From the human T2T-CHM13v2.0 reference genome, Homo sapiens, in the NCBI RefSeq assembly GCF_009914755.1, contig NC_060935.1: DNA of 64,000 nt; one strand, 5' to 3'. The translations under genes and the position numbers were made by a program. Of this stretch, positions 1-64,000 are shown piece after piece. Position 1 is the first letter of the stretch. Each line of letters opens with the position of its first letter. The notes under the pieces were generated by a model. It had not been told where the DNA came from and ran no database searches. It saw only the letters and a list, made by a program, of their open reading frames with translations.

Positions 1-199
1 ATAGGTTAGTTTAAGCTAATAACAGCTTAACTTTGATTTTTTCTTCTAAAAAAAACACAGTTCTACATTTTACTCCACTCATCCCCTGATTTTGAATTTT
101 TTATTTTACTACTTACAGCTTTTTATTTTGCATATTCCTTAAATATTATTGTAGCTGTTATTTTTTTGCCAGTTAGTTTAGCTACAAGTTTATCTGTTT

Positions 200-2095
200 T
201 AATTATTTATTTAATAAAACAACTTTTCATTTTATTAATTTTTTGTATTTTTTAGTCTCAATTTCATCCATTTCTGTTCTAATGTTTATTATTTCTTTCT
301 TTCTACTAATTTTGGGTTTGGTTTGTTATTCCTTTTCCAGTTCCTTGAGGTGAATTATTTTTTTTTGATATCTGTCTACTTTTTCAATGTAGGTGTTTGT
401 CACTGTAAAATTCCCTCTTAGAACTGCTTTTGCTATATCCCATAGATTTTCATATGTTGTGTTTCCATTTTTACTTATTTCAATAATTTATTGAAAATTT
501 CTTTATTTTTTATTGACACATTGATCAGGAGAATGTTGCTTAATTTCCATGTGTTTGTAGTGTTTAAATAATTTCTCTTGATATTGAATTCTGGTTTTAT
601 TCCATTTTGATTAAAAAATATATTGATATGATTTTTTCTCCTCCTCCTCCAAATTTTTGAATTTCTGAGACTTGTTTAGTGGCCTAACATGAGTATATGC
701 ACTATTCTGGAGAATGTTTCATAGCTATTTCTTCTCTCTTTTGGTTTCCAGATGCATGGAATATACTTTTTTTCATCCCTTCACTTGCAGTCTATGTGTG
801 TCTTTATAGGTTAAGCTGGTTTCTTGTAAGCAGCATATAGTTGAGTCTTTGTGGTTGCTTTTAATCCATTCAGCAAATCTGTGTCTTTAAATCATAGAAC
901 TTAATCTGTTTACATTCATTGTTATTATTGATAGATAAGGACTTACTGCTGCCATCTTAATACATGTTCTCTAGTTGTTTTGTAACTTATTTCTTCCTTT
1001 TATCCCTTCTTACTGTCTTCGTTTGTGGTTAATTTCTTTGTAATATGTTTTAGTTTGTTTCTTTCCAATTTTAGTGAGTAAAAATAAAACATAGTAGTAT
1101 GTTTTTGCTTTTGGTTATCACGAGGCTTTCAAAAATCATCTTATAGGTATGACAAATTATTTTAAAGAGCTGACAACTATTCTTTGGTCACAAAGAAGGT
1201 AATAGAAACATACAAAAAGAGAAAAACTAAAAACTATACAATTTAACTCCCCAGCCCCACACATTTTGACTTTTGGTTGTCTCAATTAATGACTTTTTAT
1301 GTTGCCAATCTGGTAATAAGTTATAGAAGTTATTATTTTTAATAGATTAGTCTTGTAGACTTCATACTGGTGATTTGAGTGGATGGATTTAACATGACAA
1401 TTACAGTATTAGAGTATCATGAGTTTGTGTACTTACTTTAGCTATTGGGTTTTATACCTTTTAATGTTTTCTTTTTGAATGTTAGTGTCCTATTTTTTGT
1501 GTGTTTTTTGTGGTTTTTTGTTGTTTTTTACAGATAAGTTCTCTTTTGCCCAGGAAGGAGTGCAGTGGCACAATCATAGCTCACTGCAGCCTTGATCTCC
1601 TGGACTCTAGTGACCTTCTCAAGTAGCTGGGACTACAGGTGTACTTCACTATGTCTGGCTAATTTCTAATTTTAATTTTTTTGTAGACGAGTTCTCCCTA
1701 TATTGTAGATGGGGTCTCCCTATATTGCTCAGGCTGGTCTCAAACTCCTAGGCTCAAGCAACCCTCCTGTTTCGGCCTCCAAAAGCACTGGGATTATAGA
1801 CAGGAGCCACGGTACCCTGCCAGTGTACTGTTCCATCAGATTGAAGAATTCCCTCTAGCATTTTTTGTAAGATTAGTCTGGTAGTGTTTAATTCCCTCAG
1901 CTACTGTTTGTCTACGGCATAATCTCTTCTTGTATATGTTATATGGATCGCATTTTGGGGTACAATATTCTCAATTCACAGTTTTTTTTTTCTTCCCAGC
2001 ATTTTGAATATGTTCTGCCATTCTATTCTGGTCTGTATTGTTTCCATTGAAAAGTCTGCTGCCAGATAATTTGGAGTCCTTTATATGTTAACATG
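200..2095 (-). mobile_element. Old L1 (L1M-type) fragments, antisense, interrupted by an Alu
   Basis: T-rich antisense L1 ORF2 signatures (ttctactaattttgggtttggtttgtt; ctcttagaactgcttttgctatatcccatagattt) followed by L1M 5'-region-like sequence; boundaries approximate. Confidence 0.75.
1500..1821 (-). mobile_element. AluJ-like SINE, with a small internal duplication (tgtaga..tctccctatattg twice, about 1682-1727)
   Basis: Antisense Alu motifs gagtgcagtggcacaatcatagctcactgcagcc and ggctggtctcaaactcc; decayed T-tail at left. Confidence 0.9.
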
Positions 2096-2179
2096 CAACT
2101 ATTAACAGAGAGAATTATTTATTTTTATTTTTACAGGTAAATATGTTTGATTTATTCATATATGTGAATGTGAATATGG

Positions 2180-2212
2180 GTGTGTGTGTGTGTGGGTGTG
2201 TTTGTGTGTGTG
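2180..2212. repeat. (TG)n microsatellite, interrupted
   Basis: Direct reading. Confidence 0.9.
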
Positions 2213-2604
2213 ATCTCTGTTATATAGTATGGCCTCAACAAAGTTGACTGGAATCAGAACTAAGAGGCATTCCACCCTTCAATGTCTTTGAAGTCTAGTG
2301 AGAAAGACTGAAAGACCAAAAGGAAAGTGGACAATTAAAATAAAGAGTATTAAATGGTACAAAAAGGTGAATCTAGAATGTTATAGATTCAAAAACAAGA
2401 AGACTACTCTCAACTTATGTCACAGAAGGTTTTGTGTAGAAAGGTAAAATAAAGAGTGAGTAGCAGTTGGTAGAGGAACATGCTTGACATTGAAGACAGG
2501 GTAGTGTTTCAGGTCTAGGGCAAAGATATGTTGGTGAGATCCAGGCATGTTTAGGTGACTAGAAGTAATTCAGCATGTCTGGAGCTGTGACTCCAGGGAG
2601 AAAT

Positions 2605-3214
2605 TTTAACTGAAGTGCAGGTTAGTCACTCACCACTTGCAGAGTCCAATTAGCAGAGAAAAGTCTGGTATAAAGAAAATGATTTATTCCAAAGCTAGCT
2701 TAGTGGAAGAATCACTGCCATCTATCCGTAAGTGTGCTGCTTGAACAGAAAATAGGCACTTTTAAATGGCAGGGGAGGAAGTGAGCAAGGGAGGGTCCCC
2801 ATGCTAGCTGTGGTACCTTATCTACTGGGCAGTTGAGCTGGTGACTGCTAGGAGTGTCATGGGCAGGACTACACTGAAAACTCTTCAGGGAGAGAATCTG
2901 ATGGGAGACAGATGCCTAGAAATCAGCTGTAATCTCTCAAGGCAACCTCCTGGTGGGTGAATTCCTTTCTGAAGCTCCTAGGTACGTAGTTAGATGAACT
3001 TAACTTGTAGGGAGTGTCTGGTTAGGGAGAGGTAAATGGCTATATTTTCATTTCTCAAGGGATAAGTAGGAAGTGAGGAATTGGGGGATTGAGAAAAAGA
3101 GAGAGAAAAACAATTAAACTACCACTAAGTTGAAAGTGGGAAACTAGGGGAACAAGAAAAGAAGAGAGAGAAAAATTAAACTATCTCTTAGAAAAATGGG
3201 GGTACTTGTTTATA
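2605..3214 (-). mobile_element. ERV1-class solo LTR (MER67-like), with internal ~60-bp duplication at 3065-3184
   Basis: Minus strand begins ..aacaagtacccccatttttctaagagatag and carries AATAAA (tttatt at 2683-2688); family name from recalled consensus. Confidence 0.55.
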
Positions 3215-4442
3215 ATATGACTAAAGAAGAAAGCAAAGCAACAATAATTCCAAGACTTCGATTTTATTTTATTTTAATTTTTTTTGATGCCAGTAGTGGA
3301 CTATATTTTGAGATATGCATATATCTAATTAGAGGTTTAAATGTCAATGCCCTATAAAATCTAGAAACATTTATAAAATACTATGTTCAAGTTGTAGTTT
3401 TTTTCCATGTGAGACTGAAAAAAACCATAACACAAATTAAAACAACTTCTTGGATACATAGCTTCACACTTTAAAACATGAGCATGGATTTAGTTTTCAA
3501 CAAACTTTTGTTCAAATATCAGCTCTGCTACTGAGTTCAAATATCAGCACTGATGATTAAGTGTGTGCAGCAGGTAAAATCATTTACTTTTCCAGAGTTT
3601 TCAGTTTCCTCATTTATGAGATGAGAATCCATTCAAACTAAAGCAAGAGTTAACACATTACAATTGATATCATGTGCAAAGGTAAAGGGGACATTAAAAA
3701 ATGCTATTTTCCTATCTATGCCTCAGAGATTTGTAGGAAAAAAAAAACATGAAAATCACTTTAAAATGTCACAAGTGAAATAATTTTTTAGATGCAGCCA
3801 ACTCCAGTTAACAGGCACTAAACACTATATCCTAAACACTGAAACTACACTCTAGCAATTCAGAATATGCAAATGTTTCCTCTTGAAATTCCTCATATGA
3901 CATACAAATTCAGCAATGTATCACTTTATTTGGCATAAGTTTTCTCATGATTGATGTCTCTGAGAGTGCAATATTTTAACTTCTACTTTACCTATTTTTA
4001 TGCCATGAGCTTTTATAATAGCGTCTTAAACACCCTGATTTAAAGAAATTATAATCACTATGCCCCAAAGTTATTCCCCAGATCGTAATCCAAAATAGTT
4101 ACTTTACCTCTAATTATTAAGAAAACTCTAAAACAAAAAAAGCTGTTTCTCAAGTCCCTTTTCAGTTTGTTCAAGTACTTAAAATAACTGAAATCATGCA
4201 TAGTTACAATTCTAACTACTTGCATATATTTATAAAGACCTGTCTTTGTTTTACCATCTCAGAAAGGCCTGTTTTGCAAAACAGATCAATAACTTAATTA
4301 TACCGCTGTGAAGTTGAAATAGAGTCTAACAACAAAATTTTCTTTTCCATGGTTTATTGCCACTGGTTTTACAATGAGTTAACGGATATTCAAGTAAGCT
4401 ACAAACTGCATTTAAATTTTTTTCTTTATATATGTCTTCAGC

Positions 4443-4744
4443 TTTTTTTTTTTCTTGTTTGAGACAGAGTTTCCCTCTGTCACCCAGGCTGGAGTGCAGT
4501 GGTGTGATCTCAGCTCACTGCAACCTCTGCCTCCCGGATTCCAGCCAGTCTCCTGCCTCAGCCTCCTGATTATGTGGGAATACAGGCATGCATCACCATG
4601 CCCGACTAATTTTGGTATTTTTAGTAGAGATGGGATTTCCCCATGTTTTTTCCAAGCTGGCCTTGAACTCCTGACCTCAGGTGATCCTCCCGCCTCAGCC
4701 TCCCAAGGTGCTGGAATTACAGGCATGAGCCACCCTGCCTGGCC
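4443..4744 (-). mobile_element. AluS SINE
   Basis: Full antisense dimer, T-tail 4443-4460, ends ...caccctgcctggcc. Confidence 0.95.
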
Positions 4745-4803
4745 TTTCCATTTATTTTATTTTCATCATGATATCTTCAGCTTTTACATGCATCACATAC
4801 AAC

Positions 4804-5580
4804 TGAGAGATAGGACTAGCTGGATTTCCTAGGCTGACTAAGAAAATCCCTAAGCCTAGCTGGGAAGGTGACCACATCCACCTTTAAACACGGGGCTTGC
4901 AACTTCGCTCACACCCCACCAATCATGTAGTAAAGAGAGCTCACGAAAAAGCTAATTAGGCAAAAACAAGAGGTAATGAAATAGCCAATCATCCATCTAT
5001 TGCCTGAGAGCACAGCAGGAGGGACAATGATTGGGATATAAACCCAGGCATTCGAGTGGGCAACGGCTACCCTCGTTGGGTCCCCTCCCTTTGTATGGGA
5101 GCTCTGTTTTCACTCTATTAAATCTTGCTACCGTACTCTTTTCTGGTCCGTGTTTGTTACGGCTTGAGAGGAGCTTTTGTTTGCCATCCACCACTATTTG
5201 CCACAGTCACAGACCCGCTGCTGACTTCCATCCCTCCAGATCCGCAAGGGTGTCCGCTGTGCTTCTGATCCAGCGAGGCACCCATTGCCCCTCCCGATCG
5301 GGCTAAAGGCTTGCCATTGTTCCTGCATGGCTAAGTGCCCAGGTTCATCCTAATTGAGCTGAACACTAGTCACTGGCTTCCATGGTTCTCTTCTATGACC
5401 CACGGCTTCTAATAGAGCTATAACACTCACTGCATGGCCCAAGATTCCATTCCTTGGAATCCATGAGGCCAAGAACCCCAAGTCAGAGAACAGGAGACTT
5501 GCTACCATCTTGGAAGTGGTCTGCTGCCATTTTGAAAGTGGCCCGCCACCATCTTGGGAGCTTTTTGGGGGTTTGCTTGT
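4804..5580 (+). mobile_element. Solo HERV-W LTR (LTR17)
   Basis: Starts TGAGAGATAGGACTAGCTGGATTTCCTAGGC, the LTR17 5' end; U3/R/U5 colinear with recalled consensus; 777 bp; candidate 4-bp TSD caac (4800-4803 / 5581-5584). Confidence 0.95.
4919..5122 (+). promoter_or_regulatory. LTR17 core promoter and polyA elements: CCAAT (4919, 4985), TATAAA (5037-5042), ATTAAA (5117-5122)
   Basis: Motifs visible at the positions expected in HERV-W U3/R; activity not shown. Confidence 0.6.
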
Positions 5581-6419
5581 CAACCCAGTTTCCTAGTTTC
5601 TGGTTCCATCTTTGTGAGCACTTGGAGTTTTGACTGACTCTGCTGAGACACAGAAGTCACAATGGCCCATCTACTTTCTATCTGAAAACATGAATTGGAA
5701 GAATCTTGTATGTCAATAAATCTTCTCACATTTGCTTTGCAATTACTATTTTATATATATTTTATTTCCATACTATCACATTAATACAGTATTTGGAGAG
5801 ATATTTAAAAGTGTGTTGAATCTGCCTTCATTAGCTAAGAGTTTTATCACACTGAGTTATTTTTTGCACTCCATTTGACACTAGATTCTGATTATTGAGA
5901 GTAGAATCCGTTAATCTATTTTATTTTAGTTCCCTAGTACTGTGTACACTTCTTGAATACTCAAATATCATTGAATGTAAATGGATGAATTACAGACTAA
6001 AATCTCACAAGGATTTGAGATTCAAATACCAGAATTGCATCCTACTAGAAATGCAGGATTGCCCCTTTACCACCTGTGTGATGCAGTGACATTTATTTCC
6101 CATCACTGATCTTCAGTTTCCCTACCTGTAAACTAAAATTACTACTATCCATCCTGTGTACTTCACAGTTTATGCTAAGATAAAGTCAAATAATGGATAT
6201 AGAATGCTTTATGAATTACAAAATGTTGCAGTTATTATTTGAACATTTTTCTTTTGATAATCATTATGTAGGGGCACTGACAAATTAACTAAATTGACCA
6301 AATACTTATTGAGTATTTATATATTATTATGTACCAAACATTACTCTTGGTAATGAAGATATAGCAGCGACCACGAGATCAATCCTTGCTCACATAAAGC
6401 ATACTTTTTGGTCTACCTA

Positions 6420-7246
6420 CAGTCCCTGGGAGCAAGTTGCAGTCTTTTTTGGTTTTTATTTTTTTGCTCTTGTGCTCAGTTGCTCTATTCTTGGGGTCTC
6501 TTTTTTCTGCACCATAGTTCTCAGCTTATTTGGGGGGAAAATACTTTGAGCAGAACACAATAGTATAAGAGTCTCAACCCTTTCTGTGCCGAATTCATTT
6601 TTATCCCTTCCTGTCTCAACAAAAATTATATGGAATCAACACCACTGAGCTCTGTGGAAAAAATAGAAAAACCTGCTTTTTTTGTTTTGCTGGAAGCTGG
6701 AGGGTGCTGGATCCCTGTGTGGTAATGCATAGCATTTTAGGTTTTCTCCTCCTTTCTTTGTGTATTGGGTTCAGAGTACACTATGTCTCTATGCAAATAT
6801 AGACAGTTGGATTTGGCAACATGTATCTGTCTACTTTCTCTTGTTTAAAAAAAGAAAAAAAGAACTTTAAAAATGGGATTATCAAAGGTCAGCAAAGGTT
6901 GGGCTTGTTGAGACGTTTGGGTCAGTTAAGTAGTCATTTTGGTAACATGGGTTCTCCTTTGGCAGGTTTAATTGTGATGTTGAATGAACATCCTTGTAGT
7001 TTAAGATGACGACACTGTTAAATGAAATAAATTCTCTCCTAATGATAACTTGAGCCCTGCCACTCCATGGGAGAATCAGCAGAACCTGCAGGTTCTTATT
7101 TAGAATTGATATTTGCTATTATAATTTTGTTCCTGTTTATCTAAAAATTTTCCTTTTGTTTCACTTGAAAGGAAAGATGCTGCTCAGTTTAAACACTAAA
7201 AGTGAACAAGTTGCTTTGTTACAATAAAACTAAATGTGTACACACA
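6420..7246 (+). pseudogene. SET: 5'-truncated processed pseudogene of SET nuclear proto-oncogene (3'UTR only)
   Basis: Colinear with recalled SET 3'UTR (cagtccctgggagcaagttgcagtc...ggaatcaacaccactgagctctgtgg...tgctttgttacaataaaactaaatgtgtacaca); AATAAA at 7223-7228 followed by a CA/GA-degenerated tail; no CDS. Confidence 0.85.
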
Positions 7247-7303
7247 CGTGAACGTACACACACACAGAGTGAGAAAGGGAGGGGAGAGAGAGAACAAGTT
7301 AGG

Positions 7304-7805
7304 TGTATTAGTCATTTGTGTTGTGGCAAATTACCATGCTTAATGTAACCAAACTTGATTATCTTACACATTCTTTAGATCAAAAGTTCAATATACCTCA
7401 CTGGTTAAAATTAGGGTGTTGACAGCCTCCTTTTTGGAGACTGTAGAGGGGAATCTGTGTCCTTGCCTTTCCAGTTCCCATAAGCCACTTGCATTCCTTG
7501 GCTCATGGCCTCTTCCTTCATCTTCCAAACAGTAAAGTTGGGTTGAATCCTTCTCACACTGATGTTCTCTGGTTTTGACACTAACTCTCTTGTCTCCTTC
7601 TTTCACTTTTAAAAACACTTGTGATTATATTGGACTCACCTAGGTAATCCAAGATAATTTACCTATTTTGGAGTCAGCTGATTGGTATCCAACCTTAATT
7701 CCATATACAAACTTAATTCCCCCTTTCTATGGAAGGCAACATGTTCACAGATTTCAGGGATCAGAATATTGAAATCTTTGGAACATCATTATTCTGCCCA
7801 CAACA
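7304..7805 (-). mobile_element. MLT1D-like MaLR solo LTR
   Basis: Minus strand begins tgttgtgggcagaataatg and contains aatcagctgactcc..attatcttggatta; other end tgtattag; ~500 bp. Confidence 0.8.
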
Positions 7806-9009
7806 ATATTACCCTATTGTGCTCCTTTTCATTAAAAACTATCAAATATCTTCCTGTGTTTCTTTATGAATCTGTGCTATGCCATTCTACACCATGTGAT
7901 AAAAATATAGACAATGAAATTGAACTAAATTTTATTTATTAAGAATAACAGTATTACCTTATTCCTAAAGCCCTGATTTTATTGGCTACCTTGACTCAGT
8001 TACTCTTTAGTAATCCTCTTGAATTACTGCAAACATTTTCTTCATTGAGTTTCTATAATTTTATTCTGTAGTGGGACCTAGGGGGAGCTTTGCTGCTTTC
8101 CTCTTTTTTTTTACATGTTAATAGTGAGGAGCCTGGGAATTCTTTACCACAATACACTGTGATAAAATGTAAAATAATAAAAATATGATTTACTAACACA
8201 GTAGATATTTTTGTAACATATCTATTTTTTTATTTCTAAGTTAAAACCTATTTATTCTAGAACACTTACATATGTTTGAGAAATATGAAAACAAGTTAAA
8301 ATTCTTTATTACTAGGTCAGGTAAGTTACATCTACGTCTATCACAAACCCAAAAAAGTGGTTATTATTATTTCTATTTCTTCTTAACATGTGAGTAAACT
8401 GATGCTCAAAAAATTTAAGTAACTTACCCAAGATATGCTACTAGTAATCAGTAGGCTGGGATCTGAAGAAAGCAGCCATTGGTTCTAGTTCCTGCTGCTC
8501 ACACACTGGGCAGCTACACCCTCCACCTAAAGTGTGTGTGGCTTGTGTGGCTTTCCCTAGGCATTGATAAAAAAGCTTAGCTACTTAGAGCAGAAGAAAC
8601 ACCAATTTAAGGAAAAAAAAAATACAAGACACAGCAAGCTCAAGTTACTTTAAAAAAATCTTCCTAGATGACAATTTGAGGAAGATTAAGACCAGATAAG
8701 CAGAAGTGTTGTGAAAACAGATACCACACCACTCTATTATGTAATATACATGAGCAAATAATAGGATTTGCAAAATGTTCTCAAAGAGTAAAACATTTTT
8801 AAAAATCATAGACCTAGAAAAGAGCTAAAGAAAGAGAATACCGGTACATAAGTATTCAAGAATAAGAATATTTTAAATGGGTCTTGAAATTCTAAACTTC
8901 AGTGGATTTTTAATGAAATGGCTGTGTACAGAACCAAATCTGTGTTACAAGGACTAATATGGGATAGACTTCTTTAGAAATGGTTAAAAAATTTCTCAAA
9001 TCTTAGTAG

Positions 9010-10576
<1,567 letters not shown>

Positions 10577-10869
10577 TCAAGTCAGAGAATAATGAGTCTG
10601 CTCAGTAAACTGCAAATGCTCTTGAGCTACACAGGCTCAATAGAAAGAGGCAGACTTATTCTTTACAACAAATGCGGTCTGAAGTCACTGCATGAATGAA
10701 GAGTTTGGAGGTGGACAAACTCCAGTCAAATACAGACAGCTGTTCTGTATGATCTTAAGCAGATCAGTGCCTCTCCCTGAATCTCAATGTTCTTATATTT
10801 AATGATCAAATTTAAAAAGTGTTCAGCACATGATCTATTATATACTAAGTCTCAACATATTATGCCGAT

Positions 10870-11150
10870 TTATTCATTCATTTGTGATCCATATCCTGAG
10901 TACTGGGGAATACAGTCCCTGTCCTAAGGAATAATCAGTCTTGAATAGCAAACAAGTAATGTAGCAGTGCATTACGTTGCACAGTGATAAATGCTTTAAT
11001 GGAATAAAAATATGGTACTATGAGAACACACAGGAGAGTCACCCAGCACTGCCTGGGGTGCAAATAAAGGCATCTAGGAAAGGCAGTGTCTCACCATAGA
11101 GGCCAAAGATGAATAATAGTAATTTGTGTGAGAAGTCAGAAAAGTATTGC
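10870..11150 (-). mobile_element. L2 relic
   Basis: ttattcattcatt tail, tactggggaatacagtccctgtc, gtgataaatgct motifs; heavily diverged. Confidence 0.5.
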
Positions 11151-11640
11151 AGCCTAATTCCCTAGAGTTAAGGCATACTGCAACAGTCCAGTAGAACCTA
11201 TCTCTAGAGATGAGAACTGGAGAATTAGAAATGTGGAGTCTAGGGAGAAAAGAAAAAAAGTTTGTATTGTTTCCATTTCTCCTTTGTAAAGATCAAGAAA
11301 AAAAGGGAGGGGGAGCAGTCCACATCTCATTTACGGTTTCATCCTTTTTCTACATACAGAGTTAGGAAAAATAATGACTGAAAAGTTTTGTGAAGACACC
11401 AAACAATCAGAGCAGTAGCTGAGTTGGTAATGGAGTGGAGTCCTAGGGTTAGTGAGTAGAGAGTAAGTTGGACTAGTGGCTATTTTCAATTCAAATGAAA
11501 ACAACATATTTAATAACTGACCTCCTCATGCCATGTGCACCATCTGAACCTTGGTCCTGGATTAGGGTAAATAAAATTGTCACCATTTAAGTTGATTTTT
11601 ACCTTGAACTTATTTTGTAGTAGGTTAACATCTCCCTCCA

Positions 11641-11641
<1 letters not shown>

Positions 11642-11683
<42 letters not shown>
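11642..11683. repeat. (GT)17 followed by (GC)3: alternating purine-pyrimidine tract
   Basis: Direct reading. Confidence 0.95.
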
Positions 11684-13004
11684 ATGTGCAAAAGCACATG
11701 TGCTCCAGAACACCTATGGCTCCACTATCCCACTATCAACGATTGGGTTAAATGTTGAAACAAACCATGTTATCTAATTTCATGGAATTAACTGATTAAG
11801 AGTTTGATAATTCTGTCATCAATTTAACGGGATTCACAATTCAGAGATAATATCATTAGTATAAAATGTTTCCAGTTTCAAAGCATTTTCCTATTATCAG
11901 TACTCAGAACAACACAGTGAGGTACAAGGAACAGAGAATCAGTCATTTACAAATGTTCTGAAAGTCAACTTGCACTACCTGCAATATCTCTAGGAGCCAA
12001 ACAGCCAGGTAAAACCGTGATCTATATTTGGAAAATAAGGAAACTGAAACTTAGTGACAAAATGTATTAATACCTTGATAACATGAATATAATATGTGTT
12101 ATTCCTGAAATTAAAAAAATGCAAGAGAAAGAATTTTATTATTAGGCCTTTCACAAATTGAATAAAACGGATTAAGAATACTAGAAATTACCGCCTTACA
12201 AATCTTCTAAACACTGAAATGATGGAGCTAGCTTCTTATTCTAAATACTTTATTTCAGTAGGCTATTTGAGATTGTGAAAGGTTAAAATTTGATTTTGGA
12301 CTCACTAATTGAAATGTGTCTATTTAGTTAAACTAAAATTTACCAAGTATTTTGGCCAGAGAGGAGGCAATGACATGTTTGCCAAACAAAAAAAATAATA
12401 ATAATGAAATACTAAAGTTTACTTTTTAGCCTAAATTGCTTTATAATCTACTCACAGTTTTTGTTACTTACAACTTATATGATAGACTCATTTGTTTTAT
12501 ACCCAATTATAATATTCTTGTTATAGTACAGGGATTCCACATTTCACAAAATATGATGAATTGTGAGCAAGCACAAATGTCTCATTTATTTAGAAAAAAA
12601 ATTATGTGCAAGGTGCTCAGTGAGGTGCCCTGAGAATATGCATGTCGTGCTTTATGTTCTCAGGAGCTGGCAGTCTCAGGAAGGAAACGTGGCCTATACA
12701 TATAAAAGAATTTTGTTTCAAATTACTAAGTGATTAAAATCAGGAAAAAGGCTAACTAAAGAAATCAAAAATAAGAAATTTCAGGGAAGTAAAGACATTT
12801 TTTTTTTCTGAGAGATCAGCATGTGTTTCATTAGAGGAGTTGGCACCTTGAAGAATGGAAGGTTGCATCCTTATTCAAAGTAATCTCAGTAAGTTATTGC
12901 TTACATTAATTGTGACTCAAAGATTATTTTAAATGATCTTTTCTTAATGAGGTGTTGTAATTTTGACTCTTAAAGCTGGAAGAGGGCAGGTTCTTTTATT
13001 ATTT

Positions 13005-13600
13005 CATTCATTCATTTAATCATTGAGGATTATTATGCCCTGTGCATTGTTCTGTTTCCTCACGATGGAAGTGTACCCAGTTCAGAAAAGGTCTTGCTCT
13101 CTCAGAGCTTATATACTATTTGAGGAATAAAATAGTGAAGAAAAAATATGGCAAATGCAAACTCATTTTCTATCTGAAAAAAGAAAAATAATTAAACAGA
13201 GTGATGATATGACTATCAGTAATGAGAGAAGCATTATGAGAAGGAAGACTAGAATGGTGGTCAGTAAAAGCCTCTTTGAAATAAATGGAACTTGTGACAT
13301 GAAACTCTAAGGAAAGAGTGTTTTTAGTTAAGAGATATGACAGTGCAGAGACTTAGGCTAGAAAAAAAAAGCATAGTGTTTGCGACTCAGAAAGAAGGGC
13401 CATGTGATTGGAGTGAAACAAGATGGGTAGAAAGTGATGGGCGATGAAGTCTAATTGATAGACAATAGTCATGTCAATTAGTGTCTTGTTGGACTGAAAA
13501 GGTATTTAAATTTTATATTACAAGTCATGAAAAGCCCTTGGAGAATTTCAGAAAAGAAAGGAATGATATGATGCACATTATAGAATTATTGTTCTGATTA
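13005..13600 (-). mobile_element. L2 relic
   Basis: ttcattcattcatttaatcattgag 3' tail, ctctcagagcttata, ccatgtgattggagtg motifs. Confidence 0.55.
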
Positions 13601-14781
13601 AATACTGACATATTTGGCTAAGACACAGAGCAGTTAATTTATAGACTTCTGTTACTATATGTTTACTTTTGGTAGTTATTAGAAGTGTATACAGCTCTAT
13701 CTTAACTCAGTGCTAAGCTTTAAAATACTATAGTTTTAAAAAGTGGTATTTTAGATTTTTATTGAGTGGTGAAATTTGGCATAAATCAATGAAGACATAT
13801 AAGATAATGAATCTATCCTCATATTCAATACTTATTTTCTAAGAAATATGTCTGCTTAGAACATGCCAAACATGGCACAAGACAAGGATGCCTGCTCTCA
13901 CCGCTCTTATTCAACATGGCATTGGAAGTCCTGGTCAGGGCAATCAGTCAAGAGAAATAAAGGGAAAAATGACTTGATTCTATATCTAGAAAGCCCCATA
14001 GTCTCGACCCAAAACCTCATCCAGCTGATAAACAATTTGAGCAAAGTTTCATGATACAAAATCAATGTATAAAAATCACTATCATTTCTATACATCAACA
14101 ACAGCCAATCCAAGAGCCCAATCAGGAACACAATCCCAATCCACAATTGCCAAAAATAAAAATAAAATAAAATAAAATACCTAGGAATACAGCTAACCAG
14201 GGAGGTGAAAGATCTCTACAATAAGAATTACAAAACACTGCTCAAATAAATCAGAGATGACACAAACCAATGAAAAAACATTCCATGCTCAGGGATAGCA
14301 AGAATAGATATTGTTAAAATGGCCATACTGCCCAAAGCAATACACAGATTCAGTGCTATTCCTATCAAACAATTAATGACATTCTTCATAGAACTAGAAA
14401 AAATGATTTTAAAATTCATATGGAACCAAAAAGGAGCCTGAATAGCCAAGGCAACCTTAAATAAAAAGAACAGTGCTGGAGGCATCATGTTACTAGACTT
14501 CAAACTATACTACAGGGCTACATTAACCAAAACAGCATGGTACTGACACAAAACAGACATATAGACTAATGGAACAGAATAGAGCCCAGAAATAAGGCCA
14601 CATACCTACAGCCATCTGACCTTCGACAACACTGACAATAACAAACAATGGGGAAAGGACTCCCTATTCAATAAATGGTGCTGGGATAACTAGCTAGCCA
14701 TATGCAGAAGATTGAAACTGGACCCCTTTCTTACACCATATACAAACATCCACTCCACATGGATTAAAGACTTAAACGTAA

Positions 14782-15084
14782 GACCGGGTGTGGTGTCTCA
14801 CACCTATAATCCTAGCTCTTTGGGTGGCTGAGACAGATGGATCGCTTGAGCTCAGGAGTTGGAGACCAATCTGGGCAACATGGTGAAACGTCTCTATGAA
14901 AAATACAAAAATTAGCCTAACGTGGTGGCACGTGCCTGTATTCCCAGCTACATGGGGAGCTGTGGTGGGAGGATCGTTTGAACCTGGGAGGTTGAGGCTG
15001 CAGTGAGCTGAGACTGTACCACTGCTCTCCAGCCTGGGTGAAAAAACAAAACCCTGTGTCAAAAAAAAAAAAAAAGAAAAAAAA
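14782..15084 (+). mobile_element. AluJ/S inserted in L1
   Basis: Full dimer; degenerate TSD ttaaacgtaa / ttaaatgtaa. Confidence 0.92.
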
Positions 15085-15248
15085 TTTAAATGTAAAATGC
15101 CAAACTATAAACACCCCGAAAGACGGCTGCAGTGATCCGAGATTGTACCACTGCACTCCAGCCTGGGTGAAAAAGCGAGACCTTGTGTCAAAAAAAGAAA
15201 AAAAAAAATTTAAATGTGAAATGCCAAACTATAAAAACCCAGAAAGAC
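14996..15248 (+). repeat. Tandem duplication of ~125 bp spanning an Alu 3' end and L1 junction
   Basis: Units 14996-15124 and 15125-15248 both read ggctgcagtga...gtgtca-An-tttaaatgt.aaatgccaaactataaa..ccc.gaaagac. Confidence 0.92.
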
Positions 15249-16373
15249 AACCTAGGCAACACCATTCTGGACACAGGAACAAGCAAAGATTTCATGACAA
15301 AGATACCAAAGGCAATTGCAAAAAAAAGCAAACATGGAAAAATGGGATATGATTAAACTTAAGAGCTTCTGTACAACAAAAGAAACTATCAACAGAATAA
15401 GCAGACAACCTACAGAATGGGAGAAAATATTTGCAAACTATGCATCTGAAAAAGTCTAGTATCCAGCATGTATAAGAAACTTAAATAAATTTACAAGAAG
15501 AAACAACCCAATTATAAAGTAGGCAAAGGACATAAACAGATACTTTACAAAATATGACATACATGCAGTCAACAAGTATATGAAGAAAAGATCAACATCG
15601 CTGTCATTAGAGAAAAGCAAATCGAAACCACAATGAGATACCATCTTACACCAGACAGAATGGCTATTATTCAAAAGTCAAAAAAATACCAGATGCTGGT
15701 GAGGTTGCAGAGAAAAGCAAATACTTATACACTGTTGGTGGGAGTGTAAATTAATTTAACCATTGTAGAAAGCATTGTGTGACAATTCTTCAAAAAACTA
15801 AAATCAGAACTACAATTTAACCCAGCAATCCCATTACTGGGTATATTCTCTAAGGAATATAAATCATTCTACCATAGAGATACATGCATGTGTATGTTCA
15901 TTGCAACACTATTTACAATAGCAAAGACATGGAATTAACCTAAATGTCCATCAATGACAGATTAGATAAAGAAAATGTGGTACGTATGCACCATGAAATA
16001 CTATGCAGCCATAAAAAAGAATGAGATCATGTCTTTTGCAGGAACACGGATAAAGCTGGAGGACATTATCTTAGCAAACTAATGCAGGAACAGAAAACCA
16101 AATACCTCATTTTCTCACTTGTAAGTGGGAACTAAATGATGATAACTCATGGACACAAAGAGGGGAACAACAAATACTGGGGCATACTTGAGGGTGGAGG
16201 GAGAGAAGCAGAAAAAAATAATGATTAGATATTAGGATTAGTAAGTGGGTGACAAAATAGTCTGTACAAAAAACCCCCATGACATGAGTTTACCTGTATA
16301 ACAAACCTGCACATATACCCCTGAACTTAAAATACAAATTCAAAACAAAACAAAACAAAACAAAACAAAAAAC

Positions 16374-16713
<340 letters not shown>

Positions 16714-17259
16714 CTAATAGTGTAGGAAGTAATCCATAAAAACAAATCATAGATTTCCTTTTATTGTTGTTTAAAATGGCTCTCTAATGTTGAATAATAC
16801 ATAATAGAGTTCATATTATATTTCAGGGCCTTATTTCTCAAGTATAAAAAACTACTTTGTTGTTGAATTTGCCCTGTGAGAGTCTATTAATGTATATCTG
16901 TTTCTTTACTAGCATTCTTAGAGAACTCCTATGGGTGAGGGAACTATTCTGTGTATTTAACATACATGATCTCATTTAATTCTACAACTCCAAGAAGTGG
17001 GATACTATCTTCACTTAACAGAAGCCTGAAAATTTAGAAAAGGGACCAGCTGAATATTGGACAGTTACAACCTTCAGAATTAATATACACACGTAGGGCT
17101 TTCTGAGGACTGGGTGTTAGGGTTCTACTTTATTAATTTCCAAACTTTTGGAAAATGCTTTCCAGTTTGTGAACCCTAAAAGTGTCAAGAAAAAAGAAAG
17201 ATTATATTAATATTTATTTTCTGTTTCAGCAAATGGAGGCCAATATTTTCAGAGTGGGA

Positions 17260-17810
17260 GAGAATTTGGAGTAATGGGAGATTCAACTACATGAGACCAA
17301 TCCAAATAAAAGAAATTTTCATGTCCTCATTATAATAATGTCAAATAAAAGACCAAGGAAACTCTCCACAAGTATTCCATAACATCTTAAGCTATAATAA
17401 GACTTTCATATATTCTGTATTTTAGAAGCACATAGAAGAAGCACATTCAAACTGAAGAGGGAAAGCCCGTAAATAAAACGACATATGATAAACAGAAGAA
17501 CTGGTTGCTACTTAGTCTGCACTGGAGATGACTAATGAGGTGTGCCAGCTGTTTTTGCAAATTGTCTGGGTAGGAAGGCAAAATAAGGACTAGGAAATGG
17601 GTGGGACTATCAAAGACAGGTTCAACAGATGACAATTGCACAAATAATAATGAAGGGTTTCCTAACAATTAAGTTGGCCTAAAGATGAGATGAGGTTCCT
17701 TATATGAGGTGGATGAACTGTCAAGAGAGGTAAGATTACCACCTGGCAGGAGTAGTTTGGTGGGTATTCACTTATTAACTGAGAGTTGGAGTGATGATCC
17801 TTCATAGCTG
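17260..17810 (+). mobile_element. Probable L3/CR1 relic fragments
   Basis: gtaatgggagattcaactac resembles the CR1 endonuclease VMGDFNY motif with a 1-nt loss; tttcctaacaattaag resembles the L3 3' end. Confidence 0.35.
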
Positions 17811-18324
17811 AGAATTTATAACTGTGGTAAATCATCTTTCTGCTTAAACTTTACAAAGATCGTTTTCCTTTGGAATCTGTATTTAATGACTTTTTGTTCT
17901 CTGTCTGTCTCAAAACCTAGAGATTGACTGAGCAAACTCAGTGCTTTGGTGATGCAGAAAAATGTTGTGACTTGAAAAGAGTTCTACCAATTGACAGCTG
18001 AGAAAACCTAACTTAAAAAAAACCTAACTTAATGATGTTTATTGCCAACTCAAACAGCAACCATCCCCCTCACCAAAATTAACAGGGGCTGAATTAGTGA
18101 GAGAAACTGTACTTCCGAACTTCAATAGTCCCCCTTCAGTTTCAGCAACCATCTCACCACAAAAAACCTCAACTTTCTATATGACATTTTCTCCCTGGAC
18201 TTCTGTTTCTAGGCCACAATACAACTTTTCCATTTGCTGCCAAACACGTGAAGAATTTATGAACAAAATGAAATGTAAAATTTTTACCAATGAAAGAAGA
18301 ATTAATGAAATCAGAATAAAGACA

Positions 18325-18900
18325 TTTCTTTTTCATTTATTCAAAAGTTATCTGGTACCCACTAAATGCAATGTACTCTGGAAAGTGTATATACATAGTG
18401 GATACAACACAAATTAAATTCTAACTTTGGGGAAACATAATCTGTGGTACAAAATATCACACCTACTGGAGGATATGAATTATTTACATAGATTATTAGT
18501 ATGTGAAGTAAAGCATGTAATTGAATGATATATAAAGAATCTAAAGACATCGCTATCAGAATTCTGAACAGAATATAATTAATTATAACTTAATGGGCAG
18601 AAGTGGGGGAAGTAGGACAAAAGATAAAGTTTAGACACTTGGAGAAACACCTGGAGGTGGGGAAAAGAAGGCAAAGAAGTACAGATACAATGTAAAGTAA
18701 AATAAATAGGATAGACTTTAGCAACTGCATGGAATAATTAGTCATTTAGGCTGGAAATTAGGCAAGCTACAGTGAGTGGTGAGATGAGGCTATAAAATAT
18801 TTTGGGGTTGGATCAGGGAAGGCCTTATATATACTTATTTGGAAAATAATTGGAAGTCAAACATGTTTCAGGAAGATAATCCTCACAGTTCTCAGAAGGA
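18325..18900 (-). mobile_element. L2 relic
   Basis: ttcatttattcaaaagttatctggtacccactaaatgc tail; gatcagggaaggcctt motif. Confidence 0.5.
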
Positions 18901-20179
18901 TAAGTGGGAGGCATGAGAGAAGCCAAGAGTCTCACTGGGAAAGTATCCTCACTGTCCCCCAAACCTTATTGGGAATGAAATATCTGTTTTAACTCTGAAC
19001 ATGCCAAGCCTCCTAAAAAGGATCCTAGCTCTTTTGCCGTTACCCTATTGTCTCATTTTCACTTTTCATTAACTTTTGCTTAAACAAAGAAGGCAGACTC
19101 TAAAGACAGATCATTATATTTGAAATCAATGTCAAGTCTTACAGGAGAAAAATAATAAAAGTCCATTGATGCTGTAAGACATTGAAAAATGGGCATTGTT
19201 TGACTTCAGTGGATGACTGATGTGTGTTTGTAAAAGCTCCTATTCTAAGAGGAACAAAGCATTCTCCTGAAAGACTAGCTTCTTTTTTTCTGTCTAATTT
19301 TAGTTTCTTTTTCCTACATCTGTTATTATGTGGCTCCAACTTAAAAAAAAAAAAAAACTGTTTTACTACCTCTCCTCACACTAGGTAATCCTTTCAGGAG
19401 CAGCTTAGTTAGAAGGTCATTTCTATTATGCCTTCTTTCAATCTAGGAAGTGACAATCACACAAAGGTCTTCTCCCAGCATACTCCCGTTGCTCCCGTTG
19501 GATTACACAGGCAATGCTACGAATGTGTTTCCTGGAACAGATCTGCATCCAGAGAACCTGTAAGGCAAGGAGAAAAGCTTCTTGATATATTTATGCTCAT
19601 TTATAATGTAGATAGCCACACTGAGCAAAGAGAGTGGATGCATTTTGGGAACTAAAGAAAAATCTTAAAACCAATGTCCTTGATCCCTATACTGTTTTGT
19701 ATGCACTATTTTAAATAAACAATTTCATTTAAAAGCATTGCACTCCTGACAATATTGCTTTGGGAGTCTGTTGAAAAATCTAAATTTCAAATAAAGTATA
19801 AAATGATGCATAATTTCTAATTACCAAGTTTTATGTACAGTAGATATGATTAAATGTAACATAAAGGAACTTATGGGTTGGTACATTAGAAACATATGTT
19901 GTCAGAGAGAGTGACATCTAAAGATCCTGACATAGTCACCCAATTTTAAAGGTATTAATGTGTACTTTTGGTTAAGTCAATAAAACTCACAATAAAAAGT
20001 TGCTTTCAGCTGAGAGGTAACTGCATAGAATGGGCCTTGGTATTTTTATTGTTGTTGTTTTTGTTATTGTTTGTTTTGCTTCTTTCACTTCCTGGCCACC
20101 CTATTACTACACAATTAACTCTTCCAATGGCTCATTGTTAATCTACAAAGAATGCAATAGGTTTATTAAAATACAGTCG

Positions 20180-20616
<437 letters not shown>

Positions 20617-21078
20617 CTATTTTTTTTTAACTGCGTGTGGCTTCCATCTTCTCTTGAGTAGAGCCTGCTTTGTGGATGTTACTGCATTTGTCGTTACTGC
20701 ATGGTAAACAGTTGTCAACTATTACTATCCTGGTTTTACAGATGACAAAACAGAAATGCTGGTAGTTTGTGACTTCCTCGGTATTACAAAACAGAACTGA
20801 AGCTGCAGTTCTGTTTTGGACCTATTAGGTTACCAATATATTTAAATAAGAAGAGGATTGTATGAGGCAGTTACAGAAGGAGAGGGGTATAGTTTTTAAT
20901 TATATACCATAATCTCAATTTTTGTAGGCTAATTTGCCAGGTCTGTGTAATGGAAAAAACTATGACGTTGAGCTTCCAAATCTTGCACATGATCTTGAAG
21001 CAAATTAAAAGGCACAGCCAGTATTTTAACCAAGCTTACTCCTAAAACTATTCCCACTGCATTTTAAAGGTAGGTTTT

Positions 21079-21635
21079 TACCCAGTAATGGGATTGCTGT
21101 CTCATTACTGAGTATATACCCAAAGGATTATAAATCATTCTATTATTAAGACACATGCACACATATGTTTATTACAACACTATTCACAATAGCAAAAACT
21201 TGGAACCAACCCAAATGCCCATCAATGATAGTCTGGATAAAGAAAATGTGGCACATATACACCATGGAATCCTATGCAGCCATAAAAAAGGATGCGTTCG
21301 TGTCCTTTGCAGGGACGTGGATGAAGTTGGAAACCATCATTCTCAGCAAACTGACACAGGATCAGAAAACCAAACACCACATGTTCTCACTCATACGTGG
21401 GGGTTGAACAGTGAGAACACATGGACACAGGAACAGGAACATCACACACCTTGGCCTCTTGGGAGTTGGCTAGGGGAGGGATAGCATTAGGAGATACACC
21501 TAATGTAGATGACAGGTTGATGGGTGCAGCAAACCACCATGGCACGTGCATACCTGTGTAACAAAGCTGCATGTTCTGCACATGTATTCCAGAACTTAAG
21601 GTATAATAAAATAAATTAAATTAAAATTAAAAAGT
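21079..21635 (+). mobile_element. Short 3' L1PA7/8-like fragment with a 21-bp 5' inversion
   Basis: KTWNQPKCPS..WIKKMWHIYTME ORF2 end and 3'UTR (caaaccaccatggcacg); 21079-21099 is antisense L1. Confidence 0.92.
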
Positions 21636-21799
21636 TACAGGAAAAAAATAAGTGGAATGAAATAATATGAAAAAAATAAAGATATTTTATTTTTTATTAC
21701 ATGCAATATTTATTTGTCTTTATCTGTCGGAGGGACTGCATAACAACAGTAACTGTTGCTTAGACATCTGGACTTTGTATCTTTAGAAAAATAGAGATA

Positions 21800-22036
21800 C
21801 AGGTTGAATAGCCCTTATCCAAAATTCTTGGGACTAGAAGTGTTTCAACTTTTGGATTTTTTGGAGTTTTTGTAATATTTGCATTTTACTTACTGGTTCA
21901 GCATGCCTAATTAGAAAAGCCCACATCTGAAATACTTTAATGAGCATTTTCTCTGAGTGCCATGTCAGTACTGAAAATGTTTTAAATTTTAGACCATTTT
22001 GAATTTCAAATTTTCAGATAAGGAATACTCAACCTC
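21800..22036. mobile_element. Tigger4a / MER46A-like MITE (TcMar-Tigger)
   Basis: TIRs caggttgaatagcccttatc / gataaggaatactcaacctc; TA dinucleotides at 21798-99 and 22037-38; 237 bp. Confidence 0.88.
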
Positions 22037-23096
22037 TATTTGAATCCAGCGTCCAAAATTATCAATTGATAATCCTTAACCAGCAGTGGCCAGAAATGAA
22101 ATGAGCATGAGTTTTGAATTTGGACTGATCTGGCTGGATCTGAAGTGTGCCTCTACTCCAAAGTGTAAAATATTGATCAAACAATTTTATCCAACTTACT
22201 TTCTCCATCTGAGAATAGATAAAAGTCCACCTGTTTCGAATAATTGATGCAATAATTAAAGATAATCTTAGTTTTTAGTATACATGTATTCAATAAATAT
22301 TAACTATTATTATTTATGTATTTCAGACCTATTCACAGGTCAAAGAAGGACTGTCACAATTCTTAAATCTCCAATTTATGTTGAAACAAAATCATGGAGA
22401 ATCTAACATATTCTTGGGAAAATATATATCGTGTGATTGATTTCAGAACATATCTGTATTGTTAATGTGTGTTCTATAACTAATTCCCTGTGTCTTTGCA
22501 ATCTTATATTAATGAAATATAGATTCTGAAGTAAATTATACCTATAAGATTTAAATATTCAATTGAATATCTTTTCAATGGCAGTTTATTATGAGAACCA
22601 AAACCAATGAGAATCTTTCTAAATTGAAAACAATCAGCAGTCACTAAATTGTATCTATCACAAGGTAAAAGAAATAAGAGAGTCAGCCATTAGAAATCAA
22701 AGTTCCATTAAAAATGTTAATAATAATTACCTTTTACTTAGTTGAAAATAAGTAACTCAAAACTGACATTTGGTGAAGAGATATATATTTATATATACAT
22801 ATATTTGTAATAACTACATTTGTAAGAAGGTCATTACTTTTCCCTTAGTTAAGAATGTGAGGCAGTGTATAAAGACCTTTGAAATCCAGGGATCATATAT
22901 CCTATTAGCTTTACACACCTTAACTGATTTATTTGAAAGTGATAAGATGATTCAACTGAAAAAATTATTTATAAAAATTTGTATATTTCATAAGAGACTT
23001 ATATATATTGAATTGGAAGGTAAGTTTTTATACTTGGAGAAAGGAGGCCACAGAACAATTTCATTTGCAAAAAAATAAAAATTTAATATCCTACAG

Positions 23097-23467
23097 TGTC
23101 TTAGTCCATTTTCACGCTGCTGATAAAGACATACCTGTGATTAGGCAATTTACAAAAGAAAGAGGTTTAATTGGACTTACAGTTCCACATGGCTGGGAAG
23201 CCTCACAATCATGGCAGAAGGCAATGAGGAGCAAGTATCATCTGATGTGGGAGGCGGCAGGCGAAGAGAGGAGAGAGTTTGTGCAGAGAAACTCTTGTTT
23301 TTAAAACCATCAGCTCTCGTGAGACCCATTCACTATCAAGAGAATAGCACAGGAAAGACCCACCCCTATGATTCAATCATCTCCTACCAGGTCACTCCCA
23401 CAGCATGTGGGAATTATGGGAGCTACATGATGAGATTTGGGTAGGGACATGGAGCCAAACCTTATCA
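23097..23467 (-). mobile_element. THE1 (THE1A/B) MaLR solo LTR
   Basis: tgtcttagtccattttcacgctgctgataaagacatacc...gccaaaccttatca; perfect 5-bp TSD tacag (23092-96 / 23468-72). Confidence 0.95.
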
Positions 23468-25271
23468 TACAGATTAAAAGCATGGCCTAAATTCCAAAAT
23501 GTTAGGAGAGGAGACAATATTTAATTTATTTAACACTAACTAGTTGAGCCATGAATATTATGGCTATCATTTAATTCCCAAAATTTAGTCTTTGAGTTAA
23601 AATTTTCAGCTTGGAATCAGACGAACTGAAAAGACCTTTTGATAATATCCAATTTTAATCCAAACTGAATTTTTTAAAAAATAGGTCCACCTCAGACTGA
23701 GCAAAAAAGAGAAAAAGTTTATATTATTTAATATTTTTCAGGGGTTCAATGTATTTTAAAGTAAGCTACAGTTATCTACTTAGACCAATTTGAAGAAAAT
23801 CAGAAGACCTTTAAACTAAGCAACAACTTGGGAAATTAAAGAGTTTTCTTAATTCCTTTGAGTTTATTCTAAGCATTTATTTGTTTATGTAATGCTTACT
23901 GAAGTCTGCCTCGGCATAAAGTAAGACATTTGGAGTCCAAATCAGAAATTTGAATAGCAAGCTCATAAATTATAGATAATAGAATTACTGAGCAATGAGA
24001 ACCTTAGAGATTATCAAGTCCTCTTTACTTGAGAGATGAGGAAGTTAAAGGTGTTAAAATTTCAAAGCATTTTCACCTATATCATCTCAATCATTTTCAT
24101 AGCAGCTTTGTGAGGGAGGGGTGTAGATAGTAGCAATGCAATTTTACAAATGAAGGGAAAAATACTATCTCTCACTGGTCACTAGTGGCAACAAGAGATA
24201 TGGGGGACTGTTAAGGATACTGGGTCCTTGAAGGCAGGCACAGAAAAATTCAGGGACATCTGTAGTGATGAATAGGGAAGAGGAATAAGCAAAAACCTAT
24301 AAGACAATCCCAGAAGGAGACCAAAGATAGGATGTACAATAGCTGTGTCACTGTGGGCTCCTAAATTTCAGGAGCTGGTATTTAGCTACTCAGGAATGGA
24401 GAGTAGAATGGAATGGGTCGGCTACTGGTTAAGCTAATACTCTGTCCAAGTCAGTCTCAGGTATTGAGGAAGCAGAACAGAGCATTTTTCCCACCAGTAA
24501 GAATAAAACCCTAAAAGATGGAACTGTTTGTTACTGTAGCTCTAGGAGAAGCCCAGTAAGTGGAAAGCAAGACAAACGTGTGTAGGAGGGCAGGCTCTAC
24601 CTCTTTCTTTTGGCTTTGGACTTGGAGAAAGTTATATCTCTGTTGTTCAGTATTCTCAGAGTTCTGCCTTGAGGGAGATTAAAACTTAATGTGATAATTC
24701 ATGTTCTAATGCTTATTTGAACAAAATAATAGCTCTGAGATAAATAATAAGTTCTTATTTTTATCACCCTGATTATCATTTAAAATATACCCTTCTTGTC
24801 TGGAAGATTTCTGCAAGTGAGTCAGGCCTATAAACAACATGACAGCATCTGAACATGGAGTTAGCTGGTGGGAAATGGGCTGAAATATATTCTTCATAGC
24901 TTCAGTGTGTGATCTAAAGTTACTGTAGACAAAATGGAAAGACAGATTCCTTCCTTCCAAGTCATTTTTTTCCCTTTCATAAGCCATTATGGCTTTGCAA
25001 ACTGTTTTCAAATTAAAAAAGAAAAAAACAGTTATTTTGTTAGTCTCAAAGGGGTATTTAAATGAGACCACAAGTATCCATCATAACGTTTATAACTTCA
25101 ATTTTATAAAAAGTCTACCACTACTTGGGGTAAAGTTGCTAATTTAATTAACATATGGGGTGTTCTAGTGTAACTACTTTAATGCTCCACATTCTAGGAT
25201 ACCTAAACATCCATGGCAGGTGAGTCACTCAATGTACAACAAAGATACCACCCAATAACACAATATCTGTG

Positions 25272-25706
25272 GTGTATATATCTATACACACACACATATA
25301 TACACATATGTATATATGTATAACCGTATATATGTATATTACATATACATATATATACACATATATGTATATGTGTATGTGTATATATGAATATTATATA
25401 TGTGCATATATAAATATATGTATATATTGTATATATGCATCTATACACATATGTATATATGAGTGTATATGTATGTACATATGCATATACATGTGTAAAT
25501 ATATATGTATATGCATATATGTATTACATGTACACATGCATGTACATATATGTATGTGTGTAATGTATATATATGTACATATATACATGTATTCATATAC
25601 ATGTGTATACATCTATACATATTTACTTGTGCATATATATGGTGTGAATATATATGTATACATACACACACACACACGCACACACATATATATATACACA
25701 TATATA
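25272..25706. repeat. ~430-bp (TATATG/CATATA)-type simple repeat
   Basis: Near-continuous alternating purine-pyrimidine low-complexity tract. Confidence 0.95.
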
Positions 25707-25789
25707 GCACTCCTGGTCTTGCCACATGTAGTGTGTTTTTGGAGGCTCTTTGTCTCCTCTTACCAGAAAACTCATGGTAAACCTCCAAT

Positions 25790-26890
25790 AAATTAGTGTT
25801 GGCTGTCTATAATTCCAAATAAGTGAAATAATACAATATGTACTTGTTTGTTTTAGTTTCTTCCACTTAGTATATCTTGTGATCTATCCATGTGATTACA
25901 TGAATCAGTAGATTTTTCCCTTATTATTCCTGAGTAATATCCCATTATATAAGTATGATCAATTTGTTTATCCATTAGCGTTTTGGTAGACATTTAGTAT
26001 GTTTGAAGTTTTTGTTTGTTATAAATACAGCTGCTGTGAACATACAGGTACATGATTTTTTTTGACATGTATTTAAATTGTTATTGAGTAGAATATCTAT
26101 AAATGAAAATATTTGCTCATAGAGCTGTTTATGTTTTACAGGAAGCATTCAAACCAGGAATATATTAATGAATACCCCTTATTCCATATTTTCACCAACA
26201 TTTGATGTCTTCAGTCTTCTGTTTTGCTTCATTTTGTTTTAAGTTTAGTCATTCTTGTGTATATGATAGTATCTCATAGTTGCTTAAATTTGCACTTTCT
26301 TAAAAGTAATCATGCTCAGCACTTTCTCTTTTTACTCATAGGCCATTTGTATGTCTTTTGTTGTTGCTAAGTTTCTGTTACAATCCTTTATCCATTTTTT
26401 ATTGATAAATAATAATTGTTATATTTATGGGGGGTACGTGTGACATTTTTATACATGCATACAATGTGTAATGGTCCAGTCAGGTTAATTGAGTTATCTA
26501 TTACTACAAATATGTATCATTTCATCATACTGGGAACATGCCAAATCTTCTCTTCTACCTGATTTGAAATATGCAAAAGTTATTAACTAGAGTCACCTAA
26601 CTTTGCTATTGAACACTGGAACTTATTCTATCTAACTGTATGTTTGTACCCATTTACCAACCTCTCTTCATCCTCCCTTTCTGCTACCCTTCCCAGCTTC
26701 TTGTAACCACTATTCCACTCCCCACTTCTATTAAATTCACATTTTTAGTTTCCATATGTGAGTAAGACATATTATTTGTCTCTCTGTGCCTGACGTTTTT
26801 CACTTAACACAACGTACTCCAGGCTTATTCACGTTGTTGCAAATGGCAGGTTTTCATTCTTTTCTATGGCTGAATAATATTCTATTTTTT
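25790..26890 (-). mobile_element. Old L1M 3' fragments (L1MC/ME-like and L1MA/MB-like), antisense
   Basis: gctgctgtgaacat, ccaacatttgatgtc, ttgcaaatggcaggttttcattctttctatggctgaataatattc motifs. Confidence 0.75.
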
Positions 26891-27304
26891 GTGCGTGTGT
26901 TTGTGTGTGTATTATATGTATACACACATTTATAAATATTTTATAAATATAAATATATTTATATTCATATTTACATGTGAATTCATTTTTTATATGTAAA
27001 TATACATATATATCTATACACAAATATATTTTTCAAGTGTTAACAGAGAGGAAATCTGAATCATAAATTCTATATCTTGAGAAAATATCCTTTAAGAATG
27101 AAGATGGGGAAAGAATTTTCACGAAAAGAGAGACAAAAGGAAATTTGTACTGGCAGGCTAAAGACATTTCTTCAAATATAAAATAAACAATAAAAGAAGA
27201 AGTCTTGAAACATTAGGAAGGAAGAACAACAAGAGAAGAAATATGGATAAATGCCATAGAATATTCTTCTCTTCCTGAGTTGCCTGAATAATATGGAGAA
27301 GTTG

Positions 27305-27439
27305 TGTTATTGGTATTTTAAGGACCTCCATTTTTAACACTAAAATAATTTCTGAATGATGGCTTTCCTTGGTACCTTGCTCATAGGTAATTGAGTCAGA
27401 ATGCCTCTGTTAGGCTCTTTCTAAACAAGGCTGAAGTTG
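27305..27439 (+). repeat. 135-bp direct repeat, copy A (copy B at 30982-31116)
   Basis: Ungapped hand alignment, 10 mismatches in 135. Confidence 0.95.
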
Positions 27440-28420
27440 TAAAATTATAACACCATCTGACACTTAAAACACTGATGATTAAAACCAGGGACCATAAAGT
27501 GTCCTAATGAAAGTAGGTTTCAACCTTCACTCAAAGTAATAAAGTGTTGCTGATAGCAGATTCTGAAAAGTCAAATATGTATACGATAGTGCCCAGAACA
27601 GTCACTAAGGAAAATAAACAAAGTCGTACACCCTCAAACCCTGTAAATAAACCAAGAAGGAATCCTAAAATTGTTCACATAACCCACAAGAAGGCGAGAA
27701 AACAGAAGACAAATAGAGAAGAAACAGACGAAAAGACAGAAAACAGAGAAGAAAATGGCAGACATAGTCTCTAACATATCAATATTTACCTTAATTACAA
27801 ATGCTGTAAGTAGATCAACTGAAAGGCGGAGATTGGCAGAGTGAATGAAGACCAAAAACCAGACACCCCTTCTAGAGAATAATACAAAAGAACATCTAGT
27901 TGACTGCGAGTTAGGCAATGGCTTTTTAGACATAACACCAAAGATATGATCCATGAAAAAAAGAATTGATAAACAGGACTACATTAAAACTAAAAATTAA
28001 AAATTTTTGCTCTGTGAAAAACAATGTCAAGAGAAAGAAGATGAGCCACAGCCTGGTAGAAAAAATAAAAATTACAGCTAGATAAAAGAATAAGTTCTAA
28101 TGTTCTATTACTAGTTCTAGTGTTCAATTACTTACACACAATTCAATTATTAAAATACAGTTTCTGATAATTACAAGGAGACTATTTAATGTTCCTAACA
28201 CAAAGAAATTATAAATATTTGAGATTACAGATATGCAAATTACCCTGATCTGATTGCTGTAATTATATGTATCAAAACAACACTACCCCATAACTTTATG
28301 TGGCATAAATCGACACATAATACAAAATTTAAAACTTTTAAATTTTTCATAAAATATTTAAATGGACACATAATAATTGTACACATTTATGCTGTATATA
28401 GTGATGTTTTGATGCATATA

Positions 28421-28710
<290 letters not shown>

Positions 28711-29877
28711 CTAGAAAAAAAATTTAAAAATCTGATAAATTAGTTATCCAATGTATATGAAGGACTTGTAAAACTCAACAATAAGAAAAAAATAATTAAA
28801 GTATTACTAAAACTTTTAACAGGCACTTCACCAAAAAAGACATACACATCTCAAGCATATGAAAAAATGCTCAATATCATATATTATCCAGGTAGCAGAA
28901 ATTAAAGCAACAATGGGTACCATTACACACCTATTAGAATGGCTAAAATTCAGGACACTGACAACACTAAATGTTAGCAGGGATGTGGAGCAACAAAAAC
29001 TCTCATTTGGTTCTGATTTAAATGCACATTGTACAGCTACTTTGGAAAATAGTTTGGCAGTTTCTTACATAGCTAAACATGGTCTTACCAAAAGATCCAG
29101 CAATCATATTCCTAGCTATTTATACAAATGAGTTAAAATTAAAATCTGCACACATATATTTATGTAAGCTTCATTTATAATTGTCAAAGGTTGGAAACAA
29201 CCAAAACAATCAAGATGCTCTTCAGTAGGTGAGTGGATAAATAAGTAGTGGTACTTCCAGACAACGGAATATTTATTCATTGCTAAAAGGAAATTAGCTA
29301 TCAAGCCATGAAAAGACGTAGAAGGGTCTTACATGCATATTGTTAAGTGAAATGAGCCAATTTTAAAAGGCCATCTACTATTATAACTATGTGACATCCT
29401 GAAAGTGACAAAACTATGGAGACAATAAGATGATCAGTGGTTTCAGGGGGTTAGGAGGAATGATGAACAGGCAGAGCATAGAAAATTTTAAGAATTTTAC
29501 AAGAGTGAAACTATTCCACATGAGATTATAATGGATATATGTCATTGCAAATTTGTCCAAATGGCACCAAGACTGAACTCTGATATAATTTATGGATTTT
29601 TTGGTGAAAATCATGTGTCAGTGTAGTTTCACAAATTTTAATAAATGTTTCTCTCTGGTAATGGATAGGTAATGGGAAGGCTATAGTAAGGCTAGGGAAT
29701 AATGGAAACCTTCCAATGAATTTTGCTGTGAATCCAAATTTGCTCTAAAAAATGAAGCCTATTAAATTAAAAAAAAACAACTTTGCCTCAAATTCACTTC
29801 AAATTCAATAATATGGGTAAGTTAAATGCAAAAAGAGGGTAAAAGCAGCAGTAACTATATGAATAGCAAATACAGTA

Positions 29878-30205
29878 GGCAAGGCATGATGGCTTACACC
29901 TGTAATCCCAGCACTGTGCGGGGTCGAGGTGGGCAGATCACTTGAGGCCAGGAGATTGAGACCAGCCCGGCCAGCATGGTGAAAACCCATCTCTACTAAA
30001 AAATACAAAAATTAGCCAGGTGTGGTGGCTCAAGACTGTAATCTCAGCTACTCAGGGGGCTGAAGCACAAGAATCTTGGTTTTAACCTGGAGGCAGAGTT
30101 TGCAGTGAACCAAGATCGTGCCACTGTACTCTAGCCTGGGCGACAGAGCAAGACTCTCTCTCAAAAATAATAAGTAAATAAATAAATAATCCAATCAATC
30201 AATAA
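29878..30205 (+). mobile_element. AluS SINE with (taaa)n tail
   Basis: Full dimer. Confidence 0.92.
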
Positions 30206-30599
30206 ATAATAAAGTAGATTTCAGAGCAAAGAAAATTACTTACAAAACAGGATGCATGTAATGATAAAAAGATCAATCTACCAGGAAGATACAATTCCAA
30301 ATGGGTAGCAACAAACAACTTTAAAATACAGAAAAGAAAAATCGATAAGCCTGAAAGGATTAATAAACAAATAATTATACATATTGAATTCAGCACTGTC
30401 CTATCAGCAACTGGTAGAACTACTAGACAGAAATTCAGCAATAACATGGAAAATCTGAACAACGCAATCAACCAGCAGGATTTTTTTTTTTTTACGTACA
30501 TGCCATACCACCCAACATCTGCAAAATGCACATATTTTTCCGATGTCCACAAAGTGTATATGAATATGGGCCATATACAGGATTATAAAACAAATCTCA

Positions 30600-30998
30600 G
30601 CCAAGTTCCTGTGGCTATGGATTCTTAACCAACAGTTGGTATTGTTAGTTTTTCAGCTTAGCCATTCCAATTGGTATACATTGGTTTTTCAGTTTTAATT
30701 CGCAAGTCGTTAAGACATGATCTTGAGTATCTTTTCATGTACTTATTTTTCATGTATACATCTTTGTGAAGAGTCTATAAGCAGTTTAATTGAAATATCT
30801 GGTTTCTTACTGGTGAGTTTTAATAGTTAGTTTTAATTTTGGATACAAGTCATTTATTAGATATGTGTTTTGCAAACATTTTATCCTTGTTTGTGACTTG
30901 CCTTCTGATTCTCTTAAAAATGTATCATACAAAACAAACTTTTATTTTAATAAAATTAAACACTGACTTTTTTGTGGATTTTGTTATTGGTATCTTAA
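30600..30998 (-). mobile_element. Antisense L1M fragment
   Basis: ttttggatacaagtcatttattagatatgtgttttgcaaacatttt motif. Confidence 0.7.
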
Positions 30999-31116
30999 GG
31001 GCCTCCATTTTTAAGACTAAAATAATTTATGAATGACAGCTTTCCTTTGTACCTTATTCATAGGTAATTGAGTCAGAATGCCTCTGTTAGGCTCTTTCTA
31101 AATAAGGCTGAAGTTG
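30982..31116 (+). repeat. 135-bp direct repeat, copy B
   Basis: See copy A at 27305-27439. Confidence 0.95.
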
Positions 31117-31348
31117 AAAAATACAGCAGAATTCTTTTTTCTAAAATTTAGGATTCAGAAAAGCTTAATATGTGGTGCTGAATAGCTACTTTCTTGATTA
31201 CTTGGAATATTAAAGGGTAAAATGAGATTTTAAGACAAAAATGTGATTGTCTCTTGCAATGCTGCTTTCTCATATAACCTCTCCACACCCTGCTGCTGTC
31301 CATTCAAATAGTTGATATTAATGATGCTTAGAAACTGAAGAGGTTATT

Positions 31349-31349
<1 letters not shown>

Positions 31350-31405
<56 letters not shown>
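31350..31405. repeat. (TA)n(CA)n microsatellite
   Basis: Direct reading. Confidence 0.95.
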
Positions 31406-31406
<1 letters not shown>

Positions 31407-31719
31407 TTACATATATGTGTATGTATTTAATTTTAGCTTCATGCATCTCTCTGAATCAATTGTTAGCTGACTGTTATGGAGTAGAGCAAAACATATTGCC
31501 TAACATCCTGCCACCCAAAAACTCACTTTCTATTCTTATGATTGTTCAGATCCTTCTAGACTTGTCTAATTGAGATAAAAATGGATCCTAGTTTACTTAA
31601 CAGATTAGACAACATGATATGATACATCAGCAATAGGAATAATGTTTAAGGGTGATCAGCAGTCATCCTTTAACAAAGACGTTTTAACAAGAATACCAAA
31701 GAACTGATGTGAAATTCTA

Positions 31720-31930
31720 TGCATAAAGTACTATTTTAAATGCAGTATGTTTTACATCATTTCCCATAAGAGGTACCTATTATCACCATTCCTATTTGAG
31801 AGATGAGAAAACAATGCCATTAATAGGTTAAATAACTTTGCTAATGTAACATGGTAGAAATCAGAGCAAAGATTTGTGCCGAGAAATCTTGTTTAAGTGT
31901 CCTCTCTTGTAAATACCTTGATATTCTGCC
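31720..31930 (-). mobile_element. MIR relic
   Basis: aggtacctattatcaccatt..agatgagaaaac..aggttaaataactttgc core. Confidence 0.6.
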
Positions 31931-33820
31931 TCTCTTAAAATAGGCACTCTGAACGTTGTAGGAATGAAGTCTGTGAGCAGAGTGAAGAATGAAGAAACGG
32001 ATTAAGATTGTTCTTGACAATTGGCTAATAGATCACTTTTTATTTGATTATTTGTTTCAATTTTAAAATATGTTAGTAATGGGACTGTCCTGGTATGGAT
32101 AGTCTAGGCATAGTTTCCTCTTAATGAGTTCAATTCATAGTTTGACCTTATTATGTCAGAAACAAAGGAAGCCCAGTTATCAAGGAAGGAGAATGGCTGG
32201 GAGTTAGCCGTAGAAGGTTTCACGAAAATAGTTAGTCTTCATGCCAATTATTATTTTCCCTTTCTCCACTAGGTCAAATCTGAAGAATGCACACATATAG
32301 TTAGCCTTCACAGATGTTCTTACCTTCCGACCCCATCCCAGTATAATTCTACCCAGCCTACTCTTATGCATTCTTTTCTCCACCCTTGGCATTGAGAAGT
32401 TACCCAATTTGACTATTTTATCAGAGGACTCATTCCTAAGTGATAAGGAAAATATTAGAACTGTTCTACATCTTCATTATATAAGTAGTTTTACAGTTGT
32501 ATACATTTTTCAAAATGCAGCATTTTGCTGACAATCACTCTTCAATAAAAGCATAGGATAAAATACAATTTGATATGAAAATCAAATTAGATGAACTCAT
32601 TAAAAGCTATAGATCTGCCAGCAATGCCAGGAGTTGAATAATTCATCAGCTATTTATCACACTTACCCTACCACATTACTGTTGTTGTTTTTTGTTTCTG
32701 TTTGAATTTTGCAAAAGGATTACACTTTCCCAACTGTGAGATTTGAGAAGCTGAATTGCAATTTTATTAATATGGAGCCTTTGTTACCTAAATTAGCAGA
32801 AAGTGCTTTAGCTAAGATTATAGCCAGTGCTCACATGAAGGGACTTCATTATCACATTTGAAAAAAGAACATTTATCATAAACACTCGGTTTATTTATTT
32901 GATAGAGCAGGGAATGAAGAATAAAATGAATCATTCCAAGATTGTAGACAACAGAGAGATAGATGTTTTTATTTTAATTGCCTGATCTATAAATTTTGAA
33001 GCAAATGGGAGGGGTTTAAACAATGTTAATCAGAAGATAATAAAACCTAAAGTAAATTTATTCTCAGTAAGTGGATGGGCCTCACATAAATGAAAGAAAA
33101 GGGGAGAGGGGAAGGAATGAGCAAAATAAGTACATAAATATACATATATTTAAACATAATTAAGTAGTAGTAAACTCAGTAAAGCTTAAATTGTACTAAA
33201 TAGAAATAATATTATATCAACTAGGCTATCCTTTGCTTCTGTTAAATATAATACAATCTGGCTATTTAAATAATTTGTTACCAATTTATTTTCAAATGTA
33301 TACATTACTAAAGCATTCATTTATAAATTATTAATGCATTTATTCATCTATTTCTTAAGTTCATATTATATGCCAGCAACTATATTAAATGCTGCAAATA
33401 GCTATGAGGAATGAGGTATATCTCTTATATTAAGTCACTTGCCATCTACTTTATAGGCAATATCTGATTATTTTATATGTGGTTAGAGCAAGTAAGAACA
33501 TGTAACAGATCTTAGAATCTGTGTCTATTAGGATGCAACACTCTTCCATGGACAAGAATATAAGCTTTCTAAATACTTGCATACTAAATAGAAAACAAAA
33601 TAAACTTAATTTTGAATTTACAAATCTATTAAAACCTTTATTAATTTAACAAATTAATAAGATACTAATTTGACATTTTAAAAAAATATATAGGTTGTGA
33701 ACGCATCATATTCATTAATATTCATTCATCTGATAATACTTTTTTTATCTGATAATAATGCCACCGTGGATTTTCTAAATTGCCATTTTCCTAAAAAAAA
33801 AAAAAAAAAAACAGTGATTT

Positions 33821-34193
<373 letters not shown>

Positions 34194-34492
34194 CTAACAG
34201 TTATCATATAATGCTTTATAGTTATCATTACAATTTTAAGAAAAAAATATACAAGGAACTCCATGTATCCTTTATAATCCACTATGGTTTTTTTGGTAAG
34301 ACTTACACAATTGTACATTCAGTGTTTACTGTTATTTATATTATATTTAAGCTCTAATGTGTCTAAATCTCAGGAAATCCATGTGACATTCTTTAATTTA
34401 CTAACTAGTAGTCTTAGGTTTAGAATTAGAAAACCTTGGCTTCAAGACCTAGCTCAGTCCCTTCAGAATTTAGAGCTAACATTTCTGGTTTG

Positions 34493-34493
<1 letters not shown>

Positions 34494-34548
<55 letters not shown>
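34494..34548. repeat. (CA)n microsatellite
   Basis: Direct reading. Confidence 0.95.
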
Positions 34549-35423
34549 AAATTAACAACAACAAAAACCTTTTCTCCTTCCTTTCTTCCTGACTCCCCTT
34601 TTTTCCTTACTCTCTGATGTTCCTTTAATATCTTCCTTACGGCATTCTTACTTTGTTGTTAGCAAAGTTCTCAATTTTACTGTGTAAATTGCATTTCTCA
34701 TCCCAGCCTCCTTTCCATATAAGGGTGAGCATATGACATATGCTTATAATAATGAGAGGTGAGAATTTTTGGATGAGGCTTCTGGGAATCTCTTCTTAAA
34801 ATGGGAGAAAAGACTAGTTAGAATATTTTTACATTTGTTGTTTTCCTTCTTCACTGCAAAGAACACTAGATGCTAGAATTGGAACATGTGTCTTTCCATT
34901 ATGAACCAAAGAGCACATGCTAAAGGTTACTGAACATATAAAATATAAAATTTCAGAATTCTGATGGCATCAAGGAATTAGTATCCTAGTTTACCTACTT
35001 CCCAAATTCTGTGTGAGAAAAATAAAATACTCATTTCACCTTAGCCACTGTTCCCAGATTTGTTATTTGCAGTTAAATGTAATTACTGATAAGCTAATTA
35101 TGTCACCATTAGTAGATACTACCCCATTGTGAACATTTATTTTTATTCATTCATAAAATAAGTGTAATAAAATTAATTGTCTTAATGAGAATAATGGAAC
35201 GATTAAATAGAAAATATGTATAAAGTGTTCAACATGATGCTTGACAAAGAATCTGTAATTATTGAAGTTATGTACCATTTGAGAGAAAAGACTTCCTGCT
35301 CTCTAATTTTTATGTTATATTTGAGGAAAATTTTTAATAATTAAGTATGTTACTTTAAGATAGAGATAAATAAGTGTCTCTTTGTAAGTGCAACTAATCT
35401 GCAATATAGAAATTATAAGACAT

Positions 35424-35737
35424 GGCCAGGCACGGTGACTCATGCCTATAATCCTGGCACTTTAGGAGGCCAAGGTGGGTGGATCACCTGAGGTCAGGAG
35501 TTTGAGACCAGCCTGACTAACATGGTGAAACCCCATCTCTACTAAAAATACAAAAATTATCTGGGTGTGGTGGTGGGCGCCTGTAATCCTAGCTATTCAG
35601 GAGGCTGAGGCAGGAAGATCGATTGAGGCAGGAAGATCGATTGAACCCGGGAAGTGGAGGTTGCAGTGAGCTGAGATCATACCACTGCACTATAGCTTGG
35701 GCAAGAGAGTGAGACCCCATCTCAAAAAAAAAAAAAA
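35424..35737 (+). mobile_element. AluSx-like SINE with 18-bp internal tandem duplication
   Basis: Perfect 16-bp TSD agaaattataagacat (35408-23 / 35738-53); tgaggcaggaagatcgat twice at 35606-35641. Confidence 0.97.
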
Positions 35738-37934
35738 AGAAATTATAAGACATAGTTTTGTTAAATTACTCTGAATATATGCCCTTGAAAAGTCTCTCAT
35801 GGAACAATCAAAATACAGAGAGAAACATTTCTTATTTCTTTTAAATTTGGATATATGAAAGCTTTAACGAAGTCAAAATTTTAAGAAAGGGTACAATCAG
35901 ATATTGCGTAACTTATAAATGAATATAGTTAGTTTGGTTAATTTTTACAAAGCTCTAAAAAGGCAGAAGTGATGCTAATTTACACAGCTGAATTGTTTCA
36001 GATAAACAATGACTTAAAAGCAATTACTCTGGCCAATCTGCTATAATTATAAAAGGCTCTTTTAAGCAAAATTCATCTGACTAAGGAAATATAAACACAA
36101 GGGATGAAATTTTAGTTCTTTTTTAAGATTATGTATTATTTATTCATTTATTGTTTTAGGAGATTTTTCCTCAACAGAGATATTAATTTCTTCTGATTTA
36201 AAATAGAATTAAATTTATTTTACATAATTATATTCACTTCATTTATATTTCAAGTATATCACGGAACTTCAAAATGAAAAGTTCATTAGAATGCTAATAC
36301 TGAAGACTTCAAAACAAAAAAATCCCTCTGTGCACATAACTAAATTAACTGCTTGATTAGCTCAATTTATCACATTCTTTTTCTCTTTCACCAATGCCAT
36401 TTTTTTTTTAGATTCACTCAAGAAGTTCTCTATGATTCATTGGAAAAGGAAATACTTTTCTTGGTTTATTTAGTTGACTTGTTATCAGGTGTAAACTTTG
36501 CAGTTTTAATTTTCCTGCTGTCAATTATTTCCAAAAAGTAATTTTTAAAATTGTCCACCAGGCATAAATTGTTTAAATGCATATTCTCCTCATCAAAGCC
36601 CTCTAAAAATTCTGCAATCTGCAATTCATTGCTTAAAATATAAAATATGTCATAATATTTATAATATATAATAAATACATTAAGAAACAATAAAGCAGTC
36701 CTAAATGAGGGATGTTGTTAGAGCTCTAAAATGCAAGTATTATATAAAAAAGATTCAAAGGTGTGTTTATTGTAACTCGAAAAATGGGATGAGGAAATAT
36801 ATCCTCCCCTTAGGTTAAATATAGGTTTACATAATTTATTTGTTGTTTTGGTTAAAATATTTAATGAATGTTAAATGCATACATAGCACCATAATTAAAT
36901 AAAGGATAAGCATGTGAATAACTTGAAATGAGGATCTCTGCCCAATTCATTGTTGTTTCCCTAGTCTCCAACATCATGTAAGAAAAAGAAAAAGGAAACA
37001 GACTGAGAAATGAGAAGAAAGAGAAGGGGATCAAGAAAAGGAGTAAAGAAAAGGGAGTGTTCAATCGCAGGTTGATTAGAAGCATGGCCTGTGGCAGAAA
37101 ATAAGCCTACTGGCTCTCATACTTAAGCATGTTTCTGGCCTCATTTTTCTCTTCCGAATAAGGGGGATAATACTATTCACTTCTTAACATCCTCATGAAA
37201 ATTAAATGAGATAATCTCTATAAAGTATCTGACATAAAAGAAACAAAAATGATAATTAGTATATCTGGCAAAATATATCATAGGAGTAGTCAATCTTGAA
37301 GCAGATTTTTTCGTAAATCCTTGTTGATAACTTGAATGAAGGAATCAAGATCAAGCCAAACTTATCTGACAAAGGAGTGGATTGAGTTCACAATGTAAAA
37401 TCCCCATATTACAGAGGCAAATAACAGAGTTAGAAACAGTACAAATACGGAATAAGAAAGAACTGGCTAAAGAAATTTTTAAAAAGAAAAATAAATAATA
37501 AATGAATAAAGTAGGCCACAGTAGGCAAGCTAAGTATAATTACAATAAAATGTTAAATTTGAATAGTTAGCAATTTGTAAGTCAGCCTTTCTTTTCATTG
37601 TGCATTGAACAATTCCTCTTAAGAACCCTGGGTCCTGCCTCAGTTACCTGAATTTTAAAGCATAAGCTAACACTGAGAAATGTCTGAGAATATGTGATAT
37701 AGAATCAAACCCATATGAGGAAAAAACAAATATTTTAAGCTCTTTGACTCGGCAAATACACTGTGAAGTGATATGATTAGTAATGCTATGTGTTTTTCTC
37801 AACAGTCAAGTGAGTTGCCAAAGCAAATATTTCACCAAAGTTTGACAGGAAAGAAAGACTATGCAAGACCACTGTAATAGAGATGAGAGGCCAGAACTCT
37901 GTGCTAAAACAAAGGGTGAGTTGGGGGTGGGGGG

Positions 37935-38935
37935 TGTGATGTGAAATAATAAGAAATATATATTTGTTCTCTGTTCCCAGTTTCTGAGAGTGTTCCTAAA
38001 ACCCTTGTAGGTAAGGGTGTTGGGGGAATGTTTTGTTTTAACATTTGAGCTTTTGGCCATAGTTACCAACACAGAGCTCCTGAGACATTTGTAATATCCT
38101 GAATGATAGGAGGGATTGACATAGAACTCCTGAATCTCTTGAAATTTCCTGGGTTAGTTGAGTATCTTTTGTTCTAAAGACATGCTTCATAGTGGGCTCC
38201 TGGATGGAAACAGGTCGGGAGTAAAATCAACCATGTGATTAGAGGGTTGGCACTTTCACTCCCACAGCCTGACCTTTAGCAGAGGACAGGGGCTGAACAT
38301 TGAGTTGGTCACCAATGTTCAACTGATGTTGTCATCATGCCTATGTAATGAAGCCTCTATAAAAACCCAAAAGGACAGCCTTCAGAGAGCTTCCAGATTG
38401 CTGAACATGTGGTGATCCCTGGAGGGTGGCACACTCGGAGAGGGCATGGAAGCTTCATCCCACTTCCCACATACTTTGCCCCAGGCATCCCTTCTACATG
38501 ACTGTACATCTGTATTCTTTGTAATATCCTTTATTGATATAATGAAACAATAAATTTAATCAAGTTGTTTCCGTGGGTTCTGTGAACCACCCTAGCAAAT
38601 TAATAGAACCTGAAGAGTGGGTCATGAGAACCCCAATTTATAGTTGGTTGGGCAGAAGTACAGTTCACAGCCTGGGTCTTGTAATTGGCATCTAAAGTAG
38701 GGTGCACTCTTTTGGGACTGAGCCCTTAACCTGTGGAACCTGAGTCTAATTCCAGGTAGATGGCATCAGAAGTAAATTCAAAGATAGGATAGCCAGTTGG
38801 TATCCACTGGAGAATTGCCTGTTGTGTGAGGAAGAACTCACACACATTTCGGTGACCAGAAGTGAAGTGTTTTGTGTTGCGGTGGTGTATTGAGTGTGAG
38901 TAGAGAAAATGCTTTGGTTTTTCTCTTCTCCTACA
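37935..38935 (+). mobile_element. MER21-family LTR
   Basis: tgtgatgtgaaataataagaaatatatatttg..cctaaaacccttg start; acagagctcct repeats; ends ..ctcctaca; G-rich flanks on both sides. Confidence 0.8.
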
Positions 38936-39176
38936 AGGGGATGGAGAGTTAAGCACTATGGTAAGCTAGTGGAAAAATATTGGACGGCATTAGTGATCAA
39001 TGGGATTTGTGAAGCATATTGAGTCAATTCCTGAGTGCAAATATTTCTCTCTGTGATTAAGCCATCTGTGTTTCATAACTGATGCCCATGGAAGATAACC
39101 TCCTAACCTCCTAGGAAGATAGGGTCATTATCTTTTGTAGTGATTGCACATCAAAGAAATGGCCCTCAGGTCCTTA

Positions 39177-39443
<267 letters not shown>

Positions 39444-41077
39444 TTATACAAAGAAAATGCTCTAAGAAAAGGGAGGTCAGGACCTAGAATCAAGAATGAG
39501 CTCGTCTATAATTTAGTCAGGTGAGAGAACTGTTAAGGTTATCTTGGTCAGAGAGTTTGTTTTCCAAGTCGAAAATAAGGCAGTAAAAGAAAGATGAAAA
39601 AAAAAGAAAAAGAGAAGAAGTACAGCAGAAAAGAAAAATAAGATCTTAAGAATAGAGATTTTTGTTAGAATATCAAGATTCTTAAAATGAGTTGTGATTT
39701 TGAGTCTGTTACATGTGTAATAAAATATTGGAAGACATGGCTTGGAGGAATTTTATAGTATCTATCCATGATAAGCAAAACAGCTATTTTTCCTAGATGT
39801 TTTACACTTATTACTCCTGAAAGGTGGCAAAGTGGACCAAGGAATCTTTCCTTTTGTGCTGTATAATTTAATGAAAATATTAATCACCCTTAATTTACTA
39901 ACCCTAAGAGAACAAACTAGTTGCATGATCACTACATAGAGTCACAGAGTATAGTAACTCAGGGTAGAAATTGAGTTCTTATTTAGTATGATGAAATGTA
40001 CCTTCCAGTTAATAAGAATAGTTGACATTCATCAAGCATTCACACTTGCCAAACAATGTTGTAGACCCTTTATGTACATTTTATTAAAATTTACTCCTTG
40101 GAGAAACTTACATATTTTCACTATTTTTATTGCCATTTGGCATCTTTTATGATCAGAATTGGGAAAGAACATACACTAGTAAATTTGAAATCTGGGCTCT
40201 AAACCCAAGCAGATATGACTTCAAACCCCTAGCTCTTATTCATCCTTTTTAGCATGAGTTAGGATTTGCAGTACTGTAAGAATCAAAAAATATGGGACTG
40301 TCATGGGCTTGAGGAATGTAGAAGAATGGTTATTTCCAATAAGTAACAGGGATTCCAAGGTTAACTGGTGTAATCTTTTTTATTCATTTAAAGTAGTCAT
40401 GCTTATTTCTTAGACATTTCCTGCTGAAATGACACATTTGAAAATATTATGGATTTACTGTATATATTTATTATTTCATTTTTGCCCACCCTTTATGACA
40501 TGGTAATGTGTTCTAGTTACAAGCCAGTTGAAAGTCAACCAGATAATAAAGCAGTGTTTCTCTTTGGCTTAATAACTCATCAATATAGGAAATTGAGTCT
40601 GCTCTCTGTGGTTGAACCTTGACAGGTTCAGTAGTCTCTGCATGTTGAGATATTACTTTTCTAACAATAAAACAATATTTAAGTAATTACATGATATATT
40701 TTTGGAGTAGAAAAAAATTGCTGGAAGCAGAGAGAGAGAGATCATTATGAAATGATACTACCGAATTTTCATGTCTCATTTTACTCATAGGTGCCATCAG
40801 TCTTAATGATGATTATCCTCTTTCATCTCATGGCAATTTTATGTTGCTGATGAACATAATGTCCACTATACAACAGTGCACATTCATATGTGTTGTTCCA
40901 TTTACTACTTAACCTACTAATAAAAGGTCATGTTACAATAATTCACAAAAGACAGTTTAGAAAGAGTATCACAACTCAATGTTTAGTTCTTTTCCCCAAA
41001 ATAGGTGATTTGGCTTATGTATCAGGCATCCTCAGTGGAAATAGTCCTTCTGAAAATGGTTTCTTAGAAATACTTCA

Positions 41078-41392
<315 letters not shown>

Positions 41393-41807
41393 TCAGAAGC
41401 AGAGGCACAAAAGCCATTATTCTGAAAAGAAAACTTGGGGTTAAGCAGTATCCTAACAATAACAACGTGGGGATTTCTGTGGCTCATTGATGGAAATGGT
41501 TCTCATAATCTGGTGAAATCATTCAAGTGGAATTTACATAGACATTCTGTAGTTGCTCTTTCTTAAGAAATTTGAAATAGGTACTTTTGGACTTCAAAAC
41601 CTTTAGCCAAATAGTTAAAGGTGTGATAAAAACAATTTTACATTTTTTCTATGTCATCTGTATATGGTGCTTTATTTATAACACTGATATCAAATTGCCC
41701 ATTCATTGCTTATTGTTCTATACCAGGAATAGCATACACCTAGATTAAATGCTACCACTTCCTCTCCAACCTAAAACTCTACTTCAGCATCCTTTTCAAA
41801 ATCAGCT

Positions 41808-44800
41808 AGACCACTGACCCTGCGAAGCCACCCTGGCTGTCCTCCCAAGTCCTGATGGGTGGGGAAACTGCCCTGAGGAGGCTGGGAGGGGAGGGCATGA
41901 TGCTGAACTTCTGTGCAGCCCCCAACTGCAAGCAGAGGAGCATGTGGCTGGACCTGGCCTTCTTCAAGTTCCTGCAGTATCGGGCCAGAGCCCAGAAGTG
42001 AGTGAAGAATTGTTGGAGAGCAGACTTAGAAGATAAAATGCCTGACCAACTAAATAAACCTTATTGATCATGTGCCAAATACTTTGAGACCTCTGTGATC
42101 GGTAGAAATGTAAATTTTGCAGAAACATCAGAAAAATTCAGAATGATTGGGTTATTTTATTTCTCAAAATTAATTGAAGCAGATATTTGTGAAGTAATTG
42201 GGAGAGTCCTTATAGGACTGTTCTTCAATACAATGCAATACCAACAATATTTGTTCTTACCAATCATTTAAACAATTCAAATAATAGACACACAAAATGA
42301 ATAAAAGAATTGAATGAAGATGAAATCAAGACAGTGAAACAGAGAAAAATTTATGAAACTCTGAACAGGAACAAAAACATAAACTAACAACAGCAATGCT
42401 CAGAACCCCACTGCAGAAGAAGGGGATGAAGAGCAAGATGAGGACATCTTACCTGTGACCCTTGAGGACAAGGAAAACAAAGAATGCCTAAAATCTCTAT
42501 TTGAAGTCTTGATTGTTATGGGATAGCAAAATGTGTCGCTGAATGGACATGAGGCTAATGAAATCACAGGAGGTCTCTTTACTCAAGATAACTTTCAAGC
42601 AATGCTAGAGTGCCTGATAAATTCTGGTGCGGAGGTCCTGAGAAAGCACTTTGAGACAACAGCAGTTAACACATTGTTATGTTTGAAAACACAGCAGAAA
42701 CAGATGCTAGAGATCTGTGAGGGCTGTATTCAGGGAGAAACTCTCAGAGAAGTGAGAGACTCACACTTCTTTTCTATCATCACTGACAATGTAGTGGACA
42801 TAGCAGGAGAGAGCATCTAACCTGTGTTGGTGAGGTTGATGAATCTCATAAACTGAGAGGAACTTGTAGACTTCCTGGCTTATGAAGCTGATGCAGAAAT
42901 TTTGGCTGTGAGATTTTACACTGTGACAACTGAGAAGCAGGGACTAAATATGGAGTATTGTCATAGCCTGGCTTACATTGTTTCCAGTGGATTTTCTTCC
43001 AAAATGAAAGTTGTCACTTGTAGAGTTTTAGAGAATGCTAGAAGCAACACTCCGCAGGCTATCTACACTTTCTGACCTTATTGTGCCTTAAATATGTGTT
43101 GGGCTAAATCAGTGCCTGTTATTTGAGTATCTGTTGCGTTAGGAACAATTGAGGAAGTTTATTCTTTTTACCATAGATCACCACAACTGCTTGTAGAACT
43201 TTACAATGTAATTTCTATTCTTTTTCAGAACAATGAAGAAAGGGGTAAACAAACTGAAGGGAATTTGCCATTCTCAGTGAACAGTCAGGGATGATGATTC
43301 TGAAATTTTAGTGGACCTCCTGTAAGCACTTGTTTTATGTTTAGATGGTATAAGTAGTGACACAAATATTAGATGGTATAACAGTATAGATGGCCAAGCA
43401 TTTGTGCTCTGCAGTGTAGTAACAGATTTTGATTTCATGGTTACTATTGCTGTTATTTAAAATGTCTTAACTTTTACAAGAGCCTTGGGAAAACAATCTC
43501 CAGGGGCAAACCTCTGATGTCTTCTTTGCAGCCAGTCGTTTGACTGCTGTATTGCATTCACTCAATGAAGTGAAGGAAAACATTAAAGTTTATGAGGAGT
43601 TTTGGTTTGAGGAAGCCATGAATTTGGCAGCCAAACTTGATATGCAGATGAATCTCCCTGGGAAATTCCACAGAGCTCAGCAAGGTAACTGGGAATCTCA
43701 ACTAACCTCTGAGTTACTGTAAAGAAACCCTAAGTGTTCCAACAGTGGAGCACATTATTCAGGTACTTAACGATATATTCCCAGAACAGCATCTCAGAGC
43801 CCTTAAATGCTTAGCTCTGGGATCCTCAGTCACGAGATAACTCAAATTTCATACATCAGAGGAACACCATGCCAACATGTACAGAAGTAACTTACTTAGT
43901 CCTGGCAAGCTCTCAGCCGAGCTTCATTGTTGGAGAATCAAGTGGAAACACATAAGGGAAGATATAAAGCTTCCATTCACCATTTATGAAGTCCTCTATC
44001 TGCCTGACATCAAGTTTTTTCCTAGTGTGTATGCATTGCTGTATGACCTGTGTATTCTTCCTGTGACGAAGGTTGAGAATGAGTGGTATGAAAGCATACT
44101 TGAGGAACACTTTGACCAACCAAACTTAAGAGTAACCATGCTTTGCATAACATAAATTTTGATATGAAACATGATCTGAATGTAATGGTGGACACATATA
44201 TTAAACTCCATACAACTATGTCAGAACTTCCTACAGATAATTCAAAAACCATTGAAAATACCTAGGGGACTTTTAAAAATAGCCTTTCTCACATTTGATA
44301 CTTGGAAGAAAAGCCTTAAGGTGTATGAAGGCCACTTAATAACGAAATATCTTTGCCTGTAGCCCTCCATTGACTATATTAGCCATTGATAATCTACCTA
44401 TTTAAATGATCCCTATTTAAACTCTCATGCTTTGAAGACCTATCTGTTCTTCCAGAAAATAACATTGAAAGTGCCGTGTTTGAGTTCTGTGTGATCTCTT
44501 CTAGTGGCACTCTGGAATTGTTTTAGTGAAGTGATTTTAGACATGACACTTATTATTACAGTGGATCTCTAGTTCTTGGGTGTTGACAATTGTTTGAAGA
44601 AATATATTCTGAGGAGGTGTGGGAGAAAGGAATACATTTTATAAAATGTTACAGTGAAGCCCACAATTGATCTTTGACTAATAGGAGATTTTAGTATGTT
44701 GTTAAACATCTGCACTGGACAGTTACCAGAAAGAAGCTTGTGAGCTTGCCAAAAGAGAATTTCACTGTAGATTTTGTCTCTCTCAAATGAACTTAAAGGA

Positions 44801-45180
44801 ATGAATTACAGTTAAAATTAGAATGGAAGAGCCTGCCATTGTTGTTCAACATCTGGTTGTTGCTGTTTACATTTTTTTGTGGAGCTTACATCTTCCTAAG
44901 CTTTGTAGCAGGTATATGTTGAAGACTTCTGTTTCATGGTTAAGGCAGAACCAGAGGCTGGGGTACTGACAACTGACTTGTCTGTTTTTTTCTCTATTTT
45001 TCCATGATTATATCTACTGTCTCGTCTTTGTTTACAAGCAAAACCTGGGAAACTTACAAAAACAAGTGCTTTGTTGTTTATCTAGAAATAATATGGAAAA
45101 TTTTATTATTATTTTTGGTGAAGAAAATCAATTTGCATAGGTTATTTCAATCTAAATTAAATGTGAATTTTATTTTTTAA
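41808..45180 (+). pseudogene. THAP12: Processed pseudogene of THAP12 (PRKRIR/P52rIPK; THAP zinc finger plus hAT-transposase-derived protein)
   Basis: ATG 41900 (MLNFCAAPNC vs MPNFCAAPNC) to TAG 44263-65 (..SELPTDNSKTIENT*); track ORFs 42533, 43540 and 43877 match THAP12 (HFFSIITDNVVDIAGE, LSAELHCWRIKWKH); intronless apart from a 95-nt insert; many stops and frameshifts; 5'UTR and 3'UTR present; degenerate TSD aaaatcagct (41798-807) / aaagtcaact (45181-90). Confidence 0.96.
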
Positions 45181-45666
45181 AAAGTCAACTCTTTAGGCAG
45201 GCAACAATAAACATTTAGAGATGGCATTTGAGTTGACACTTGTGCACTATATTAACATAATATTTGGACAAAAAGAAACGTAAGGAAACATTATTTATAA
45301 TATGTGCTTATTATTTTACAGTGGTCTGTGGGGGAAACAGGAATCCACCAAACACAAATTTGAAATGACTGTATGACAGGAGAACAAAGATAGCAGTACT
45401 TACCAAGACATGCAAATGTATTTTTATCAGATCTTCCATAGCCTCAGGGTTCACTTTGCTGTACATGATAAATCAAAGATTCTCAGATCTGAAGGCCACC
45501 TCCTCTGCCCTCAACCTGGTACATAAGTCTCCTCTCGCTCACTCTTAGAAGTGAATATTCAGGTTCTGCACTGGGATCTGCACAACCTTGGGAAGTTGCA
45601 GCTTCCTAAAGCAGCCCACTTTCATTTGGGGACAACTTAAATTATGATTTAAAACTAAAACAAAAA

Positions 45667-45975
45667 CAGCTGGGCACAGTGGCTCACAGCTTTAATTTCA
45701 GTACTTTGAGAGGTTGAGGCAGGAGGATCCCTTGAGCTCAAGGGTTTGAAACCAGCCTGGGAAGCATAGCCAGACCTCATCTCTACTAAAAATCAAAAAA
45801 AAATTAGCTGGGCATGGTGGCATGCACCTGTAGGGTCAGCTACTTGGGAGGCTGAGGCAGGAGGATCACCTGAGCCCAGGAGGTACAGGCTGCAGTGCGA
45901 TATGATGCCACAACTGTACTCCAGCCTAGGTGAGAGACCGAAACCCTGTATCAAAAAATAAAACAAAAATAAAAA
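45667..45975 (+). mobile_element. AluJ SINE
   Basis: ggaggatcacctgagcccaggaggt..ggctgcagtg J-type motifs. Confidence 0.9.
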
Positions 45976-47216
45976 TGAATATTTAAAAAACCCTTTGGCT
46001 TCCTAACTTAGGCATAGTCCATCCAGATACCAGATATTTAAACACAAGTGGTTGGTTTCCTTACTTATTTTATGTTTCACTCAACCCAAATTCTTCTCTG
46101 TCTGCAACTTAACAATTTATTTACTCATCTGTAAATGGAAAGTTTTATTATAGATTGTATATTTAGTTATTTGCAGGGTATTTTTTTGCAGTGGAATTAG
46201 TTATATAAAACAAAATACCAGCATTATATCCTCATAAATAAACTACAGATCAAGGATATGCTGTGATTAGAGACAGAATGAAAATCTGAGAGCCCAACTA
46301 CTTGGCTTCCCTTTCAGTCTTCATAGAAATCCTCCGGTACCTCAGGGGACGTCAAGGGCTTCATGATAGAAATAGTAAAAAATACCAAAGCATTGAATTA
46401 TGAAATTTCCATCTAATTTAAAATATTTGTATATTTTATTAAGGTGAATTAGCTTCTTTTCCTTAGGCAGTCTTTATAGGTGACCCTGACTCTATTCAGC
46501 ATCTGGGGCACTTTTCTGGATAAACCCCAATGTGTCACACTGAAGGATCTATCTTAAAATGCTCCATTTAAAAAATAGCCAACTTCAAAATTGAATTTAT
46601 GATATGCAAAAATGGTTGCTTTGCTGCCTTTTAATAGAAAAATAAGTCAATGAGAAATGGTTTACTCAAACATAATTCAAACAAACACTGAAGATTTGAC
46701 TATGTAAATCATCATGAATAAAAATATAACATCACTTTCCTATTTATAAAACTCTTTATTTTCAGATATCTGAAAAATTCTAAAAACAAGCAGCACAGAA
46801 GAAGCAGTTCACATGATTTTCTATCTTCCATTGTCCTTAATTGATGCAAAACAGAGACTATCCAGATTTTCTGGCCTATATTTCAGTAAGCAAAGTACAG
46901 AGTGGGTGACCACCTTGATTTGTTTTCGTAATATAATGTCTTATACATATAGAAATGATTTTAAAAATGATTTATTTGGATGTAAAGCACTCCTACTTCT
47001 GCTCATTATCATTACAAAGGATATAGTTGTACCTATTGGAATGGCAATTATAATTTTAATATTCTTTAGAAATTTTCACTATAAAAATTATGTGACACTT
47101 TCAAAACACTGAAAAAGATTTGTCTTAAGAAACTTTTAAAGGGATAGAGTGAAATTTATTTCATTATTTTTACTAATAAACTTCAATCTCAATCAATGGT
47201 AAAATATCCAAGTTAG

Positions 47217-47543
47217 GGCCAGGCACGGTGGCTCATGCTGCAATCCCAGCACTTTGGGAGGCCCAGGTGGGCAGATCACTTGAGGTCAGGAGTTTGAGAC
47301 CAGCCTGACCAGCATGGTGAAACCTCATCTCTAATAAAAATACAAAAATTCCCTGGGTGTGGTGGTGGGTGCCTGTAATCCCAGCTACTATGGAGGCTAA
47401 GGCATGAGAATCGCTTGAACCTGGCAGGCAGGAAGTTTCAGTGAGCCGAGATTATGCCACTGCACTCCAGCCTAGGAAACAGAGTGAGACTCTGCGAAAA
47501 AAAAAAAAAACAAAAAAACAAAAAAAAAAACAAAAGAAAAAAA
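47217..47543 (+). mobile_element. AluS SINE, tail abutting the full-length L1
   Basis: Full dimer with ~47-nt A-rich tail. Confidence 0.95.
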
Positions 47544-54032
<6,489 letters not shown>

Positions 54033-55046
54033 CAATTTTTCACTGATACAATGCTCTTGCTGCATTTTTAGTAGTACTACATTTCATCAACATTTTTGTT
54101 TGGTTCAACTTCTTTTTATTTTTGTTTAAGCATTTAATTGTTATGCCAAAGAAAAAAATGTAGAATTTGAATGAGTATAAACATATCTATAACCTTCTTT
54201 ATATATTTAAAGAATATACATTCTATTTTTTTCTGATTTGCTTATATTATCTTCAACATACTCTTTATGAATGTCATTTGTAGATCAACTATTATATTAC
54301 TATTTAAAGCTATTTATTTTTATTGGAATATAGGAAAGTGAGTTATCTTAATTGAAGCAATAGTGTGTATAAAAATAGCAGCCCATAAGTAATAGAACAA
54401 GTCTTAACATCTATCATTAAAGCATTGTGCCACTTGCTGTAAACCAAAAATAAAATTGTAAGTCTCCCAAATAATTAAATGGATCCCTCCTCTTGGCGAA
54501 GGGCATTCCAAAGTAAGCCTGAAAAACTAGTTCTGGCCATCTTGGGAAGGATATACCACGTTATAATCTGTTCTTTTTGTAATTCAGGCACAACTGACCA
54601 TCATTAACATCAAAATAGAGATCTTACAAGTGAAAGACTCTTTGTGGCAATAAGACACCAAACTACAGCCTAATTCTCATATGCCATCACAAGACAGATA
54701 GCAGGTCTGGAAAGAAATTGAAGTATTTACCCACAAATTGACACATTTTGAAATTGCCCTGCAAAGCTGTCTTGTGAAGAAAATATACACTCTTTAGAGA
54801 ATTCTCTTCACTTTTCAAGTGTTTTCCTGATCCAGGAGAGATTAGCTAATGGTCTGGCACCTTTTTAGATCTGATCAGAGATATTTACCATGTATTCTCT
54901 CTGAAGCCTGCTACATGGAAGCTTCATCTGCATAATAAGAACCTTTGTCTCCACAATCCCTTATCTTAACCCAGATACTCCTTTCTATTGGTTCCAGGTC
55001 TTTGGATAATAACTTAACTCTTTCAAACAATTGCCAATCAGAAAGT

Positions 55047-56041
55047 TAAAACCACCTTTACAAAAAATATAACTGAGAAAATTATTACAATGAAAGAGAT
55101 ATAACCTAACTGACTCCACCTTGCTTCAACCTCCAAGCTGTCCTTCATTCTTGGGCATAGGCTGAGCTAACATTGGGAGAAACTTAGTTTATAGTTTAAC
55201 CTTAAAACAAAGCTGATAACAGCCCTTTCCCAAAACAAACCCCCTTTTTGCCAGAGGATTAGACTGTCTTTGCAGGACTAACAAATTAGCCACAAGGTTA
55301 GAGATTATGGTTTAGGAGTCATGCAGCTGGAGACTACAAGATTCTAAACCTCCCCAATTGCTCCTAGGTATAACATCACTGTTGTTTTGACTCCCTATGA
55401 TTCTATCTCCAACCTGACCAATCAACACTCCCCACTCCCCAGATTCCTACCTGCCAAATTATCCCTAAAAACCCCTGATATGGTTTGGATCTGTGTCCTC
55501 CCCCAAATCTCATGTTAAATTGTAATCCCCAATGCTGAAGCTGTGGCCTGGCAGGAGGTGATTGAATCACAGGGACAGATGTCCCCATAGGTGCTGTTCT
55601 GTTGATGATGAGTGAGTTCTTTTGAGATCTGGTCATTTCACGGTGTGTGGCACCTCCTCGCTCTCCCTCTTGCTGTTGCTCCCAACATGTGAGATGCCTC
55701 AATCCCCCTTTGCCTTCTGCCTTGATTGTAAGTTCCTTGAGACCTCCCCAAAAGCTGACGCTGCCACGCTTCCTGTTCAGCCTACAGAACGATGATCCAA
55801 TTAGACCTTTTTTAAAAAAATAAATTACCCATTCTCAGGTATTTCTTTATAGCAATGCAAAAACACATGAATACAACCCTGATCCCTGAATTTTCATGGT
55901 GACTGATTTGAGTAATAATAAAATTCTGGTCTCTTGTACAGCCGGCTCTGTGTGAATTAAACTTTCTTTATTGCAATTTGCTGTCTTGATAAATCAGCTC
56001 TATCAGGAGAGTGGGCAAGGAGAACTTGTTGTGCAGTTGTA
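55047..56041 (+). mobile_element. LTR8-like ERV1 LTR nested in MER4
   Basis: aaaccacctttacaaaaaatataactgagaaaatt start; ends gtgggcaagg..gcagttgta; near-TSD aagt/aaat. Confidence 0.85.
55476..55875 (+). mobile_element. MST (MSTA-like) MaLR LTR nested in LTR8
   Basis: tgatatggtttggatctgtgtcc...gaataca; 5-bp TSD acccc/accct. Confidence 0.92.
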
Positions 56042-56656
56042 AAATCTTTGAATCCACCAAAAAGTGGCCCCTGCCCTTCTAGTTGTCCTGTCTTTCCAGA
56101 CAGAAACAATACATACCTTGTATATATTGATTGATATCTGCCTGAAACTTCTGTCTCCCTAAAATGTATAAAATCAAGCTGTAATGCAATCACCTTAGGC
56201 ACATGTTCTCAGGACCTCCTTGGGCTCTGTCACAGGTCATGGTCTTCACATTTGCCTCAGAATAAATCTCTTCGAACGTTTTACAGACTTTGACTCTTTT
56301 TCATTGACAAAGCTTTTTGGATATGGTAAAATTTTCTACTTGCCTTGTGTTGTTTTGCATAAAGCCAATGTGCTGTTTTAAATAAAGAGAGGGTTTTTTT
56401 TTTCCTTTTGTTTCTAGATGCTATTTTTACTTCCTTGCCTATTGACACTGGCTAAGACCTCCAGTAGTGAGGGAGAGAAAAAGTCCCACATATTGAGCCT
56501 AGAAAGTAATTCTAGAATCTGCTCCGGGAGGTTGGGGGGAAGCAGATGAATAATAAAGTTCTGCAACAGAAGTTTTTAGAAATTTCAGAGGTATTAATTA
56601 GAACCTTGACTCTAGTCTTTTCAAAGTCTGAGAAATGGCAATGAGGGACAGCCTAG

Positions 56657-57184
56657 TGAAGAAATTAAAACATTTTACCCCCCAAATATATTTCTTTGAT
56701 ATATTTTGAAATGGCTGCTTCTTGGCCAGTAGGTAGAAATGGCCTCACAAAGCTGTCTTAAGTGGGGAAAATTTGCATCTCTAGAGAATCTCCATTAATC
56801 CAGCCATGCCCCCTTCCCTTTCTGTTCCTTTTCCCAGATCCAGCAGAAATTGAGAGTCTGAAACCTTTAAAAGTCTGAAAAGAAATATTTATCATATGTT
56901 CTCTCTGAGGAAGTTTTCATCTACATAGCAAGGCCACCTTTGCTAGCAATCCTTTTCTCTCGCTTCAAATAACTTGTTTTACCAGCATCTAAGCCCCCAT
57001 TCTTTCTATAACCTAAAAATGGTATATACATTTCTGTAACTCATTGGGAAGTTGGGTCTTCGTTCTAAAGCTCCTGTGTATGCACCTTAAATAAATTTGT
57101 ATACCTCTTCTCCTATTACTCAATCTGCCTCATGTCAGTGATTCTTAGTGAACCTTTAGGGTTCCAAGAACAAATGGCCCCACA
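56657..57184 (+). mobile_element. MER34/MER39-like ERV1 solo LTR
   Basis: tgaagaaattaaaacattttacccccaaatatatttc start; AATAAA near 57090; ends ..ccccaca; TSD ctag/ttag. Confidence 0.7.
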
Positions 57185-58589
57185 TTAGCACATTTTACTT
57201 TCAAGTCCCAGTGATACTCTTATCAGCAGATAATTTTAATAGTTGTGATTGCTCAGCATGGCCTTGAGCATTACAAATGAAAGTACTATTACTCTCTTTT
57301 CCCTAGAACACCTTTCTCAAGGTCATTTTCACACATTGCCCTTAGGTTCTACCTAAATAACTTGAGCCTGTCTCTTCTAATACTTGGATTTGGGAGTTTG
57401 GCTTTCCTGGATGTATGCCATTCAAGCAATATTACTGTTGCAATTAGAGTAGTTTCATTTTCTCCAACACCTATAGAAGGTTATTATTTTCAAAAATGCC
57501 CTGGTAATTGTTTTAATGGAACATGAGTGAATTGAGAAGATCTCCACTCCTAACCCTTTAAAAGTTCTAAAATACAAGACAAAATATTTAACACAAACAT
57601 ATATTAATAAGTTTATATGTAAAACAGCTTGCAATCAGTTTGTATACTACTATATCCACATGCTTTCCAATATCAAATTTTAAACATCACACTTGAAATA
57701 TTAAAACATTTGAAAAGCAGCAGCAAACAAGTCAGAAAAATTGCAATATAATCATTACCTAATGGTATAATGATGTCTCACAACATCAGTAAAAGCATTC
57801 ACTGTGTACATACTATTCACTTGGTTGACTTTCAGCTATTGTTTGACTAAAATTGTTTACTCTAAATTCCTCAATCTCTCATATATTCATTTCAAAATGT
57901 TCTTAAGTTTTTAAGTAAATATCTTCTCTTTCTTTGATGTAGATTTGAGACATTGCCATAGTTCCTCCTTTCTTTTAGCAGCACAATATAAACTGTTCTC
58001 TGACCTACTCAGCACAACTTTATTATTTTCTAATCCCACATGTCTTTGTGATAGTGTATTGCAAAAATATTTTTTGTGTCACAAATTCATGTCACACTTG
58101 TGATAAGTTAATGATACAAAAGTGATCACCAATTGATTCTGAATGTTTTATAAATAATGCATCCAAAAGTAGTTTACCATAACAAGTATTTCCCTTAGAC
58201 CTATGAAAACTTGCCCAGTTTTGAGAAAGCCAGTGCTTTGGAGTGACTTCCTCAAAATTTTCTATATCACCCTTTGATGCCTGGAACCAACACAGGAATA
58301 TCATTCTTCACTATGCAGAGCACCTTAAACCTAAACCAGAACCCACATGGGACTCGGTCCTTATTTCTGTTTTATGGTATATTTTGAAAGAAATTTAAGG
58401 TTTGGCTTATAAACCTTCCTGAAGAAAAGATCCTACCCTACTTTCAAAGCTGTAACAATGCCCAGATCCAGGTCAACTACAAATCAGATTGATTTAGTGC
58501 CCAACTCCAGTGTTGTTATAAAATAAGAGGCACATATTTTTTAGAAGATATATATTTCTAGTTAGAACTCTACTGTTTTCTTGTACCAA

Positions 58590-59180
58590 GGTCCTTCATA
58601 GAATCAAACATTACAAGACAAAGAATAAGCAAATAATGTGCAGTGTTTGAGAGGCAAAATAATCAATAGAAACAAACTCAAAGTTATCCCAAATGTTGGA
58701 ATAATCAGATATAATTATTACAAATTTTTAAAGAATCTTCAGGAACACATGCAGCATGCACGCAAGATAGGAAGAATCATCAAAGAGGTGGAAGGGAAAT
58801 AAATGAAACCAAGGAAGCTGAAATTTTAAAAAATTAAATGTGATATTTGAAATAAAATAGTGTATTTATATACAACAGAGAAAATAATCTAGTAACTTAA
58901 AGCTGAGTCAGTAAAACATACACAAACTAAAATACAAAGGTAAATAGAGTGAAAATAGCATTTGTGATTTCTAGGTAAATAACAAAGGTTTTAGCATCCG
59001 TGTAATTGGAGACTCAGAAGGACAAGAGAGAGCATGAGGTAGGAAAATATTTGCTGAGATACTTGCGAAAATTGATAAAACGCAACTTACAGATCCAACA
59101 AGCTCAGCAAAACCCAACTTGGATAAACAAATGAAAAAATAAGATACCTAGAAACACAGTCAACTACTGAGAATAAGAAG
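58590..59180 (+). mobile_element. Old L1M ORF1-region relic
   Basis: gtaattggagactcagaaggacaagagaga, cagatccaacaagctcagcaaaacccaa motifs. Confidence 0.65.
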
Positions 59181-59430
59181 ATGAAGGAGGAGAGTTGGAG
59201 GAGAAGAAAGAAGAGAAGGAGGAAGGTGGAGGGAAGGAGAGGAGGAAGAAGAAAGCAGCCTAAGAATATGGCATGTGGAATACAAGGGAGTAAAGGCAGA
59301 AATGATGTTAAGAAATGTCATTTTAAAATGTTAAAAGTAAAATAAAGAAAGATGGAAGAAAATAAAGAAGGAAAGAAAGGAAATAAGAAAGAAAGGGAAG
59401 AAGAAAACATGGGAGAGAAAAAGGAGATAA
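59175..59430. repeat. GA-rich low-complexity tracts
   Basis: Direct reading. Confidence 0.8.
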
Positions 59431-59557
59431 GCCCATGAGAAATAAAACGCAATATATTATGACTATAGGTTTCTTCACCAGCATTCAGACGGAGGCTTCT
59501 AACTTTTAATTACATACATTATCCTACATCTGCAGGTTACCCAAATGAAACTTCAAA

Positions 59558-59640
59558 CATTCCCTTACCAACGAACCTGTTAATGCATTTCCTCACCAAC
59601 TAATCTGTTAATGCATTCCCTCACCAACTAACCTGTTAAA
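59558..59640. repeat. 28-bp minisatellite, 3 copies
   Basis: cattcccttaccaacgaacctgttaatg / catttcctcaccaactaatctgttaatg / cattccctcaccaactaacctgttaaa. Confidence 0.92.
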
Positions 59641-60124
59641 ACAGGTTATTTTGCAAAGGAGGGGCAAGAACTTTTACTAATTGCCTCCATATTTCCAATG
59701 ACCAACTGGAAGAGACTCTCTCTGGCTTCCTGCACCTACTATCAATAACTTATCAAGGGGTAAAGCCCACTAAGAATGAGACTGCCTCAGTGTAAGAACT
59801 TTACTTGGTGCTAATTTCTCCTTTTATATCTGGATTCTCTTCCATTATTTTTAGTCTCTCTGTTATCTGGGGGGAAACATCTTTGGAAAGAAAAGTCATT
59901 GATCCCTGCACTGGGAGTTGTCAGGACACTTTCTCCTAGGGGCTAGGATAATCAGAAAAGTGCCATGTTTTCCAACAATTATTTCAAATTCTGAATCATA
60001 GAGGGACCCTCTAACTTAAGTGAGAGCTGCAAGCAGCTGAAGTGTATTGGCCCCCATTGGTGGCCTGCAGTACAACCAAACTCGCAGGGCAGCAGTCCTT
60101 GGCTTAGGTCACTGGACCTCCAGG

Positions 60125-60340
60125 ACTCACCTGGTGCTGGGCACCAGTGCCTGCAGGAGAGGCAGCAGGTAGCACGCTGGGCTGAATCTCATGTGTTGCC
60201 TGCCGGGGGCCTCCTTCCATCCCTCTCTGGCTCTCCAGCCTCTTCCTGGCCCTTTCACTTCTCAGTGTCCAGTTAACTAAGGGACGTCTACTGAAGGTTG
60301 GGAGCAGGAAATATATGGAGAAGCGAGGCGAGTCCAGACC
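60125..60340 (-). pseudogene. LUZP2: Duplicated (unprocessed) copy of LUZP2 exon 1: 5'UTR-like region, 62-nt coding part (60192-60131) and splice donor
   Basis: Minus strand ATG at 60192 gives MRFSPACYLLPLLQALVPST-R, versus recalled LUZP2 MKFSPAHYLLPLLPALVLSTR (16/20 identical), followed by CAG|GTGAGT in phase 2. Confidence 0.8.
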
Positions 60341-60413
60341 ACACATACACATACGCATATGCATACACATATGCATACACATACATGCACATACATATAC
60401 ACATACATATACA
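60340..60413. repeat. (CATA/CACATA)n simple repeat
   Basis: Direct reading. Confidence 0.9.
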
Positions 60414-60707
60414 GATGTAACTCCACCCTCTTGCAAAGCTTTATTATGAAGAGGAAACATATCTGCTAATCCTTCATTTACTGATTTTAATGGGGTTGAA
60501 GTAATCGATATGTATACATAATAGAAATGGTGTATTTTAAACATCATGACATCTAACCAGCCAAGCAGTAATATTTGCAAACTGGACAGCACTCTCTTAG
60601 TTGATGGTAAAAGTGACACAAATTTAAGTAGGCATAGTCAACTCATATAAACTGCATGTAATTTGGTAAGAGAAAATGAAGAATGAAAGAGTAGTCTGAC
60701 TCTCAAC

Positions 60708-60747
60708 TTACAAAATAGCATTTCATTTTACAAAATAGCATTTCATT
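60708..60747. repeat. Perfect 20-bp tandem duplication ttacaaaatagcatttcatt
   Basis: Direct reading. Confidence 0.92.
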
Positions 60748-61483
60748 TTGCTCTTGCTAGACTTTTCTAATGAAAGCTTTTCAGCTCAGTTAAAAATTAA
60801 TCATTTAAGATGCATTCTCTACAATGCCATATGACTATTTTCTAATAGGTATATTTACACATACATATTATATGCCATTCTAATTTGTAAATACCTTTTG
60901 TTGGCACAACATGTTTACATTCATGATCTCATGTGCCCATCACAGAAGTTGAGAACACCAAGCATTTCTATCATTATTTTTTTTTTTTCCAGAGGAATAA
61001 ATGGTCACAAAGAGGTTAATTTGCTGAGTCACTTAGTTACTAATAAAATGGAGATGGGTGTTCAAAGTTGGTTTGCATCACTCCAAAACCCATTGTGATA
61101 AAACTTCCTCTTTTCAAACCACGGAAAGAGAAAATCTTTGTCTTAATTCAAATTTCATTACTGTCTTCTAGACATATCAGTGTAAAGTAAAAAAATCTTC
61201 TTCATCCTTATCAATTTAGAAAAACAGTCAAAATAATCTTTGTTTAGACATATTCAAGTGAAATCAGTCCCGTGTATGTATTTGTATTTTATATACAAAC
61301 ATAATCTCAAGTTTAATTTACCTGTTCATTGTCTTTAAGTGGAAAAAAGTTATCTATCTTAGAAGGGATAGATGTATTAGCAAACTATATCTTGAGAAAT
61401 AAACCTTATAGTTTTGGAGACATATGTAGCATTTAAGAACTACATCTTGAATGATGCTATGTTTCATCCTCTTATCAAAAATC

Positions 61484-61811
<328 letters not shown>

Positions 61812-63059
61812 TAATTCCCCAAAACATCCTCTCTTCTTTGTCACGGTGAAATTCAAATCCAGAAGTTGATTTCTTGGGTTTTGGAGAGTCAATATATAAT
61901 TTTTAAAGATCCAGCAGTGCAAATAGTAGGCACACTTAGCACAGGGCAATTCACACGGACTCCAAACCACGGTAGTCTTTGATAAGAACAAACAATTTCA
62001 CTACACTCTCTCTCACAGTTCAGGTTTGTTTTCTTCCTGGATTTCCTTTCTTCTCTTCTCTTTTAAACTTGTGTTCCCTGAGGTTCAGTCTTTTTTTTTT
62101 TTTTTTAACCAAAGTGAGCTTATTATCATTTTTATGGCTTGACCTCTACCATTATAAGATAACTCCCATACATGTGTCCCTTTCCAAGCATTCTTTTGAG
62201 TATCTACAAGGCAAACTGGATCGCACTGAAGCTCAAGAATATTATGTAAGTTGCCTGAGGACATACAGCTAGTAGTAGGTAGCCGAGATAGGGCTTGAAC
62301 TCAAATCAACGATTTCCTATTTCTCTCTGATCATCTTTCTGTATTTCCTGGAATCCCCAACTCCTAAGACATCTGATTTTTAAACCTGAGAGTCATTCGT
62401 CCCTTATTACTGTTTCTTCCTCTTTTCTCATGTCATCAAGACCTGTTGATTTTCCCTTATATATATTTATTTAATCCAACCTCCCAGTCCCACCTCCATC
62501 CTTATCAGAACCCTAGAATAATAACTCATTACCATTGTCTATAAACTGAACTCCTTTCCCTATGGTGGATTTTTATTAAATACATGCCCCACAGTAATTT
62601 ATGTAAACAAAAATTCTCCTTATTAGTTTAAAAGTCCTGGACTGAGGGCCCTACTTATCTTTACAATGTCTCCTCTCTTTCTATTATTCTCTTCCATGTT
62701 ATACTTACACATATAGATATTTATGCTTTTAAAACATATATTCAGCATAAAACTAGACATAAATTGATTGTAAAGGTGAAGAAATGGAACTTGAGTTACT
62801 GTAACAGAATTCTGTCATTATATGTAACACATGGGGCTTTTACTATTCAGGCATGTTATGCCCTGTGTAATTGTTCTTTAGGATCTAGTCTAATGGATTC
62901 CAAATATGTGCTTCCTATCTCCCTCAGCAGGAGTAAGCAGAGGGTAATGTGGGAATGCACAGAGTTTAAAAAGCCTCAAAGTCAGAGAAGACCTCTCTGA
63001 AGAAGAAACATTTGATTATATTATCTAACAAGAAAAACAGATTTCCATATTTTATTTTA

Positions 63060-63340
63060 TTGGTTACCTAATGCTTTTCACATATAAAGTCTAATTTAGT
63101 CTTCACCACTACTTTTTGTGGAGTAGGAATATTTATCTCAGTTTTACAGGTAAAAACAAATAAGGCTCTTGAATGTTACACAAGTTGCCCAAGGAAATGT
63201 GCTAGTGAGTAGCTGAGACAACTTGAACTCAAATTAACATTAAAAATGAGAAAATTGAGATCCAGTAATTGGCTCAAGGTCAACAGTGGTAGGAGAATAT
63301 TCCATTTCATGTCTTGATTTCCTGTCTAGTCCCTTATAAT
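63060..63340 (-). mobile_element. MIR relics (two adjacent cores)
   Basis: cagttttacaggtaaaaac..aagttgcccaagg; atgagaaaattgaga..ctcaaggtcaacag. Confidence 0.55.
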
Positions 63341-64000
63341 TCTTCTTCCTTTTGTTTTTCTGTATATCACACTGTCCCCAGCAATAAATTAACATCTTAC
63401 TTTGTACACATGATTTAAGATACAGCCCTATCTAATCCAAGTAAACATTTAGAGATCAAAACTAATCTCCTGACAATTTTTAATTAGACTAATATTTATC
63501 AAATGTGATGTGTGCCAAGTATTGGAGCTGTAACTGCTGTGAGTAACCAGACCATACAATCAAGGCACTCTCCAACTTGTCTAAGGTTCAAATCTAAATT
63601 TTTGCATTACAAAATTTTGAAGCACTATTTTACCAATTTCCTGGTAGTTATATTGCCTATTTTTCACTTTTATTTTTAGTGTACTATCTTGGTTTTATTT
63701 AAATGTAGTTTCTTATAGAAAAACCTACATTGTTGTACTTCCACTGAAGAGAATATTGACACAGGCTATTTTATTTCTTCATTGGTTGGGGGCAGTCATG
63801 CACTTGCCTCGGGGTTTTCTGTTATTCTTCCATGAAACCCAGAAATAAAAGCATACATGCAATTATTGATTGTGCGTTTACTCCAAAGGCTCAGACAAAA
63901 AAAACTAAGAGGTTATAATGCGATTGACAAAGCCATATGTTTCCTGAAATCAGATCTTCCACACTTGCATCTATACGTGATACTGAAATAAAGTAAAACT

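What the first reader, a model, noticed from the sequence alone, without database searches (positions are those of the whole stretch)
60050..60420. Orphan minus-strand copy of the LUZP2 first exon with start codon, signal-peptide frame and splice donor intact
Seen in sequence: a locally GC-rich patch in AT-rich DNA. On the minus strand it reads ATG(60192)-MRFSPACYLLPLLQALVPST-AG|GTGAGT, i.e. 62 coding nt ending in a perfect consensus donor, with a purine-rich leader and a (TG/TATG)n repeat upstream. The ORF track misses it. Established knowledge (recalled): LUZP2 begins MKFSPAHYLLPLLPALVLSTR, with its first intron after c.62. Retention of the donor means a DNA-level duplication of promoter plus exon 1, not a retrocopy. 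Only about 6 CpG remain in ~290 bp, suggesting a methylated, decayed island, and two changes (P>Q, L>P) weaken the hydrophobic core. Inference: a relic promoter/exon module that could still launch a spliced minus-strand lncRNA or micro-ORF running antisense across the L1 and THAP12 pseudogene. I found no LUZP2 exon 2 match in this window. Alternatively, if the window is from a non-human primate, this could be the true LUZP2 exon 1.
Basis: partly seen in the sequence, partly recalled or inferred. Interest (0 to 1): 0.8.

Follow-up and report, generated by a model that had tools for sequence, protein, structure and literature searches.

The report
Ancient promoterless relic of LUZP2 exon 1
This is a very old, decayed and inverted partial copy of the start of the LUZP2 gene that has lost its promoter, one of three such relics in the gene desert upstream of LUZP2, and it is most likely inert.

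Summary
On the minus strand, ATG at 60192 opens a 62-nt frame (MRFSPACYLLPLLQALVPST) ending in CAG|GTGAGT. It matches 54 of 62 nt of the true LUZP2 exon 1 coding part, which lies 1.008 Mb away on the plus strand.

It is not an isolated exon. It sits in an inverted, collinear, heavily deleted copy of about 35 kb of the LUZP2 5' region, at 58-74% identity, spanning window 57194 to beyond 64000.

It is one of three relics; the others are at chr11:23.338 Mb and 23.855 Mb. No relics of exons 2-5 were found.

The window copy has lost 1.6 kb holding the CpG-island promoter, the start site and the first 114 nt of exon 1. A TG-rich microsatellite sits at the junction.

Its divergence fits neutral decay of this copy alone, and RefSeq has no transcript here.

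The 23.855 Mb sister copy keeps a CpG island, and its homologous donor is the exact end of LINC02726 exon 1.

Verdict: an unannotated, ancient, unprocessed pseudogene fragment, ordinary in kind. The exon-1 core is unexpectedly conserved between the two sister relics.

The parts
57194..64000 (-). Inverted, collinear, deletion-compacted relic of the LUZP2 5' region. It corresponds to LUZP2 24611477-24646110 and continues past the window end, to chr11:23625782 against LUZP2 and to chr11:23630658 against the 23.855 Mb copy.
   Evidence: Collinear BLAST blocks at 58-74% identity with E-values from 1e-6 to 1e-68. The same order is seen against the other two relics.
60432..61249 (-). Homologue of DNA about 1.5 to 2.3 kb upstream of the LUZP2 start site (24625776-24626608).
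   Evidence: 60% identity over 862 columns, E 1e-36. The pairwise MAFFT alignment agrees.
60271..60431 (.). Junction left where about 1.6 kb was lost (LUZP2 24626609-24628227: CpG island, start site, first 114 nt of exon 1). It contains the (ACACAT)n microsatellite at 60341-60413.
   Evidence: The BLAST blocks stop at 60432 and resume at 60270. No aligned run lies between them. Tandem Repeats Finder reports the microsatellite. The missing sequence is present in the 23.855 Mb and 23.338 Mb copies.
60193..60270 (-). Remnant of the 5'UTR, corresponding to the last 77 nt of the 191-nt LUZP2 leader.
   Evidence: Identity to LUZP2 is 68% over 78 columns.
60131..60192 (-). Homologue of the exon 1 coding part: ATG plus 62 nt in an open frame, MRFSPACYLLPLLQALVPST.
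   Evidence: 54 of 62 nt are identical to LUZP2. There are four amino-acid changes: K2R, H7C, P14Q and L18P.
60125..60133 (-). Splice donor CAG|GTGAGT at the homologous position.
   Evidence: The 17-nt stretch across the donor is invariant in all four copies. The 9-mer occurs twice in the window against 0.57 expected.
59881..60130 (-). Homologue of proximal intron 1. The first 80 nt or so belong to the better-conserved core.
   Evidence: It lies in the 76% BLAST block. The first 120 intron columns are 76% identical to LUZP2.
59400..59880 (-). More decayed intron 1 homologue.
   Evidence: Four-way MAFFT gives 58% identity to LUZP2. A short BLAST block covers 59457-59510.
57194..58116 (-). Two distal intron 1 blocks (LUZP2 24634245-24634659 and 24645662-24646110) brought close by deletions.
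   Evidence: Window 57660-58025 also matches the 23.338 Mb relic at 67%.
61473..61778 (-). Later insertion of a high-copy repeat of about 300 bp, Alu-like, inside the relic block.
   Evidence: It is masked in the annotation table. Dozens of genome copies show 83-87% identity, and 40 of 4705 candidates were scored. Sub-threshold SRP RNA matches cover it. The name Alu is my inference.

Best explanation
Window 60050-60420 is the exon 1 core of an ancient, unprocessed, partial duplicate of the 5' end of LUZP2. A block holding upstream DNA, the CpG-island promoter, exon 1 and the proximal part of intron 1 was copied within chr11p14 at least three times. By divergence this happened long before primates, probably before or around the placental radiation; that date is an inference.

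The window copy is inverted and lies 1.008 Mb upstream of LUZP2. Deletions have shrunk about 35 kb of parental sequence to about 8.6 kb. One of them removed 1.6 kb containing the promoter, the start site and the first 114 nt of exon 1.

What remains is the last 77 nt of the leader, the ATG, the 62-nt signal-peptide frame and the donor. These have drifted at a rate compatible with no constraint on this copy. Their good match to LUZP2 arises mainly because LUZP2 itself hardly changed there.

The intact ATG, frame and donor are survival by luck in a short segment. The copy most likely does nothing. The identity, extent, copy number and promoter loss are shown directly. The age and the inertness are inferred.
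For: - Position and match. The true LUZP2 exon 1 is at chr11:24628114-24628366 on the plus strand. The coding parts share 54 of 62 nt.
- Genome searches. The window copy as query, and then LUZP2 exon 1 as query, each found only chr11 places: LUZP2 itself, 23.855 Mb (+), 23.620 Mb (-, this window) and 23.338 Mb (-). One search scored 4 of 4 candidates and returned 5 matches in those four places. One search scored 4 of 4 candidates and returned 4 matches.
- Extent. Eight collinear inverted blocks link LUZP2 24611477-24646110 to chr11:23625782-23617194. The same block order holds against the two other relics.
- Promoter loss. Homology stops at window 60432 (LUZP2 24626608) and resumes at 60270 (LUZP2 24628228). 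The missing stretch survives in the other relics, at 24627768 onward in the 23.855 Mb copy and up to 24627708 in the 23.338 Mb copy. So it was lost here, not gained in LUZP2.
- CpG content. Window 60100-60900 has 7 CpG in 801 bp, observed/expected 0.23. The LUZP2 promoter has 66 CpG (0.86) and the 23.855 Mb copy has 46 CpG (0.69).
- No other exons. Exons 2, 3, 4 and 5 have no copies elsewhere. The window has none of exons 2-12 apart from interspersed repeats.
- Neutral decay. In the 163-column core, the window copy has 23 private changes, against 10, 8 and 2 for the 23.855 Mb copy, the 23.338 Mb copy and LUZP2. It differs from LUZP2 at 31 of 163 core columns and at 362 of 734 flank columns. 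That fits half the flank rate, meaning only this copy drifting (P = 0.054; 0.10 and 0.24 against the other relics).
- Coding changes. My hand count from the sequences gives about 5.5 amino-acid-changing and 2.5 silent changes, which shows no protein-level constraint.
- Annotation. RefSeq has no transcript or functional element at the site.
Against: - The maximum-likelihood branch of the window copy is three times shorter in the core than in the flank (0.22 against 0.67). If the flank alignment is trusted, the core evolved more slowly than its surroundings even here. That leaves room for a past period of constraint or for an old gene conversion.
- The ATG, the open frame and a perfect donor all survive.
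- The sister relic at 23.855 Mb shows that this kind of module can work as a lncRNA first-exon donor.
- Absence from RefSeq does not show absence of transcription. No CAGE, long-read or junction data could be consulted, and other gene catalogues were not available.
Confidence: 0.8

Rival explanations
1. One reading: a relic promoter plus exon module that still launches a spliced minus-strand lncRNA or a micro-ORF transcript across the L1 and THAP12P4.
For: The ATG, the 20-codon frame and the consensus donor are intact. The homologous donor of the 23.855 Mb copy is the annotated end of LINC02726 exon 1.
Against: The parental promoter and start site are deleted. There is no CpG island (observed/expected 0.23-0.27). 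RefSeq has no transcript here. This is the most decayed of the three relics, with 23 private core changes against 10 and 8.
Confidence: 0.1
2. The roughly 160-180 nt core (end of leader, exon, donor, first 80 nt of intron) is kept in this copy too. The cause would be selection on a DNA- or RNA-level element, or gene conversion from LUZP2, as seems to hold for the two sister relics.
For: The two sister relics differ from each other at only 23 of 163 core columns against 397 of 734 flank columns (P = 6e-5 even at half the flank rate). The ratio of core to flank branch length is 0.33 for the window copy, 0.16 and 0.15 for the sisters and 0.12 for LUZP2.
Against: For the window copy the simple counts fit neutral drift of this copy alone (P = 0.05-0.24). 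The flank branch lengths are probably inflated by misalignment near saturation. No known RNA family matches the core. A recalled CTCF-type consensus is not matched there (4 window hits against 4.2 expected, none in the intron patch).
Confidence: 0.12
3. A recent (primate or human) segmental duplication of LUZP2 exon 1.
For: None beyond the good match of the 62-nt coding part (87%).
Against: The flanks are only 58-61% identical, and the exon-containing block is 74-76%. That is far below the 90% used to define segmental duplications. The Alu-like insert at 61473-61778 interrupts the block and has no counterpart in the homologous interval of LUZP2.
Confidence: 0.01
4. A processed retrocopy, the true LUZP2 exon 1, or a chance match.
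For: None.
Against: Homology continues through the donor into intron 1 and into upstream DNA. The true exon is annotated 1.008 Mb away. The whole-genome E-value is 5e-59.
Confidence: 0.01

Closest known systems
Unprocessed (duplicated) pseudogene fragment
   Same: It was copied at the DNA level with promoter, exon and intron sequence. It keeps the exon-intron boundary, cannot encode the protein because only exon 1 is present, and shows CpG decay and deletions.
   Different: It is much older and more diverged than most annotated examples (58-76% identity). It is reduced to a single exon and is not annotated in RefSeq. One search of the paper library for 'LUZP2P' returned a single paper on gene expression in rat ganglia; I saw only its listing.
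LINC02726 first exon (the sister relic at chr11:23.855 Mb)
   Same: It descends from the same ancestral LUZP2 5' block and has the same ATG, frame and donor.
   Different: The sister keeps the promoter homologue as a CpG island (46 CpG in 801 bp). It lies on the same strand as LUZP2, and its donor is used in two Gnomon lncRNA models. The window copy is inverted, promoterless, CpG-poor and unannotated.
Human segmental duplications (at least 1 kb at 90% identity or more; definition recalled)
   Same: An intrachromosomal copy, many kilobases long, of unique DNA, with both direct and inverted members.
   Different: Identity is far below the threshold, so it would not appear in segmental-duplication catalogues.
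lncRNAs born from decayed protein-coding genes (recalled example: XIST from Lnx3)
   Same: A relic coding exon and donor are reused by a non-coding transcript. This is shown here only for the sister copy.
   Different: There is no evidence that the window copy is transcribed.
Arrays of alternative signal-peptide first exons spliced to common exons (recalled examples: UGT1A, protocadherins)
   Same: Several copies of a first exon with its own promoter lie upstream of one gene.
   Different: Two of the three relics, including this one, are inverted and cannot splice to LUZP2 exon 2. One relic has an 11-nt frame-breaking deletion.

Membership tests
Unprocessed duplicated pseudogene fragment of LUZP2 | Significant homology to the parent exon | tested here: met
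   54 of 62 nt in the coding part. 76% over about 345 nt, E 5e-59 genome-wide.
Unprocessed duplicated pseudogene fragment of LUZP2 | Homology extends into intron and flanking non-exonic DNA, in parental order | tested here: met
   Eight collinear blocks cover LUZP2 24611477-24646110. The four-way alignment runs through the donor into intron 1.
Unprocessed duplicated pseudogene fragment of LUZP2 | A separate, intact parent gene exists | tested here: met
   LUZP2 NM_001009909.4 has exon 1 at chr11:24628114-24628366.
Unprocessed duplicated pseudogene fragment of LUZP2 | Cannot encode the parent protein | tested here: met
   Exons 2-5 have no other copy in the genome. The window has no exon 2-12 match apart from repeats.
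Processed retrocopy | Introns absent, with exon 1 joined to exon 2 | tested here: not met
   The donor and intron 1 homologue follow the exon.
Segmental duplication (catalogue definition, recalled) | At least 90% identity over at least 1 kb | tested here: not met
   58-74% identity in the blocks.
CpG-island promoter | High CpG observed/expected ratio and GC content over several hundred bp (thresholds recalled: about 0.6 and 0.5) | tested here: not met
   Window 60100-60900: GC 0.39, 7 CpG, ratio 0.23. Window 60050-60420: ratio 0.27.
Active lncRNA first exon (as in LINC02726) | An annotated or observed transcript using the donor | tested here: inconclusive
   RefSeq has none here. Expression, CAGE and junction data were not available.
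Known RNA family (Rfam) | A match at or above the family's gathering score | tested here: not met
   None of the 11 listed matches in 57000-64000 reaches its gathering score. Of these, 7 are microRNA-family matches on the TG microsatellite, with mir-297 best at 51.4 bits against a gathering score of 90.

The most novel reading that the evidence does not exclude
The LUZP2 desert may be littered with very old partial LUZP2 copies. Three 5' modules lie upstream, and relics of exon 9 and the 3'UTR lie downstream. The roughly 160-nt exon 1 core (end of leader, ATG, signal-peptide exon, donor, first 80 nt of intron) is held three- to seven-fold more conserved than its flanks, even between the two sister relics.

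That pattern would mean the core is a reusable functional unit, such as a first-exon and donor module that seeds lncRNAs like LINC02726, or an alternative LUZP2 first exon. Alternatively, it could mean that long-range gene conversion from LUZP2 keeps refreshing the core. On this reading the window copy would be a member that lost its promoter and was then released from constraint.
Probability: 0.25. Interest if true: 0.55.

Novelty: new member of a known kind. Interest (0 to 1): 0.3.

Why it matters
The window copy itself matters little. It is an unannotated gene fragment that could mislead gene finders and read mapping around LUZP2 exon 1.

The family context is of more use. It shows that part of the 3.4-Mb desert around LUZP2 descends from old partial duplications of the gene. 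It gives LINC02726 a clear origin in a duplicated LUZP2 promoter and first exon. It also offers a natural three-way comparison of one promoter, exon and donor module: one copy kept a CpG island and is spliced, one carries a frame-breaking deletion, and one lost its promoter. That comparison could help test what keeps a first-exon module conserved after its coding role is gone.

Tried and rejected
- A first genome search with 3 kb around the site was swamped by the Alu-like repeat at 61473-61778. Only 40 of 4705 candidates were scored, and all were repeat hits apart from the self match. I repeated it without the repeat.
- The first exon 2 query was likewise swamped by a repeat in its first 156 nt. 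I repeated it from base 170.
- Rfam gave only sub-threshold matches: 7 to microRNA families and 2 to other families on or around the TG microsatellite, and 2 SRP matches on the Alu-like repeat. I rejected them as artefacts.
- A recalled CTCF-type consensus gave 4 hits at up to 2 mismatches against 4.2 expected. None lay in the conserved intron patch, so I rejected that lead.
- Literature. 'LINC02726' is held by 2 papers, both incidental by their listings. 'LUZP2' + 'duplication' + 'exon 1' gave 3 unrelated papers. 'LUZP2' + 'segmental duplication' is held by 11 papers, 9 of them listed, and none is on point by title or abstract start. 'LUZP2P' gave 1 unrelated paper. I read only one passage of one preprint (10.1101/2025.11.10.687682). 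It concerns polymorphism inside LUZP2, not these copies. Supplements were not consulted.
- Dating with orthologues was not possible, because no other vertebrate genome was on hand. SignalP was not available, so I computed only a Kyte-Doolittle mean.
- The wider searches with a distal intron block and an upstream block of LUZP2 found only the chr11 relics plus unrelated repeats. The window copy's 59% upstream match, seen in my local BLAST, is below that tool's reach.

Full report
**Observation.** On the minus strand the window reads ATG at 60192, then 62 nt of open frame, then CAG|GTGAGT with the intron starting at 60130. The peptide is MRFSPACYLLPLLQALVPST. Without splicing the frame runs on to R and a stop. 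The window is chr11:23560001-23624000. RefSeq places LUZP2 at chr11:24628114-25216277 on the plus strand, with exon 1 at 24628114-24628366 and its coding part at 24628305-24628366. That coding part reads MKFSPAHYLLPLLPALVLST and is followed by GTGAGT, and 54 of 62 nt are identical to the window copy. The GC-rich patch, the 6 CpG in 60050-60340 and the TG-type microsatellite at 60341-60413 are also real. The true LUZP2 exon 1 exists 1.008 Mb away on the other strand, so this is a copy and not the gene.

**How far the homology goes.** A local BLAST of window 50000-64000 plus the next 10 kb against 30 kb around LUZP2 exon 1 gave a 346-nt match at 76% across the exon (window 59881-60224). With repeat masking and relaxed scoring against 50 kb of LUZP2 5' sequence, the match became one of eight collinear inverted blocks. 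They pair as follows (LUZP2 with chr11 position of the window copy):
- 24611477-24612935 with 23625782-23624391
- 24613431 with 23623995
- 24623249 with 23622705
- 24625386 with 23621926
- 24625776-24626608 with 23621249-23620432
- 24628228-24628616 with 23620270-23619881
- 24634245-24634659 with 23618116-23617678
- 24645662-24646110 with 23617643-23617194

About 35 kb of LUZP2 5' sequence thus corresponds to about 8.6 kb here, at 58-74% identity. Four further hits in that list are out of order and look like interspersed repeats. The exon is therefore not an orphan. It is embedded in a deletion-compacted relic that spans window 57194 to beyond the window end.

**Copy number.** A whole-genome search with window 59440-60330 scored 4 of 4 candidates and returned 5 matches, all on chr11. 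They were the query itself, LUZP2 (76%), 23855052-23855222 on the plus strand (79%) with a weak second piece nearby, and 23337954-23338077 on the minus strand (77%). The reciprocal search with LUZP2 exon 1 plus flanks also scored 4 of 4 candidates and returned the same four places. Both other relics are collinear with LUZP2 over tens of kilobases: 23850383-23874145, and 23344956-23325126 inverted. They are also collinear with the window copy. Searches with two further LUZP2 blocks found only these chr11 relics plus unrelated repeats.

**Which part of the gene was copied.** Exon 2 with its flanks has no other copy in the genome (1 of 1 candidate was the query itself). The same holds for exon 4 and exon 5 (one unrelated 47-nt hit). 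Exon 3's only other hits fall on an intronic repeat scattered over many chromosomes. None of exons 2-12 matches the window apart from Alu-like and other repeats. The duplicated unit was therefore the 5' flank, the promoter, exon 1 and the proximal part of intron 1. Separately, the exon 9 region has diverged copies downstream of LUZP2 at chr11:25583148-25583524 (plus strand, 70%) and 26130422-26130800 (minus strand, 68%). A 3'UTR piece has a copy at 25614331-25614489 (plus strand, 73%).

**The promoter is gone from this copy.** Between the blocks that end at window 60432 (LUZP2 24626608) and start at window 60270 (LUZP2 24628228), LUZP2 has 1,619 nt. That stretch contains its CpG island (66 CpG in 801 bp, observed/expected 0.86), the RefSeq start site at 24628114 and the first 114 nt of exon 1. 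The window has only 161 nt there, including the microsatellite. The missing sequence is present in the other relics. The 23.855 Mb copy aligns from LUZP2 24627768 onward, and the 23.338 Mb copy aligns up to 24627708. The ancestral unit therefore carried the promoter, and the window copy lost it. Window 60100-60900 has 7 CpG in 801 bp (ratio 0.23). The 23.855 Mb copy still has 46 CpG in 801 bp (ratio 0.69).

**The sister copy is in use.** The last exonic base of the 23.855 Mb copy, found from the invariant donor string, is chr11:23855188. That is exactly the end of exon 1 in both Gnomon models of LINC02726, whose exon 1 is 23853290-23855188. Its 20-codon frame is intact: MKFSPVPYLLPLLPALVLST. 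The 23.338 Mb copy has an 11-nt deletion in the frame. RefSeq lists no transcript or functional element at the window copy. The only gene in the window is THAP12P4.

**Rates.** I aligned the four copies and counted only columns where all four have a base. The core comprises 38 nt of leader, the 62 coding nt and 80 nt of intron, giving 163 columns. Of these, 113 are invariant. Private changes number 23 in the window copy, 10 in the 23.855 Mb copy, 8 in the 23.338 Mb copy and 2 in LUZP2. The 734 flank columns have 165 invariant. Maximum-likelihood branch lengths for core against flank are:
- window copy: 0.22 against 0.67
- 23.855 Mb copy: 0.094 against 0.60
- 23.338 Mb copy: 0.071 against 0.47
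- LUZP2: 0.025 against 0.21

The two sister relics differ from each other at 23 of 163 core columns and at 397 of 734 flank columns. That is too few core differences even if only one of them were drifting (P = 6e-5). The window copy differs from LUZP2 at 31 of 163 core columns against 362 of 734 flank columns. It differs from the two sisters at 38 and 37 of 163. All three figures fit half the flank rate, meaning drift of the window copy alone (P = 0.054, 0.10 and 0.24).

Two caveats apply. The flank alignment is near saturation and probably inflates the flank distances. The half-rate test is crude. The likelihood ratio of 0.33 leaves room for some past constraint or an old conversion in the window copy. 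My hand count of the eight coding differences from LUZP2, using the sequences, is about 5.5 amino-acid-changing to 2.5 silent, which shows no protein-level constraint. Four residues differ (K2R, H7C, P14Q, L18P), and the hydrophobic core drops from a mean Kyte-Doolittle value of 2.21 to 1.55.

**Age (inference).** Flank blocks are about 58-61% identical to LUZP2, which is roughly 0.57 substitutions per site after a Jukes-Cantor correction by my own arithmetic. With recalled mammalian neutral rates of about 1.2-2.2e-9 per site per year and two lineages, this gives on the order of 130-240 million years. That is older than the human-mouse split and far older than primates. No orthologues could be examined, so this remains a prediction.

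**Other checks.** None of the 11 Rfam matches in 57000-64000 reaches its gathering score. Nine lie on or around the TG microsatellite, 7 of them to microRNA families, and two are SRP matches on the Alu-like repeat. A recalled CTCF-type consensus is at chance level in the window and absent from the conserved intron patch. The donor 9-mer occurs twice in the window against 0.57 expected. The paper searches found nothing on these copies. I saw only listings and one passage, and supplements were closed.

**Conclusion.** The finding is a real and correctly read homology. Its meaning is an ancient, inverted, promoterless, unprocessed fragment of LUZP2 that is most likely inert. It is new as an annotation but ordinary in kind. 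The part that remains unexplained lies mostly outside the window: the exon 1 core is conserved between the two sister relics, and one of them has become the first exon and donor of LINC02726.

Noticed in passing
L017 and L020-L021, chr11:23854450-23855250 (outside the window): The sister relic keeps a CpG island (46 CpG in 801 bp, observed/expected 0.69) and an intact LUZP2-like 20-codon frame. Its homologous donor is exactly the end of LINC02726 exon 1 (23855188). It lies on the same strand as LUZP2, 773 kb upstream, so it could also serve as an alternative LUZP2 first exon.
   Followed up: partly
L018, chr11:23337423-23338124, minus strand (outside the window): A third relic of LUZP2 exon 1, with its last exonic base at 23338039. 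It has an 11-nt deletion in the frame, yet the rest of the core is 86-94% identical to LUZP2. It lies about 11 kb beyond the 3' end of LINC02718.
   Followed up: partly
chr11:25583148-25583524 (+), 26130422-26130800 (-), 25614331-25614489 (+) (outside the window): Diverged copies (68-73%) of the LUZP2 exon 9 region and of a 3'UTR piece lie downstream of LUZP2, around and within LINC02699. The gene is thus flanked by 5' relics upstream and 3' relics downstream.
   Followed up: partly
window 47551-47613, 47768-47880, 48408-48569 (+): These stretches are 90%, 79% and 82% identical, in the same order, to chr11:23855900-23856924, which includes LINC02726 exon 2 (23855902-23855960). The orientation does not fit the inverted ancient block. 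It is probably a shared interspersed repeat that supplies that exon.
   Followed up: no
window 60341-60413: An (ACACAT)n microsatellite gives sub-threshold Rfam matches to 7 microRNA families, including mir-297, mir-466 and mir-1277. The best is 51.4 bits against a gathering score of 90. This is a repeat artefact, not a microRNA gene.
   Followed up: yes
window 51938-54028: An L1-like masked repeat matches DNA upstream of LUZP2 (24617763-24619818) at 84-85% over 1.9 kb, with an adjacent inverted piece. Identity is higher than in the ancient block and the match is not collinear with it, so these are independent repeat copies.
   Followed up: no
L016, LUZP2 intron 1, about +330 to +400 from the donor: A second short patch of intron 1 is well kept between LUZP2 and the 23.338 Mb relic (52 of 61 columns at alignment columns 900-980). 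LUZP2's own proximal intron has the shortest flank branch (0.21 against 0.47-0.67). This hints at conserved non-coding elements there.
   Followed up: no
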